Assembly: GCA_035713825.1 (NCBI GenBank)
Contig: DASTMX010000110.1
Coordinates: 1,010 to 65,009, forward strand
Length of the DNA: 64,000 bases
Direction: 5' to 3'
DNA from: Candidatus Udaeobacter sp.
Lineage (GTDB): Bacteria > Verrucomicrobiota > Verrucomicrobiia > Chthoniobacterales > UBA10450
This document shows positions 1-64,000 of the stretch, piece after piece. Position 1 is the first letter of the stretch. Every line of letters begins with the position of its first letter. Under the pieces are notes generated by a model. The model made no database searches, was not told where the DNA came from, and was given only the letters and a program-made list of their open reading frames with translations. The position numbers were made by a program, and so were the translations under genes.

Positions 1-16
1 TCTGGAAGGAGCTACA

Positions 17-523
17 ATGATGGTGGAATATAAAAACGGCCAGTGGGTGCGGAGTTTGATGGAGAACTCACCCAATCAAGCACAGAAGGCCGAATTGCAG
101 CAGCAATTCGTGGATCCCGATGAGATCTACCCTGTGGAACAAGTTCCGCTCGGGTATAAATGGCAGCTCAAAGAGCATCAGTTGGCACATTTCTTTCCCG
201 GTGTCCTATCAGCATCGGGTGATGCATGGTGTACGTTTACAGATGTGCAAGTACACCAGGGGCGAAAATGCGCGGTCATTTCGTCGTGGTTGCAAATTTC
301 CTATCGCGCTCTGATAGACAATAATCCGGCTGAAATCAATCTTGGCGCCAGTGGCATGACTTACCGGGCGCTCGATAAATTGGTAGACCTCGATGCGATG
401 ATGGACGGTCAGATGACGATCAAGTGGTCGTCGGTCGTCAACGGCACTAAGAGCACGATGGAAATGGCCGGCCCGTTGCACGGCGTCCAACGTATCAGCG
501 ACATTACGGATCAACCCGACTAA
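17..523 (+). CDS. hypothetical protein, 168 aa
   Basis: ATG-to-TAA ORF with GGAAGGAG about 7 nt upstream. Composition resembles a soluble protein, while the competing antisense ORF 209..529 is Arg-rich. No family recognised. Confidence 0.45.
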   Translation: MMVEYKNGQWVRSLMENSPNQAQKAELQQQFVDPDEIYPVEQVPLGYKWQLKEHQLAHFFPGVLSASGDAWCTFTDVQVHQGRKCAVISSWLQISYRALIDNNPAEINLGASGMTYRALDKLVDLDAMMDGQMTIKWSSVVNGTKSTMEMAGPLHGVQRISDITDQPD

Positions 524-720
524 GCGCATTCACGCCCTTTGCCTGCGACATCTCGCGGAAAAACCAACGCGTTTGTGTTTCACTCGTGGGAAAAATCCGG
601 CGGACACGTAGGGGAGTATCCTGCGATCATCCAGCGTAAGTCCTCGGTCTGTTTTAGCCGTCCCGATCGTGCTTGCGATGCTATTGCGTGGCAGACAGCT
701 GTCGCTACAGTGACGGCCTT

Positions 721-2031
721 ATGCCATATAAAGATGTCGCTCCGCCCGCAGGTGAAAAAATTACCCGAACCGATAAACTGAATGTACCGGATCAACCGGT
801 CATTCCGTTTATCCGTGGAGATGGCACCGGGCCGGATATCTGGGCCGCGAGCGAGCGCGTGTTCGACGCGGCGGTCAAAAAAGCATACGGCGGCAAAAAA
901 AAGATCGCGTGGTTCGAAGTCTACGCCGGGCAGGCAGCAAAGGACAAATTCGGGGAATGGCTCCCGGAAGACACGGTCGAAGCGTTCCGCGAATACCACG
1001 TCGGAATTAAAGGTCCGCTAACCACGCCTGTAGGCGGGGGAATTCGTTCGCTCAACGTCGCGTTGCGGCAGCTCCTCGATCTCTTCGTTTGCCTGCGCCC
1101 GGTGCAGTACTTTGATGGCGTCCCCTCGCCTCTCCGGCATCCCGAGAAAGTTAATATGGTGATCTTCCGCGAAAACACGGAGGACATCTACGCGGGCATC
1201 GAATTCGCCGCCGGCACGCCGGAGGCACAAAAGGTTCTCGATTTTCTGAAGAAGGATTTCCCGCAGCAGTATGAGAAGATCCGCTTCGGAACAAAACAGA
1301 AAGCCGCCGAATTTTGGAAAAAGGTGGGCGTATCAGAAAAGGACGACGTTCAGGTCGGGATCGGCATCAAACCGGTCAGTCGTTCCGGCACCGTTCGCCT
1401 CGTGCATAGCGCGATCTCGTACGCGATCGCGAACCAGCGCAAAAGCGTCACCCTGGTTCACAAGGGGAACATCATGAAATTCACCGAGGGCGCGTTCCGC
1501 GATTGGGGCTATGACGTGGCGAAGCAATATTTCGGCGCGAAAGAGATCGATGGTGGACCATGGTGCGAGATTCCCATGGGCAAACCGGGTGCCGGCATTG
1601 TGATCAAAGATGCCATTGCTGATAACGCGCTTCAGCAATTCTTGCTGCGGCCAGCCGATTACGACGTGATCGCCACGCTGAATCTGAATGGCGATTACAT
1701 GAGCGATGCGCTGGCGGCGGAGGTGGGCGGAATTGGAATCGCGCCCGGTGGAAATATCAATTACATCACCGGTCACGCAGTATTCGAGGCGACCCATGGT
1801 ACTGCGCCGAAATATACAAACCAGGACAAGGTGAATCCGGGGTCGGTGATTTTGTCGGGCGAAATGATGTTCCGCTACCTTGGCTGGACAGAGGCTGCCG
1901 ATTTGATTTTGAAAGGTCTAAAGGGCGCGATTGCAAGCAAACGCGTCACGTACGATTTCGCGCGTCTGATGGATGGCGCCACCGAGATCAAGTGTTCGCA
2001 ATTTGGCGATAACGTAATCGAGCACATGTGA
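721..2031 (+). CDS. icd: NADP-dependent isocitrate dehydrogenase
   Basis: From ATG 721 the product ([41 protein letters not shown]...) matches the E. coli Icd-type N-terminus and carries the [10 protein letters not shown] metal/substrate motif along a full-length ~436-aa protein. The track ORF opens at 673, but that extension is not Icd-like. Confidence 0.95.
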
Positions 2032-2141
2032 GGAGCATAAGGAGGCGGAATCGAAAAGTGATAAATGATCCAATCATGAAGAAACGCCGCGATTCGTTAC
2101 ATCGGCGCACCGTTAAATCGGGTTTGCGATTCCACGATCCA

Positions 2142-4427
2142 ATGAGGCCACGATTCAACGTGGCGAAGCCATTCGTCATTTGTTTGCTCCTGGGTTTGGT
2201 AACAGCAGCCGCCAGCGTCCACGCGGAAAAGCGCAACATCACTGAAAAAGACCTGTTCGATTTCGTCTGGATAGGAGATCCGCAGGTTTCACCGGACGGA
2301 TCGCATGTAGCGTTCGTGCGCGTGACCGTGAATGAGAAGCAAGATGGTTATAATACCTCCATCTGGAGCGTTCCAGTTGCTGGCGGTGAAGAACCTCGTC
2401 AGCTCACAAAAGGTAACCATGATTCCACGCCACGCTGGTCGCCAGATGGAAAATTTTTGCTTTTCCTGCGCGCGAACGAAAAGGATGGCAAGCCCGAGTC
2501 TACACAATTAGCTCTGATCCCGATGGCGGGAGGAGATTCATTCGTCTTTACGGATCTACCGAAAGGAGCAGGAAATCCAAGCTGGTCGCCGGATGGAAAA
2601 ACGATCGCGTTCACGAGCGATACAAACGCGGAAGATCTGGCCAAACAGGAAAAGAAAAAAGCAAAAGAAGAGGAACCAAAGAAAGCTGGTGGCGGGAACG
2701 CTGCCCCGGCCGCCGAGGAACACGAGAGCGACGTTCGCGTGATCACGCATGCTATCTATCGGCAGGATAACGAAGGTTACATTGATCCAAAGCATCCCAC
2801 ACACATCTGGCTGGTCACCGCGCCGGGAGCAGCCGGTGAAAAGGTGAAACCGCGCCAGCTCACAAAGGGGCGATTTGATGAAGAGAGCGCCACCTGGTCC
2901 AAGGACGGGTCGCAGATTTATTTCACCTCGGATCGCAACGACGAACCGTACTATGAACTGCCCAGGACAGATGTTTATTCAGTGGCGGCAGCCGGCGGCG
3001 AACCCGTAAAAATTACAACACTCGATCTGCAGGTCGGAGGATTCGGCCCCGGCGGAGGCGCACTGTCGCTGAGTCCCGATGGCAAACAAGTTGCGTTTAG
3101 CGCATCCACTACGCGCCCGATCACTTCCTACGCGCAGCCCGATCTTTGGGTGCTCGACCTTTCGCCGAACGCGAAACCGCGCAATCTGACTGCGAACTTT
3201 GATTTTGATGTGCCCGGGTTCGTAATTGGGGACAGCTCAGCGCCCCGGGCAGGTGGACAAAACAAGCCGATCTGGACGCCCGATGGCAAAGGTCTCATCG
3301 CCGTTTACTCCAAGGAAGGCAAAGCGACTCTCGCGCTCTTCGATCTGCCTGCGGCCCAGGACGCCGATCTCGGGAAGGGCGGGGTACACGATCTAACGTC
3401 TGGAAATCAGGGGGTCATGAGTTTTCGCACCTCCCCTGACACTTCGAAGTTGATTTACGTGGTTTCAACGCCAACGCGTATCAACGATATTTTTGTACTA
3501 GACCGCGCAACCGGAAATGCGCAGCCGCAGCAATTGACCCACGTTAATGATGAACTGTTCTCCAAGCTGAACCTGACCGAGCCGGAAGAAGTCTGGTACA
3601 ACAGCTTTGACGGCAAACGCATCGAAGCGTGGTTGCAGAAGCCGCCAAACTTCGATTCCCACAAAAAATATCCGCTTATCCTGAACATTCATGGCGGACC
3701 CCACGTGGCGTACGGTCATATCTTCGATCACGAATTTCAGTGGATGGCAGCCAAAGGTTATGTGGTCCTTTATCCGAATCCGCGTGGCAGTACCACTTAC
3801 GGCCAGGAATTTGGAAACATTATTCAGTACAATTATCCAGGAGACGACTACAAAGACCTGATGGCAGGCGTGGATGACGCAATCAAGCGTGGTTATATCG
3901 ATGAGAAAAAGCTGGGCGTGACTGGAGGCAGTGGCGGCGGTTTGCTGACGAACTGGGTGGTAGGCCAAACAAACCGCTTTGCCGCGGCGGTAGCACAACG
4001 CGACATCGCGAATTGGGAAAATTGGTGGTACACGGGTGATTTCACTCTCTTTCAACCCTCGTGGTTCAAGGGGCCGCCCTTTGAAGATCCGCAGGAGTAT
4101 CGAGCGCGTTCGCCAATCAATTATATCAAGAACGTGACGACACCATTGATGCTGGTCCTTGGCGAAGCCGATTATCGAACGCCACCTGGTGCCGGCGGCG
4201 AACAAATGTTTCGCGCATTAAAGTTCCGCAAGGTTCCCACTGTGATGGTGCGTTTCCCCAACGAATCGCACGAGCTCTCGCGCTCCGGTCAGCCGTGGCA
4301 CCGGGTCGAACGCCTGCAGCATATTGTTGGCTGGTTCGACAAGTGGCTAATGGGTGCGCACAAGCCGGAGTACGATGTGGCGCCACCAGAAGAAACGCCC
4401 GCCAAGAAGGGCGCAACTGCCAGATGA
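2142..4427 (+). CDS. S9 family serine peptidase (prolyl oligopeptidase/acylaminoacyl-peptidase type) with N-terminal TolB-like beta-propeller
   Basis: Repeated SPDG/WSPDGK propeller motifs. The C-terminal hydrolase has the VTGGSGGG nucleophile elbow, GEADYRTPP Asp and NESHELS His. A canonical signal peptide (MRPRFNVAKPFVICLLLGLVTAAASVHA) appears if the start is ATG 2142; 2028 and 2076 are alternatives. Confidence 0.85.
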   Translation: MRPRFNVAKPFVICLLLGLVTAAASVHAEKRNITEKDLFDFVWIGDPQVSPDGSHVAFVRVTVNEKQDGYNTSIWSVPVAGGEEPRQLTKGNHDSTPRWSPDGKFLLFLRANEKDGKPESTQLALIPMAGGDSFVFTDLPKGAGNPSWSPDGKTIAFTSDTNAEDLAKQEKKKAKEEEPKKAGGGNAAPAAEEHESDVRVITHAIYRQDNEGYIDPKHPTHIWLVTAPGAAGEKVKPRQLTKGRFDEESATWSKDGSQIYFTSDRNDEPYYELPRTDVYSVAAAGGEPVKITTLDLQVGGFGPGGGALSLSPDGKQVAFSASTTRPITSYAQPDLWVLDLSPNAKPRNLTANFDFDVPGFVIGDSSAPRAGGQNKPIWTPDGKGLIAVYSKEGKATLALFDLPAAQDADLGKGGVHDLTSGNQGVMSFRTSPDTSKLIYVVSTPTRINDIFVLDRATGNAQPQQLTHVNDELFSKLNLTEPEEVWYNSFDGKRIEAWLQKPPNFDSHKKYPLILNIHGGPHVAYGHIFDHEFQWMAAKGYVVLYPNPRGSTTYGQEFGNIIQYNYPGDDYKDLMAGVDDAIKRGYIDEKKLGVTGGSGGGLLTNWVVGQTNRFAAAVAQRDIANWENWWYTGDFTLFQPSWFKGPPFEDPQEYRARSPINYIKNVTTPLMLVLGEADYRTPPGAGGEQMFRALKFRKVPTVMVRFPNESHELSRSGQPWHRVERLQHIVGWFDKWLMGAHKPEYDVAPPEETPAKKGATAR

Positions 4428-4440
4428 CCACGCTCCGGGA

Positions 4441-5919
4441 TCACTGACACTGAATTACTTTGGGCGAATTCGTAAGCTCCTGATTCGTCCCCGCAACGCG
4501 AAGATGGATGACGTGTGAGTGGTGATCTTTGAGTTGCGTCGGCGTCGGAACGTGAAAGCCATGCCGGCCGTTTCCGTAGCCCGCACCGACGAGGTCCTGC
4601 CGGAATTTATCAGCCGGAAACTTCATTAGAAACTTGTCCCCATCCCAAAGTTCGACATCAACAGTTGCGTCCGGCTGGTTTTTGTCCCAAACCCATCCCT
4701 GAATCTCATCACAATGGACCTGCTCGACGTCGCCCGCACGTTGTAGAAGCGGAGCTGACCCGATGCGTCCTGAAAAAATCAGCAGACCGAAGCAAACGCA
4801 TTGGAAAGTAACGAACGTAGAAATCGTCCGCGACAGCAGACCTTCGCGCCAATACTGGTGTGACTTGTTCCAGCGGGAGAAGATATGAAAGGTCGAAAGC
4901 AACGCCGCCTGATATAGTCCATACACAAGATAGTGAACCTGGGGCCCGTGCCAGAGACCCATGAGCCCGAACGTCAGAAAGTAGCCTGCAATTGGGGCGA
5001 CTTCCTTATGCTCAAACCATTTGCCTCGCATCGCGGCATACAGGAAACGCATGTAAACATGGTCTCGGAACCAAAATGAAAGAGTGATGTGCCAGCGATT
5101 CCAGAAATCGCGGATGTTCCTGGCAAGAAAGGGTCGATCAAAATTTTCCGGCGTGTGGACGCCGAAAAGATAACTCAGGGCAATGGCAAAAGCGCTGTAT
5201 CCGGCAAAATCAAAAAAAAGATAGAAGCTGTACGCGTACATGTAACTGATCAACGCAGCGAAATTTCCACTGCTGGCCGCGCGATCCAGCCAGTACTGTT
5301 TAATCAGCGCGGCAAGAATGAACTTATAAAAGAATCCCCGGAAAATTCGGTGCACCGCGCCGTCCAGATCGACAAGAAATTCAGCGCGGGTTCGCTTTTT
5401 TCTCCATTCGCCGGCGAAGCGCTGGTAGCGGTCAATTGGACCGGCTGAAACTGTTGGAAAGAAAAAAAGAAACATCAGGAAATCGAGTGTCCGGGGCTTG
5501 GCGATGACTTTGTCGCGCAGGCAAAATACGACATCCAGTGCCCGGAATGTGATGTATGAGATTCCGAGAAAACCAAACTCGCTTTTCGGCGAAATAACGG
5601 GAAAAAACTTGGATGCGGCCAATGGCAGTATGCCTGCTGCGATCGCAACGTAAAACGGCCAACCTGCCCGTGCCCCGACTTTTGCGAACACGCATACAGT
5701 AGCCCACTGCCAGACGGCGAAACCAATGGCGATCCAGATCTCACGTACCGGGAAATTTGGCCGGACATTTAATAATCCGTGATACTGCACGACGAGCATC
5801 CCGGCAGTGACGAGCGTCGCCCAGCGCCAGCCTGCTCTTCCAAACAAACCGAGAAAGAGCGTTGGAATTACTGCGTAAAGCAGTAACCCGAAATAGGTGA
5901 AATCGGCGTAGGGAATCAC
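4441..5919 (-). CDS. dltB: DltB-type MBOAT (D-alanyl transfer protein) with extra C-terminal soluble domain
   Basis: Polytopic membrane protein with the NIRDFWNRWHITLSFWFRDHVYMRF block, which is the DltB-style MBOAT catalytic His region. The GTG start overlaps the dltA stop (GTGA). At 492 aa it is longer than the ~400 aa typical of DltB. Confidence 0.85.
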   Translation of the reverse strand: MIPYADFTYFGLLLYAVIPTLFLGLFGRAGWRWATLVTAGMLVVQYHGLLNVRPNFPVREIWIAIGFAVWQWATVCVFAKVGARAGWPFYVAIAAGILPLAASKFFPVISPKSEFGFLGISYITFRALDVVFCLRDKVIAKPRTLDFLMFLFFFPTVSAGPIDRYQRFAGEWRKKRTRAEFLVDLDGAVHRIFRGFFYKFILAALIKQYWLDRAASSGNFAALISYMYAYSFYLFFDFAGYSAFAIALSYLFGVHTPENFDRPFLARNIRDFWNRWHITLSFWFRDHVYMRFLYAAMRGKWFEHKEVAPIAGYFLTFGLMGLWHGPQVHYLVYGLYQAALLSTFHIFSRWNKSHQYWREGLLSRTISTFVTFQCVCFGLLIFSGRIGSAPLLQRAGDVEQVHCDEIQGWVWDKNQPDATVDVELWDGDKFLMKFPADKFRQDLVGAGYGNGRHGFHVPTPTQLKDHHSHVIHLRVAGTNQELTNSPKVIQCQ

Positions 5920-7373
5920 AGCGACCGGGCCAGCCGCGCTCGATCGACTTTGCCGTTCGCCGTCATCGGAAAAGAATCGCGAAAAACGAATTTGCGCGGC
6001 ACCATGTACACTGGCAGTCGCTCCGACAGTTGTCGCCGAAGCAACTGTGTTAATTCAAAGTCTGATTCCGCGGTTCGGCTGCTGAGCACTACGAAGGCGG
6101 CAAGAGAGTGCGGCGCGCCGTTTTTAAGCAACGGTGTAACTACTGCGGCCCTTATTTCAGACAAACCGAGAAGGTTGGCTTCGACATCGCCAAGCTCGAT
6201 ACGATAACCGCTCAGCTTGACTTGCGAATCCAGGCGTCCCTCAAAAAAAAGCAGGTCGTCACGCACTCGTCCCTGGTCGCCGGTCCGATAAGCGCGTCGG
6301 CCGCGATACTCGAAGAAGTTCGTCGAGGTCAGGTCGGGGCGACCGAGATAGCCCGGGCTGACATTTGGTCCTGCGATGACAATTTCACCTCGCTTGTTTG
6401 CCGGCAAAACATCGCCAGCTTCATTAGCCACGAAAACTTCGGTTTCGGGCATGGCGCGTCCGACCGGTAATGCCGCATACTTTTCCAAAATAAAATGGTC
6501 TATGCGTATTGAGGTAGTAGCCACAGTCGCCTCAGTCGGCCCGTACATGTTCCATACCTCGGCTTGTGGAAAGCGCTCCAGTAAATGAGCTGCGGTTTGC
6601 GCGGCAAGCGTTTCTCCGCAAAAAAGAAAACGGCGAATGCGTGGCAGCATCGCCTCTGCAAATTTTTCTTCGACCAGGCACATTTGCGCGAACGAGGGCG
6701 TAGAGACCCAGGTGGTGGTACCGGAACTTCCAAGGGCGTGAAAAAGCATTTTCGGATTCGCCACGAGATCGCGGCTAATGCTGAAGAGAGTGCCTCCCGT
6801 GGAAAGGCTGCAATAGAGATCCATCACGGAGAGATCGAACGAGAATGGCGCCGTGTTTAGGAAAGTCTCGCTGAAAGGCAGGAACTTTTGTTGTTCAACC
6901 ATCCACGTAACGAAATGCTGCACACATTCTCGAGTGATGATCACCCCCTTCGGGTCGCCCGTGCTGCCGCTGGTGAACAAAATGTAAAATGGATCATCGC
7001 GCCGGGTGGCAATGACAGGAGCAGCCGCGCCAGAACCTGAAAGTTCCATGACATCGTTCGGCCTGAGAAGCAATGCGGGCCGCGCGATTGTGAGAATCTT
7101 GTCGAGCCGTTGCTGCGGCAATGCGGTGTCGAGTGGAATATAGGGCTTGCGGGATTTTGCAGCTGCCAGAAAAGCGATGAGTAAACCAGGCTCTCGATGT
7201 CCCAGCACAGCGATCGGAGTAGGAGCCTCGCCGAAGCGCGTTATGAGATGCGCGGCGAGTGCGTTCGAACGCTGGCGAAGCTCGCCATAGGTGAGTCTTT
7301 GGTCTCCACTGATGTGAGCGATTGCGTTGGGAGCCGTTAAAGCCCAGTGGTCGATTTGTTCGATGAGATTCAC
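5916..7373 (-). CDS. dltA: D-alanine--D-alanyl carrier protein ligase (adenylation enzyme)
   Basis: Stand-alone adenylation domain of 485 aa with FTSGSTGDPKGV, YRTGD, GRLDSQVKLSGYRIELGDVE and ANGKVDR core motifs. Size and context (dltC, dltB, dltD) fit DltA. The GTG start lies directly after the dltX stop. Confidence 0.85.
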   Translation of the reverse strand: MNLIEQIDHWALTAPNAIAHISGDQRLTYGELRQRSNALAAHLITRFGEAPTPIAVLGHREPGLLIAFLAAAKSRKPYIPLDTALPQQRLDKILTIARPALLLRPNDVMELSGSGAAAPVIATRRDDPFYILFTSGSTGDPKGVIITRECVQHFVTWMVEQQKFLPFSETFLNTAPFSFDLSVMDLYCSLSTGGTLFSISRDLVANPKMLFHALGSSGTTTWVSTPSFAQMCLVEEKFAEAMLPRIRRFLFCGETLAAQTAAHLLERFPQAEVWNMYGPTEATVATTSIRIDHFILEKYAALPVGRAMPETEVFVANEAGDVLPANKRGEIVIAGPNVSPGYLGRPDLTSTNFFEYRGRRAYRTGDQGRVRDDLLFFEGRLDSQVKLSGYRIELGDVEANLLGLSEIRAAVVTPLLKNGAPHSLAAFVVLSSRTAESDFELTQLLRRQLSERLPVYMVPRKFVFRDSFPMTANGKVDRARLARSL

Positions 7374-7511
7374 TCAAAACCCCTGATAAATGAACGGGGG
7401 CGTGGAAAAGTCACCCCGGCCGTACATGACGATTAAGCCGGCAATAACAACCAGGTAATACAGAATCAGCAACGCTCGCCAAAGCGCCGGGTGTGCCCTG
7501 ATCCGACTCAC
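7374..7511 (-). CDS. dltX: DltX-like small membrane peptide (45 aa), not in ORF track
   Basis: Manual translation of the minus strand gives (M)SRIRAHPALWRALLILYYLVVIAGLIVMYGRGDFSTPPFIYQGF*. It has one hydrophobic helix plus the C-terminal F-I-Y-x-x-F motif characteristic of DltX. The GTG start sits inside the ATGTGA end of dltC, and its TGA abuts the dltA GTG. The ORF exactly fills the dltC-dltA gap. Confidence 0.68.
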   Translation of the reverse strand: MSRIRAHPALWRALLILYYLVVIAGLIVMYGRGDFSTPPFIYQGF

Positions 7512-7756
7512 ATGCTGACCTGGGTCCGGCTCTCAAGATCGGCAATGATCTTGCGCGGTGTCGCCCAATTTTCGCGCTCGAACTCCGCCGGCGAAACTTT
7601 AACGCCGAATTCTTCCTCGATTCTTACCATCAATTCTACAGTTTTGATCGAGTCCAACAGCTGACAATCATAGAGGGGTAGCTCGAGGTTGGCCCGCACC
7701 TCGTTGGTCTCAGTGACCGATTCCAGCAGTTGTAACGCTTGCTCGCGAACGGACAT
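7508..7756 (-). CDS. dltC: D-alanyl carrier protein
   Basis: An 82-aa acidic carrier protein. QLLDSIKTVELMVRIEEEFG (phosphopantetheine Ser) and EFERENWATPRKII match the B. subtilis DltC pattern (LLDSFGTVELL...EFDRDVWNTPNNIV). Confidence 0.88.
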   Translation of the reverse strand: MSVREQALQLLESVTETNEVRANLELPLYDCQLLDSIKTVELMVRIEEEFGVKVSPAEFERENWATPRKIIADLESRTQVSM

Positions 7757-7875
7757 TTTGGAGGGTATGCCCTCAAGTAAGGCTCTGCATGTGAGCCAGG
7801 ATATGAAGATGTTGTAGTGCGTTGCCCTACAACATCAGTGAACAATCAATAGCCGCGCGCTAACGCGAATCCCGA

Positions 7876-9060
7876 TCAACTATGGGGGCCGCCCTGGAAA
7901 AACTCATCAAGGGCGCGATCGTAATAGATCCAGCCTTTTGCAGTAAGGTGACTTTGGTGGCGATAAAGGAAAGCCGGATCTTCGTCGTGCCCCTTAAACT
8001 CGATCAACGCAAAATGGTATCGTTGCGCGAGTGCGCGCAACTTCTTGTAGTAGGTTTCCCGGGCTTCTCGTGAAATGCCTGTCTGGTCGTAAAATTGTCC
8101 GGCAATCGGCATGCTCAGAAGGAGTGGCCGCGCATGAACGCTCGCCAAGGTACGGAGCAGTAACTCGAATTCTATCCATCCCTCGCCCTCGTCCATGCGG
8201 GTTCGGAAGGCTACGTCACGATTATCAGGAGCTGGCTGTGGGTCTGCGCTACGGCGTATGTCGTCTTCGTCAGAGCTTTTATATTCATCAGCTTTCGCAA
8301 TGAGCTTCGACCAATCGACTGTTGTCCGCTGCTGTTGTGGAGCAGGCTTAATCTTGTGCAGGATGTGACCAAGCGCTGCGAAATGATCCTGCATCTCCAA
8401 TGCTGCGTTTTGTACTTTTCCTATTGGCCAGATGGCGCAGAAGAGAACACGATCAAACCATCTATGAGAAGCAAGTCGCCTGACTGCGAATCCCAATAAC
8501 GGATTTTTTTTCAGTGTACTGGGAGATTTTAGCATCCGTGAAGCAATCTGCCGCTTCAACTTGAAGTCGAGGGCAGCCCCAAACACCATTTCACTCGCCG
8601 CCATGAGGGAAAAATTTGCATCATAAGCTTTGCGCGCAGGATGTGCCGTTAATCCCGGCGACAGCGAGATGGCAAGTTTTTTACCGCGCAAATCCGATCC
8701 GAGTGCAGCAATCTTCTGCGAAATGATCAACGGTGGCATGCCTCCAGCGCCGACGGGCGAAACCTGAAAACCTGTCGGCGCCGTGCGAAAAAATATGTTT
8801 GCCCGCTCCGGCACGGGAACGGCCGTGAGTTCGGAACTGCCGTAAAACGGCAAAACGTTCGGTGCACGAGCCGCGGCGCGTTGAAAAGCCAGGCCCTGGT
8901 TTTTGAGCGGGAACAACTCGGGGGCGGTCGCGTGAACGGTGGCGTGTTCGCGATGGACGGCTACCATTCCTGCGACGAGCAAAACGACCGCGACAAAGCC
9001 GGAAGCAACTGTCCCGGAAAACAAATGTGGCAGCGGTTTCCCGGTGCGAGCACTTGCCAT
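7876..9060 (-). CDS. dltD: DltD-like protein (membrane-anchored SGNH-type acyltransferase/esterase)
   Basis: About 394 aa from ATG 9060. It has one N-terminal TM anchor (GFVAVVLLVAGMVAV) followed by the FYGSSEL catalytic-Ser motif typical of DltD. The track ORF opens at 9117. Confidence 0.8.
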   Translation of the reverse strand: MASARTGKPLPHLFSGTVASGFVAVVLLVAGMVAVHREHATVHATAPELFPLKNQGLAFQRAAARAPNVLPFYGSSELTAVPVPERANIFFRTAPTGFQVSPVGAGGMPPLIISQKIAALGSDLRGKKLAISLSPGLTAHPARKAYDANFSLMAASEMVFGAALDFKLKRQIASRMLKSPSTLKKNPLLGFAVRRLASHRWFDRVLFCAIWPIGKVQNAALEMQDHFAALGHILHKIKPAPQQQRTTVDWSKLIAKADEYKSSDEDDIRRSADPQPAPDNRDVAFRTRMDEGEGWIEFELLLRTLASVHARPLLLSMPIAGQFYDQTGISREARETYYKKLRALAQRYHFALIEFKGHDEDPAFLYRHQSHLTAKGWIYYDRALDEFFQGGPHS

Positions 9061-9305
9061 GGTACAGCCGATATTCAAATGTTTACGGTCAGCAACTCTT
9101 ATACCGTTGCCACACATGTCATTTTTTCCACGCCGGCCGCTTTTTTTCTCGTATTACCGCGCCCTTCGTTTTTCTCCCAATGTCAGCGGTTTGCGTATTC
9201 GCGCAGTGCGCGGTAACGAACCGGCCAATGATCGATTTTCGCCGGCAAATCCCACGCAATCAACCTCCCGCGCGAAACACCCGTTCATCTGCTAAATTCG
9301 GGGAT

Positions 9306-10022
9306 ATGGCAGAGACGTCCGGTTACCAGCGAAGCGAGACACCGGCAGTTCCGTGGAGCGACGTGGTCCGTTTCATTCGTCAGCTGAGTCATGATCTGCG
9401 CAACCATCTGAATGCAATCGAACTGCAGTCAGCCTACATCGATGAATTGGAACAAGAAGATGAGCTCAAGGTTGAGATCAAGCGTTTAAAGAAAATGATT
9501 TCTGGAATGACGTCCACGTTGCAATCGCTTTCGAGGGCCGTGGGCGACATCAAACTCAATCCGATCTCGTATCAAGCCAGCGATTTGCTGGAAGATTTGC
9601 GCAGGAAAATCGATCGTGATTTCTCAGCGGAAAATGCGGCGATCAGCTGGGATCTTAACGCTGACGCAATGTTGAACGTTGATCCTCAGCTTTTACAGGA
9701 AGCATTTACCGAGATTTTTGCCAATGCGTTGCGGCACGCGGACGGCAGAAGCGATCTTGCTGTGACCGCCAAGATGAACGAAGGGCAATTGCTCATCGCC
9801 ATCCGTGAGGCAAAGACCCGATTTGAACTCTCCGTCAATAACTGGGGACGCGAACCGCTTCAGAACGTCAGCCAGGGCCACTACGCTCTTGGCCTAAATC
9901 GAGTCCGCGCTATCGTAGAAGCTCACGGTGGCAAAATATATGCTCAATTTGATCCGAAAACTTCGATGCTCACGACAAGGATCGTTCTGCCCGTTTCAAG
10001 TGCCGCTTCGAAAGATGGTTGA
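9306..10022 (+). CDS. cytoplasmic histidine kinase without recognisable sensor or TM domain (238 aa)
   Basis: The H-box LSHDLRNHLNAIELQ lies ~30 aa from ATG 9306. The ATPase has an N-box (EIFANALRHA) and a G-box (GLNRVRAIVEAHGGKI). The upstream part of the track ORF (9027-9305) is Cys/Phe-rich and unlikely to be coding. Confidence 0.75.
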   Translation: MAETSGYQRSETPAVPWSDVVRFIRQLSHDLRNHLNAIELQSAYIDELEQEDELKVEIKRLKKMISGMTSTLQSLSRAVGDIKLNPISYQASDLLEDLRRKIDRDFSAENAAISWDLNADAMLNVDPQLLQEAFTEIFANALRHADGRSDLAVTAKMNEGQLLIAIREAKTRFELSVNNWGREPLQNVSQGHYALGLNRVRAIVEAHGGKIYAQFDPKTSMLTTRIVLPVSSAASKDG

Positions 10023-10098
10023 GCCACACCATTTCCGGCTTTTAGAAAAACTGAAATCCGCTGTTCGTGCATAACACGAGCGACGTGAACATGCAGGG

Positions 10099-11493
10099 AT
10101 GAAAACCGCGAACTATCGCGTCCTTATCATTGACGACGAGCGCCCGGTGCTCATGACACTCGAGGCGTTGCTGACCCGCCATGGTTATCAGGTGGACACA
10201 GCATCCACAGCCTCGCAAGGACTCAAGCTATTACGATCAAAACCGCCCAACCTGGTTTTGCTCGATCTGCAGTTGCCGGACGTCGATGGACTGGAAACCC
10301 TGGATCGAATCAAGGCGGAGGTGCCCCAGATACAGGTCATCATTTTGACCGCCCACGACTCGCTGCACAACGCCATCGAATCAATCAAGCGCGGGGCATA
10401 CCACTTCATCAGCAAGCCCTACGCGCCGGAAGAGCTTCGTAGCCTGATGGAGAAAGCATTGGAAAAACAGTTCCTTTTACAAGAAGCCGAAGAACTCCGT
10501 GAGAAGACAGAGGAACTCGAGCAGCGATTGAAATTGGTGGAGGCGCGGCCTTCGCTCATTTTCAAAAGCAAACCGATGCAGGAAATTGAGGAATTAATCA
10601 ATGCGATGGCACCGTCAGACGCCAACGCGCTCATACTGGGTGAGAGCGGCGTGGGCAAAGAAGTAATTGCTAACGCCATTCACGCGCGAAGCCGGCGGGC
10701 GGAAAAGCCAATGGTGAAGCTCAATTGCGCGGCGTTTCCGCAAACGATGATTGAAGGCGAGCTTTTCGGTTACGTGAAAGGTGCATTCACTGGAGCGACG
10801 CAGGATTTCCCCGGAATGATTGCGGCGGCCGATGGTGGCACGCTTTTTCTAGACGAGATATCGGATATGCCGGCAGATCTGCAGACGCGCTTTTTGCGCG
10901 TTCTGCAAGAACGCGAATACCGGCCTCTTGGAAGCACACAGACGATGAAAGCAGATTTCCGTGCGATCGCTTCGACTAATCGCCCGATTCCCCAGGCCCT
11001 CGCGGAAAATCGGCTGCGTTCCGATTTGTACTACCGGTTAAATACATTTCAAATTGAAGTGCCGCCGCTTCGAAAGCGGAAACAAGATATCCCGCCTTTG
11101 ATTGCGGCGTTCGTGAGACAGTTTGCTCAGCAGCTCGGCAAATCCGAGCCTGAGCTTTCGCCGGAAGCCTTTCAAAAATTGCTCGATTATGCGTGGCCGG
11201 GAAATGTGCGCGAGCTGCAAAACGCGATTGAATATGCCGTTGTTCTGGCCCGCCAGGGAACGATTGACGTGAAAGAGCTGCCCGCGGAAATACAGTTGCC
11301 AACCGCGCTGCAACAAACTGAGCTCGCGGCCCTGCCGCGCACGGGCGTGCAGAGCCTCGACGACGTCGAAAGAACCGCCATTATTCAAGCACTGGCAGAA
11401 TGTCATGGAAACAAGAAGCGGGCAGCCGAGCTTCTCGGCATTCAACGGCCAACGCTTTACAACAAGATGAAGCGCTACGCCATCGAGCTGTAA
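10099..11493 (+). CDS. sigma-54-dependent response regulator (NtrC family: REC-AAA+-Fis HTH)
   Basis: Receiver domain (LIIDDE...LLDLQLPDVDG). AAA+ domain with Walker A GESGVGKE, the GAFTGA sigma-54 contact loop (KGAFTGAT) and Walker B LFLDEI. C-terminal HTH (KKRAAELLGIQRPTLYNKMKR). Confidence 0.92.
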   Translation: MKTANYRVLIIDDERPVLMTLEALLTRHGYQVDTASTASQGLKLLRSKPPNLVLLDLQLPDVDGLETLDRIKAEVPQIQVIILTAHDSLHNAIESIKRGAYHFISKPYAPEELRSLMEKALEKQFLLQEAEELREKTEELEQRLKLVEARPSLIFKSKPMQEIEELINAMAPSDANALILGESGVGKEVIANAIHARSRRAEKPMVKLNCAAFPQTMIEGELFGYVKGAFTGATQDFPGMIAAADGGTLFLDEISDMPADLQTRFLRVLQEREYRPLGSTQTMKADFRAIASTNRPIPQALAENRLRSDLYYRLNTFQIEVPPLRKRKQDIPPLIAAFVRQFAQQLGKSEPELSPEAFQKLLDYAWPGNVRELQNAIEYAVVLARQGTIDVKELPAEIQLPTALQQTELAALPRTGVQSLDDVERTAIIQALAECHGNKKRAAELLGIQRPTLYNKMKRYAIEL

Positions 11494-11583
11494 CGCAGCG
11501 TTTCGAAAACCTCGCCGGACTGGACGATGAGGACGTGAGCGCAAAGAAACGCCGCCTCTTTAACCTTTTAATTTGATACCCTC

Positions 11584-11937
11584 TTAACTCGGCTTCCTGA
11601 TCACCACTTCCAATTTTATCTCCTGGAACGCGAGTTGGTCGTGAATCATGCCAAGTAATTCGAGGGTACCTTTGTCCGGGATTTGCTCGCACCGGAGCTC
11701 AATGCGTGCCGGTTTACGCGCCAGTTCGGGGTGAGTCTCGGCCAATTCGCCGTCGAGCAGGAACGAAACATAGGCATTGAAGCGCTCCTGCAATCCGAGG
11801 AGTTGTTCATCCGAGCCATCCCACTCGTTAGGCTCATTCATCACCAGAACGGCTTCGCCGGTCTTTTTGTCCTCCGCGATCACATCAATGACACCGATGC
11901 GATCCTTGATTTCTGGCGTTTGAGGTTTGGTGTCCAT
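11584..11937 (-). CDS. hypothetical acidic protein, 117 aa
   Basis: The ORF from ATG 11937 (MDTKPQTPEIKDRIGVIDVIAED...) has protein-like composition. No motif recognised. Confidence 0.4.
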   Translation of the reverse strand: MDTKPQTPEIKDRIGVIDVIAEDKKTGEAVLVMNEPNEWDGSDEQLLGLQERFNAYVSFLLDGELAETHPELARKPARIELRCEQIPDKGTLELLGMIHDQLAFQEIKLEVVIRKPS

Positions 11938-12000
11938 CCAGGCAGCTCGACATTGGACGTTCGGTGGTCGCCAGTTCATGTTCAAGCTTAAGAAAATCAA

Positions 12001-12513
12001 ATGAACAATGATCTGAGTGCCCAGGAGGTTCGACACCTTCTAAAATTGAAGCCTCATGCCACATGCGGATATGTGCGCGTGACATTTGTCAGTAAACAAC
12101 GAATTGCACCCGGTGGACTGCCGCCGCCGTTCGTTGATGGCCGGCCAGCCGGGTCCGCACTCTATTTCATGGTTACCCCGGAAGCGCCTGTGCGCCTGCA
12201 TCGGATCCGGAACGATCAGCTTTATCACCGTTATTTAGGCGATCCGATTGAAGTTTTAATGCTGCACGAAAACGGAGCAAGCGAGCGCGCAATAGTCGGC
12301 CCGGATCTGCGGGCGGGTCACTGCGTGCAGCTCTTGATCCCGGGCAATACCTTTCACACCGCGCGCGTCATCGGACAAAGGCGCTGGTTCCTCGGCGCGA
12401 GCACGGAATGGCCCGGCGTAGAGACTGTCGATATCGAAATTGGCGATGTCGAGGTGCTGGCGGCGAAATATCCTGGCGTGGCAAACGATCTGCGCGCATT
12501 CCAACATGGATAG
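12001..12513 (+). CDS. cupin-fold protein (DUF985-like)
   Basis: 170 aa. The N-terminal LKLKPHATCGYVRVTF and later HRIRNDQLYH / GNTFHTA blocks resemble the DUF985 cupin family from memory. Confidence 0.55.
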   Translation: MNNDLSAQEVRHLLKLKPHATCGYVRVTFVSKQRIAPGGLPPPFVDGRPAGSALYFMVTPEAPVRLHRIRNDQLYHRYLGDPIEVLMLHENGASERAIVGPDLRAGHCVQLLIPGNTFHTARVIGQRRWFLGASTEWPGVETVDIEIGDVEVLAAKYPGVANDLRAFQHG

Positions 12514-12636
12514 CGGCAATTGATCCTGATCGTCGCTGAACTTTGCAACGATGCTTGCATCGAGCATCGGAAGAGGTTTGCCACAACCGCCTTTACACGG
12601 GTTGACCGCAAACGGGTCTGGTAGACGTTAATCGCC

Positions 12637-13077
12637 GTGATAAAGAGAAAACGCGCACCCCAGCTAACGCTCCTTGGGCGAAGTGAAGCGAAAATGCCCG
12701 CCTCACCAGGCGAAGCACGGCTCGAAACGTTTCCCAATCCTGCGCGGCAGCGGAATTATTGGATTCATTTTGAAACAGACGATTTCACTTCAGTTTGCCC
12801 CGTCACCGGCCAGCCGGATTTTGCGAGGATAGACATCGAATACATACCCGACCGCCTCTGTGTCGAAAGCAAATCGCTCAAGTTTTACCTGGCCTCCTAC
12901 CGGAATGAGCGAGCCTTTAACGAAGCAGTCACCAATCGGATTTTGGAGGACTTTGTCAAAGCATGCGTGCCACGCGAGGCCGTGGTCACTGCGCAATTCT
13001 CGGCACGCGGTGGAATCGCTCTGACGGTCCGCGCTGAGTATCCCGACAAGGGCAAAATCGCCCGGGACGGCCGATGA
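12637..13077 (+). CDS. queF: NADPH-dependent 7-cyano-7-deazaguanine (preQ0) reductase, type I
   Basis: FTSVCPVTGQPDFARIDIEYIP (catalytic Cys), ESKSLKFYLASYRN and the C-terminal RGGI match unimodular QueF. GTG start at 12637 is favoured because LTLLG aligns with the B. subtilis QueF N-terminus. Confidence 0.9.
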   Translation: MIKRKRAPQLTLLGRSEAKMPASPGEARLETFPNPARQRNYWIHFETDDFTSVCPVTGQPDFARIDIEYIPDRLCVESKSLKFYLASYRNERAFNEAVTNRILEDFVKACVPREAVVTAQFSARGGIALTVRAEYPDKGKIARDGR

Positions 13078-13116
13078 AATGACGACAGGAAGATTTATCG
13101 AGCTTTGTTTTGTCGC

Positions 13117-13210
13117 CTCTCTCTTTCACACAAAGGGAGCGGGTTAAGGTGAAGGGCCGTCTGCCAACCGATCGAAAACTTTCACCCTACTCTCCTCCTT
13201 GCAAAGGGAG
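13117..13210. repeat. REP-like imperfect palindromic spacer between queF and queC
   Basis: CAAAGGGAG occurs twice (13131-13139, 13202-13210), each preceded by a pyrimidine run able to pair with it. GGTTAAGGTGAAGGG (13142-13156) is inverted relative to CTTTCACCCTAC (13179-13190). Confidence 0.5.
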
Positions 13211-13250
13211 ACGAATCAGGCGCGATTGTCGCGATGGGTCCCACTAGCCA

Positions 13251-13934
13251 ATGAAACGCGCGGTTGTTCTTTTGAGCGGCGGAATTGATTCGACAACAAC
13301 ACTGGCGATTGCAACGGCCGAGGGGTACGACGTCCATGCACTTTCATTCGATTATGGGCAACGTCACCAGATTGAAACGGGAGCTGCACACCGCGTCGCC
13401 GACTCGTTAGGCGCAAGAGAACATCGCGTCGTAAAGATCGACTTACGCGTCTTTGGCGGCTCGGCGCTGACAGATGATATCGATGTACCGAAGAAGCGAC
13501 CGGAAAAAGAAATCGCGCATGAGATTCCGGTTACGTACGTCCCTGCGCGCAACACCATCTTTCTGGCTTACGCACTTGCGTGGTCTGAAGTGTTGTCGGC
13601 TAAGGATATTTTTATTGGCGTGAACGCGATTGACTACAGCGGCTATCCCGATTGCCGCCCGGAATTCATCGAAGCGTTTGAAAACATGGCCAATCTTGCG
13701 ACGAAAGCCGGCGCCATGGGCAGGCGTTTTCAAATTCATACGCCGCTGATCGAACTTTCGAAAGCCGAAATAATTCGGAAAGCAGTCGACCTCGGAGTTG
13801 ATCTTTCGCTCACACACAGCTGCTACGATCCAACTTCGGGAGGTCTCGCCTGCGGCGAGTGCGATTCCTGTCTCTTGCGACTTAAAGGTTTTCGCGAAGC
13901 CGGAATCAAAGATCCGGTTCGCTACGTGAAATAA
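13251..13934 (+). CDS. queC: 7-cyano-7-deazaguanine synthase
   Basis: PP-loop [22 protein letters not shown], and the C-terminal Zn cluster CYDP...[10 protein letters not shown]. Confidence 0.93.
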
Positions 13935-13943
13935 GCAACTCCC

Positions 13944-14032
13944 GTCATGTCGAGCGACGCGAAACATCTCTCACTTCTGGCTTAATTAATCTATGAGAAA
14001 TAATTGAGATTCTTCGCTTCGCTCAGAATGAC
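13944..14032. repeat. inverted pair of the ~29-nt dispersed repeat downstream of queC
   Basis: GTCATGTCGAGCGACGCGAAACATCTCTC (13944-13972) and the reverse complement of 14006-14032 (GTCATTCTGAGCGAAGCGAAGAATCTC), separated by a 33-nt AT-rich spacer. Confidence 0.65.
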
Positions 14033-14101
14033 TACTCTCAGGAAGCAAAATGAAGAAAGCGGTGTTCCGAAATTAAGCAGGAAAAGCTGCGCAATTCTTC
14101 G

Positions 14102-14287
14102 ATGAAGCGCCCGTTCCGGATATTCGAACTCTCCAAAAACGAGCAGCGCGTTGTTCTCATCGTGATCTTCGTCCTGATTGCGATCGCATTTGCGAAATAT
14201 CAACGCCGTCTCCACTACTCTGATGTTCAGCCGGCATCCGCTACGGAAGGAAAACCGTCGTCGGTCTCGGCGGAGAACAGACAATGA
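14102..14287 (+). CDS. possible small single-pass membrane protein (61 aa)
   Basis: ATG ORF with one clear hydrophobic helix (VVLIVIFVLIAIAFA) flanked by basic residues. No RBS and no family. The competing antisense ORF 13991..14284 is partly a translated repeat. Confidence 0.25.
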   Translation: MKRPFRIFELSKNEQRVVLIVIFVLIAIAFAKYQRRLHYSDVQPASATEGKPSSVSAENRQ

Positions 14288-14298
14288 ACAGCGTTATC

Positions 14299-15240
14299 CT
14301 AATCCTCACTTAAGCCGGGAATCCGTCCGTAGCCGACGAAATTCGGGCTGACCTTTGCGTCTCCACTTTTTGGTGGCGGTGGCATTTTGAAATCGAAAAC
14401 GCTAACGCCAAAGCGTTGTTTTCCATCGTACGTGCGACCATCGCTCGATCCAAGCATGACGCGCTTTTTGGTGCGCTTTTCGCGGCCGAGGTAAATCATC
14501 GTATGAGTGATCGGCGGATCGCGATCGATGTTGTAGGTGCCGCTCCAAAACAACAGATCCCCGGGTTTAAGATCAGTGAGCTCGAATGAATCCTCGTTGC
14601 GACTCAAGACCGCATTGAAGTCGCCGGCCTTACGCACCCAAACGTATTGCTGACTCGAATCGCGCGGCACCTCTTTAAATCCGTTTTCGCTCAGCAGGTA
14701 GTAGATAAAACCGGAACAATCCATCCCGCCGTTCGCCGGATCGGCAGACCCGTAGCTATACCCAAGATTCTGCCTTGTTAGCGCGAGCCCCGCATCAAGA
14801 ATCTGGCGCACTTTCGGCGGATAAGCAGCGAAACCTTCAATCTGATCGGGCAAAAGAGTCACATTAGGCGCGCCTTTCGTTTCTGAGCCGGGATTTGGCG
14901 AGCGTGAAGAAATGGGGCTTTCCGTCGGACTGGGGGCTGGCGTTTCTTCCGGACTCGGCGTCGGTGAATTGCGTTTGTGTTTTCGTTTTCCTTCAGGAGT
15001 CGAGGTGGGAGAGGGCGTCGGTGAAATCTTCTTGTGTCTCGGCGAGGCCGTGGGCGAAGGAGTAGAAGTTGCCTTCTTTTTCCGATGTTTACTCTTCGGA
15101 GCCGGAGTTGGAGTCGGCTCGAAAACCTTCCTGATCTTTTTGCCTAACGACTCCTCGGCCTCGACGGATATAAGGAGCGTGCCACAACAAACCGTGACCG
15201 CCAAAATTACCCGCGCGATTATTTTAGGTGCGAAAAACAA
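14299..15240 (-). CDS. secreted NlpC/P60 (C40) peptidoglycan endopeptidase with Pro/Ser/Thr/Lys-rich linker
   Basis: Signal peptide, then an ~85-aa low-complexity linker (SPTPSP-type repeats interspersed with K/R runs). The C40 domain has the catalytic Cys in GGMDCSGFIYYLL and His in THTMIYLG. The TTG start directly follows the upstream TGA. Confidence 0.85.
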   Translation of the reverse strand: MFFAPKIIARVILAVTVCCGTLLISVEAEESLGKKIRKVFEPTPTPAPKSKHRKKKATSTPSPTASPRHKKISPTPSPTSTPEGKRKHKRNSPTPSPEETPAPSPTESPISSRSPNPGSETKGAPNVTLLPDQIEGFAAYPPKVRQILDAGLALTRQNLGYSYGSADPANGGMDCSGFIYYLLSENGFKEVPRDSSQQYVWVRKAGDFNAVLSRNEDSFELTDLKPGDLLFWSGTYNIDRDPPITHTMIYLGREKRTKKRVMLGSSDGRTYDGKQRFGVSVFDFKMPPPPKSGDAKVSPNFVGYGRIPGLSED

Positions 15241-16575
15241 TCAGCGCGCGAGCTCCTGAAGAATTGCCTTGTTCAGACGAATGCCGCCCTCGAAATTTTC
15301 GAGAGGAAAATTTTCGTTAGGCGAATGCGCGCGACAATCGGGTAGTGCCAATCCCATTAACAACGTTTCGATGCCCAGAATGCCGCGGAACTGCGAGACA
15401 ATCGGAATGCTACCGCCTTCACGGATGAGCGCGGCGTCGCGTTTGAACGCTTCGCGCAAGGCGCGCTGCGCCGCTTTGCCGATTGCTGAATTTGGATCGG
15501 TAAGATACCAGGGCCCGGTATGTCCGTCGGTGATTTCGAGGGTGACACCTCTGGGAAGGTTCTTTCTTAAGTGTTCTCCTGCCAATTTCAGGATTTCTTC
15601 GCCTTCCTGGTCGGGAACAAGACGGAACGTGAGTTTTGCGAACGCATGACTTGGAATCACCGTCTTGGTACCCTGTCCCTGATATCCTCCGCCGATTCCA
15701 TTGATCTCCGCGGTGGGTCGAGCCCAGATGCGCTCTACTGAATTGTAACCAGCCTCACCAAAGAGTTCCGGTACGCCTGTTTCATCGCGAATTAATTTAT
15801 CCCCATCGACTGGAAGTTTCTGCCACGCTTCGCGCTCCCACTTTTCCAGCGGCTTCACCCGATCATAGAAGCCAGCGATCGCCACGCGTCCTTCGCGATC
15901 GTGGAGCGTAGCCAGTAATTGCGCGAGGGCTGTAATTGGATTTTGGACGGCGCCTCCAAAAATACCGGAGTGCAGATCCATCTTTGGACCCGTCACCTTG
16001 ATTTCGAGAGCGGTCACTCCACGTAACCCGTAGCTCAGCGTTGGCACTCCGCGCTCGATCATTCCCGTATCCGAAACCACTGCCACGTCGCTTTTGAGTG
16101 CAGCGCGATTTTTGTCCAGAAATCCGCCGAGATGCACGCTACCAATTTCCTCTTCACCTTCGATCACCAGGTGCAGGTTCACCGGCAGATCGCCACCTTG
16201 TTCGATGGTCTCCTGAATGCCAAGGATGTGCGCGAGAATCTGTCCCTTATTGTCGGTGGCGCCGCGGGCAAAGACGTATCCGTTCTTCAAAACAGGCTCA
16301 AATGGGGGAGAGTCCCAAAGCTCCAAGGGATCAGGAGGCTGCACATCATAATGGCCGTAGATTAAAACAGTGCGACGCCCGGGCTGATGTTTGTTGCGCG
16401 CCCAAACAATGGGATGTCCGTTTGTTGGGACGAGCTGGGTTTCCAATCCGATGCTGGTGAGTTTCTTTACGAGCCAGTCTGCGCATTGTTGCAGATTTTT
16501 CTTGTACTTGTCGTCAGTCGAAACACTTGGAAACCGCAGAAACGAATAATAATCCTCGAGGTAATTGTCGCGCAT
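15241..16575 (-). CDS. M20 family dipeptidase/metallopeptidase
   Basis: YGHYDVQP...WDSPPFEP...ARGATDNKGQ and EGEEEIGS metal-ligand blocks typical of M20 (ArgE/DapE/CPG2-like). Start is ATG 16575 or GTG 16581. Confidence 0.85.
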   Translation of the reverse strand: MRDNYLEDYYSFLRFPSVSTDDKYKKNLQQCADWLVKKLTSIGLETQLVPTNGHPIVWARNKHQPGRRTVLIYGHYDVQPPDPLELWDSPPFEPVLKNGYVFARGATDNKGQILAHILGIQETIEQGGDLPVNLHLVIEGEEEIGSVHLGGFLDKNRAALKSDVAVVSDTGMIERGVPTLSYGLRGVTALEIKVTGPKMDLHSGIFGGAVQNPITALAQLLATLHDREGRVAIAGFYDRVKPLEKWEREAWQKLPVDGDKLIRDETGVPELFGEAGYNSVERIWARPTAEINGIGGGYQGQGTKTVIPSHAFAKLTFRLVPDQEGEEILKLAGEHLRKNLPRGVTLEITDGHTGPWYLTDPNSAIGKAAQRALREAFKRDAALIREGGSIPIVSQFRGILGIETLLMGLALPDCRAHSPNENFPLENFEGGIRLNKAILQELAR

Positions 16576-16606
16576 GGCCACAAGCTAATCGGTTTTCATT
16601 GTTTGC

Positions 16607-17938
16607 CTACGATTTCCGGCGAAGTCCAATACGGATTAGATACAAAAGTGAGGCAGCCCCCAGCACAATGCCGGTCACAACAAATTCGCGAGCTGTAGCA
16701 TGTGTCAAAATCCAGATGATGGCCACGATCGCAAGCGCGGGTACGATTTTCATGCCAGGGAAATTAAAAGGCTTCGCGCCATCGGCTCGTACATCACGCT
16801 GCACGAGGACCCAGCAACTGGCGCAGCACAGCAGATAAATCAGCAATACTGCGACGTTTGAGAGGACGGCAAGTTTCTCAAACGTGCCGCTAATTGACAA
16901 GCCAAGCGCCAGGACTGCGTAAGTGATAATTGCTACATCAGGCGATCGATAACGCGGATGAACGTGGGCAAAAAACTGCGGTAGCGCGCCATCGCGGCCG
17001 AAAGCAAAAATCATGCGGGGCGAACTGAGGATATCGCTGGTGACAAACCCAAATGCTGAGATGGTTGCTCCGGCTAAAAGAATCGTACGTCCCAGATTTC
17101 CAAGGAACTTCGCGGCCGATTCGGCGAGTGGTGAGTCCGGATGATTCGCCAAATCGGCGCCAAGCGTCCCCTGCCCCACAAGTTGGATCAAAATGTAAAT
17201 GATCGTTGTAATGACAAGCGCGAGATAAGCTGAGCGCGGAACGGTACGCGCCGGATTTTTTACTTCACCGCTGGGAATCAGCGCCACTTCGATTCCGACG
17301 AAGGCGAAAATCAATAGAATCACCGCGTCGCCTAACGACTTGCTGCCAGGCCAGCCGCTCCAGGTAAGATTTTGCCAGTGAACAAAAAATAAACCCACGC
17401 CAGCGAACAGCAACAGAGGGAGAAGCTTTGCGACTGTAATTGCCGTCACCGCGCCCGCTCCCTGCCGGACGCCACGGATATTGATTAATACCAGCGAGCT
17501 ATAAACGGCAATCATCACGATCACGCGCATCACCGGGCTGCCAAGAAATGGGACGACGAGCGCGATTGAATTTGCAAGAACATTTACGACGCCAGCTACC
17601 GCGCCGAGTGCACTTAGAAAGTAAAGCATGCCAGCGAGAAATCCGACGTAACGACCAAAAGCGACTTCCACATATGCGTACAGTCCGCCGGTGAGCGACA
17701 CCCGGCTGCCTGCGATTGCGAAGCAGGTCACGAACAACACCATTGCCAATGCACAACAAACAAACGCAATCGGCGCTGCCGGGCCAAGGTCTCTCGCGAC
17801 GGCCGCGGGAATCACAAAAATTCCCGCACCAATCGTCGAACTGACGATGTTTGCGGTCAGGGCGGGGATCCCGATGCCCCGGACCAGTTGATGATCGACG
17901 CGCTCTGCCTGCTGGATCGACAGCGTCGATTCATCCAT
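16607..17938 (-). CDS. APC superfamily amino acid permease
   Basis: 443 aa with ~12 hydrophobic segments. The N-terminal GIPALTANIVSSTIGAGIFVIPA matches the APC signature region. Confidence 0.85.
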   Translation of the reverse strand: MDESTLSIQQAERVDHQLVRGIGIPALTANIVSSTIGAGIFVIPAAVARDLGPAAPIAFVCCALAMVLFVTCFAIAGSRVSLTGGLYAYVEVAFGRYVGFLAGMLYFLSALGAVAGVVNVLANSIALVVPFLGSPVMRVIVMIAVYSSLVLINIRGVRQGAGAVTAITVAKLLPLLLFAGVGLFFVHWQNLTWSGWPGSKSLGDAVILLIFAFVGIEVALIPSGEVKNPARTVPRSAYLALVITTIIYILIQLVGQGTLGADLANHPDSPLAESAAKFLGNLGRTILLAGATISAFGFVTSDILSSPRMIFAFGRDGALPQFFAHVHPRYRSPDVAIITYAVLALGLSISGTFEKLAVLSNVAVLLIYLLCCASCWVLVQRDVRADGAKPFNFPGMKIVPALAIVAIIWILTHATAREFVVTGIVLGAASLLYLIRIGLRRKS

Positions 17939-18246
17939 CGGCGCATCCTGCGTGAATCAGTTGTGTAAAGCAAGAGTGCGCGATAAGCTTTGCGATCCAG
18001 GGGAACGCAGGTGAATTATCAATCGGGAGCGTGGGAAAACCGAAAATCAGGCTGCCGGCATAACTCCATCACGGCTGGCGCCTTGCCCTCCAGATCGTCC
18101 GCCAGGATCCGAATTAAAAGAAAGCACCGCCCCACCCCAATATCGTGTGGTCGGGCTCCGCCGAAAACCCTCCAAATTGTGTGTTTTTTGCTTGTAACCC
18201 GCAAATGCCTGCTGTATTGACCTCGTGAGGCTGAGGTTGGCCTATC

Positions 18247-21200
18247 ATGCATTTACACTCGCTCGACCTTCTGGGCTTCAAGTCGTTTGCCGATAGAACT
18301 GTCCTTGATTTTCACGAAGGCATCACTGCCATTGTTGGCCCCAACGGTTGCGGAAAATCGAATGTCCTCGACGCGGTGCGCTGGGTGCTCGGCGAGCAAT
18401 CGGCGAAATCTTTGCGCGGGGACGAGATGGCTGACGTGATTTTTGATGGGAGCGAAGCGCGTAAGCCGGTCGGATTTGCCGAGGTTTCTCTTACCTTCAC
18501 CGATTGCGCGGAAGAACTTGGGGTGGATTGGCACGATGTGCGGGTAACGCGCCGCGTCTATCGTGACGGCAATTCCGAATACCTGCTGAACAAAACGCCT
18601 TGTCGACTGCGCGATATCCACAATCTCTTCGCCGATACCGGTGTTGGGCGCGCTGCATACTCGATGATGGAACAGGGCAAGATCGACCTGATCCTGAGCT
18701 CGCGCCCGGAGGATCGCCGCGCAGTTTTTGAAGAAGCTGCCGGAGTCACAAAATATAAGACCCAGAAACGGGAAGCACTGCGGAAGCTGGAAGCGACCGA
18801 AGCAAATCTCTTGCGCCTTGGCGACATCATTAAGGAAGTAAAACGCCAAATCGGTTCGTTACAGCGGCAGGCTGGCAAAGCGCGGCGCTATCAGGCCTTG
18901 CACGAGGATCTTCGCGTTCTTGATACCTGTTATTCGCGCCGGGAACTCGATCTGCTCGAAACTGGCCTTGCCCAATGCCAGAGCGAAATTGAGCGCCTCG
19001 GCGAATCAGAAGCCACAATTCGCACTAAAATCGACGCGGGAGAAAACGAGTTGACCATCCAGCGTCGCGCCCTGGAGGAAATTGATGGCCAGATCGCGAG
19101 CGGACGCGGCGAACTTCAGCGTCTCGAAAGCGAAATCAATGCACATCGGAATCAGATCCAATTCAATCGGCAACGAACCGACGAATTAAACGAGCTGATC
19201 GAACGTTCTTACAGAGATATCACCGCGGCCGAAACTAAACGGCTGCAGCAGGGAAAGGAAATTCAGGAAGCAAACGCGTCGATTGAGAAAATTAGCGAGG
19301 CTTTGAGGACGAAAGAAGCCGAGCTAGACAACCTTACCAGGCGACTTTCCGAACTTCGCGTGGAGCGAAGCGCGCACGAGTCGACACTTGACGCGCTGCA
19401 AAAAACGACAGCGGGAATCAAGATCCGCATTGGCGATCTTGGGGAAGAAATTTCGGGACTCAAGATTCGCCGGGAAACGACAGATGAAAATCGGCGCGGT
19501 TTAGACGGCGCCGCTGTTGCGATGGAGGCTGACCGAGGGCGCATCCAGGGCGAGATCGCTACTGCCCGCGCGGCGGCAGAGGCTCACCAGAGTAAGGTCG
19601 ATGGCTGCCGAGCGACTCTTCAAGCGCGCGACGAGAGCCGGCGACGGCAGCAAGAGCTTGTGGCAAGCATAGAAAAAGAGCTTTCCAATATTGAAAGGGC
19701 GCAGACCGAGAAGGGATCGCGCCTTGAAATTCTTCGCCAGCTTAACCAAGAAGGCGAAGGCCTCGCCGAAGGCTCGCAGGCTGTGCTCAAGGGTTTGCAT
19801 CCCCCCGTCGCGGGACGAATCAAACCTGCGTTGGCGGGCGCTCTGGTTGCAAGCCTGGATGTGGATCAACGTTTCATCGCTGCGATCGAAGCGGCATTGG
19901 GGCGAAATTTAAACGCAATTGTGGTCAACGACGCCCAATTGGCGCCCGAAATTATTGCCGTTCTCAAAGAGAAAAAACTCGGCCAAGCCGCGCTGGTCTT
20001 TCCCGGACTCGGTAGTCGCGCGCCAAGCGATCGCGGGAAGCACGCTCCTGAAGAATCGCTTGGCTGGGCCATCGACAGAGTGAAGGCACCCGAGACGCTC
20101 GCGCCCCTGGTCGCGCAAATACTTCATAATGTCGCGATTTTTAAGGGTCTCGATGACGCTTTGGCTGCGAAGCGAAAATACAGCGAAATCGCGGCTGCAA
20201 CGCTTGATGGCGATTTAATTTCCATACAGGGAGTTGTGTTTGGCGGAAGTCGAGCCGCCTCAGCCGAGTCTTTGCTCGAACGCAAAGCGCGCATGTCGGT
20301 CCTGGAGGTGGAGTGCTCCGAGATCGACAAACAGCGCGATGCTCTGCTCAAACGATCCGATGACGCCAAAGTGGCTTTGGAAAAGATTTCGAAGGAGTTG
20401 GAAGAAGCCAGAAACCAACATCGAACGGCAGAAAATGAAAAGTCTGATTGCGAGAATCGGATTCTCTTTCTTGCTCGTGAGCTCCAGGAGAGCGAACAAA
20501 AGCAGATTCAGCTCCGTTCAGAGCAAAGTACGCTGGCGCGACAAATCCAGGCGGCAGACGAACGCATCGCAAAATTGGAAGAAGAATTAACCCGAGAACA
20601 GGCAGGCCTGGCGGCAAACGAACGCGAGGAACAGGCAGCGCTGGCGGGACAGTCCGAAATTGCGAAGTACGAGAACGACGCAGTGGAACAAATGAACGAG
20701 CTGCGGCTTAGCGTGGCGACCGAGAGACAACGCTACGAACACCTTGTCGCGCAGCGCCAGCCGATGAGCGCGCGCGAAACGGAGCTGGTAGAAGCAATTG
20801 CCGCGCGCCGGTCGGAGATTTCCGATTTCGAAAAGCGTCTGACGATGCAGGCGCAGGAATCACAGAACGCTCAACAAGCGATCGAACGTCAAACGCAGGA
20901 GCGCAGGGACCTTGAGGCAACGCTCGCAATGCTCATCGAGAAACGAACCGAGCAGGCGGCAGGGCTGAACGAAGCGGAATCAGACCTGCGCACAATTCGA
21001 AACTCTCTGAACGATCTGCGTGATTCGCGTTCGAAGGAACAAGTGCGCCACGCAGAACTGCAACTGAAGATCGATAATCTCTCTGAACGCGTAGCCCGCA
21101 GGTATCAAATTAGTTTGCGAGAATTCTGTCCGGATCAGGCTGTGTATGAAAAAACTTTGCGGGCGCAGCTTAAAAGGCGGTCCGTGATGGATGTCGCAAA

Positions 21201-21984
21201 CGGCGATGAAGCCACGACAGACTCAGCGCCGCGCTCGGAAAACGCGGACGAAGTCACCGATGTGCGTCTCGACAGGTTGATTGCCGACCTTCGAACGCAA
21301 CTCGACAACATGGGTCCGGTGAACCTGGATGCCGTACATGAGTACGACGAACTCGAAGAGCGATACAAGTTCCTCGAAACTCAAAACAATGATCTCACAA
21401 ATTCGCGTCGCGAGTTGCTCGACGTGATTGCGCAGATCAACTCGACTACCAGAAAGTTGTTTAGCGAGACCTTTGCTCAGGTCCGGATCAACTTTCGCGA
21501 GATGTTTTCAGAGCTATTTGGCGGCGGACGCGCGGACCTCTCCCTGCTCGATGAAAACGATCCCCTCAATTGCGGGATCGAGATCACGGCCAAGCCACCG
21601 GGTAAACAACTACAAAGTGTTTCACTCTTGAGCGGAGGAGAGCGCTCAATGGTCGCGGTGGCGCTGCTCTTTGCAATTTACATGGTGCGACCCAGTCCGT
21701 TCTGCATCCTCGACGAAGTGGATGCAGCGATGGATGAAGGCAACATCAATCGCTTCATCGGCATGCTGGATCGGTTCGCGGAGCAGAGCCAGTTCGTCAT
21801 TATCACTCACAATAAGCGCACTATTGCCAAAGCCGACGTGTTGTACGGCGTCACCATGGAAGAGCGTGGCGTGAGTAAGCTGGTGGGGATTAAATTGAGC
21901 GCACCACAGCAGGTCTCCACCGAAACGTTTATCAGCGCAGAACAGAAGCCGAGACAGCAGCGCCTCGCGCTCGCGATGCGATAA
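18247..21984 (+). CDS. smc: chromosome segregation protein SMC
   Basis: 1245 aa. N-terminal Walker A GPNGCGKSN, long coiled-coil arms around a hinge, and a C-terminal LLSGGERSM signature plus Walker B FCILDEVDAAMD. Confidence 0.96.
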   Translation: MHLHSLDLLGFKSFADRTVLDFHEGITAIVGPNGCGKSNVLDAVRWVLGEQSAKSLRGDEMADVIFDGSEARKPVGFAEVSLTFTDCAEELGVDWHDVRVTRRVYRDGNSEYLLNKTPCRLRDIHNLFADTGVGRAAYSMMEQGKIDLILSSRPEDRRAVFEEAAGVTKYKTQKREALRKLEATEANLLRLGDIIKEVKRQIGSLQRQAGKARRYQALHEDLRVLDTCYSRRELDLLETGLAQCQSEIERLGESEATIRTKIDAGENELTIQRRALEEIDGQIASGRGELQRLESEINAHRNQIQFNRQRTDELNELIERSYRDITAAETKRLQQGKEIQEANASIEKISEALRTKEAELDNLTRRLSELRVERSAHESTLDALQKTTAGIKIRIGDLGEEISGLKIRRETTDENRRGLDGAAVAMEADRGRIQGEIATARAAAEAHQSKVDGCRATLQARDESRRRQQELVASIEKELSNIERAQTEKGSRLEILRQLNQEGEGLAEGSQAVLKGLHPPVAGRIKPALAGALVASLDVDQRFIAAIEAALGRNLNAIVVNDAQLAPEIIAVLKEKKLGQAALVFPGLGSRAPSDRGKHAPEESLGWAIDRVKAPETLAPLVAQILHNVAIFKGLDDALAAKRKYSEIAAATLDGDLISIQGVVFGGSRAASAESLLERKARMSVLEVECSEIDKQRDALLKRSDDAKVALEKISKELEEARNQHRTAENEKSDCENRILFLARELQESEQKQIQLRSEQSTLARQIQAADERIAKLEEELTREQAGLAANEREEQAALAGQSEIAKYENDAVEQMNELRLSVATERQRYEHLVAQRQPMSARETELVEAIAARRSEISDFEKRLTMQAQESQNAQQAIERQTQERRDLEATLAMLIEKRTEQAAGLNEAESDLRTIRNSLNDLRDSRSKEQVRHAELQLKIDNLSERVARRYQISLREFCPDQAVYEKTLRAQLKRRSVMDVANGDEATTDSAPRSENADEVTDVRLDRLIADLRTQLDNMGPVNLDAVHEYDELEERYKFLETQNNDLTNSRRELLDVIAQINSTTRKLFSETFAQVRINFREMFSELFGGGRADLSLLDENDPLNCGIEITAKPPGKQLQSVSLLSGGERSMVAVALLFAIYMVRPSPFCILDEVDAAMDEGNINRFIGMLDRFAEQSQFVIITHNKRTIAKADVLYGVTMEERGVSKLVGIKLSAPQQVSTETFISAEQKPRQQRLALAMR

Positions 21985-21992
21985 TTTTCTTC

Positions 21993-22044
21993 CCCGGGAG
22001 GCGGGCTGCTGGCTTGGAGCTATTCGGCAGCTTGTCCTCCCGGG
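21993..22044 (+). terminator. long GC-rich hairpin downstream of smc
   Basis: CCCGGGAGG (21993-22001) pairs with CCTCCCGGG (22036-22044), with inner GCTG/CAGC pairing. It starts 9 nt after the smc stop and has no U-tract. Confidence 0.35.
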
Positions 22045-22109
22045 AAAGCACATTGCAAGGCGATAAAATTTTTTTGCGCGGGCGGGCCGATCTCGCGTAA
22101 AATTGCGGG

Positions 22110-23153
22110 ATGCTTCAGACGGCGCAGCGCCAATCAAAAGGGAAAAAGGCCAAGGCCGCACCGCCACACGAGCGCTACCTCGAAGCTTTTCGCTGGATGT
22201 TGCTGACGCGCACCCTGGAGGAAAAACTCGTCAGCCTATACCGTGGCGGCTTAATCACGGGCGGTGTCTACATTGGCAAAGGGCAGGAAGCGGTGAGTGT
22301 GGCATGCGGATTGTTTTTGGAAAAGGGCGATATCTTCGCGCCGTTGATCCGCGACCAGGCAGGGCGATCGGCTTTCGGCGAGCCGCTGTTAGATGTGATG
22401 CGCACCTATCTGGGTTCTCGCCTGGGCCCAATGCGTGGACGCGACGGCAACATCCACCGCGGCCGGCCACGGGACAACCAGCTTGCAATGGTCAGTCATC
22501 TGGGAGCGATGATTCCAGTCACCGTCGGCACGCTGATGGCCAAACGGTTTAAGGGAGAAAAGGGCTTCATCGGCATGGCATGCATTGGCGAAGGCGGCAT
22601 GCAGACCGGTGCGTTTCATGAGGGAATGAACATTGCTGCAGTCGAGCAAGTGCCACTGGTCGTCGTCGCGACGAACAATCATTACGCGTATTCCACCCCA
22701 AACGATCGCGAGTTCGCGTGTCATGACCTGGTCGATCGGGCGATTGGTTATGGTTTTGAAGGCTACAGTCTTGATGGAACAGATCTCGGTGCGTGCCTGG
22801 AGGTGATCGGTGGGGCAGTCAAGCGCGCACGCGCCGGACGTCCGCCGCAGTTGATTGTCGCATCTGTTCTGCGCCTTTCCGGACACGGCGAACACGATGA
22901 TGCGAGCTACATAACGGAGGAAATCAAGCGCGAGCCGTTTGCGCGCGATTGCGTGAAGCTCGCCGAGCAAACAATCGCCGATTTAAATCTGGTCGACGCC
23001 AAGACCGTGGCTGAGTGGCGCAAGGAGGCCACCGCGAAGGTCGATGAGGCAGTTGCCACTGCGCAAAAAGAGGCTGCACCCGAAGCCGACAAGGAAGATT
23101 GGTGCGCGTTGTCGACGCGTGACCTTATCGATCAGGCTGGAACAATTGAATGA
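22110..23153 (+). CDS. 2-oxoacid dehydrogenase E1 component, alpha subunit (TPP-dependent)
   Basis: TPP-binding block CIGEGGMQTGAFHEGMNIAAVEQVPLVVVATNN and RLSGHGEHDD, typical of heterotetrameric E1 alpha (branched-chain/pyruvate/acetoin type). Confidence 0.9.
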   Translation: MLQTAQRQSKGKKAKAAPPHERYLEAFRWMLLTRTLEEKLVSLYRGGLITGGVYIGKGQEAVSVACGLFLEKGDIFAPLIRDQAGRSAFGEPLLDVMRTYLGSRLGPMRGRDGNIHRGRPRDNQLAMVSHLGAMIPVTVGTLMAKRFKGEKGFIGMACIGEGGMQTGAFHEGMNIAAVEQVPLVVVATNNHYAYSTPNDREFACHDLVDRAIGYGFEGYSLDGTDLGACLEVIGGAVKRARAGRPPQLIVASVLRLSGHGEHDDASYITEEIKREPFARDCVKLAEQTIADLNLVDAKTVAEWRKEATAKVDEAVATAQKEAAPEADKEDWCALSTRDLIDQAGTIE

Positions 23154-23250
23154 CGATGAGGAACCAACGTGATGTGTTGAATCCCAGCGTTGTCGCATCG
23201 GGTTTCCGATTTATCGATTCGACGGTTCAACGATTTAACGGGGCGAATTC

Positions 23251-24219
23251 ATGAGCATCACCTATCTCGAAGCGATTCGGGAGGCGCAGGCGAAACTGCT
23301 GCGTGATGATGAGCGTGTTTTCATCTACGGACAGGATGTCGGCGGCTCGTTTGGCGGCGCTTTCAAAGCAACGAAAGGTCTGGCCAAAGAATTTCCGGGT
23401 CGCGTGCTGAATACACCGATCAGTGAAGATGCGATTGTGGGAACTGCCATTGGAGCTGCGATAGAAGGAATGCGACCGATTGTCGAGATGCAGTTTGCTG
23501 ATTTTTCCAGCATCGCGCTCAACCAGATCCTAAACAACGCCGGGACGCATTATTGGCGGACGAATGTGCCAGTACCGATCACAGTCCGCCTCCCTTCGGG
23601 CGGCACGAAAGGCAGCGGACCATTCCATAGCCAATCGATGGAATCGCTCTATGCGCATTATCCCGGAGTCATTGTCATGACCCCTGCGACAGTGGAAGAC
23701 GCTTACACCATGCTCATTGAAGCAGTGGCCATCGATGATCCGGTCGTCTACTGCGAGCACAAATATCTCTATTACCATCTTAAAGCAGATAAACTCCCGA
23801 CTGAAGGCTTACCAACCGGAAAAGCGCGCATCGCGCGGGAAGGAAACGACCTCACAATTGTGAGTTATAGCGCAATGGTGCACGAAGCACTCGCGGTCGC
23901 AGAACAATTGGCCGGAGAAGGCTTTGAAATTGAAGTTGTCGATCTTCGCTCAGTTAAACCGCTTGATACGGACACCGTCCTCGCATCGGTCGCCCGGACG
24001 GGCCGTTTGCTCTGTGTAGGAGAATCGTTTCCATGGGGAGGAGTGACTGCCGAGGTCATTGCGCGAGTTACTGGCGAAGGTTTTCACCTGTTGGACGCAG
24101 CGCCCCAGCGAATCAACGCAAAAGATACCCCCATTCCCTATCATCCGAATCTTTGGTCAGCCCACCGACCTAATGGCAAAGAGATTGCACGAAAAGTCCG
24201 TGCTTTGCTTCGAGAATAG
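23251..24219 (+). CDS. 2-oxoacid dehydrogenase E1 component, beta subunit
   Basis: GQDVGGSFGGAFKATKGL, NTPISEDAIVG and the EMQFADF blocks, plus a transketolase C-terminal-like domain. Confidence 0.92.
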   Translation: MSITYLEAIREAQAKLLRDDERVFIYGQDVGGSFGGAFKATKGLAKEFPGRVLNTPISEDAIVGTAIGAAIEGMRPIVEMQFADFSSIALNQILNNAGTHYWRTNVPVPITVRLPSGGTKGSGPFHSQSMESLYAHYPGVIVMTPATVEDAYTMLIEAVAIDDPVVYCEHKYLYYHLKADKLPTEGLPTGKARIAREGNDLTIVSYSAMVHEALAVAEQLAGEGFEIEVVDLRSVKPLDTDTVLASVARTGRLLCVGESFPWGGVTAEVIARVTGEGFHLLDAAPQRINAKDTPIPYHPNLWSAHRPNGKEIARKVRALLRE

Positions 24220-24225
24220 AAATTT

Positions 24226-25446
24226 ATGCCGCAAGTCCCGATTATCATGCCGCAACTGGGCGAATCGATCGCCGAAGCAACAATTGTCGATATCAAGGTA
24301 AAGCCAGGCGACGACGTTGTAGACGACCAGGAAATCATGGACGTCGAAACCAACAAGGCAGTGATGGGCGTGACCACGCCATGCAAAGGCAAGATCGCGA
24401 AGATCGCCGTGCAACTGAAAGAAACTCATCCTGTCGGCGGGGTCCTTGGCTATGTTGAGGCGAGTGAAGAAGATGCCGCCAGATTTGCAAAACAAGCGCC
24501 GCCACCCCCGCAGCGTGAAGTCGCGGAGGAAATTCCTGCGCGTGCCGACCAGGAGGTCGTTCCCGCGCGGGAAAAGAAAATCGCCCGCGACGGGGACGGA
24601 GCACGCACAGGCGGATTGCCCGTTCCGGTCATGGCGAAAGGCGCAACATTCATGTCCCCGCGTGTTCGCGCGCGGATGGCCGAACTTCAGCTGACTACAG
24701 CCGACCTCGCAGGCATCATGGGCACCGGTTCAGGCAACCGCGTTACCATCAAAGATCTCGAAAATTTCCTTCAGAAGATCGAGCATCAGACAGCACATGA
24801 AGCCTCTGCCATTCGTACGGGAGTGGCCGACGCGATGCGGCGGAGTTGGAGCCGGCCGCTGTCAACGATTGGGGCTTCGGTAAATGTCGACCCTCTCCTG
24901 CAAGATCGACAGTCTCGCGATCCCAAACCGGGTCCCGGTCTCTACGCTCTGCGCGCGCTGGCGCTGGCGCTCGCGGAAACGCCAACCGCAGCGGCGAAGT
25001 TGTTCGGGAATCGCGTTGTACAGTCAGATTCGGTTGACGTCGGCATCGCGGTTGAAGCAGAAGATGGAATCATGGTGCCAGTGATTCGCGCCGCCGACAA
25101 AACGTCTCTTGCCGATCTCTCAGCGAAATACAAGGAGCTTGTCGATCTCGCGCGACAGCGTCGCATCTCTCCTGATATGCAAGCTGGTGGGGTCGCGACT
25201 GTTTCAAATTTCGGAACTTTTGGAATGGAATGGGGCACACCAATCCCCCTGCCGGATCAGACGTTGCTACTGGGTCTCGGAGCTGGAAAAAAAGTGCCAT
25301 CCTGGGACGAAGAGAAAAAACAATTCGTCCCAACGACGGAGGCGCAGATCACGCTAAGCTTTGATCATCGCAGCATCGATGGCGGCGGCGCGGGTCGTTT
25401 GCTCAAACAGGTCATCGAATTGCTGGAGAACCCCAAACGGCTGTAA
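24226..25446 (+). CDS. dihydrolipoamide acyltransferase E2 component
   Basis: N-terminal lipoyl domain (MPQLGESI...VETNKAV lipoyl-Lys). Ala/Pro-rich linker. Peripheral subunit-binding domain (SPRVRARMAEL). Catalytic domain with SFDHRSIDGG. Confidence 0.9.
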   Translation: MPQVPIIMPQLGESIAEATIVDIKVKPGDDVVDDQEIMDVETNKAVMGVTTPCKGKIAKIAVQLKETHPVGGVLGYVEASEEDAARFAKQAPPPPQREVAEEIPARADQEVVPAREKKIARDGDGARTGGLPVPVMAKGATFMSPRVRARMAELQLTTADLAGIMGTGSGNRVTIKDLENFLQKIEHQTAHEASAIRTGVADAMRRSWSRPLSTIGASVNVDPLLQDRQSRDPKPGPGLYALRALALALAETPTAAAKLFGNRVVQSDSVDVGIAVEAEDGIMVPVIRAADKTSLADLSAKYKELVDLARQRRISPDMQAGGVATVSNFGTFGMEWGTPIPLPDQTLLLGLGAGKKVPSWDEEKKQFVPTTEAQITLSFDHRSIDGGGAGRLLKQVIELLENPKRL

Positions 25447-25493
25447 GTCCGCCCGCATCGGGGACGTGTTGTCGATCCCCGGCGCATGAGATA

Positions 25494-26261
25494 ATGAGCG
25501 CTGTCGTTTCCTATGTGATTGCGTCCGTTCAGCGCAGCGGAACGCATTTGCTTTGCAGCATTCTCCGAAGCACCGGCATCGCCGGTTATCCGGAGGAATA
25601 TTTTTTATCCAAGCCAGGAGAAACTTGGGAGAAACGCCGGGGGGCACCCTCGCGCGACGCCTATGTGCAACAGGTTTTGCGGCAAAACACCACGTCTAAT
25701 GGGGTCTTCGGTACTGTCGTAATGTGGAATTATTTTGAGCGAATGATCCAGATGCTAAGGGAAATTTCCACGTTCAAAAATCCGGCTGCAGTGCACGTTC
25801 TCGCTGCCGTTTTCGGTAACCCGAAATACATCTGGATGCGTCGCCGTAACCATGTCGAGCAGGCAGTGTCCTGGGCCATTGCATGTCAGACCGGTTTTTG
25901 GACGCAAACACGGGAAAAAAAATTGAGGCCGCGCACTCCGCCAAAATTCGATTTCAAAGTAATCGACGAATGGTGTAAGCGAATCGCGGCACATGACGCC
26001 GGATGGGAAAATTATTTTCGGGAAAATCAAATTGAGCCGCTAGTTCTTTGTTACGAAGATCTTGTCGCATCCCATCGCACTGCAGCAGAACGCGTTCTGG
26101 AATTTCTGGGATTACCGATTCCGCCCGGTATGGAAATCCCGCAACCAACTGTTGAAAAGCAAGCTACTCGAATTTCGGAGCAGTGGGTAACACGTTACCT
26201 GGAACAAAAAAAGCCCAGGACAAGCAGACTTGCACGCATTTTCCGCGATGCGCGGATTTGA
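25494..26261 (+). CDS. Stf0-type sulfotransferase
   Basis: The N-terminal YVIASVQRSGTHLLCSILRSTGIAGYPEEYF matches, from memory, the Stf0 (trehalose 2-sulfotransferase-like) P-loop-like PAPS region. About 255 aa, as in that family. Confidence 0.65.
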   Translation: MSAVVSYVIASVQRSGTHLLCSILRSTGIAGYPEEYFLSKPGETWEKRRGAPSRDAYVQQVLRQNTTSNGVFGTVVMWNYFERMIQMLREISTFKNPAAVHVLAAVFGNPKYIWMRRRNHVEQAVSWAIACQTGFWTQTREKKLRPRTPPKFDFKVIDEWCKRIAAHDAGWENYFRENQIEPLVLCYEDLVASHRTAAERVLEFLGLPIPPGMEIPQPTVEKQATRISEQWVTRYLEQKKPRTSRLARIFRDARI

Positions 26262-26277
26262 GTTTAGCGGGCGAAAA

Positions 26278-28500
26278 TCAGTTTTTTGCTCTGCCCAATC
26301 CGAGGAGCGCAATTAAGCTCACAAAGGCACTGGCAGCAGCGATGACGCTCCCCCAAACAAGCCACGCTGGTTGATATACCAGAGCCAATCGTCCGTGGAG
26401 GCCGGGTGGGATCTCAACGATTGGAAACAAGCCGCGATACGATGTGACGGGAAGTTTCCGATCGCCAAGCCGCGCCTGGTAGCCACGAAAATATGGTCGG
26501 GAAAAAGTAAGCAAAGCCGGACGGCCACCATTGGGAACTTCAATGTCTGCTTCCACGCGATTTCGCAAATTGTTGATTCGCGAAATCGTTGCGGCAACAA
26601 ATTGCTCCCCGGGCCGCGAATCAATCGAACCCACCGAACGCACTCGAGCGAATGGAGCGCCCCGTCGATGGAAGACTCGTCCTTCCTCATTTGAAACAAC
26701 CAACTCCCATTCGGAACCTGGCTGAGGCGACAGGGCTAATTCCCGTGCAACAACAATTCCGTCCACGCCTAGCAGGGCAAGTTCGCCGTCCTTACCAGCC
26801 TGGGAATCGAGCAAGTGACCTCCAATCTCGGGATTGATCTCACCGTGAATTGACGTTGCGAATTCTCGAGCTACGCCAGCCGGACGAATTGGGCTGTAAC
26901 CGTTAATAAAATGCAATTCAGCCCACATCGAAGTGCTGCCTGGACGCAGAGTCTGGCCGACGGGCCCTGGTTTATTCGCGACGCAGTATGTCAGCTCAGC
27001 CCATGGATAGATACTGAGGTAAAGCCGAGCTGGATCGAGCGGCTCCGGTTTAAGCAACTTTTGAGTAAAATTAAATGTTGGAACACCACAGTTTGTGGGG
27101 ATGCAGACATATGTTGCCAGCAAGGCACAAAACGTAATGATCGGGGGCATGCATTGCCGAAATCCTGAATCTGGAAAAAACACTTCCACCGAAATCCAGA
27201 CCGCGGACAGTCCGACAAAAATCCAAACCAATGGAAACGCGAACGAGCCGCCCGCCCTCAATAGCAACATTACAATCGCCGTCGAAACAACGAGTCCGAG
27301 GCACGCTACGGCGGGGGTGACAGGGCTCAGTCCTCGTGAATGTTGAAAGCCTCGGAGCACTTCTGCCGCACAGATCGCAAGGATCAAATGAACAAAAGGC
27401 AACCAGCGGAAACTCCACCGAAAAAAGCCGGCGGTCGGTGCCATCGACAGCAAGAGCACCAGGAAGAGTAGAACCAGTTCCCACCTGATTTGTCTAACGA
27501 CCATGCGTGCGCGCGAGCAGATGCCTGCAATAAGCGCCGCGGGAGCAGCGAGTCCACATGCCAGCTCCGTCGCGGTATGCGGGACGTAGCGATTGGAAAA
27601 ATCGGACCAATTAACGGTCCAGCATGGCAGGATGAAACCGGGCAAGGCAGCTGGCGGAACAAGCCACTGCCAATGAGCTTTGGCGGGCTGTAATTCACGC
27701 GCTGAACCCTGGACCAGATCAAGGATCGCCAGCCATGCAGGAGCCGATAGTCCGAAGCCGAGTGCCACGCCAAAGAGCATTGGCACAACCGAGAAAATGT
27801 TCCGCCTTTCGCCGAAGGTCTTGATTGCCAGCCATAGGATCAACAGTAACAACATCAAAACCGTGTATGGGAAGCCACCAGTCACAACGAGATAAACGAA
27901 CGGTGCGGGCCATAGAAACCTCAACTTGCTTCGGCGTGGATCGAGAGCGCGCGCCGCGCTCCACCACACCCAGGGCAGCCACGTAAAGGCACCCAGCGCG
28001 CCAAACCAATCGGTCGCGCCCCAGCAAATGATCCACCCGTTCAGAGAAGCAATCAGGGCGACGAAGATCGACAACGAAATTGAAAACTGGCGATCCCGCG
28101 CCAGCAAAAATGCGCCCGCCGTCAGAGCGAACAGATGCGCAATCGAAACAGCTGCTGCCTGCTGAGCAAAAGTGAACGGAAGTTTCCAGACAACGATGAC
28201 GACCGCATTCACAAAAACCGAAAACACGCCGTATTGAAATTCGCCGGCAAGGTTTCCGCAGACCCATGAATAGGGACTTAAAATTGGCCAATTGCCGTCA
28301 GACCAACTGCGAGCCATGTCGGCGAACACCGGAAGCACAGACAACTCGTAATCGTCGTTCCAAAAAACAAGCGGGTTTCGCCAGAGAAGGATTAGACAAA
28401 AGATGACGACGAGCACACCGGCCAGAAGCGCGCCGGCAAAATTGCAGCGCGCGTGTATCAGACCCTGACTACTGGCCGTATCGTCCTCGCGGCGTTCCAC
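26278..28500 (-). CDS. large polytopic membrane protein (740 aa), possibly YfhO/GT-C-like
   Basis: About 14 hydrophobic segments in the first 470 aa, then a ~230-aa soluble domain and a final C-terminal TM helix (WGSVIAAASAFVSLIALLGL). This architecture is reminiscent of YfhO-type envelope glycosyltransferases, but the family call is weak. GTG start 9 nt after the upstream stop. Confidence 0.55.
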   Translation of the reverse strand: MERREDDTASSQGLIHARCNFAGALLAGVLVVIFCLILLWRNPLVFWNDDYELSVLPVFADMARSWSDGNWPILSPYSWVCGNLAGEFQYGVFSVFVNAVVIVVWKLPFTFAQQAAAVSIAHLFALTAGAFLLARDRQFSISLSIFVALIASLNGWIICWGATDWFGALGAFTWLPWVWWSAARALDPRRSKLRFLWPAPFVYLVVTGGFPYTVLMLLLLILWLAIKTFGERRNIFSVVPMLFGVALGFGLSAPAWLAILDLVQGSARELQPAKAHWQWLVPPAALPGFILPCWTVNWSDFSNRYVPHTATELACGLAAPAALIAGICSRARMVVRQIRWELVLLFLVLLLSMAPTAGFFRWSFRWLPFVHLILAICAAEVLRGFQHSRGLSPVTPAVACLGLVVSTAIVMLLLRAGGSFAFPLVWIFVGLSAVWISVEVFFPDSGFRQCMPPIITFCALLATYVCIPTNCGVPTFNFTQKLLKPEPLDPARLYLSIYPWAELTYCVANKPGPVGQTLRPGSTSMWAELHFINGYSPIRPAGVAREFATSIHGEINPEIGGHLLDSQAGKDGELALLGVDGIVVARELALSPQPGSEWELVVSNEEGRVFHRRGAPFARVRSVGSIDSRPGEQFVAATISRINNLRNRVEADIEVPNGGRPALLTFSRPYFRGYQARLGDRKLPVTSYRGLFPIVEIPPGLHGRLALVYQPAWLVWGSVIAAASAFVSLIALLGLGRAKN

Positions 28501-28509
28501 AGAAACGCC

Positions 28510-29463
28510 TTACAGCACGACCGGTTTCCCCTCGGTCATCACAAGGACTCGCTCCTCAATTCCATGTTCGCGCGCCGATTTGAGTAACCGCTGCGGCGGT
28601 TCGTGGAGCGGTTCAAAGCCAAGGCGGAACGTTCCGTAATGCATTGGAATTAAAGTTTTGGCGCCGAGTTCCAAGAAGGCCCTGACCGCTTCCTCAGGGT
28701 TCATATGAACTTCACGGCCGGTGGGCGATTCATAAGCTCCGATGGGAAGCAGCGCGACTTCGATCCTGTAGCGGTCACCGATTTCTTTAAAGCCAGGGAA
28801 ATAGGCGCTATCGCCGCAATGAAAAATGGTGCGGCCGTTTGCTGCGATTACAAACCCGCCGAAGTCGCGATGCGAATCTGCCAGAAATCGGGCCCCCCAA
28901 TGATGACAAGGCGTGAGTGAAATTTCGAGCGGACCGAGTTCGACTGTCTGCCAGTAATCGAGCTCGTGCACGATGTGGAAACCAAGGTCATGCACCAGGT
29001 TTCCTACACCGATTGGCACGATGATCGGCTGATCGGCCGCCACCCGGCGGAGCGTACGGCGGTCGAGATGATCAAAATGAGCGTGGGTCACCAAAACGTA
29101 ATCAATCGCCGGCAAATGATGAATTTCGAAACCCGGTTGTTTCAGACGCTTAATAACCTTTAGCCATTTCGACCAGTTGGGGTCGATCAGGACATTCACT
29201 TGGTGGGTCTGAATCAGAAATGAAGCGTGGCCAATCCATGTAATACAAATCTCGCCCTCTCGAATTTTTGGGAATTGAGGAGCCGGCGGCGTACTACCAC
29301 CCGCGCGCTTAACGAACAGCGATGGGATCAGGACGCTGGTCAGAAAGTTGCGTTTGTGCCAGTCGGCTCGTGGACGCAGGCGGACCCGGGTAGACCGCTT
29401 GGCTATGGCGCTGTCCGATGATTGTCGAACAATGTTTCGCCGGCTTTTTTTGGGAAAAGGCAT
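28510..29463 (-). CDS. MBL-fold metallo-hydrolase
   Basis: WIGHASFLIQ...LIDPNW and the VTHAHFDHLD metal motif. Later HCGDS and PMHYGTF. ATG 29463 is preferred over the track's TTG at 29478. Confidence 0.8.
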   Translation of the reverse strand: MPFPKKSRRNIVRQSSDSAIAKRSTRVRLRPRADWHKRNFLTSVLIPSLFVKRAGGSTPPAPQFPKIREGEICITWIGHASFLIQTHQVNVLIDPNWSKWLKVIKRLKQPGFEIHHLPAIDYVLVTHAHFDHLDRRTLRRVAADQPIIVPIGVGNLVHDLGFHIVHELDYWQTVELGPLEISLTPCHHWGARFLADSHRDFGGFVIAANGRTIFHCGDSAYFPGFKEIGDRYRIEVALLPIGAYESPTGREVHMNPEEAVRAFLELGAKTLIPMHYGTFRLGFEPLHEPPQRLLKSAREHGIEERVLVMTEGKPVVL

Positions 29464-29622
29464 TGGCACAACGTGCAAACGATAGGAGACAGTTAAAAAG
29501 TTAAAAGGGTTAAAAAAGTGACCGAATCTAGCAGGGGCGATGATCGCGTGCCTCCTAACATTTTACGCTTCAAGCTTTTTACCCTTGTTACTTTACCTGT
29601 TTCGGCTTGAGTTGTGCCCGAT

Positions 29623-30507
29623 ATGCGAAACTGGAAGGTCGTTGTTGTCCTGTTTATACTGGGTTCGGTCGCAGTCGCGTCCGAATCACGCCTGCCATTC
29701 AGTACTGTTTTCAAAGGACAGGACCAGTTCAACCGACTGGTCGCAAAGGCAAAGGCGGGTAATTGGAAAGCCTTGCCGATTGGAGAACGCACCGCGGCGG
29801 TGGGACAGGCGTTGGTGGGGACGCGCTACAAACATTTCACTCTCGAGATCGACAATCGGATCGAGTCGCCCTCGGTAAATTTCCAAGGAATGGATTGCTG
29901 GACATTTTTTGAGATTGCGCTGGGCTTCGCTCGCATGCTCAATGAGCCCGAATCGAACTGGACGCCGGAACGTCTGTTGCATTACATCGAAATGGATCGA
30001 TACCGCGGTGGCGAGTGCACTGGTGAATATTTATCCCGGCTGCATTATCTGGAAGACTGGCTGTATGATAATGATCGGCGCGGTCTTGTACAAGATATGA
30101 CACGCGACCTGGGCGGCCGGAGTGTGCCGCACTCTGCACGCGAGATGAGCTCGGGCTGGCGGCATTATCGTTACTTGGCCTCGAATCGCTCGTTGCTCGG
30201 GCCCCTCGCCCGAATGGAATCGAGCGTGTCTTCGCGCCCACTATACCAAATTCCAAAGGACCGGGTCGCAGCAATCGAACCAAAACTGCGCAGCGGCGAC
30301 GTTATTGGAATCATTTCGCACGACGGTAGACTTTATTCTACCGCGCATGTCGGCCTGGCATTGCGGACAAAGGACGGTGTTCTGCATTTCATGCATGCTT
30401 CTTCGCCGAGCAACTACGGCCGTGTAATCGTAGACTCAGAGCTTTCGAAATATCTTTATCGTTATCGCTCGGATAGCGGAATCCTGGTCGCGCGACCGTT
30501 GCGCTAA
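29623..30507 (+). CDS. secreted DUF1460-like protein (NlpC/P60-like amidase fold)
   Basis: Signal peptide from ATG 29623. Candidate Cys/His pair: GMDCWTFFEIALGFARM and STAHVGLAL. The family assignment is from memory only. Confidence 0.5.
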   Translation: MRNWKVVVVLFILGSVAVASESRLPFSTVFKGQDQFNRLVAKAKAGNWKALPIGERTAAVGQALVGTRYKHFTLEIDNRIESPSVNFQGMDCWTFFEIALGFARMLNEPESNWTPERLLHYIEMDRYRGGECTGEYLSRLHYLEDWLYDNDRRGLVQDMTRDLGGRSVPHSAREMSSGWRHYRYLASNRSLLGPLARMESSVSSRPLYQIPKDRVAAIEPKLRSGDVIGIISHDGRLYSTAHVGLALRTKDGVLHFMHASSPSNYGRVIVDSELSKYLYRYRSDSGILVARPLR

Positions 30508-30806
30508 TCAGTTTCCGTTTCGTGGAATTCAGCCAGTAACTTGTCCAACGCTTCCAAGGCCTCGTCTGCGTCAACGCCGTACGCTTCGAGAGTCGCTGTC
30601 GCACCGCAATCGAGGTTAGCACGGAGAATGTCAATGAGGCTTGAGGCGGAATACCGTTTACCATCCTTTATCACCCAGATTTCCGATCGAAAGCTTCTTA
30701 CCCGTTTTACGAATTGCGCTGCGGGGCGCGCGTGCAAACCGAGCTTGTTGACGACGCGCACTTCACGTCGCGCCGAAGTAGCCGCTTTTCTCTGGCCTAG
30801 TCTCAT
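30504..30806 (-). CDS. ptsH: HPr family phosphocarrier protein
   Basis: VVNKLGLHARPAAQFVK (active-site His), a downstream Ser-containing YSASSLIDIL segment, and an acidic C-terminal helix. 100 aa with a ~15-aa basic N-terminal extension. The ATG overlaps the permease stop (ATGA). Confidence 0.85.
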   Translation of the reverse strand: MRLGQRKAATSARREVRVVNKLGLHARPAAQFVKRVRSFRSEIWVIKDGKRYSASSLIDILRANLDCGATATLEAYGVDADEALEALDKLLAEFHETETD

Positions 30807-31570
30807 GCCTGGCTCGTCCCCCAGCGACGATGTAAAAACCTTTCTATCGGTGAGAAGAAAATCTTGTCCGCGAGTAGACCAATCACAACGATCACGATCA
30901 TGATGCCGATCACCTGTTCCATGGCGTTTAGTTCACGCCCATAATGAAGCAACTGGCCGAGGCCGAAACCAGTCAGGATTGTTACGAAAATCTCGGCAGC
31001 CATCAGTGAACGCCAGGCAAAAGCCCATCCTTGCTTCATCCCGCTAACAATGAATGGAAGGGCGGCGGGTAAGATTACTTTGAACCACATGTGCAATCGC
31101 TTGGATCCCATTGTCAGAGCTGCGCGGCGGTAAATCGGCGGAACATTGCGCACGCCCGTCTCCGTTGCGATGATCACCGACCAAAGAGTTCCCATCACGA
31201 CTACGAAAAGCATTGCCGCCTCTGTTTGTCCAAACCACAAAAGCGCAAGCGGCACCCAGCATACGCTGGGCAGTGTCTGTAAGCCGAGAGCGAGAGTCCC
31301 AATTGTGTCGTGAAATAGTTGCCACCGCGCCGTGAGAAGTCCAAGCGGCAGGCCTATGATCAGTCCAATCAAGTATCCGACGATCAAGCGCCGCATTGTT
31401 ATCACGGTTGCGTTAAACAGAGTGCCGTCAGCAGCAGCGCTCTCCAGGAACCTGACAACCTGGCCCGGGGACGGCAGCAACACGGGCGACCAAAATTTTG
31501 CGCGATACGCTCCTTCCCAAAGGAGAACGAGACCTGCGAAAAAAGCCGCTGCGAGGAAGAGCCGTTTCAT
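30803..31570 (-). CDS. ABC transporter permease, NitT/TauT (nitrate/sulfonate/taurine) family
   Basis: 255 aa with 6 TM segments and an EAA-like loop (AALTMGSKRLHMWFKVILPAALP) typical of SsuC/TauC-type permeases. Confidence 0.85.
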   Translation of the reverse strand: MKRLFLAAAFFAGLVLLWEGAYRAKFWSPVLLPSPGQVVRFLESAAADGTLFNATVITMRRLIVGYLIGLIIGLPLGLLTARWQLFHDTIGTLALGLQTLPSVCWVPLALLWFGQTEAAMLFVVVMGTLWSVIIATETGVRNVPPIYRRAALTMGSKRLHMWFKVILPAALPFIVSGMKQGWAFAWRSLMAAEIFVTILTGFGLGQLLHYGRELNAMEQVIGIMIVIVVIGLLADKIFFSPIERFLHRRWGTSQA

Positions 31571-32400
31571 TCAGCAACAACCGCCCCGGCTTTCCCCACG
31601 CTCTTAAGGGCTTTGGTGATCCGTGTGGCGTGAGCCGCAAGATCAACGCTGTTGATGTCGCGTGGCCGCGGCAGGTCCACAACGAATTCTTCCTGGACGC
31701 GACCGGGATGCGGTGAAAAAAGCACAACACGATCGCCCAGGCACGCGGCTTCACGAACATTGTGCGTGACAAAAACAATGGTTTTACGACGCGCTTTCCA
31801 AATCTCTTGGATGTCGCCGTAAAGTTGCTCGCGTGTCAGTGCGTCCAAGGCGGCAAACGGCTCGTCCATTAGGAGCACGCGCGGATTCGGTGCCAGAGCG
31901 CGCGCAAGCGAGGCCCGCTGCTTCATTCCACCGGAAAGCTCATGAATATTAGCGTGTTCGAAACGACTGAGACCAACCAACTCCAAATAATATTTGGCGA
32001 CTTCGCGCCGGTCTCTATTTGTCAGATTTGGCTTTAGCTTCAGCCCGAAGAGCACATTCCCGAAGACGTTCAGCCATGGGAAAAGAGCAGGTTCCTGAAA
32101 CATGACAAGTCGCTCGCGACCGGGGCCTGTCACAGGTTTGCCGTCCGCCAGAACTGTTCCACTATCGGGTTTTTCCAGGCCGGCAATGATATTCAGCAAA
32201 GTCGTTTTTCCGCAGCCGCTGGCACCAACCAAACAAACAAACTCGGCTTCGGCAACCTTCAGACTGACTCGATCAAGGGCAAGGACAGGCCCGGACGCGC
32301 TTCTAAAACTCTTCGATACGTTTTCGATGCCGAGCTTCGACGGCGCAATAACCTGGAGCTCCTCGGTAGCTGAGGAATGACGACGACCTGCTCGCAACAT
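31567..32400 (-). CDS. ABC transporter ATP-binding protein (SsuB/TauB-like)
   Basis: Walker A GASGCGKTTLL, signature LSGGMKQR, Walker B LLMDEPF, and H-loop VTHN. Confidence 0.92.
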   Translation of the reverse strand: MLRAGRRHSSATEELQVIAPSKLGIENVSKSFRSASGPVLALDRVSLKVAEAEFVCLVGASGCGKTTLLNIIAGLEKPDSGTVLADGKPVTGPGRERLVMFQEPALFPWLNVFGNVLFGLKLKPNLTNRDRREVAKYYLELVGLSRFEHANIHELSGGMKQRASLARALAPNPRVLLMDEPFAALDALTREQLYGDIQEIWKARRKTIVFVTHNVREAACLGDRVVLFSPHPGRVQEEFVVDLPRPRDINSVDLAAHATRITKALKSVGKAGAVVAE

Positions 32401-33383
32401 TACGGTACCTCGATCAGCTTGGATATGTCTGTCGAACCTTTTAAGAAACCTGCGTCCTTTCCATCCTGTACCGACTTCGCAATCAAATCACGTGACACTT
32501 CAGCGGTGAATTGAATCCTCTTCCACGCCTGTGCTACAGCGTCTGGCGAGAAATCAGCTCGGGTCTCCAATTTCAACTCACCGATCAATAATTTCTGAGC
32601 CTCTGCCTCATTCTGTTGAATCCAGTTCGTTAACTCCACGTTTGCTGCTGCTATTTTCCTGGCCAAATCACGACGATCGCGCAGGAATTTCACACTGGAA
32701 ACGAGCCACGTAGTGACGGTGTTCTTATCCTCACGAAACATTCGCGCGCCAGCGTCTCGTTCAAGACGCGTCACCCAGGGTTCCACGGTCCACACGGCAT
32801 CCACAGAACCCTTTTGCAAAAGCGCCAACTGATCTGGATTCGCTGTGGGGATGACCATTACGTCGCCGCCAGTCAGCGTGACCTTGAAGCCCTGCGCTTT
32901 GAGCCACGCACGGCAAGAAATGTCCTGCGTGTTCCCCAGCTGGGGCGTCGCAATCTTTTTCCCACGAAAATCCGCAGGCGTTCTAACAGGAGAATCAGCT
33001 TTTACAACAAGAGCCGCGCCCGCATTGGCTGCGCCCGAGATTACGCGAATTTCTTCCCCCTTTGATTTAAAGTACGCATTCAGGGCCGGACTGGGACCTA
33101 CGTAAGTGACGTCGAGCGATCTGGCAAAGATCGCTTCCATGGCGGAAGGCCCGGCATTGTAGGTGTACCATTGGATCTCTACACCGGGTCCAAGTCGTTT
33201 TTCAAACCATCCGTTGCCCTGTCTCGAAAGCGCGTGCGCAATCACTCCCTGCGCATGCGTAATATTTGGAAAATGTCCGAATCGAATCGTCGTCTTTTCC
33301 TGCCCGACCGCAAGGAATGTCCAAAACAGAAGGGTTCCAACAATCGTCGTTATTTTGTTTTTCATCCCTGATTGGTATGCCAC
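32400..33383 (-). CDS. ABC substrate-binding protein (NMT1/SsuA-like)
   Basis: Signal peptide, then IRFGHFPNITHAQGVIA and a two-lobe periplasmic binding protein length (327 aa). It heads the ATPase-permease genes with a TAATG junction. Confidence 0.78.
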   Translation of the reverse strand: MAYQSGMKNKITTIVGTLLFWTFLAVGQEKTTIRFGHFPNITHAQGVIAHALSRQGNGWFEKRLGPGVEIQWYTYNAGPSAMEAIFARSLDVTYVGPSPALNAYFKSKGEEIRVISGAANAGAALVVKADSPVRTPADFRGKKIATPQLGNTQDISCRAWLKAQGFKVTLTGGDVMVIPTANPDQLALLQKGSVDAVWTVEPWVTRLERDAGARMFREDKNTVTTWLVSSVKFLRDRRDLARKIAAANVELTNWIQQNEAEAQKLLIGELKLETRADFSPDAVAQAWKRIQFTAEVSRDLIAKSVQDGKDAGFLKGSTDISKLIEVP

Positions 33384-33456
33384 GATTCGGCCGCGGCTGC
33401 CTCAAAGGCTAAGGTACGTTCGATCGGTCCGATTCGGCCCGGCGCAGGAGAGTCCG

Positions 33457-34410
33457 TTAAGGACTGTAGCTAAAGTGAGGATTAAGTTCCTTTAACGCAT
33501 CCGCGGCATATTCCAGGTCCTCCGCTGAAAGATATTCGCGATAGCCTCCCACCTTTCCACGACGCACTTTAAACGACTCCGGGTCGCGCACGTCGCCAGG
33601 ATGCAGAATTTTCGAATCGAAAACCCCTGCTGCTTCCAACTTTTGCATGTTCTCGAACCGAGAAAACTCAAGCGCCTCCTGGAAGATCGACATGTCGGGT
33701 GTCCTTTCTCCAACAACCGCAAGCAGGTTTCGAAAATGTTCGGCCGGCGACGCTCGTAGCGCCTCATACCTGATAATGGTGAACTCCTTTCGGCCCGAGA
33801 ACTCCTCAAGCCAGTCGTTCATGGCGCGGACAATCCCGTGGACCCCAAACCTTTTGTCGCGCAATAGGTCACTGACGGATTTTTGTCTTAATGATGGATC
33901 GGCGCTGAAATCGCGCCGCGTCATTTGTAAATAGAGAGAGACGAAACAATCCCGGGGATCTCGCACCAGCAGGACGATTTTCGCCTGTTGGAGTTCTCTT
34001 CTCGGAACCAGGTATTTGCCGCGCAAACGGTCCCAGCGATTGCCCTTGGTCCAATGCTCGAAACGATCATGCGAGAATATGACACGTGGAAATCCCGGGT
34101 GATTATATCGCCCCGGCTGAAGTGTGAATTCAAGCCCGTAACGCTTGCATAAATAAGCGCAAAGAAATGTCCGGATCCATGTCCGCCCGCTTTTTGGCGC
34201 AGAAAGAATAATGACCTCTCCGCCTGAAAGCAGCCGCGCGCGACTACTAAAGTTTCGGCGGGTCAACCGTAGCGAACGCCGTAGAAATCGAGAAAATGAA
34301 ACCGATTTATCCGGAAGCCCCGAAAGTTCCCCCGGTCGCAGCGCTTCACCAGGGGCGATGTCTGCCCGTTGGGTATCGGCTAAAGATCGAGCTGTTATTT
34401 CAATCGCCAT
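33457..34410 (-). CDS. PAPS-dependent sulfotransferase domain protein
   Basis: 5'-PSB motif ILSAPKSGRTWIRTFL and 3'-PB-like LLVRDPRDCFVS. ATG 34410 was chosen because the longer track ORF (to 34602) runs into the tmRNA gene. Confidence 0.75.
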   Translation of the reverse strand: MAIEITARSLADTQRADIAPGEALRPGELSGLPDKSVSFSRFLRRSLRLTRRNFSSRARLLSGGEVIILSAPKSGRTWIRTFLCAYLCKRYGLEFTLQPGRYNHPGFPRVIFSHDRFEHWTKGNRWDRLRGKYLVPRRELQQAKIVLLVRDPRDCFVSLYLQMTRRDFSADPSLRQKSVSDLLRDKRFGVHGIVRAMNDWLEEFSGRKEFTIIRYEALRASPAEHFRNLLAVVGERTPDMSIFQEALEFSRFENMQKLEAAGVFDSKILHPGDVRDPESFKVRRGKVGGYREYLSAEDLEYAADALKELNPHFSYSP

Positions 34411-34517
34411 TTCCCGAAGTGTCCTCGTCGGACCAGCGGTTCCCAGAGCAAGTCGCGGAACTGGCGGTCCAGTTGCATAAGACTCCAAAAAAGCGTATCT
34501 GTTCAAGCACAAAAAAA

Positions 34518-34871
34518 GGGGGCGTACTGGCTTCGACTCATCGTTCGAAGCGCAGACGGCATGTCGAGGATGGTTCGTTGGCCTCGCTAAAAACCGGACC
34601 AAAAAACAAACGCAGACAACGAAGGTCTAGCTCTCGCGGCTTAATTGATCGCGACGTTTGTCGTGGGACGCCTGCTACGACGGCAAACGTGGACAGCAGG
34701 CTGGCAAATCGGCGGAACGACCGCGCCGGTTTGTGAATCGATTTCGTGGACGTCCGGGAGTTGGCAGTGCGCCGGCGCATGGCTCGGCTCCTCAGAATTA
34801 ATCGTCGGATAAACATGTAGATGTTTGCGCGGATAGCGACGAGGACAGGGGTTCAACTCCCCTCGCCTCCA
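34518..34871 (+). ncRNA. ssrA: transfer-messenger RNA (tmRNA), tag ADNEGLALAA
   Basis: The 5' end GGGGGCGUACUGGCUUCGAC resembles E. coli GGGGCUGAUUCUGGAUUCGAC. The 3' end CAUGUAG...GGACAGGGGUUCAACUCCCCUCGCCUCCA has a T-arm and acceptor. The 7-bp acceptor GGGGGCG/CGCCUCC includes the G3:U Ala identity pair. The internal tag ORF is GCA GAC AAC GAA GGU CUA GCU CUC GCG GCU UAA (34612-34644) after an A-rich tract, as in E. coli. CCA is not encoded. Confidence 0.9.
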
Positions 34872-35054
34872 ATCTTCGTTCGCTGCGCCTACAAGGCAGC
34901 TGAATCGCAAAATGTCCCCTGAATCAAAGAAACGATGAAATCCATGCAGGGTGGCGCTCGGATTGTGGACAGCACGCTTTGGGCATGCGGGGGAATTTCT
35001 ATTAGGCCACATTCGAAACTCGCAATTCGCGCGGGCTGATTTAATTCTGAAATC

Positions 35055-37592
35055 ATGCGGGACGCGCTGACTCCGATGATGCAGCAGTACCGGCGGCTGC
35101 GGAGCAGCATTCCGCCCGATACACTGCTGTTGTTCAGGCTTGGGGATTTTTATGAACTGTTTTTTGAAGACGCAAAGGAAGCTTCAATCTTGCTCAATGT
35201 CGCCCTGACCAAACGCAATGAGGTACCAATGTGCGGGGTGCCGTACCACGCGGCGCAGACTTACATTGCCAAACTGATCAAGGCTGGCCGGCGAGTAGCT
35301 ATCTGCGACCAGACCAGCGACCCGCAACCAGGGAAAATCGTGTCGCGCGACATCACACAGATCATCAGTGCGGGCACGGTTAGCGACCTGGACTTACTCG
35401 AAGCAAAACGGGCCAATTATCTGGCAGCAGTTTACACGGATGGGCACGTATTCGGACTCGCGTACGCAGACCTGACCACCGGGGAATTTCGGCTGGTTCA
35501 GTTGCAAGATCGCCAATCCCTCATCGACGAGCTTGCGCGCGTCTCACCGTCGGAGCTCTTGATCAGTTCCGAACAGAAAGAGCACCTACGCCAGATCGAT
35601 CATGCGCTCGAGTATGACAGCTACGCATTCCTGCCCGAGCAAGCGATCTTTACTCTGTGCGAGCATTTCAAAACAAAATCGCTAGATGGATTTGGCTGCG
35701 GAGAAATGCCCTTAGGGGTCGCTGCTGCAGGCGCTGTCGTGCATTACCTGAAACATCAGCTTCGGCGTAACATCGCTCATCTCACTTCGTTGCGCTGTGA
35801 TGCGCCGGCGGAATACGTCATGCTCGATGCAGCGACACAAACGAATCTTGAGCTGGTCGAGTCGCGTGGAACGCGTAGCACCAGTTTGTTATCAGTGCTT
35901 GATCGCACAGTGACCCCGATGGGGGGCCGAAAATTGCGTTCGTGGATCTTGCAGCCACTGCGCGATCTGCGCGAGCTCGAACGCCGGCAGCAAATGATCG
36001 CCGATTTGTTGCAGGAGCCGGATCTACTGGCCGCAATTCGAGCTCAACTGAAGCCCATTCGCGACCTCGAACGCGCAATGTCGCGACTGAGCCAGGCCTC
36101 GGGAAACGCGCGTGATGTCGCGGCGCTGAAATGTTCTCTCGGAGAACTCCCAAGGCTGAAAAATGAATTGGGAAAGCTGATTGAGCGGATTGACTTTGGC
36201 AGAACCGGGTTGCCAAGCTCGCCGCACGTCGCGCGGGAGTGCGCACCCGGCGGCGGCGTCCTGCCGAAGGAGTTGCAGCACCGAATCCAGGAGTTGCCTG
36301 CCCTGAGCGAGAAACTCAAGCACGCGATCGTTGATGATCCTCCACTGGCTCTAAAAGAAGGCGGAATTTTTCAGGATGGGTACGAGCCCGGTCTTGACGA
36401 GCTTCGTCGGGCCTCCCGCGATGGAAAGAATTGGATCGGTCAGTTGCAAGAGCGCGAAATCGCTGCAACCGGCATCAAGTCACTCAAGGTCCGATATAAC
36501 TCCGTTTTTGGCTACTTCATCGAAATCACGAAATCAAACCTCGCGAACGTACCTGACCACTATACGCGCAAGCAAACCACAGTTGGAGGCGAGCGCTTCG
36601 TCACGCCCGAGTTAAAGGAGGTGGAGGCAAAGATACTGGGGGCGGACGAACGCACGCGCCAACTGGAATACCAGCTCTTCCAAAAACTGCGCGAAGAAAT
36701 TCTGTACGAATTAGAGCGCATCCAGCAGACTGCCGAGGCCATCGGAGTCCTCGACGTTATTTGCGCGTTGGCCGAGACTGCGCGGCTGTTTCGTTATTGC
36801 CGACCGCAATTAAACGATACTTTGCGGCTGTTCATCAAAGATGGGCGGCACCCTGTGCTCGATCAAAATCTGGTGGAAGAAAAATTCGTGCCTAACGACA
36901 CATCGCTGGATGGCGAAACAATTCGGCTGGCGATCGTGACCGGACCAAACATGGCGGGAAAGTCCACTTACATTCGGCAGGTCGCGCTGATTGTGCTGAT
37001 GGCTCAGATGGGCAGCTTCGTTCCTGCGGAGGGTGCCGAGATCGGACTGGTCGACCGTATTTTCACCCGTGTTGGCGCGAACGACGATTTGGGGCGCGGT
37101 CAATCGACATTCATGGTCGAAATGAACGAGACCTCGAACATCGTCAATAACGCAACGGACCGGAGCCTGGTGATTTTGGATGAGATCGGCCGAGGCACAT
37201 CGACATTTGACGGCCTTTCGATCGCCTGGAGCGTAGCTGAGTTTTTACATGACAAAATCAAGGCCCGCACGTTATTCGCCACTCATTATCACGAGTTGAC
37301 TAAACTCGCCGCGGAACGCAAAGGCGTCTGCAATTTCAATGTCGCAGTCCGCGAATGGAACGATCAGATCATTTTCCTGCGCAAAATCATTCCGGGTGGC
37401 GCCGACAAAAGCTACGGCATCCAGGTCGCACGGCTGGCTGGTTTGCCAAAGGAAATTCTTGATCGGGCGAAGGAGATTCTGTCGGACTTGGAAAGACCTG
37501 ACGTGATAACCACGCGGCCAGCTAATAAGATCGTCAAACGATCGCCAAAGACATGCGGCAAGATTGAAAAGCCGCAACTGGATTTACTATGA
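35055..37592 (+). CDS. mutS: DNA mismatch repair protein MutS
   Basis: N-terminal TPMMQQY...FYELFFEDA mismatch-binding domain. ATPase with GPNMAGKSTY, DEIGRGTSTFDG and ATHYHEL. Confidence 0.96.
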   Translation: MRDALTPMMQQYRRLRSSIPPDTLLLFRLGDFYELFFEDAKEASILLNVALTKRNEVPMCGVPYHAAQTYIAKLIKAGRRVAICDQTSDPQPGKIVSRDITQIISAGTVSDLDLLEAKRANYLAAVYTDGHVFGLAYADLTTGEFRLVQLQDRQSLIDELARVSPSELLISSEQKEHLRQIDHALEYDSYAFLPEQAIFTLCEHFKTKSLDGFGCGEMPLGVAAAGAVVHYLKHQLRRNIAHLTSLRCDAPAEYVMLDAATQTNLELVESRGTRSTSLLSVLDRTVTPMGGRKLRSWILQPLRDLRELERRQQMIADLLQEPDLLAAIRAQLKPIRDLERAMSRLSQASGNARDVAALKCSLGELPRLKNELGKLIERIDFGRTGLPSSPHVARECAPGGGVLPKELQHRIQELPALSEKLKHAIVDDPPLALKEGGIFQDGYEPGLDELRRASRDGKNWIGQLQEREIAATGIKSLKVRYNSVFGYFIEITKSNLANVPDHYTRKQTTVGGERFVTPELKEVEAKILGADERTRQLEYQLFQKLREEILYELERIQQTAEAIGVLDVICALAETARLFRYCRPQLNDTLRLFIKDGRHPVLDQNLVEEKFVPNDTSLDGETIRLAIVTGPNMAGKSTYIRQVALIVLMAQMGSFVPAEGAEIGLVDRIFTRVGANDDLGRGQSTFMVEMNETSNIVNNATDRSLVILDEIGRGTSTFDGLSIAWSVAEFLHDKIKARTLFATHYHELTKLAAERKGVCNFNVAVREWNDQIIFLRKIIPGGADKSYGIQVARLAGLPKEILDRAKEILSDLERPDVITTRPANKIVKRSPKTCGKIEKPQLDLL

Positions 37593-37751
37593 AGCCGATT
37601 GCAGCGCAAAGGCAGACTTTCATCAAAAACTTGATCAATTTGTCGGCAACCCAGTCAGTGGAGCAGGCGTCATCGAAACAGACCCAAATCTTTAAGGTCG
37701 TGGCGGTCGGGATCCGGAAGCGGAATTGCCCATTGTGCTAATCTATCCGCG

Positions 37752-39167
37752 ATGGCGGTTAAGACGGAAAAGGAACTAAAAGAGGCGCAGCGTAATCTTT
37801 GGCTTAAAGCAGTGGCCGCCGTTGAGCTGCGCAATCTCGGTTATGCAATCTCGCTGTTGCAGGAAATTCTAAAACAGGAACCGCAATTTTTAACCGGACG
37901 ACAATTGCTCCGGCGTACCGAAGTCACCAAAAACAAGGCAGCAAGGAAAAGTTTTTTCAATATCTCGACCGCGCCGATTGCAGTCATGAAGGCGCAGCGG
38001 GAAATCAAGAAGGATCCGAAACGCGCAATCGAGATGTTGGAAAAAGTTCTGGAAGACGAACCTTACAATCAACAGGCGAACCTAGCCTTGAAAGAAGCAG
38101 CGACAGCAGCAGGCTGGCCAGAGATTGGCGTTTTTGCGCTCCGCACACTACTCGAACAAAACCCGCGTGACGTTAAGGTGCTCCACGAGCTTGGGCGTTT
38201 GTACCGCGAACTGGGAGAGCATGATCAGGAAGTCGACGTTTATAATCAACTCATCGAAATTAATCCACTGGATGCCGAAGCGCTCCGGTTGGGCAAGGAT
38301 GCGGCCGCCCACGCCTCCATAAAGAGCGGTGGATGGACTCAGGCCGAAAGCTACCGGGACTTAATCAAGGACAAAGAAATCGCAATTTCGCTCGAGCAAC
38401 AAAGCCGGATACGGTTAACTGGCGAATCGCTCGACCAACAAATCGCCGAAGCGTTCGCCCTTCATCAGGCCGAACCGGCAAACGTCGACCTTGCGCGACG
38501 CTTGGGTGCATTGAACGAGCAAAAGGAAGACCTCGAGGCAGCGATTGGTTGGTATCAATATGCCGCCGACCTGACCAAGGGTGCGGACGCTGGATTAGTG
38601 CGCAAGACATCCGATTTGAAAATCAAATGCCTTGAGCGCGAGATCGCTGCACATGAGGAATTTCTGGCAACGCACGATGAAGCCCTTGAGTCGCATGCAA
38701 AAAGATCGGAAGAACTGAAGTCCGCCAAAGCAAAGAGGGCGGAAATTGTAATTGCCGACGCTCGTGAACGCGTCGCTCGGAACCCGACCGATCTCCAGCT
38801 TCGGTTTGAATTGGGTGATCATCTCGTCAGCGCCGGCCGTTTTCGCGAGGCGGTACCCGAGTTACAGAGGGCCCGGCACAATCCGCACGCGCGTTTGAAA
38901 GCGATGCACCTGCTCGGGCGCTGCTATGGCGAGCTCGGGATGCTGGACCTCGCGACAAAGCAGTTGGAAGAAGCGGCGAAGGAAATAATTCCAATGGACG
39001 CAATGAAAAAAGAGATCGTTTACAATCTTGCGCTTGTTTACGAGCGGATGGGTGAAAACGAAAAATCACTCGCCTATATGAAAGAGATCTACGAAGTGGA
39101 GCACGGGTACAAGGACGTGGCCACCCGTGTGGAAAGCTCATACCAAAAGAACATTCCGGAGTTCTGA
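37752..39167 (+). CDS. TPR repeat protein
   Basis: 471 aa, all-helical, with repeated 34-aa A/L/Y-rich units (e.g. LHELGRLYRELGEHDQEVDVYNQLIEINP). No catalytic motif. Confidence 0.7.
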   Translation: MAVKTEKELKEAQRNLWLKAVAAVELRNLGYAISLLQEILKQEPQFLTGRQLLRRTEVTKNKAARKSFFNISTAPIAVMKAQREIKKDPKRAIEMLEKVLEDEPYNQQANLALKEAATAAGWPEIGVFALRTLLEQNPRDVKVLHELGRLYRELGEHDQEVDVYNQLIEINPLDAEALRLGKDAAAHASIKSGGWTQAESYRDLIKDKEIAISLEQQSRIRLTGESLDQQIAEAFALHQAEPANVDLARRLGALNEQKEDLEAAIGWYQYAADLTKGADAGLVRKTSDLKIKCLEREIAAHEEFLATHDEALESHAKRSEELKSAKAKRAEIVIADARERVARNPTDLQLRFELGDHLVSAGRFREAVPELQRARHNPHARLKAMHLLGRCYGELGMLDLATKQLEEAAKEIIPMDAMKKEIVYNLALVYERMGENEKSLAYMKEIYEVEHGYKDVATRVESSYQKNIPEF

Positions 39168-39289
39168 CGGAGTCTAGTCCGGAGCATTCGCCCGCAAATC
39201 AAGGGGCGATTCTTCTGCATCCAAAGGAGGCGCCGTTTTCGATTCGTAATTGGCTGCAAAATTTCAGCGGCTTCAATCGGAGAAAAATC

Positions 39290-39811
39290 ATGAAAAACAA
39301 AGTTACCCTTATTCCACAGTTTTGGCTCGCAGCTCTCGCTTTCGCAATGCTCGGTCTGGTCGGGACGGCCGTCGCCCAGGATACAGCGGCCTCAGGCAGC
39401 AAAAGTTCGTCACTTAGCACGACGGACAAGACTTTCATGAAGAAAGCTGCCAAGGGCGGAGCAATGGAAGTGGCCATGGGAAAGATCGCCGAGCAAAATG
39501 GTCAGAGCGACGATGTGAAATCGTTCGGTAAGCGAATGGTCACAGATCATAGCAAAGCCAACGACGAATTAAAATCGATCGCTGAGAAAAAAAATGTGAC
39601 GCTGCCAAGCAAAGAGCCGACCGTTAAGTGGAACTCGGATAAGGCCTACATCGATATGATGGTCAAGGACCACGAAAAGGATCTGGCCGAATTTCAAGAT
39701 GAAGCAAAGAATGGGAGTGATCCGGACGTGAAAAAGTTTGCGGACGATACCGCCAAGGTCATTCAAGAGCACCTTGATCTGGCCAAAGAGACTCAGGGCA
39801 AACTAAAGTAA
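39290..39811 (+). CDS. secreted DUF4142 domain protein
   Basis: Signal peptide, then the duplicated helical motif DKTFMKKAAKGGAMEVAMGKIA...HSKANDELK / ...DHEKDLAEF typical of DUF4142. Confidence 0.7.
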   Translation: MKNKVTLIPQFWLAALAFAMLGLVGTAVAQDTAASGSKSSSLSTTDKTFMKKAAKGGAMEVAMGKIAEQNGQSDDVKSFGKRMVTDHSKANDELKSIAEKKNVTLPSKEPTVKWNSDKAYIDMMVKDHEKDLAEFQDEAKNGSDPDVKKFADDTAKVIQEHLDLAKETQGKLK

Positions 39812-39831
39812 ACAAATACGCTCACTGCGCG

Positions 39832-39866
39832 ATGCGGCACGCCCTTCAAGGTGTGCCGCATTTTTG
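39832..39866 (+). terminator. rho-independent terminator after the DUF4142 gene
   Basis: ATGCGGCAC (39832-39840) pairs with GTGCCGCAT (39853-39861) around a 12-nt loop and is followed by TTTTTG. Confidence 0.8.
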
Positions 39867-39949
39867 TTGGGGAGACTTTACCGGGTTGTACGAGGCGCTT
39901 GCTCAAAAGCGTCTTGGCTTTTGCAACTGAAGATTCAATCCTTCGGTTG

Positions 39950-41353
39950 ATGCGCAAGACCAAGATCATTTGTACGATCGGTCCGGCTACGGAAAAGACC
40001 GAGATGCTGCGTAAGCTCATTGAAAAAGGCGGCGACGTCTTTCGATTGAACATGAGCCACGCCAGCCATGATTGGGTCCGCGATATCGTCCCTCGAATTC
40101 GAATGCTGGCTCAAAGGGCGGGGCGACCAGTTGCAGTTCTGCTCGATACGCAGGGCCCAGCCATTCGGACCGGAGATCTTAAAACACCTTTACGTTTGGA
40201 AACAGGTGATATTCTCGAGCTCACCTTGCAGGGGGCGAAGAGAAAAGAGTCCTGCTCCGTAGGCGTAAACTATCGCGGGTTTGTCGATGACGTGACGGTC
40301 GGGGACACCATTTTGGTTGATAATGGCTTGATCAAATTGCAGGTGCTCGACAAGGGAAAGGATCGCGTGCGTTGCAAGGTGCTGACGCGAGCATTGCTTG
40401 GTTCGCGACGGCACATCAATCTCCCCGGAATCCGCGTAAATCTTCCTTCGCTTACGGCGAAGGACCGGGAAGACATTTCCGTTGGAGTTGAAGTGGGCGC
40501 CGACTTTATCGGATTGAGTTTCGTGCGCGAAAAAAGCGATATCCAAGATCTGCGAAAGCTTTTGTCGCGGAAGAAGAGCAGTGCACAAATCGTGGCAAAG
40601 ATTGAGGATCAACTGGCGGTGCGATCAATCGACAAGATCATTGAAAGTGCGGATGCCGTCATGGTCGCGCGCGGCGATTTGGGAATCGAATGTCCGATGG
40701 AGGATTTACCCATCATTCAAAGGCGCATTGTGAAAGACTGTCTTCGCCTCGGCAAGCCGGTCATCGTCGCGACCCAATTGTTAGAATCGATGATTAACAA
40801 TCCTTTGCCCACTCGCGCTGAGATCACCGACGTTGCGAATGCAGTTTTCGAAGAGGCCGATGCCTTAATGCTGAGCGGCGAAACGACAATCGGCCAATAT
40901 CCGATTGAATGCGTCGAAGTTTTGCGGCGAGTGGCTGTGCGGATCGAGCGCAGCGGCGGCGCAGGTTATGCAAAGGACGCGCTCCTGGAAAACGTTCGAC
41001 AGAAAACGGTTGCTTCCGCCGTCGCGCTGGCGGACTCCCTGCAAGATTCAAAACTTGTTGTTTTTACCTTGCACGGACGGATGGCGAGATACGCTTCAAA
41101 CCTGAGACCGAGACGCGCACCGATTTTTGCCTTCACTCCAAGCAACGAAGTTTATCGGCAACTCGCACTTTATTGGGGCGTCTTCCCTGTCCGCATGGAT
41201 TTCAGCAGCGATCCACACAGAACAATCGCGGAAGCCGAAAAGTTCTTGCGAAAGAATAAATTAGCTGCGCCAGAAAATCGCATGGTGATTGTCACTGACG
41301 TTCGCATGGGCCGCGAGCTAGTCGATTCAATTCAGTTGCGTACCATGACATAG
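39950..41353 (+). CDS. pyk: pyruvate kinase
   Basis: MRKTKIICTIGPAT, FRLNMSHA, KIEDQLAV, MVARGDLGIE and LSGETTIGQYP. The track ORF start (39851) lies inside the upstream terminator, so ATG 39950 is used. Confidence 0.94.
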   Translation: MRKTKIICTIGPATEKTEMLRKLIEKGGDVFRLNMSHASHDWVRDIVPRIRMLAQRAGRPVAVLLDTQGPAIRTGDLKTPLRLETGDILELTLQGAKRKESCSVGVNYRGFVDDVTVGDTILVDNGLIKLQVLDKGKDRVRCKVLTRALLGSRRHINLPGIRVNLPSLTAKDREDISVGVEVGADFIGLSFVREKSDIQDLRKLLSRKKSSAQIVAKIEDQLAVRSIDKIIESADAVMVARGDLGIECPMEDLPIIQRRIVKDCLRLGKPVIVATQLLESMINNPLPTRAEITDVANAVFEEADALMLSGETTIGQYPIECVEVLRRVAVRIERSGGAGYAKDALLENVRQKTVASAVALADSLQDSKLVVFTLHGRMARYASNLRPRRAPIFAFTPSNEVYRQLALYWGVFPVRMDFSSDPHRTIAEAEKFLRKNKLAAPENRMVIVTDVRMGRELVDSIQLRTMT

Positions 41354-41364
41354 CCGCGGTGCAA

Positions 41365-41399
41365 GTAAAACGCGCCGGACTTCGAGTCCGCGCGTTTAC
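41365..41399. terminator. bidirectional GC-rich hairpin between convergent pyk and sigma factor genes
   Basis: GTAAAACGCGCCGGAC / GTCCGCGCGTTTAC arms around a TTCGA loop. On the minus strand the stem ends in a TTTT run. Confidence 0.6.
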
Positions 41400-41421
41400 G
41401 AGACGGTACTGATTTTCGGCC

Positions 41422-42291
41422 TCAGGCTTCCACTGGTAACTCGACGTCGACCGGGCGCTCCTTTTTACTCAGCGCTCGACGCAGCTTCGAAAGTGCAATG
41501 TTTTGCAACTGACGGATGCGTTCGCGAGTAACGCCAAATTTTTTGCCCACCTCTTCGAGCGTTTTCGGCTTGCCGCCATCGAGACCGAAACGCTGGAAAA
41601 TGATTTTCTTCTCGCGATCATCGAGCACGTCGAGCAAACCACCCACCTCGTTGCGCAGATTTTTGTCCCGCAGCAATTCAAACGGCGTTTGCGCATCCTC
41701 GTCGCCGACGATCTCACCGAACTCGGTGGAATCATCATCGCTAATAGGCGCGTCGAGCGATGCTGGACGGATCGACACAGTCTTAAGCTGAGATACTTTT
41801 CCGCTGGCGATTCCAATCTCGTCGCCTAGCTCTTCGTCCGTGGGTTCGCGACCGAGCTCCTCGCTCATTTGCAGCGAAACGCGGCGCATCTTGGAGATCT
41901 TGTCCACAAGGTGCACGGGCAGACGAATCGTCTTACTCTGGTTCGCCAATGCCCGTTTGATCGACTGTTTGATCCACCAGGCAGCGTAAGTGCTAAGTTT
42001 CCCGCCTTTGGCCGGATCGAAACGTTCCACCGCCTTCATCAAACCAATATTTCCCTCTGAAATCAGGTCGAGAAGTGGCAGCCCAAGATTGGCATAGTCA
42101 TGCGCAATCTTGACGACCAGGCGTAAATTGGAGCGAATCATCAAGGCCCGCGCCTCGCGATCGCCCTTCTTAATCTTGGCGGCCAGCTCGATCTCCTGCT
42201 CGGGAGTCAAAAGCGGGATTTGCCCGATCTCGCGCAGGTAAATCTTAATTCCGGTATCGCTATCCTCAGCAGCCATATAACTCTTTTTCAT
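41422..42291 (-). CDS. rpoD: RNA polymerase sigma-70 family factor, RpoD-like (289 aa; regions 1.2-4.2, no region 1.1 or NCR)
   Basis: YLREIGQIPLLT (1.2), NLRLVVKIAHDY / EGNIGLMKAVERFD / KLSTYAAWWIKQSI (2.1-2.4), TIRLPVHLVDKISK (3.0), and TLEEVGKKFGVTRERIRQLQNIAL (4.2). Confidence 0.88.
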   Translation of the reverse strand: MKKSYMAAEDSDTGIKIYLREIGQIPLLTPEQEIELAAKIKKGDREARALMIRSNLRLVVKIAHDYANLGLPLLDLISEGNIGLMKAVERFDPAKGGKLSTYAAWWIKQSIKRALANQSKTIRLPVHLVDKISKMRRVSLQMSEELGREPTDEELGDEIGIASGKVSQLKTVSIRPASLDAPISDDDSTEFGEIVGDEDAQTPFELLRDKNLRNEVGGLLDVLDDREKKIIFQRFGLDGGKPKTLEEVGKKFGVTRERIRQLQNIALSKLRRALSKKERPVDVELPVEA

Positions 42292-42590
42292 TAATCATTT
42301 GGGGGGATTGACTGACACTGCCTTGTACGTACTTATCGCGGCAGGCTTATCGATCACGCGTTGTAGCATCCTAGGAAGTATTTAACAAGGTTAAATATTC
42401 TGAGTAATGACAATGCTCTGATGTTTCCTGTTCAATCTTTTTACCACATCGTTTGGCTCTCGTTTGGAGGTATTTACTCAAGGTTCACCCCTAACTATTC
42501 TACGAGATATTTCGGCCCAGGATACATCCCACTTTCGAGGGATATTTGACACTTTTCGGCGCGGCAAATTTTTGCGAATCTGCAACGGCG

Positions 42591-44126
42591 ATGCTTGCAA
42601 AGATTTACTCCGCCGCAGTCTATGGTGTGGACGCCTACGAGGTCGAAATCGAGGTCAACGGGGCTGGCGGTGACCCGAACATTGTGATCGTTGGGCTGCC
42701 CGATGCTGCTGTGAAGGAAAGCCGTGATCGTGTTACCACCGCCATTGCCAACAGCGGTTATTATTGGCCGCGAGGACGTACGACAATTAACCTTGCCCCG
42801 GCTGATATCAAAAAAGAAGGACCCAGCTTTGATCTTCCCATCGCACTGGGAATGATCGCCGTCACAGAAGGACTGGACACGTCCCCGTTCGAGAACTTCA
42901 GCTTCGTAGGAGAGTTAGCCTTGGACGGCTCCGTACGAGCCGTAAAAGGCGTTTTGCCGGTTGCATTGGAGGCGCGGCGTCAAGGGAAGCGTGCCTTATT
43001 CGTTCCCGAAGCAAATGCCCTGGAAGCGGCCATGGTCGACAGAATCGATATCTACGGTATCCAAAATTTGCGGCAAACAGTAGGATTTCTGCGCGGGGAA
43101 ACTCCGCTTCTTCCGACACGCGCTGATTTAACCGGGTTCTTCGTCGGCCACCAAAGTTATGATGTCGACTTCGCTGATGTAAAAGGTCAGCGACATGTCA
43201 AACGATCCATTGAAGTCGCAGTGGCCGGTGGGCACAACATCCTGATGGTGGGGCCGCCCGGCTCGGGAAAATCGATGTTAGCCAAACGCATTCCTACGAT
43301 CATTCCGCCCCTCTCGCTGGAGGAAGCGATCGAGACGACTAAGATCCACAGCATCGCCGGGTTGCTCGATACCGAAAAATCCTTCGTTTCCACGCGACCA
43401 TTTCGCCCCCCTCATCACACAATCAGCGACATTGGATTGCTTGGCGGCGGGGCATTCCCCAATCCCGGCGAGGTCAGTCTCGCCCATAACGGAGTCCTTT
43501 TCCTCGATGAGTTGCCTGAATTCAAGAGATCGGCATTGGAAGTAATGCGCCAGCCAGTCGAGGACGGAAAAGTTACAGTGTCTCGCGCTGCGGGCAGCGT
43601 CACTTTCCCTTCGGAATTCATGCTTGTCGCCGCTATGAATCCATGCCCATGCGGCTACTTCGGCGATCTGAAGCGCGAATGCCGTTGCGGTCCGGCACAA
43701 GTGCAGCGCTATCGGCAGCGTGTTTCCGGTCCGTTGTTAGATCGCATCGATTTGCACATTGACGTGCCGGCGGTGGAGTATCGGGATATCGCCAGCGAAC
43801 GGCCCGAAGAAGCATCTGCCACGATCCGCGATCGTGTTGGTCGCGCACGCCATCGACAGCAGGAACGTTTTCGCGGCGACGCAAAAGTGAACAGTAACGC
43901 CAGAATGACTACGCGCCACCTGAAGCAGTACTGCAAACTTAATCAGGATTCGCAGGAATTGATTCGGGTGGCAATGAACGAATTGAATCTAAGCGCTCGC
44001 GCCTACGATCGAATCCTGAAAGTGTCGCGCACGATCGCCGATCTCGATGGCGAGATTGAAATCTCACCCGAACACGTAAGCGAAGCGATTCAATATCGCA
44101 CATTTGATCGTACGTTGTGGGTTTAG
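42591..44126 (+). CDS. comM: YifB/ComM family Mg-chelatase-like ATPase
   Basis: [17 protein letters not shown]-terminal Lon-S16-like domain. AAA+ domain with [13 protein letters not shown] and FLDELPEF. C-terminal [18 protein letters not shown]. Confidence 0.9.
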
Positions 44127-44144
44127 CGTTCGCTGCCGACCTAT

Positions 44145-45038
44145 ATGTCTGCTAGTGATCGGATTCGGTGGCTCCTCCAAGGACTGCGGAATAGTACATT
44201 CAATCCGTCAAGAACGTTCGGCTTCGGTCATCTGCAATTACCTTTAATTCGAACAGTTCTCTTCCCGAAACTTGTTATCGTGCTGCTTTTCTGTGTTGCA
44301 GGGTGTGGCCGAGACAATGGCGTCGTGCTGGAGGAGACCTTCGAACACGTCTACTCCATCCAGCCGAACGCGGACATAAGTATTCAAAACCATGACGGTT
44401 CCGTGCTGGTTTACGGTTCAAACACTAACGAAGTGCAAGTCCATGCGACGAAAAAAGCCTACCATCGCGCGCGGCTGCAAGAGATCGCAGTTAATGTCTC
44501 TGTGCAGCCATCCTCTGCTTCCATCAGAGTCACGTTCCCTCCCAAACCGACTTGGGCTTTTTTTGACCAGTCGGGCACGGTTGACTGCACGGTCGTGATT
44601 CCTGCATCGGGCAATCTTTCGACAGTACGACTGGATGCGGGAGAAGTTTTTTTGGACGGAATACGCGGCCAAAGTGTGCATGCCTGGCTGGGCGATGGTC
44701 GCATCTTTGCCCACAATTGCTTTTCCGACGTCAATCTTGCGCTGCGGCGCGGCAACCTCTCCATCTCCTACGATTGGTGGGAAACCAGAAGATTTTCAGT
44801 CCAGGCCAACATCGCGCGCGGAAATACCTGGGCATTTCTTCCGACGAATGCTGCCTTCCACCTCTTTGCCGAGACGGCATACGGAAAAATTGGTAACGAC
44901 TTTGACGATCCTCCCATCGCGAGACCGACATTCGCGAAAGCGGCGAAAATCGACATGTTAGTGCATGGAGGGGGAAGCGCCGCAATCAAGGTGCTAACAA
45001 CAAATGGCGACATCAGAATCGTAGAGGCAAATCCTTAG
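44145..45038 (+). CDS. putative lipoprotein with beta-strand repeats (DUF4097-like)
   Basis: Lipobox-like LLFCVAGCG after a long N-region. The remainder is repetitive short-strand units ending in TTNGDIRIVE. The family call is from memory. Confidence 0.5.
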   Translation: MSASDRIRWLLQGLRNSTFNPSRTFGFGHLQLPLIRTVLFPKLVIVLLFCVAGCGRDNGVVLEETFEHVYSIQPNADISIQNHDGSVLVYGSNTNEVQVHATKKAYHRARLQEIAVNVSVQPSSASIRVTFPPKPTWAFFDQSGTVDCTVVIPASGNLSTVRLDAGEVFLDGIRGQSVHAWLGDGRIFAHNCFSDVNLALRRGNLSISYDWWETRRFSVQANIARGNTWAFLPTNAAFHLFAETAYGKIGNDFDDPPIARPTFAKAAKIDMLVHGGGSAAIKVLTTNGDIRIVEANP

Positions 45039-45101
45039 CTAAAATAATTCTTTTCCAATACATTCGACTTTGCTGGATTTGAAATCTGAAATTAAGAAGC
45101 C

Positions 45102-45587
45102 ATGCCTTCATTCGATATTGTCTCTGAAGTGGATATGCAGGAGCTTGATAATGCGATCAATCAGGCCCGGAAAGAATTGACGACTCGTTTCGATTTTAAA
45201 GACATAACAACCGAGATACTTCCCGAAAAGGACAAAATCACGCTCACCGCCCAGGACGCTTCTTATCTGCGGGGACTGCGCGAAATTCTAATAGGGAAAC
45301 TTTCAAAGCGGGGAGTGGATTTGCGGAACATCGAACAAGGCGAGCCCGCAATCTCCTCCGTCGGGCACGCTCGACAGGAATTAAAGATTCAACAGGGCCT
45401 TGAAGGAAACAAGGCGAAGGAAATTATCCAGGCAATCAAGGCCCAGGGGTTCAAGGTGCAAAGCCAATTACAGGATCGGCAGATTCGAGTCACTGGAAAG
45501 AAGAAGGATGAGTTGCAGGCAGTGATCCAATTTATTCGCAACCGCGACTTCGGCGTGGCAACAAATTTCAAAAATTTCCGAGACTAA
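45102..45587 (+). CDS. yajQ: YajQ family nucleotide/cyclic-di-GMP-binding protein (UPF0234)
   Basis: MPSFDIVSEVDMQELDNAINQARKELTTRFDFK is a near-canonical YajQ N-terminus. 161 aa. Confidence 0.9.
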   Translation: MPSFDIVSEVDMQELDNAINQARKELTTRFDFKDITTEILPEKDKITLTAQDASYLRGLREILIGKLSKRGVDLRNIEQGEPAISSVGHARQELKIQQGLEGNKAKEIIQAIKAQGFKVQSQLQDRQIRVTGKKKDELQAVIQFIRNRDFGVATNFKNFRD

Positions 45588-45629
45588 CGACAACCAACAG
45601 CGTCAATCGACGCGAATGCGTCTGTTCTT

Positions 45630-45658
45630 GTCATTGCGGGCGAAGTCGAGAAATCTTC
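45630..45658 (+). repeat. single copy of the ~29-nt dispersed intergenic repeat
   Basis: GTCATTGCGGGCGAAGTCGAGAAATCTTC aligns with the copies at 13944, 14006 (rc), 46686 and 46746 (rc). It lies between the convergent yajQ and moaD-like genes. Confidence 0.6.
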
Positions 45659-45680
45659 CCGCTCCAGGATCAAGGGATCA

Positions 45681-45926
45681 TTAACCACCTTGCACTGGGG
45701 GCATAATTGAAATCTCCTCGCCCGGCTTGAGTTTATAGTTTCGGTCTACAAATTCCACGCCCGCGCCAATCAGCATGCTTTTGTCATGTGAGCGAAGCTT
45801 CGGTTGTTGCGTGTAGATTTCATCGAGCAGGTCGCGGATAGTCGGCCCCTCCGCGAGATCGACGTCAATCTCGCGCTTTCCGACGAGATCACGCAGTTGT
45901 GCATAAAACTGTACTCGCACTCTCAT
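45681..45926 (-). CDS. MoaD/ThiS family sulfur-carrier (ubiquitin-like) protein
   Basis: 81 aa, beta-grasp-like, ending in PPVQGG (C-terminal Gly-Gly). The N-terminal MRVRVQFYAQLRDLVG is typical of MoaD. Confidence 0.7.
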   Translation of the reverse strand: MRVRVQFYAQLRDLVGKREIDVDLAEGPTIRDLLDEIYTQQPKLRSHDKSMLIGAGVEFVDRNYKLKPGEEISIMPPVQGG

Positions 45927-46035
45927 TTTTATATCATTCCGAGCTAATCGAGGATTTTCTGGACAAGCTTACAGGCAAATTCGCGGCCTGTCTCACCGAA
46001 GCTGTATTGGGCGAAGCCGAAGAATCGGCATGGGA

Positions 46036-46617
46036 TTAGCCCTGCTTCAGCAATTCTTTTCGCAGCACACCTATATAGGGCAGGTTGCGATAACGCTCCC
46101 TGAAATCGAGTCCGTAACCGACCACAAATTCGTCTTCGACTTCAAATCCAACATAATTCGGATCGACTTTTCGGCTACGTTTTTTCTTTTTGCTCAGCAG
46201 CACGCATATCTGGATGCTACGAGGCTTCATTGCTTCCAACGCTTCGCGGACCGCGGCGAGCGTGTGACCGCTGTCCAGAATATCATCAACAATCAAAATA
46301 TCTCGACCCGCGACATCCGGCAGAGGGACCTGTCCGGCCACCGTAGAGGGGGATGACCTCGCCATGGGGAGCTTGAAAATGACGTTGCCGCTGGTTTGCG
46401 CTTTCCCATGATAACTGGCTACGCTCAGACACTCCAGTTTTAGGGCCAGTGGGACTCGACGAAGCAGATCGGCAACGAACATTAAGCTCCCGTGCAAGAC
46501 TGCGACCACGGTCAATTCGCAGTCGCGATAGTGCTCTGAAATTTGCGCGGCCATATCATCCAAGCGTCGGTGGATCGCCGGTTCATCGAACAATACGCGC
46601 TCCAGATCGCCTCTCAT
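46036..46617 (-). CDS. hpt: hypoxanthine phosphoribosyltransferase
   Basis: PRPP-binding loop GRDILIVDDILDSGHTL, VAVLHGSLMFVADL and DEFVVGYGLDFRERYRNLPYIG align with E. coli Hpt. Confidence 0.9.
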   Translation of the reverse strand: MRGDLERVLFDEPAIHRRLDDMAAQISEHYRDCELTVVAVLHGSLMFVADLLRRVPLALKLECLSVASYHGKAQTSGNVIFKLPMARSSPSTVAGQVPLPDVAGRDILIVDDILDSGHTLAAVREALEAMKPRSIQICVLLSKKKKRSRKVDPNYVGFEVEDEFVVGYGLDFRERYRNLPYIGVLRKELLKQG

Positions 46618-46685
46618 AAGGATTATTACGCACCAGCTGATACAGAGATCAATGCACGAGACGTGTCAGCCGTTCCGGCGCGTTT

Positions 46686-46774
46686 GTCATTCCGACCGAA
46701 ATGGAGGAATCTCTGGATTGTCTGATTGAGCGCGTTCCGTTTATTAGAGATGCCTCGACTCTGCTCGACACGAC
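46686..46774. repeat. inverted pair of the ~29-nt dispersed repeat (REP/MITE-like palindromic unit)
   Basis: GTCATTCCGACCGAAATGGAGGAATCTCT (46686-46714) and the reverse complement of 46746-46774 (GTCGTGTCGAGCAGAGTCGAGGCATCTCT), separated by 31 nt. Located in the hpt-yjbQ intergenic region. Confidence 0.65.
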
Positions 46775-46794
46775 AAAATTGAAGCCGGCCAGTA

Positions 46795-47214
46795 ATGACT
46801 ATCTGCCACGATCAAGTCGACGTTTCTACCAATGGCAAGGGGCTGTACGAAATCACGGACGAAGTGCAGTCAAAAATCGGCAAATGCGGAGTACAAGATG
46901 GCATAGCAACCGTTTTCGTCCGGCATACCAGTTGCAGCGTCGTCATCATGGAAAATGCCGATCCCTCAGCGCGTCGGGACCTGGAAGAATTCTTCGATCG
47001 ATTGGTACCAGAGAACGCTGATTACTTCGAGCACAGCTCCGAAGGCAGCGACGACATGCCATCGCACATTCGCATGGTGCTGACCCGTACCAGCGAGACG
47101 GTGCCCATCGTCGACGGCGAAATGCAGCTAGGAACCTGGCAGGGTATTTTCCTTTTCGAGCATCGCCGCGCTCACCACCGGAGAAAGGTGCTGGTCAGCG
47201 TCGTCGGCAAATAA
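46795..47214 (+). CDS. yjbQ: YjbQ family protein (UPF0047, secondary thiamine-phosphate synthase-like)
   Basis: 139 aa. GLYEITDEV, VFVRHTSCSVVIMENADP, DMPSHIR and GTWQGIFLFEHR are the conserved YjbQ blocks. Confidence 0.85.
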   Translation: MTICHDQVDVSTNGKGLYEITDEVQSKIGKCGVQDGIATVFVRHTSCSVVIMENADPSARRDLEEFFDRLVPENADYFEHSSEGSDDMPSHIRMVLTRTSETVPIVDGEMQLGTWQGIFLFEHRRAHHRRKVLVSVVGK

Positions 47215-47276
47215 GTTTGAATGCCGCGACCGCCAGACCGCCTGCCATGACGGACCGCTCGCGCAGTAGCAGGTTT

Positions 47277-48419
47277 TTATTCGTAAATGGCACGAATCAG
47301 GCGAAGCGATTTCTCATTCGGCAAGACCTGTTGCTCCATCTGATTCATGGTGTACGCGAAGGCGAGGCTGTTTTTGGGATCGGCAAAGGCGTTGGCGCCG
47401 CCCGCGCCCGGATGGCCAAAGGCGTCCGACGACGGCCCGAACATTCTACTCGATGCGGCAGATGGATCTTTCATGAACCCGGCTGAAAACGCCGTGGGTA
47501 TTTGAAAGACTTTATCGGTACCGTCAACCAGCGTCGTCGTCATCCATGCGATCGTTTGGCTCGAGAAAAAGGTTCGCCCGCCGAGTTCACCGCCATTCGC
47601 CAGCATGGAATAGAACTTCGCAAGTGCCGTGGCGCTCCCAATCCCTCCAAATGAAACAATCGGTTGCGCCCGTATGGCAGGCGAGTTCATCCCGGTAATG
47701 GAGTGTAATCCGTGTGGGGATGTAAATGTTTTGCGCGTCAGCGTGCCGGGGGTAGCCAGGTCAACATAAAATTGTCTCGGCTTTGGCGGCCTCCCCGTTT
47801 TGGCAGGGTAGATCGTCGCCACGCGGGAATTCTGTTCTTCGGGCAACCCAATCCAAAGATCGAGCCCGAGCGGTTCGGCAAAAACTTCGCGCCAATACCG
47901 CGATAAGGTTTTCCCCATGATTCGACGCACCAGTTCGTCAAGCAAGAACCCAAACGTGCGAGCGTGATAACCATGAGCACTTCCCGGCGTCCACAATGGT
48001 TTCTGTATTTCGAGTGCGCGAATCACAGCGTTGTAGTCGAGTATGTCGACCCGGCGATCCAGAGCGCAAAGCCCGGCTTGATGCGAAAGAAGCTGCGCAA
48101 ACGTAATTTTCTCTTTGCCAGATTGAGCAAACTCCGGCCAAAATTCCGACACAGATCTGGTTAGATCGATTTTGCTCTGCTGCAATACGTGCAAAACACA
48201 CGCGCTTGCCAACCCTTTGCTGGCCGACCAGATGAGGACGATCGTGTCGGCTTTCCAAGGTTTCTGGCGCTGAACATCGCAAAATCCGCCGTAAAGATCG
48301 ACTCCTAGGTTTCCGTCCTGGCGAACAGAAACGGCAGCTCCTAATTCTCCAAACTTTTCGAAATTTTCGTGGAACAGAGGCTCTAACCGCTGCCGAAGTC
48401 TATCTGAATCGACCTGCAT
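47277..48419 (-). CDS. serine hydrolase, beta-lactamase/esterase (class C-like) family
   Basis: S-x-x-K nucleophile motif in LIWSASKGLAS. 380 aa. The GHPGAGG block near the C-terminus is consistent with EstB/AmpC-like hydrolases. Confidence 0.78.
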   Translation of the reverse strand: MQVDSDRLRQRLEPLFHENFEKFGELGAAVSVRQDGNLGVDLYGGFCDVQRQKPWKADTIVLIWSASKGLASACVLHVLQQSKIDLTRSVSEFWPEFAQSGKEKITFAQLLSHQAGLCALDRRVDILDYNAVIRALEIQKPLWTPGSAHGYHARTFGFLLDELVRRIMGKTLSRYWREVFAEPLGLDLWIGLPEEQNSRVATIYPAKTGRPPKPRQFYVDLATPGTLTRKTFTSPHGLHSITGMNSPAIRAQPIVSFGGIGSATALAKFYSMLANGGELGGRTFFSSQTIAWMTTTLVDGTDKVFQIPTAFSAGFMKDPSAASSRMFGPSSDAFGHPGAGGANAFADPKNSLAFAYTMNQMEQQVLPNEKSLRLIRAIYE

Positions 48420-48449
48420 GTTGAGAGTTGCGGGACGTCACTAGACTGC

Positions 48450-50255
48450 CTACAGCAAAAGCGATTCCAGCTCGTCGAGTCGTTGTTCGAACAAACGCAA
48501 AGTGCTCTCAATCGGCGTGGGCGTACTCATGTCGACTCCTGCCGCTTTCAATGTTTCCAGTGGAAACTTCGAGCCACCGGAACGCAGAAAGCCAAGGTAC
48601 GCATCCACACTTGCTGGCTGTCCCGAAAGCACCCGCTGTGAAAGCGTGACTGCGGCTGAAATTCCGGTCGCATACTTGTAGACATAGAACGCGTGGTAAA
48701 AATGGGGAATACGCAGGCATTCCAAGTCCAGTTCGGGATCGAGCACGAAGTTCTCAGCAAAATAGGCTTCGAGCAGTTTGTGATATTGCGATGTGAAAAC
48801 TTCAAGGGTCAGCGCGTCGCCGCTCTCCTCGATAGCGTGAATGATTTTTTCAAATTCAGCAAACATGGTTTGGCGGAAAAGGGTGCCCCGCAGATCGTCA
48901 ATTTGTCGGTTGATAATGTAGGCGCGCATCTTCGGATCAGTCGTGGTTTTAAGCAGATGATGGGTGATGAGTTCCTCGTTGAAGGTCGATGCAACCTCAG
49001 CGAGAAAGATGGGATACTCGTAATCCTGAAACCGCTGCGAATTTTGCGCGAACCAGCTGTGCATCGAGTGTCCCGCTTCATGCGCAAGCGTATAGACATC
49101 GGAGAAAACGTCCTCCTTGTAATTCATCAATATGTAAGGAGGCGCTTGATAACTTCCCGATGAAAATGCGCCGCTGCGTTTGCCCTTGGTTTCGTAGCGA
49201 TCGCACCAGCGACCATTCCGTAGCCCCACGGCAAGTGTATCGACATAATCTTTCCCCAACGGTTCGAGAGCCGCCAAAACCATTTCCACGGCCTGATCAA
49301 AGGTGAAACGCGTCTCGACTTCCGGCACGAGCGGGACGTATGTGTCGTAATGATGCAGTTCGCGCAACCCCAGCGCGCGGCGCCGTAAATCGAAATAGCG
49401 AAACAGCGGTTTCAAGTTTGCGCGAACCGATTGAATCAGCCCGTCGTAAACCGCAATCGGAACATCATCCGGAAACAAGGCAGCCTCGAGAGCTGACGGG
49501 TAATTTCTCGCTCGCGCGTGAAAAACATCTGCCTTGACGGAGTAAGCGAGTGAGGCTGCGAGGGTGTATTGATGGTCGCGAAATTCTCCATAAAACTGAT
49601 GGAAAGCCCGATTGCGTAGCGCATGATCGCGCTTGACCAAAAATGAGCTGAACGAACTTTGCGTAAGCGGTTTTTCGCGACCTGTCTCGTCGGTCAGGAC
49701 GCCAAACTTCATGTCCACGTCGGTCAATTGTGAAAACGTGTCGTCGTATCCGCTCAGCGCCACGCTCCCCAACGCGAGAAGACGTTCCTCCGCCGCCGAG
49801 AGCACATGCGGCTTCATTCGACGGATCTTGTGCAATTTGATCCGCCATTCTTCGAGCGCTGGATCAGCAACGAACCTGACAAAGGTTGCATCGTCAATTG
49901 CCAGGATTTCTGGAACAACAAACGCCGCGGCTTCTCCGATCTTCGTGAGGAGGTTCTGAACCTGTCCGATTCGTGTGAGGAATTCGTTGTTAGTACTGTC
50001 TTCGGCCAATTGCAGTGACGCGTAGTGATAAATACGCTCGATTTTCAAATCGAGCGACCTTTCAAAATCAAGCACAGCCGCCAGCGTCTGCGCAGATTCC
50101 CCTACCCGGCCTTTCCAGTCTTGAACCTTTGGATAAGTCTGCTGAATCCACGCAAAATCCTCCTGCCATTTGCCCACATTGGCGAAGAGATGCGTCAGGT
50201 CCCACTTGTCAGTGTCAGAGATATCAGCGCGAGTCGGGATTTTCACTTCATCCAT
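48450..50255 (-). CDS. pepF: oligoendopeptidase F (M3B)
   Basis: HEAGHSMH zinc motif and a downstream E ligand region (FLAEVASTFNE). About 601 aa from ATG 50255 (MDEVKIPTRADISDTDKWDL). The track extension to 50450 is not PepF-like. Confidence 0.9.
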   Translation of the reverse strand: MDEVKIPTRADISDTDKWDLTHLFANVGKWQEDFAWIQQTYPKVQDWKGRVGESAQTLAAVLDFERSLDLKIERIYHYASLQLAEDSTNNEFLTRIGQVQNLLTKIGEAAAFVVPEILAIDDATFVRFVADPALEEWRIKLHKIRRMKPHVLSAAEERLLALGSVALSGYDDTFSQLTDVDMKFGVLTDETGREKPLTQSSFSSFLVKRDHALRNRAFHQFYGEFRDHQYTLAASLAYSVKADVFHARARNYPSALEAALFPDDVPIAVYDGLIQSVRANLKPLFRYFDLRRRALGLRELHHYDTYVPLVPEVETRFTFDQAVEMVLAALEPLGKDYVDTLAVGLRNGRWCDRYETKGKRSGAFSSGSYQAPPYILMNYKEDVFSDVYTLAHEAGHSMHSWFAQNSQRFQDYEYPIFLAEVASTFNEELITHHLLKTTTDPKMRAYIINRQIDDLRGTLFRQTMFAEFEKIIHAIEESGDALTLEVFTSQYHKLLEAYFAENFVLDPELDLECLRIPHFYHAFYVYKYATGISAAVTLSQRVLSGQPASVDAYLGFLRSGGSKFPLETLKAAGVDMSTPTPIESTLRLFEQRLDELESLLL

Positions 50256-50388
50256 GATGGAGATTGTCACACGGAACACGTTCTCTTCAACGCGTCGGAC
50301 ATGGATAATCTTGAAATGATTTGCCGAGCCGAAAGAAGGAACCAAATTGGCGTCGCAAGCTTCGCCATTTCGGTGTTTCATGTTTTGC

Positions 50389-51654
50389 ATGAAACGTCTT
50401 TTGATCTTGCAAATATTCAGCGCGTTAATCGCTCCGATGGCGCACACCACAACTGATTTCGAGCTGGCAGCAAGAGCAACGAACGAGTTCGCCGTCGATC
50501 TTCATCGTCAACTCGCCACCGGCGACGATAACCTGTGCGTTTCACCGTTTTCGATTGAAAACGCTCTTGGTATGACGTTCGCAGGCGCTGACGGCGAAAC
50601 GAGTACTCAAATGGCGCGCGTCCTGCATTTCTCAGGCGACGCTGAGGCAGTCGCCTCATCCTTCGCTTCGCTTCAGCATTCACTGGAACAAATGAGCGCA
50701 AGGACGGCCGACATGGCCCGACAATCCAAGGAATTAGGCGGTTCGACCGAGCCGATCACATTAAACATCGCCAACCGGCTGTTTGCTCAAAAGAATTACA
50801 ATTTTCGTCAAAATTTTTTGTCGCTGGTAAAACAAAACTACGGCGCTGCATTTGAGCCCCTCGATTTTGTTGCGGACCCCAAGGCAGCGACACAGCGGAT
50901 TAACAAATGGGTGGCGGATCAGACGCGCGACAAGATTCGTGACCTCATTCCTGCGGACGCACTAAACAAGCTAACACGTCTTGTCCTGGCGAACGCACTG
51001 TATCTCAAGGCCCCCTGGACAGATCCATTTTCTGAGAAGGCAACCCAGCTCGAGCCGTTTCATGTCCGCGGCGGCGCGACGGCCAATGTTCCCATGATGC
51101 GGAAAACCACACGATTTGGCTACGCGAAGCGCCCGGGCTTCGTTGCAATAAGCGTTCCCTATGTCGGCGATGATCTGCAACTTCTCATTCTCCTTCCCGA
51201 TGAAATAGACGGCCTCCGCGCGCTGGAATCAAAGCTCACTGCGGACGTTTTGGCGGGGTGCGAAAGGCTCGAAGCGCGGGACGTCGATCTGCATTTGCCA
51301 AAGTTCAAGCTCCAGCCGCCTACGATTGCGCTGGCGGAAAAACTTCAAGCTTTGGGAATGAAAAGCGCATTCGATATTCCCAGAGGCAGCGCCGATTTCG
51401 ACAAGATGGCCCCGCGCAAACCGAATGATTACCTGTACATCTCGAATGTTTTTCATAAGACCTTCATCGCAGTGGATGAAAAGGGTACCGAGGCGGCGGC
51501 AGCGACTGCGGTGGTAATGATGAGGGCCACGTCGATGCGGGGACCAACACCGCTTCCGATTGAAGTGAAGGTCGATCGACCTTTCGTATATGCCATTCAG
51601 CATGTGCCAAGCGGCGCCTGTCTCTTTCTCGGACGCGTAACCGATCCTGGCTGA
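50389..51654 (+). CDS. secreted serpin (serine protease inhibitor family)
   Basis: Signal peptide MKRLLILQIFSALIAPMAHT. Serpin blocks NLCVSPFSIENALGM and FHKTFIAVDEKGTEAAAATAV (hinge), and reactive-centre loop ...VVMMRATSMRGPTPLPIEVKVDRPF. Confidence 0.85.
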   Translation: MKRLLILQIFSALIAPMAHTTTDFELAARATNEFAVDLHRQLATGDDNLCVSPFSIENALGMTFAGADGETSTQMARVLHFSGDAEAVASSFASLQHSLEQMSARTADMARQSKELGGSTEPITLNIANRLFAQKNYNFRQNFLSLVKQNYGAAFEPLDFVADPKAATQRINKWVADQTRDKIRDLIPADALNKLTRLVLANALYLKAPWTDPFSEKATQLEPFHVRGGATANVPMMRKTTRFGYAKRPGFVAISVPYVGDDLQLLILLPDEIDGLRALESKLTADVLAGCERLEARDVDLHLPKFKLQPPTIALAEKLQALGMKSAFDIPRGSADFDKMAPRKPNDYLYISNVFHKTFIAVDEKGTEAAAATAVVMMRATSMRGPTPLPIEVKVDRPFVYAIQHVPSGACLFLGRVTDPG

Positions 51655-51655
51655 C

Positions 51656-52165
51656 GTGGACATTTCGACTCTGGCTAATCTAATCAACGCATTTGCCGTG
51701 ACTGCCGGCGTCATTTTCGCGGCAGTTCAGATACGTTATTATCGTCAACAAAGACGAAGGGAGGCCATGCTGGAGCTCGTGAAGTCGTTCCAGAGTCCGG
51801 CATTTACCAGTGCACTCCGACGCGTGCTTTCACTGCCAGATGGCGCCGACGCAAAGAAGATCCATGAAGTCCTTGGACCGGAGGGTGAAGACGCCGTTTA
51901 CATGGTGTCGCTAACTTGGGAAAGCCTGGGCCTGTTGGTATTTCGTCGCGAGGTTACGCTTGATTTAGTTGGTGATTTTTTTAGCGGCCCAATTATTTCC
52001 TCCTGGCAAAAGCTATCCCGCTACATCGCCGACCTGCGGAGAGAGGCTCGACGAGAAACATATTTTGAATGGGTCGAATGGCTGGCGGAGCGGATGATGG
52101 AAGAAGAGAAGCAGACACCGCCGGTCCCGGCGCACATCGCGCATCGTGATTGGCATAAACTGTAA
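51656..52165 (+). CDS. membrane-anchored hypothetical protein (possibly DUF4760-like)
   Basis: GTG start 1 nt after the serpin stop. One N-terminal TM helix (LINAFAVTAGVIFAAV) followed by QIRYYRQQRRRE and a helical soluble domain. The family call is tentative. Confidence 0.5.
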   Translation: MDISTLANLINAFAVTAGVIFAAVQIRYYRQQRRREAMLELVKSFQSPAFTSALRRVLSLPDGADAKKIHEVLGPEGEDAVYMVSLTWESLGLLVFRREVTLDLVGDFFSGPIISSWQKLSRYIADLRREARRETYFEWVEWLAERMMEEEKQTPPVPAHIAHRDWHKL

Positions 52166-52234
52166 CCGGTGCTCGGTAAGCCCAATCAAAACGCGGCCTC
52201 CTTGGATTCGGTGGCCATAGTCCGGTACGGCGGC

Positions 52235-52762
52235 TCATTTTTCTGCCGCATAACTCAATTCTCCATTCACGATGTGCGCAGCAGAGGTGTATGGATGCGG
52301 CTCGGCTTTGTTTGCATTCAGGATATGTGTCACCTCCATGCCGTGCGCTTTCAGGTAGTCGGAAATCAGGGACCGATGACAGCGCCACCAGACCGCTTCG
52401 GCGCACATGATTGCTGTGGGTCCGGTGTCGGCCGCTAGATCGAGAAGACGCTTAATGCCTCTACGGAACTCGTTCGTGCCCATGTAATCGGCGTAACCGC
52501 GAAAGGATTCATTGCGCCAGGCCGTGTTCGGTGAATCGGGCCTCGCCTTTCTTCGGCCACCAAGCTCGGGAAAATGTTCGTAGCGGATCCCGGCTTTACC
52601 TAACGAGTTTGACAATGCCTCCTTATTGAAGTGTGGGTAGCGCTTCGACCCCGGCAGCAGTCGCACGTCCGCAAGCAGCTTGATTCCGTGCTCTTTCTGC
52701 AGCGAAATGAATTCATCCATTGTCCGCGTCGAATGCCCAATCGTCCAGATTCGCGAAATCAT
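52235..52762 (-). CDS. DUF488 domain protein
   Basis: IWTIGHSTRTMDEFISLQKEHGIKLLADVR and CAEAVWWRCHRSLISDYL are the hallmark DUF488 blocks. Confidence 0.75.
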   Translation of the reverse strand: MISRIWTIGHSTRTMDEFISLQKEHGIKLLADVRLLPGSKRYPHFNKEALSNSLGKAGIRYEHFPELGGRRKARPDSPNTAWRNESFRGYADYMGTNEFRRGIKRLLDLAADTGPTAIMCAEAVWWRCHRSLISDYLKAHGMEVTHILNANKAEPHPYTSAAHIVNGELSYAAEK

Positions 52763-52819
52763 CTTCTTTTTGATTGCCGTTTGAACATTGATACCTTCGT
52801 CAAAACAGGAGATGCGAAA

Positions 52820-53353
52820 ATGCAGAAAATATTCTTATCGACAGTCCTTGGACTCATTACCTTTGGTTTAATGCAAGCAGGAGAAAATCAACAACAACCT
52901 GAAGTGGGAAAACCGGCGCCGGATTTCAGCCTGACGACTGGAGATGGTTCGCAGGTTAGCCTCAAGGATTATCACGGCAAATGGGTGGTCCTTTATTTTT
53001 ACCCGAAAGACTTCACCAGCGGGTGCACTCTGGAGGCCCACAATTTCCAGCGCGACCTGTCAAAATACGAAAATTCCGGAGCAGTAATTCTGGGCGTCAG
53101 CGTGGACACCGCACAATCGCACAAGGATTTTTGCACAAAGGAGGGACTCAATTTCAAGTTATTGGCGGATCCCGACGCGAAAGTCTCCGCTGAGTATGGA
53201 TCGGTAATGGACTACAAAGGAAGCAAACTGGCCGCGCGCAACACATTCATCATCAATCCCAAAGGGGACATCGCGAAGGTGTACACAGGTGTCAAACCCG
53301 CCGAGCACAGCGAGCAAGTCCTAAAAGATCTGGCCGAATTAAAGAAGAGCTAA
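52820..53353 (+). CDS. bcp: secreted thiol peroxidase, Bcp/AhpC-TSA family peroxiredoxin
   Basis: Signal peptide from ATG 52820, then GKPAPDFSL...WVVLYFYPKDFTSGCTLEA (peroxidatic Cys). Confidence 0.88.
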   Translation: MQKIFLSTVLGLITFGLMQAGENQQQPEVGKPAPDFSLTTGDGSQVSLKDYHGKWVVLYFYPKDFTSGCTLEAHNFQRDLSKYENSGAVILGVSVDTAQSHKDFCTKEGLNFKLLADPDAKVSAEYGSVMDYKGSKLAARNTFIINPKGDIAKVYTGVKPAEHSEQVLKDLAELKKS

Positions 53354-53441
53354 GTATTTTATATCAAAGGCTGGACATATCGGTCTATATCGAGCGATTC
53401 CGAGAATATGAGTCGCGCGTTCTAAAGTTCCTCCAGCAGAA

Positions 53442-54302
53442 GTGAGGCTAAGGGCAATTTTTTCCCTGTGGCAACTGCTAACAATCGGGATCGTGTATTT
53501 GGTCGTTATGTTTTTCGGTCGTTTGCCGGATCATCTGATCTTGTTTCCAACAACGGCGCCGATCGATGCAGGCAACGCCATTCGAAAAACTATTCCATTC
53601 GAAAACGAGCAACTGGAGATATGGACTGCGCAATCCCAAATCGCGCGATCCAAAGGCGCTGCGGAAGTTTATATGCTGCGCTTTTATGGTAATGCTGACC
53701 GTGCCGAGCGTTGGCCTGCTGAGGAAGCCGAAATGTGGACGGATCGCGCAATCGAAGTCTGGGGAGTAAATTATCCTGGATTCGGCGGTAGCACCGGTCC
53801 AGCGCGGCTTTCGAGGATCGGACCAGCTGCTCTCGCAGCCTTTGACGAATTACGGCGTTACGCAGGCGATCGGCCAATTGTCCCTTTTGGGACAAGCATC
53901 GGTGCCACTGCAGCGCTGTATGTAGCCGAGCATCGCCGCGTCCCCGGATTAATTCTGCAGAACCCTCCACCGTTACGCGAAATGATTCTGCGTCGGTTTG
54001 GCTGGTGGAATTTATGGCTGCTGGCTGGTCCGATTGCCTTACAGATTCCGAAGGATCTTGATAGCATCGCGAACGCGAGAGCAATCCGGGTTCCGGCGAT
54101 TTTTCTGCTGTCCGAAAAAGACGAAGTCGTTCCGCCTGCCTATCACCGTCTCGTGTTGAATGCATATGGTGGTGAGAAGCGCGTGATTTCATTACCCGGC
54201 GCCTTTCACAATGATCCAATCGAGGGCAGAGCGCTTGCAGAGTTACAGAGGGCTTTCGACTGGCTGTTTACAAAGACGAGTTCCGGTGGCGCGCCGTATT
54301 AG
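53442..54302 (+). CDS. alpha/beta hydrolase with N-terminal membrane anchor
   Basis: Nucleophile elbow GTSIGAT and a late FHND His region. Hydrophobic N-terminus. GTG start (ATG 53508 is the alternative). Confidence 0.68.
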   Translation: MRLRAIFSLWQLLTIGIVYLVVMFFGRLPDHLILFPTTAPIDAGNAIRKTIPFENEQLEIWTAQSQIARSKGAAEVYMLRFYGNADRAERWPAEEAEMWTDRAIEVWGVNYPGFGGSTGPARLSRIGPAALAAFDELRRYAGDRPIVPFGTSIGATAALYVAEHRRVPGLILQNPPPLREMILRRFGWWNLWLLAGPIALQIPKDLDSIANARAIRVPAIFLLSEKDEVVPPAYHRLVLNAYGGEKRVISLPGAFHNDPIEGRALAELQRAFDWLFTKTSSGGAPY

Positions 54303-54415
54303 TGTTGGTTACCAGTCGCTCGTTTGCTCCATCGGAAGCAATCTCTCTTTTCGGTTCGCACCAAAGGCACTTACGCCTCGATTTCATTAGTTGGTTTGCG
54401 GTAAGGTCGCGTGCG

Positions 54416-55018
54416 ATGCAGAACCAGCAAAATCTCATGAGCAGCTTCGAGTTTATCGCGGCATTGATGTCTATCATCATTGGCCTGGGCGTGACCAATT
54501 TGCTCGCGGGTGCCGGCAGGGCGTTTTATCGCCGGGATGAGAACCCACTCGATGAAGTCCACATTGTGCTCACCCTGGCGACGCTGGTTCTGCTGGCCTT
54601 GCAATGGTGGGTTACCTTTAAGTGGAACACCGAGGTCAATTGGAGCTTCGACAAGTTCCTTGTGCTGATTGTGTGGACCATCACACTCTACATGCTAACT
54701 GTTTTCCTTTATCCACCCGATCTATCGGAAGAAGAAGAACATAAGGGTCGCTTTGAACGGAACCGCTCAGGTTATTATTCAACATTCATTGCGATGTGCC
54801 TGCTGGACATTGCGCAGACGGCGATTCACGGCGATGTTTTTCGTCCGATTTGGTATCTTCCCTTTATAAGCCAATACGCGGTGTTGGCGGGTGCCGGACT
54901 CATTGTCCACCGGCGTGGGTACGACCGGTTTTTCGCGTGGTACCAGCTGATCACCTTGCTGGCTTGGGCACTGGTGGTAAGGCGACTTCTAGTGGGGAAC
55001 GCGATGACGCCGTCATGA
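54416..55018 (+). CDS. hypothetical integral membrane protein
   Basis: About 200 aa from ATG 54416 with 5-6 hydrophobic helices. No family recognised. Confidence 0.5.
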   Translation: MQNQQNLMSSFEFIAALMSIIIGLGVTNLLAGAGRAFYRRDENPLDEVHIVLTLATLVLLALQWWVTFKWNTEVNWSFDKFLVLIVWTITLYMLTVFLYPPDLSEEEEHKGRFERNRSGYYSTFIAMCLLDIAQTAIHGDVFRPIWYLPFISQYAVLAGAGLIVHRRGYDRFFAWYQLITLLAWALVVRRLLVGNAMTPS

Positions 55019-55032
55019 CTAGTGCCTTGCGC

Positions 55033-56070
55033 TCAGCGCTGCACCGCGACCCATGCGTTCTGTGCTCGAGAATCGGCGACAGCCTGTACGACGCGCATAT
55101 AGCGAAGGCCATCCTCAAAATTAGGATGGGGTCGCACTCGGCCCTTCGATCTAACGGCGGCTAGAAAGTCTTCTTCCACGCGCCACTCAGTCTCCAATTC
55201 GGATGGAAGTTCGACGACGTGCAGCCCGCGGTCACCAACCTTACCTGTTTGCACTACATCTGAATCGAAATCGTAAGTCAGCGTGCCGCTACTACCATAA
55301 ATCTCCGCCCGATCACCTGATGCCAGGGCGTCGATTCCACTGAATTCTAGCACACCCTCGGCGCCATTCTCGAACGCGCAAAGAACGGTCAATAAGTCGG
55401 GAATAATGACCTCATAGCCCAGGCGGATAGGCTGTATGATCTTACCGCGCGCGAAAACGCCGGTGATATCGCCGAGCCAGCGTTGCAATACTTCGATGTA
55501 AATCCCCAGTGTAAGCACCTGAAGACCGCTAATTTCGATCTTCTGCCGCCAATGCGGCCCAGCGCCCAGGTCCAAGTAATTACTGCTAAAACTCTGCAAT
55601 CGCACATGGTGCGGACGACCAATGTAATCCTCCGCCATGAGTTTTTTCACAAGTAAGTCAGCCCGCATTCCCATTGGAGGGGGACAAAGCATGGTCACCA
55701 GTTCAGGGTAACGCCTGGACGCCGCAAGCATTTCCTCCGCTTCTGCGAGGTCCATCGACATACGTGCCTGACAAAACACGTGTTTGCCAGCTTCAAGCGC
55801 CGACACCGTCACGGCCGAATGCATCACGGGCGGCGTCCCTATCCAGATAATATCAATATCGGGCTGGGCAAGCATCTCGGGCCAATTCCGTATCGGCGTG
55901 GCGGCAGGACAATATTCCCGGCAAAATTTCTCCGAGCTTTCGTAGGTGGAATTCGAGATGGCGACAATCTCGACTTCGGGATGTTTCTCGAGAGCCGGCA
56001 GGTGACGCGAGCGAACAATATTGCCGGCTCCCACAATTCCAATTCGCAGTTTTTGATTATTTTTGTGCAT
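55033..56070 (-). CDS. Gfo/Idh/MocA family oxidoreductase
   Basis: N-terminal Rossmann fold LRIGIVGAGNIVRSRHLPAL, then the EKPMS-equivalent region and a C-terminal alpha/beta domain of typical length (345 aa). Confidence 0.85.
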   Translation of the reverse strand: MHKNNQKLRIGIVGAGNIVRSRHLPALEKHPEVEIVAISNSTYESSEKFCREYCPAATPIRNWPEMLAQPDIDIIWIGTPPVMHSAVTVSALEAGKHVFCQARMSMDLAEAEEMLAASRRYPELVTMLCPPPMGMRADLLVKKLMAEDYIGRPHHVRLQSFSSNYLDLGAGPHWRQKIEISGLQVLTLGIYIEVLQRWLGDITGVFARGKIIQPIRLGYEVIIPDLLTVLCAFENGAEGVLEFSGIDALASGDRAEIYGSSGTLTYDFDSDVVQTGKVGDRGLHVVELPSELETEWRVEEDFLAAVRSKGRVRPHPNFEDGLRYMRVVQAVADSRAQNAWVAVQR

Positions 56071-56404
56071 TGGTTACACGAAACGTCGATCTTGCAGAGT
56101 CGAGCGGTCCCTGTGCGAGCTAAATTTGACCGCCACCGCCAGTTGCATGTTCAACCATGACAAAAGCTAATCAGCAAGCCTGCTTTCACGACCCGGCAAT
56201 GTCGAATATCGAGGAGTAACGGTTTCGATTTGTTAACCATCAGGGATCCGCAAATAGTTGATCGCGCATGGATGCTGGATCGCAACGATTGGACCGTTCA
56301 CGCCAACATCATGCTTCGTGTTCGGGATTTTTTATTCACCTAACATCTACTTGACCTGCGGTCCGATGCGCGGCAGCTTACGCGCCTGTTTTTGAGGCAA
56401 TATC

Positions 56405-56668
56405 ATGTCGAGAATTTGCAGTATTACGGGATCCAAGGCGATGCGGGGCAGCGTCATCCACCGTCGCGGGCTGGCCAAAAAGAAAGGCGGCGTCGGCAGG
56501 CACGTCACGAAAAATGTGCCGCGCGTTTTCGTGCCAAACCTGCACCACCAACGCATTTGGGTGCCGGAACTAAAGAGGTTCGTCCGGGTTCGCGTTACGG
56601 CGCGTGGTCTAAAGACAATTAACAAACACGGCGCCTACAAGGCGCTTAAAAAAGCGGGCGCAATCTAA
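56405..56668 (+). CDS. rpmB: 50S ribosomal protein L28
   Basis: MSRICSITGSKAMRGSVIHRRGLAKKKGGVGRHVTKN...RVRVTARGLKTI is a canonical L28 sequence. Confidence 0.94.
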   Translation: MSRICSITGSKAMRGSVIHRRGLAKKKGGVGRHVTKNVPRVFVPNLHHQRIWVPELKRFVRVRVTARGLKTINKHGAYKALKKAGAI

Positions 56669-56727
56669 TTAAAGCTTGGCGGCCCAATACCTTCAGGGCT
56701 GACACAGACGCAGTTCTAAGGGGATCG

Positions 56728-57123
56728 ATGCTAATTACTCTTCTCAAATCGAAAATTCATCGCGCTACGGTCACTGGCGCGAGCCTCGACTACGAAGGTA
56801 GCCTGACGATTTCGGCCGATCTGGCAGAGCTCGTCGGCCTGATTCCGTACGAGAAGATACTCGTGAGCAACCTGAACAATGGTCAACGATTTGAGACATA
56901 TGCGATTTTTGGCAGAGCACACGAGGGGATCATCGAACTAAACGGCGCCACCGCGCATCTGGGCAAAATTGGGGACTGCCTCACCATTATGAATTTTGCG
57001 CGTTATACTCTGGAGGAGGCCGCCCTGCATGCACCGCGTATCGCGGTGTTGAACGAGAAAAACGAAGTCGTTCGTCACGATAAAGCCGACCCAGTGCCTT
57101 CACTGAGAATTGTCAAAAAGTAG
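56728..57123 (+). CDS. panD: aspartate 1-decarboxylase
   Basis: MLITLLKSKIHRATVTGASLDYEGSLTI contains the Gly-Ser self-cleavage site. 131 aa. Confidence 0.94.
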   Translation: MLITLLKSKIHRATVTGASLDYEGSLTISADLAELVGLIPYEKILVSNLNNGQRFETYAIFGRAHEGIIELNGATAHLGKIGDCLTIMNFARYTLEEAALHAPRIAVLNEKNEVVRHDKADPVPSLRIVKK

Positions 57124-58586
57124 GGGCCTGGCCAGATAGCCAACGAGAGGGTCTGCTTCGTCGAGCTTTCGGCTTGCGGTGCAATTGCTTCTGTAGCTGA
57201 TCCTTCCGAGCCGGCAACGTTCCGCGGCCTGCCTTTTCCTCGTGGAAGATCAAGGGAACCGTCATTGAATTCAATCACGTAGCCTTCGTTGAGCAGCCAG
57301 CGTAGATCGGACGCAAGCGCGAGTTTGCGCGGTTCTGCCGCCTCGGTTGTCACATCGCCAATCAGTTTTTCAAAAAGCTGCTTGCGATTGATTATTGCCG
57401 TACCCATTAGCGCTTCGAGAATTGCATTAACTGGGGAAGACACGCTCGCCTGTTCATGCACAAAAGCGCGCGTTCGAATTGGCGAAACAAACAGCATTCC
57501 GCGGCGATGTCGAAAAACCTGAAGACCATCATGCCGCAATCGTCCAGCGAGCTCTTGCATCATCCCTGAAGGCGAGCGTGTTTCGCGCGCCCATGCGTCC
57601 TCGACCGCCCGGTTGAGCGACCTGTCTGACAAGTTACGACTCTGGACGCCGCCGATCGTCGCTTCCGTCAAGCGCTTGATCAAACCTGGCAAATAATGCG
57701 ACCGGAAATGTCGTTCTGTCTCCGCAGCGGATGAGAAAGTCGCAGGCACATCCTCTCGGCGCGTCGTATAGGTTATTACCTTCCGCGCTTCGTCTTTCCA
57801 GCGCTCAATCAAAGTGGCATCATTCGCGATCTCGATCTGTCGCTGATAATCAACAAAGCTCATCCGCCGGCTGAACCGTTTTTCGTAAAGATCGCGCAGT
57901 TGCAATTGGTAATTGTGATGGTTCGTCGGGCCAAGAAGCGTTCCGCTTAAACGACATCGCGCTACATTTGAGAAGTTTCCTTTGATTGGCTCGGACTCGG
58001 TAATGTCCATCTTGTAGAAATCCGACTGGGTGAAGCGGAAGGCGTTTCGCTCGAGAAAGTCATGATTCACAGACAGCTCACCATTGTCGCCAAGCCGATA
58101 AAGGGGTGATTCCGCTTTCGCGGTCAACCGGACCTCGTAGCGCTCGGGCTTTTCAAGAAACAAACGCGCCAGAGCGTAAAGCGAGTATGCGACTGAACCG
58201 GACTTAATTTGTGTAACAACGTTTTCAAATGCCAACGAGTATGGCAAAAAGCGGATCCCAACGTCCGCCGCAACAGGCACAACCATTTGAGGACGACCTT
58301 CGCGGTGTCCGGAGTGGGTGCGATCTTGTCTTGGGTGGCTCCGCTGGCCGATTCGCGCAGATCTTTCCGAGTCGCGGCGTGCCTTTTTAAGTTTGCGCGG
58401 ATCTGTGGCTGTCCGGTTACGCGTCGGGCGTCGAACTTTGTGCCGGTCGCGCACTTCGGGCTCCTCGTCCTCGTGCGCGTAGCGATGATAATCGCTGATA
58501 TCAACGGGCTCTTTGACCCAGGCAGGCAGGAGCTTGAGATCGAGCAGTTCGGCAGGCTCGACGGTGGACGATGTCATCGGCTTCAT
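57075..58586 (-). CDS. hypothetical protein, 503 aa, with basic disordered N-terminal region
   Basis: Long ATG ORF with coherent composition. Residues ~35-100 are R/K/H/D/E-rich, and the rest looks like a globular alpha/beta protein. No family recognised. Confidence 0.55.
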   Translation of the reverse strand: MKPMTSSTVEPAELLDLKLLPAWVKEPVDISDYHRYAHEDEEPEVRDRHKVRRPTRNRTATDPRKLKKARRDSERSARIGQRSHPRQDRTHSGHREGRPQMVVPVAADVGIRFLPYSLAFENVVTQIKSGSVAYSLYALARLFLEKPERYEVRLTAKAESPLYRLGDNGELSVNHDFLERNAFRFTQSDFYKMDITESEPIKGNFSNVARCRLSGTLLGPTNHHNYQLQLRDLYEKRFSRRMSFVDYQRQIEIANDATLIERWKDEARKVITYTTRREDVPATFSSAAETERHFRSHYLPGLIKRLTEATIGGVQSRNLSDRSLNRAVEDAWARETRSPSGMMQELAGRLRHDGLQVFRHRRGMLFVSPIRTRAFVHEQASVSSPVNAILEALMGTAIINRKQLFEKLIGDVTTEAAEPRKLALASDLRWLLNEGYVIEFNDGSLDLPRGKGRPRNVAGSEGSATEAIAPQAESSTKQTLSLAIWPGPYFLTILSEGTGSALS

Positions 58587-58747
58587 CTACTCGAATGACA
58601 AACGGAAGCAAACGTGAACCTTTCGCTGCCAAGCCCGAAAATGATTGACAACCTCTTTAATTCATTTACTTGCCATGCTGTGCTCGGGGACTGTCCCGCG
58701 ACGGCGGGACCTTTTCCACGGGCGACTAACATAAACCGAACAAATTT

Positions 58748-58996
58748 ATGGCGGAAAAATCGATCGAAGAGAAAGTTAAGGACATCATTGTCGAGCAACT
58801 GGGTGTGAACCCGGAGCAGGTCACCCCTCAGGCTTCGTTTATAGAGGATTTGGGAGCGGATTCGCTGGATATCGTCGAACTGGTGATGGCGTTCGAGGAG
58901 GAATTTGGGGTGGAAGTGCCGGACGAAGACGCAGAAAAACTGCAGACAGTTGGCGACGTCATTAAGTACATCGAAGAAAAGGCATCGAAGCAATAG
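58748..58996 (+). CDS. acpP: acyl carrier protein
   Basis: [23 protein letters not shown] has the canonical DSL phosphopantetheine site. 82 aa. Confidence 0.94.
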
Positions 58997-59040
58997 TGCG
59001 ACCTGCCCACGTCCAGCGGGCTCATTTATTATTGAAAGCG

Positions 59041-59066
59041 AAAACACGGCTTGCGCCGTGTTTTTT
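59041..59066 (+). terminator. rho-independent terminator after acpP
   Basis: AAAACACGGC / GCCGTGTTTT stem around a TTGC loop, running into TTTTTTG. Confidence 0.8.
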
Positions 59067-59112
59067 GCTTATCGGTTGCGCAAGCAAAACACGAGGCTCA
59101 GACTAGCTCTCG

Positions 59113-60231
59113 ATGAGTCTTCCGCTGTTGGAGAAGCCGTTGTTCCAGATCGGCGGGCATCACCTTACACTTCTGGGATTGATGGCGTTCGCCGCCCTCT
59201 TTACGGCGGGCCTGATTCTCGCGCGATTTTTACAAAGCGATCTGGTGCGCCGCCTTTTCAGCCGGTTCAAGATCGATAATAATTTTATTGCGATCGTCAC
59301 CACGATCCTGAGTCTCTGCGCGGTCGTTTTCTTCACCGTCAGCGCGATCAACGCAGCAGGAGTGCCGCTACCGTGGAACGCGCCTTTGCCAGGGATAACG
59401 CTGAGTCTGTTCCAAATTTTTCTTCTTATCGCGCTTTTGATGGGCGTTTTCTGGCTCTCATCCCGTACCAAGCGTTTCCTTTTTAATCGCTTTCTGGCGA
59501 GAAGCGGTCTCGACCGTCCTCTTCAGCACGCCATAGCACAAATCGTCAGCTATGCGGTCCTGATCATCGGGATCATCGTCGTTTTGGAAAATAGTGGGAT
59601 TCATATTGGGACACTGGCAGTCTTCGCCGGTGCGGTCGGCGTTGGTGTGGGATTTGGTTTGAAAAACATTGCCAGTAATTTCATCAGCGGATTGCTCATT
59701 TTGGCTGAACGACCCATCGCCATCGGGGATCGCATCGAAGTCGCAGGCATTACCGGGCAAGTCCGGCAAATTCGCGCCCGCAGCACGGTGATAGTGACGA
59801 ATGACAACATCGCCATGATTGTGCCAAACGAGAAATTTATCGATTCGCCCGTCACAAACTGGACTCATACGGATCGACGGGTGCGCTTTCGTCTGCCGGT
59901 CGGTGTCGCTTATGACAGTGATGTGAACAGGGTCCGTGAGGCGCTCATCGCAGCAGCGCGCGAACATCCGGCTACACTCAGCGAACCAGCTCCCGACGCC
60001 TTCCTGCAAAAATTTGGGGACAATTCAATCGACTTCGAGCTTGTTGTTTGGAGCGAGGAGATGAGCCAGCGGCCAAGTCGTTTTAGAAGCGATCTGAATT
60101 ACCTGATCTGTAAGCATTTGGCCGCAGCAGGGATCTCAATTCCTTTTCAGCAGCATGACCTGCACATTCGAGACGGCCTCATTAAAGTGCAGACGCTGGA
60201 GGCCGGGCAATCGCAACATCCCGGGACCTAA
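59113..60231 (+). CDS. mechanosensitive ion channel (MscS family)
   Basis: Several N-terminal TM helices, then the pore-helix/beta-domain block NFISGLLILAERPIAIGDRIEVAGITGQVRQIRARSTVIVTNDN. Confidence 0.85.
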   Translation: MSLPLLEKPLFQIGGHHLTLLGLMAFAALFTAGLILARFLQSDLVRRLFSRFKIDNNFIAIVTTILSLCAVVFFTVSAINAAGVPLPWNAPLPGITLSLFQIFLLIALLMGVFWLSSRTKRFLFNRFLARSGLDRPLQHAIAQIVSYAVLIIGIIVVLENSGIHIGTLAVFAGAVGVGVGFGLKNIASNFISGLLILAERPIAIGDRIEVAGITGQVRQIRARSTVIVTNDNIAMIVPNEKFIDSPVTNWTHTDRRVRFRLPVGVAYDSDVNRVREALIAAAREHPATLSEPAPDAFLQKFGDNSIDFELVVWSEEMSQRPSRFRSDLNYLICKHLAAAGISIPFQQHDLHIRDGLIKVQTLEAGQSQHPGT

Positions 60232-60644
60232 TCCCCGGGATCAGCCGTGGTCGGGGCAACATCAGAATTCTCCCCGATGGCTAGCTTTACCACATGGACT
60301 AATTCGGAGGCAGCAATCGGCTTTTCGAGAAAGGCGAAGGCACCCAGTTGGAGCGCCTGTGCTTCAACATCCGCTCCGCCAAAAGCGGTGATGATTATCA
60401 CTGGCAATTTGGGCAACGCGCTGGCAAGCGCTAAAACGCCGCGCCCACTGAACGTCGGCATCCGCAGGTCGGTGATGACAACGTCAAATCGTGGTTGAGA
60501 CGCCGCAAGCGTACTTGCGGCCGCAGTTGGATCAGAAAGTCCCGTGACGCGCATGCCTTCATTTGCAAGCACTTTCGTCATCGCCCGGAGCATCCCCGAG
60601 TCATCGTCAACCACCAGAACAGATTTGTTTCGTAAGGTTTTCAT
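60228..60644 (-). CDS. stand-alone response regulator receiver (CheY-like)
   Basis: VLVVDDDSGML...DVVITDLRMP...VIIITAFG receiver motifs. ATG 60644 is preferred over the track start 60686. Confidence 0.8.
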   Translation of the reverse strand: MKTLRNKSVLVVDDDSGMLRAMTKVLANEGMRVTGLSDPTAAASTLAASQPRFDVVITDLRMPTFSGRGVLALASALPKLPVIIITAFGGADVEAQALQLGAFAFLEKPIAASELVHVVKLAIGENSDVAPTTADPGD

Positions 60645-60732
60645 AATCTTTTTAAAAGTGCACCCTCCCGTTCGACTACGAGCCAATCGCGGCTATCGAA
60701 GAACTCAAAAATCCAAACCGTCATCTTATCCA

Positions 60733-61845
60733 CTAAACAGCCAGCGGAAGTAGAATGCTAAACGTGCTGCCTTTGCCCTGCGCGGTAGCACAATTAATCT
60801 TACCGCCATGCTCGGTCACAATGCGTTGGGTATAGGCGAGACCGAGGCCCGTTCCATCGCTCTTCGTTGTGAAGAACGGAACAAAAAGATGGCGAGCTTC
60901 TTCATCGGTCATTCCTTGACCGTTATCACTAATGGACAGCAGAGCTTCCGCACCGTGCTTTCGCGCGCTGACTGTCAGGTTTCCTCCATCGGGCATCGCA
61001 TCCAATGCATTGCTGATCAGATTTAAAATAGCCTCCCAGAATTGCTCGGCGTCGACATAAACCGGGGGCAGGGTCGAATCGAACTTGCTCTCCAGCTCTA
61101 CGTGTTTTTGATCGAGCCATGGCTGTACGAACTTAAGTTTTTCTTCAAGAAACCGGCCCAGTGAAATCGCGGCACGCTGGGATACCGGCATTCGCGCAAA
61201 CCGCAGATACTCCTGCAGCACCTGGCGAATTCGTAATACCTGGGAACGCATCTCGCGTAGAAGCACCTGGCATTCAGCTGTGGAATCGCCATTGGCGTTG
61301 GTGAAAGCCTTAAGTTCATCCCCAATCAAATCAAGATTGAGCGAAATTGAGCCAAGCGGATTCCGGATTTCATGGGCGACCTGAGCTGCCATGGAGCCAA
61401 CCACCCCGAGACGTTCCGCTTGAAGCTTGGCCTGCTCCAGTCGCTTGCGTTCTTCAATCTCGGCCCGCAACGCGCCGGTTCGCTGGTGGACGACTTGCTC
61501 CAAGTGATAGTGGGAACGCTGGAATGCAGTTAGTAACCAGACTACCACCAAAAAGAATATGAAAAGCATGATCGCATTCCAAACAGGGATGACCGGAGAA
61601 TGATATGTGACGCCATTGAGAATATCGCTGGAGAACCACTCGGCGGTACACAAAGCCCCCATGGCGAATCCCGCCCACCGGCCGGCCGCCCATGCCGCGA
61701 CGCACGTCGGCAGAAGATAGAAAGCTGATATTGCCCACTCGCGACCCGTAATATAATCCACCGCGCCAAGAACAATGGCCATTGCGATAGCAGCGACCAT
61801 GACCACGACTTTCGACCGCACTGAATGCTCCCTAATATGATTCAC
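60733..61845 (-). CDS. membrane sensor histidine kinase
   Basis: 3-4 N-terminal TM helices, coiled linker, H-box VAHEIRNPLGSI, N-box NLISNALDAM, and G-boxes DNGQGM / GTGLGL. Confidence 0.85.
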   Translation of the reverse strand: MNHIREHSVRSKVVVMVAAIAMAIVLGAVDYITGREWAISAFYLLPTCVAAWAAGRWAGFAMGALCTAEWFSSDILNGVTYHSPVIPVWNAIMLFIFFLVVVWLLTAFQRSHYHLEQVVHQRTGALRAEIEERKRLEQAKLQAERLGVVGSMAAQVAHEIRNPLGSISLNLDLIGDELKAFTNANGDSTAECQVLLREMRSQVLRIRQVLQEYLRFARMPVSQRAAISLGRFLEEKLKFVQPWLDQKHVELESKFDSTLPPVYVDAEQFWEAILNLISNALDAMPDGGNLTVSARKHGAEALLSISDNGQGMTDEEARHLFVPFFTTKSDGTGLGLAYTQRIVTEHGGKINCATAQGKGSTFSILLPLAV

Positions 61846-61980
61846 CTCAAAGAAGCCGTATTGACCATTTTTGACAAACCGGCTCGCAGGTTTGTTCAGC
61901 TTGCGTTTGATTCAACGGAAGATCTACCCCCTTTCAAAAGGAGATGCAGGACTACCCCGACAAAACTCTAGTCGCAGAAC

Positions 61981-63162
61981 GTGAGAAAATCTGATTCCAT
62001 GCGGAATAAAAACGGCATTCAAAGTCGGTTCGGGACAGCAAACGTCCTAGCTAGATCGGAATTGCTTAACCTCGACGTGTGGCAACGTGCCTTCCACAAC
62101 AAGTGCAAGGACCACCGTTACTACGATATCGTCGATGAAACCCTGCATGGTTTCGAACACCACTATCTACTACTCCAGAATAATTCTGGTACCACACGGG
62201 CAATCCAACCCGTATTTTTTGTTCGGCAGAATCTCGTTGAAGGAGTGCCAGGTAAGATTAGTTCGCTGGTTGATCGTGTTCGAAAAATTTTGCCGCACTT
62301 TCTAACGATGCGCGTTTTGATGGTCGGGTGCGCAGCAGGCACCGGCGATTTGGGTGCGTGTGAACCGCAAGATCAACCCTGGCTCGCGAACATGCTGCAG
62401 GAAAGCCTTTTAACTTTTGCAAGGCGCAACAAGGCTTCCCTGATCGTGCTAAAGGATTTTCCCGCGATCTATCGCACGGAACTCGAAGTGTTTCTCGAAA
62501 ACGGATATGCGCGAATTCCCAGCATGCCGATGACGCGGCTTTCGCTCCATTACCAAAATTGGGACGAGTATTTTCAAACCCTTAGCAAGGCGACCCGAAA
62601 AGATCTGCGCCGGAAATTCCGCAAAGCCGAACGCGCCGCAAAAATCGAGATGGAGGTCATTCCCGACATCACGAACCTTGTTGATGAGATTTATCCGCTG
62701 TATCTCGCAGTCCACCAGCGTTCGCCGCTGAAGTTCGAGACACTGACAAAGGATTATTTTCGCGCGATTGCGGAACGAATGCCGGAAAGAGGACGTTTTT
62801 TCGTCTGGCGGCAGTCAGGCAGGATCGTCGCATTCAGTTTTTGCCTCGTCTGCGACGACAGGCTTTATGACGAATGCATTGGACTGGACTACAGCGTGGC
62901 CTTCGATCTCCATCTTTATTTTTATACGCTGCGCGACATCATTTCCTGGGCTCTGGAGCAGGGTTTAAGATATTATTACAGCAACCCGCTGAACTATGAG
63001 CCAAAGCTGCACCTGGATTGCGAGCTTGTGCCTCTCGACCTGTATGTCATGCACACGAGTCGGTTGGTTAATCCGATCTTTCGCCGCCTGATCAAATATC
63101 TGGGCCCGACACGCCACGATCCCGTTTTGCACCGATTTCCCAACGCCGCTCAGCTCCAATGA
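61981..63162 (+). CDS. GNAT-fold acyl/aminoacyl-transferase, FemAB/CelD-like (tentative)
   Basis: About 390 aa, two-lobed. The second half (FFVWRQSGRIVAFSFCLVCDDRLYDECIGLDY...YYYSNP) resembles the BioF2/FemAB-like GNAT family from memory. Start is GTG 61981 or ATG 61999. Confidence 0.5.
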   Translation: MRKSDSMRNKNGIQSRFGTANVLARSELLNLDVWQRAFHNKCKDHRYYDIVDETLHGFEHHYLLLQNNSGTTRAIQPVFFVRQNLVEGVPGKISSLVDRVRKILPHFLTMRVLMVGCAAGTGDLGACEPQDQPWLANMLQESLLTFARRNKASLIVLKDFPAIYRTELEVFLENGYARIPSMPMTRLSLHYQNWDEYFQTLSKATRKDLRRKFRKAERAAKIEMEVIPDITNLVDEIYPLYLAVHQRSPLKFETLTKDYFRAIAERMPERGRFFVWRQSGRIVAFSFCLVCDDRLYDECIGLDYSVAFDLHLYFYTLRDIISWALEQGLRYYYSNPLNYEPKLHLDCELVPLDLYVMHTSRLVNPIFRRLIKYLGPTRHDPVLHRFPNAAQLQ

Positions 63163-63293
63163 ATCCTGTTGCCACGGCGCCATTTCGCCGTTTCAGATAA
63201 TAATCGATTACGGCGAAAGCGCCTCGACACAGCCAGGTGGTTCTGACGTTATCTATCCACTTGCCACGACATCAATGCGCGCTAGAAAAGCGG

Positions 63294-63698
63294 ATGCAAA
63301 ATCGACCTTCAGGGTTCGCGAATCCCTGGCTGCAACTTACGCTTAGCGTCGCATGTGTGCTCGTCTCAGAATTTCTTTTGAAACGGGGTGCAACGCAGGT
63401 GGCAGACAACGACAACGCATGGTCGTGGACCGGAGTAAACGGTCTGGCGTCGCCGCTCGTCTGGTGGGCGATTCTTCTCATCATCGCCAGCTTCATCAGC
63501 TGGCTTTACGTGCTCAGATACATCCCAATCACCATCGCCTTTCCTCTGTCCCGCGTGGTTGATATCCTCGTTCCGCTTGGCTGCTGGATTTTTCTCGGCG
63601 AATTGATTTCGCCATTGCGCTGGTGCGGTATTGCGCTGGTCGTTATTGGACTGGCATTGGTGGCGAAACCGATCGCACAAATCGAGGAACGCCTGTGA
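63294..63698 (+). CDS. half-size EamA/SMR-like membrane protein (ArnE/ArnF-like)
   Basis: 134 aa from ATG 63294 with 4 TM helices. SWLYVLRYIPITIAFPLSRV and ISPLRWCGIALVVIGLALV resemble single EamA-domain flippase subunits. Confidence 0.6.
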   Translation: MQNRPSGFANPWLQLTLSVACVLVSEFLLKRGATQVADNDNAWSWTGVNGLASPLVWWAILLIIASFISWLYVLRYIPITIAFPLSRVVDILVPLGCWIFLGELISPLRWCGIALVVIGLALVAKPIAQIEERL

Positions 63699-64000
63699 GT
63701 CTTCTCGCTTTCGTTCTCATCGTTGTTTCTCTGGTAAGCTTCGTAGCCGCTCAGCTCGTTCTGAAACGAGCGATGGCAGCGAGCAGGAAGACCGGTTTTC
63801 GAAACGCTCAGTTTGTCGTAAAAGTTACGATCGGCGTCATCCTGATGACGATTTCTTTCTTTCTCACACTCGGATTACTGCAACGGTTTGACTTAAGCTA
63901 CCTTTATCCGTTCCAAGGTTTAAGCGTGATCTTTATCACATTGATGGCGGCGATCGTACTAAGGGAAAAGCTTAACCTGCGGCTGGCGATTGGCGCGTTT
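63695..64000 (+). CDS. second half-size EamA-like membrane protein, 3'-truncated by window end
   Basis: Manual translation from the GTG overlapping the upstream stop (GTGA) gives VSLLAFVLIVVSLVSFVAAQLVLKRAM...LSYLYPFQGLSVIFITLMAAIVLREKLNLRLAIGAF. The frame is open for all 102 codons to the window edge. It is absent from the ORF track. Confidence 0.5.
   Translation, partial: MSLLAFVLIVVSLVSFVAAQLVLKRAMAASRKTGFRNAQFVVKVTIGVILMTISFFLTLGLLQRFDLSYLYPFQGLSVIFITLMAAIVLREKLNLRLAIGAF

Follow-up and report, generated by a model that had tools for sequence, protein, structure and literature searches.

A DltX homologue encoded between dltC and dltA in Candidatus Udaeobacter sp.

In the 64-kb stretch of Candidatus Udaeobacter sp. 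DNA analyzed here (hereafter, the window), a 45-codon ORF between dltC and dltA encodes, as judged by profile comparison, a homologue of DltX. The ORF is very likely the dltX gene of a dltD-dltC-dltX-dltA-dltB operon whose product works by the Firmicute-type D-alanine (D-Ala) relay through Tyr42. Since the key residues of DltA, DltB and DltC are in place, as are the catalytic Ser and His of DltD, a relay through Tyr42 is the most likely function.

Results

The ORF fills the gap between dltC and dltA

The coordinates of dltX, its neighbors and the sites discussed below are compiled in Table 1. A minus-strand ORF of 45 codons had been proposed from the letters of the DNA alone, and its translation (VSRIRAHPALWRALLILYYLVVIAGLIVMYGRGDFSTPPFIYQGF, followed by the stop codon) was reproduced residue for residue. 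The GTG start of dltX and the end of dltC (its last codon and TGA stop) have 4 nt (GTGA) in common, while the TGA stop of dltX abuts the GTG start of dltA at position 7373 with zero spacer. Thus, the 134-nt gap between dltC and dltA is filled exactly, as the original prediction had it. Since the GTG codon is the first start codon past an in-frame stop, a longer version of the ORF is impossible. The frame length by itself is not significant, since a 44-codon frame stayed open in 22% of shuffles of the region; arbitrary 132-nt windows drawn from the 64-kb window were open in 34% of cases. The pattern F.Y..F, on the other hand, precedes only one of the 3629 six-frame stop codons of the window, namely that of dltX.

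Other contents of the gap were considered as well. No promoter-like or terminator-like site was detected between dltC and dltA by pattern scan, and no Rfam family matched at E ≤ 1 within 4300–9400, so none lies in the gap. An RNA element, promoter or terminator as the filling of the gap was rejected on this basis. The GC content is uniform across the dlt region and equal to that of the surroundings; thus, the operon is not a recent island, and its recent horizontal acquisition was rejected.

Table 1. Positions of dltX, the dlt operon and associated sites in the window.
Feature	Position	Strand	Remarks
dltX	7374..7511	minus	45 codons, GTG start, TGA stop; single-pass membrane microprotein (predicted)
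dltX start codon GTG	7511-7509	minus
dltX stop codon TGA	7376-7374	minus
Predicted TM helix, codons 8-31	7419..7490	minus	AF2, hydropathy; holds invariant Y18, Y19, L26, Y30
FIYQGF hexapeptide (FxYxxF acyl-shuttle motif), codons 40-45	7377..7394	minus	right before stop
Tyr42 codon	7386-7388	minus
Tryptic peptide GDFSTPPFIYQGF of the dltX product			diagnostic for 7374-7511
dltC, D-alanyl carrier protein, 82 aa	7508..7756	minus	NF003464 84.2 bits (cut-off 68); TIGR01688 72.7 (cut-off 52.35)
dltA, D-alanine--carrier protein ligase, 485 aa	5916..7373	minus	NF003417 545.7 bits (cut-off 476)
dltB, MBOAT acyltransferase, 492 aa	4441..5919	minus	TIGR04091 423.2 bits (cut-off 375), residues 3-385
dltD, SGNH-like transferase, N-terminal TM helix	7876..9117 (longest ORF)	minus	Pfam DltD 135.5 bits (cut-off 22.7)
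Perfect 10-bp inverted repeat GATGTTGTAG-N9-CTACAACATC	about 7812-7840	minus	in 119-nt dltD-dltC spacer
Weak terminator-like hairpin, separate from inverted repeat	7868-7853	minus	pattern scan
Terminator-like GC-rich hairpin and T-run, just past dltB stop	4395..4414	minus	pattern scan, consensus match only
Histidine kinase and sigma-54-dependent response regulator	9027-11493	plus	divergent, beside dltD

Conservation and coding status of dltX

A scan of one genome per species detected dltX relatives in 154 species-representative genomes. The best 80 of these 154 loci were fetched; nearly all of them derive from MAGs of Chthoniobacterales (Udaeobacter, Chthoniobacter), i.e., the evidence for the clade consists of MAG sequences. 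The order (D)-C-X-A-(B), with the ORF between dltC and dltA, was present in all 80 fetched loci. In 65 of 81 loci, the overlap between the dltX start and the dltC stop was 4 nt long, and the dltX stop usually lay 0–4 nt from the dltA start in the same set. Four of the contigs (loci L019, L032, L051 and L065) are binned as Dormiibacterota, Limnocylindria, Alphaproteobacteria and Nitrospirota, respectively; they carry the same operon with DltX 64–82% identical. Most likely, these are mis-binned Verrucomicrobial contigs and not cases of cross-phylum occurrence.

Substitution patterns were determined for 60 distinct 45-codon orthologues. The pN/pS ratio, pooled over pairs of related sequences that are not independent of each other, was 0.265 in the dltX frame; the two alternative frames gave 1.29 and 1.53. 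Over the final 16 codons, pN/pS was as low as 0.058 at a pS of 0.63. All 44 third codon positions were variable, and so were 20 second positions; the codons of the terminal motif varied synonymously (TAT/TAC, TTT/TTC). Since synonymous sites are near saturation, the true pN/pS is, if anything, lower. Frame-specific constraint together with conservation in other genomes places dltX far beyond a chance ORF. By its substitution pattern, dltX codes for a protein and is subject to strong purifying selection. The conservation of the ORF, its frame and the terminal motif (F[VI]YQGF in the clade) with synonymous-biased substitution, which had been named as a check, was borne out in the 80 loci and 60 orthologues.

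The probability that the gap is an untranslated spacer, with a chance frame that ends like DltX by coincidence, is practically negligible: the openness of the frame in shuffles, an upstream Shine-Dalgarno-like 4-mer recognizable in only 26 of the 60 orthologues and a Pfam DltX score below the gathering cut-off would fit it, but it was rejected on the frame-specific pN/pS, which counts as refuting (0.27 overall and 0.06 in the tail versus 1.3–1.5 out of frame), and is further opposed by the length, start/stop junctions and position kept in 80 loci, by 13 invariant columns among 66 proteins, by a significant profile–profile match to DltX and by a gap free of Rfam families, promoters and terminators.

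Peptide architecture and similarity to DltX

With 45 aa, the dltX product is within the size of 40–50 aa of a microprotein with a single TM helix. The Kyte-Doolittle hydropathy maximum (2.42) was found at residues 13–31, and AlphaFold2 (AF2) predicted one helix at residues 8–31 (pLDDT about 90), followed by a flexible 14-residue tail. R3, R5 and R12 lie on the N-terminal side of the helix, and the FIYQGF motif is followed by the stop codon. Thus, a short basic N-terminus, one TM helix and a C-terminal FIYQGF were present as originally described. Residues Y18, Y19, L26, Y30, G31, G33, F35, S36, P39, F40, Y42, Q43 and F45 were invariant in the clade (66/66).

Similarity to DltX was analyzed at the level of profiles. 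The window peptide matched the Pfam DltX model PF12459 with an E-value of 8.5e-5 and 22.4 bits, i.e., 2.6 bits below the gathering cut-off of 25 bits, while 65 of 66 clade members matched the model at E ≤ 0.01 (best E 1.6e-8). The scores on PF12459 were 83.6 bits for a Firmicute DltX, 39.2 bits for an Anaerolineaceae member and 19–24 bits for Udaeobacter-type proteins. For comparison, a set of Firmicute DltX proteins was collected by a search with a seed sequence, which yielded 19 hits, among them NCBI-named DltX of Oenococcus, Streptococcus suis, Lactococcus and Weissella; the 17 NCBI-named hits were aligned, and all 17 end in FIYNEF. When 66 Verrucomicrobial sequences were compared to these 17 proteins by hhalign, a probability of 93% and an E-value of 3.5e-7 were obtained over 42 ungapped columns that extend to the C-terminus. 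In this alignment, F40/Y42/F45 of the Udaeobacter clade pair with F43/Y45/F48 of the Firmicute FIYNEF. The miss of the Pfam cut-off is marginal and is outweighed by the profile–profile result.

Other resources contributed little. NCBIfam has no DltX model, and neither the window peptide nor Firmicute DltX nor the NCBI-named Verrucomicrobial DltX had a relevant match there; a weak match to YknW (E 0.006, 16 bits versus a cut-off of 110) was dismissed as TM-helix noise. A PDB sequence search with the clade profile returned TM-helix noise only and no DltX chain, and PADLOC gave no hit. The defining features of DltX that can be examined in silico were all found, except for a score above the Pfam cut-off. 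By PF12459, hhalign and operon context, which agree, the ORF product is a DltX homologue inside a complete dlt operon, as had been predicted. The search against the DltX profile HMM proposed along with that prediction thus returned the expected match, with the reservation that the peptide's own score lies under the cut-off.

The dlt operon and its partner enzymes

The genes dltD-dltC-dltX-dltA-dltB all lie on the minus strand; the junctions dltC/dltX/dltA/dltB overlap or abut, with an overlap of 4 nt between dltA and dltB. The key residues of the partner proteins are largely conserved. First, DltC shows the phosphopantetheine-serine motif LLDSI in its translation. Second, DltA aligns from residue 1 with DltA of B. 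cereus (3FCC; E 4.6e-137), and the motifs FSFDLSVMD (Asp197) and FLFCGE (Cys269) are conserved; its score against the strict equivalog model TIGR01734 was 527.7, i.e., under the cut-off of 559.85. Third, DltB aligns with 6BUG (E 2.5e-65), with conservation of the MBOAT His motifs FWNRWH..SFWFRD and GLWHG. Fourth, the catalytic-Ser motif FYGSSEL of DltD aligns with FFGSSEL of 6PFX, and the C-terminal His is kept.

DltD scored 135.6 bits against the equivalog model TIGR04092, which is under the cut-off of 150. Residues 387–392 read HQSHLT in place of the Firmicute D-T-I-H-L-G, so that the catalytic His is kept and the Asp position is not. In 36 relatives, this element is HQSH or HKSH; others have NLDH or FLDH, and in the NLDH form the Asp is shifted. 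About 90 nt of the longest dltD ORF lie within the divergent histidine-kinase ORF (9027–10022, plus strand); since orthologue alignments begin at DltD residue 18–20, the dltD start is probably the ATG at 9060 (MASARTGKPLPHLFSG). About 15 close Udaeobacter relatives, including loci L005, L006, L008, L009, L011 and L013, carry tandem dltD paralogs (dltD1-dltD2-dltC-dltX-dltA-dltB) at roughly 1150–3700 in locus coordinates. Only one dltD is present in the window; its closest counterpart is the upstream one of the two copies (81% identity to copy 1 of L006). The length of the dltD-dltC spacer is very variable among relatives, and the inverted repeat located there may be a remnant of a lost second dltD or a processing/attenuation site.

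On the far side of the operon, the hairpin past dltB is likely the operon end. A kinase homologous to the divergent one was found upstream of the dlt operon in 25 of 80 related loci, and the kinase/response regulator pair may regulate the operon. The other neighbors are housekeeping genes (isocitrate dehydrogenase, S9 peptidase, QueC/QueF, NlpC/P60, M20 peptidase, permease and SMC). Among the neighbors of the operon examined in the window, no teichoic-acid genes or other clues to an acceptor were found.

A C-terminal extension of DltB

The MBOAT core of DltB spans residues 1 to about 390 and is followed by a soluble extension of ~100 aa (about 4444–4750, minus strand), which gives a protein of 492 aa, whereas DltB has a length of about 406 aa in some relatives. 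Among Chthoniobacterales, 42 distinct DltBs (loci L004–L079) share the extension, with the pattern C..I.GW.WD...V.V.L.D...A..FR.DL..AGYGNGRHAF...DG..H.I.LR. Cys residues flank it, the C-terminal one being nearly invariant. Pfam and PDB sequence searches gave no match for the extension, and a single-sequence AF2 model was all-beta at low confidence (pLDDT 55.5). The extension is hydrophilic and ends in ...SPKVIQCQ, without a TM helix and without FxYxxF; a fused acyl shuttle of the PatA type was therefore rejected. As a speculation, it might be a periplasmic acceptor-binding domain.

Distribution and annotation of YQGF-type DltX

The 45-aa protein is contained in NCBI nr in identical form (HEU0274653.1) as 'hypothetical protein VFQ83_09020' of Candidatus Udaeobacter sp., encoded on a MAG contig of 78 kb. 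The original prediction had described the ORF as untracked and probably missed by standard annotation; this is refuted by the entry, in which the functional name alone is absent. Relatives of 78–91% identity are named 'teichoic acid D-Ala incorporation-associated protein DltX' of a Verrucomicrobia bacterium. Since the Udaeobacter branch scores 19–24 bits against a cut-off of 25 bits, near-identical proteins are named either DltX or hypothetical. YQGF-type sequences are too sparsely represented in the PF12459 seed.

When 1.84 billion cluster representatives were searched with the profile, 221 clusters at 50% identity (E ≤ 1e-3) were retrieved, nearly all of 45–60 aa with an F[VI]YQGF end. A word-seeded search that started from distant members yielded 1114 clusters at 90% identity, most of them with a precomputed PF12459 hit. 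Of 149 more distant cluster representatives, nearly all retained Tyr42 and both flanking Phe. Named examples of the YQGF type come from Verrucomicrobia, Chthoniobacteraceae and one Anaerolineaceae MAG, the cluster of which is named DltX, and the C-X-A-B arrangement was also seen in two other metagenome assemblies. By these comparisons, the window peptide is an ordinary Udaeobacter-branch member of a large environmental 'YQGF-type' DltX subfamily, from which the window copy shows no substantive difference.

This subfamily is already captured by Pfam and NCBI, and dltX outside Firmicutes is already present in databases and literature. The dlt genes are known in the Gram-negative genera Dickeya and Pectobacterium (PMC5541007), the operon of Dickeya being written dltXABCD (bioRxiv 10.1101/568105). 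A paper of 2026 still presents the DltX mechanism as a Gram-positive trait (PMC13653941), and our literature search returned no publication dealing with dlt genes of Verrucomicrobia or Udaeobacter. The novelty of DltX outside Firmicutes that was implied at the outset does not hold, as the Dickeya dltXABCD and the NCBI-named DltX of Verrucomicrobia and Anaerolineaceae precede it. The further claim that the DltX relay is conserved far outside Firmicutes stands for the motif and for the key residues of the partners, whereas the chemistry would follow by analogy.

Discussion

For Firmicutes, PMC12148441 (citing Schultz et al. 2023) and PMC13653941 describe that DltB takes D-Ala from DltC and places it on the FxYxxF motif of DltX, at the invariant Tyr, and that DltX then delivers D-Ala to the catalytic Ser of DltD. 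In Candidatus Udaeobacter, translation of dltX would be coupled to that of dltC via the 4-nt overlap and would lead straight into dltA. The basic N-terminus of DltX would be cytoplasmic and the 14-residue tail ending in FIYQGF periplasmic. DltA would load D-alanine on DltC, and the MBOAT protein DltB would pass the D-alanyl group across the membrane to the hydroxyl of Tyr42, presumably as an ester. The tail would then swing to DltD and hand D-Ala over to the Ser of the GSSEL motif, and DltD would esterify a putative envelope acceptor with it. A classical teichoic acid is an improbable candidate for this acceptor in Verrucomicrobiota. The phylum is not known for teichoic acids.

A more specific version of this relay is conceivable, if rather doubtful: dltDCXAB of Chthoniobacterales may be a variant D-alanyl relay with a non-teichoic acceptor, for instance LPS, peptidoglycan or a different glycan of the periplasm or outer membrane. 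The clade features, i.e., the tail YGRGDFSTPPF[VI]YQGF, the Cys-flanked beta-rich domain of DltB, the Asp-less DltD and the often tandem second dltD, would then be adaptations to this new acceptor.

It is improbable that the DltX homologue serves a DltB-DltD complex only in its structure or assembly, with acyl transfer straight from DltB to DltD or to the acceptor and no Tyr42 ester. Two differences between the tail and the tested FIYNEF, the absence of the canonical Asp from DltD and the extra C-terminal domain of the clade's DltB would fit such a role. However, Tyr42 and the flanking Phe are invariant in all 66 clade members and kept in nearly all of the distant representatives, constraint on dltX is strongest in its last 16 codons, which fits a catalytic shuttle better than a mere anchor, and the same motif is the acyl carrier in Firmicutes according to the sources above.

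A DltX-type relay with a cargo other than D-alanine, i.e., another amino acid or acyl group, appears highly improbable. The score of DltA under the TIGR01734 cut-off would be compatible with it, but DltA passes NF003417 and aligns with its B. cereus counterpart with the positions of Asp197 and Cys269 kept, and DltC passes both DltC equivalog models. Cys269 of DltA selects the D-enantiomer.

Compared to DltX of Firmicutes (S. aureus, S. thermophilus, B. thuringiensis, L. plantarum; PF12459), the Verrucomicrobial protein is alike in size (41–50 aa in Firmicutes), in its basic N-terminus, its one N-terminal TM helix and a short tail predicted to be extracytoplasmic, in the FxYxxF with invariant Tyr at the extreme C-terminus, which is part of an ungapped end-to-end alignment, and in gene linkage to dltA, dltB, dltC and dltD. 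The initial statement that Firmicute DltX are of similar size with a FIYxxF end is in line with this size range and with the FIYNEF of the aligned set. The two differ in the tail, which is ...GGxHFIYNEF in Firmicutes versus the clade-specific sequence given above, in gene order (X-A-B-C-D with X first versus D-C-X-A-B with X third), in the score on PF12459 (about 84 bits for a Firmicute member, far above the Udaeobacter type) and in the host, which is a Verrucomicrobium here.

The Gram-negative soft-rot Enterobacterales Dickeya and Pectobacterium likewise possess a dlt operon including dltX outside Firmicutes; they belong to another phylum, and the order is written X-A-B-C-D there versus D-C-X-A-B here. 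Their dlt genes are thought to modify a non-teichoic envelope component, e.g., LPS, and to protect against cationic peptides (PMC5541007; bioRxiv 10.1101/568105). PatA and related bacterial MBOATs use this FxYxxF hexapeptide, with its catalytic Tyr, to carry an acyl group from the MBOAT to its SGNH partner (PMC12148441). In the PatA type, the motif is located on two additional TM helices that form a fusion with the MBOAT, and acyl-CoA is the donor, whereas the Udaeobacter motif belongs to a separate microprotein, for which a carrier protein would be the donor.

The present analysis provides a functional label, DltX, for a protein that is 'hypothetical' in GenBank. The Pfam DltX model operates at its detection limit for the Udaeobacter branch, and annotation is inconsistent there as a result. 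In Chthoniobacterales, the full Dlt machinery, with the Tyr-bearing shuttle peptide as part of it, is under strong constraint and stably maintained; it also occurs in a large set of environmental bacteria, as represented by the clusters at 90% identity. Candidatus Udaeobacter is among the most abundant soil bacteria, and if dltDCXAB were indeed a variant relay with a non-teichoic acceptor, it could add to the tolerance of Candidatus Udaeobacter to cationic antimicrobials.
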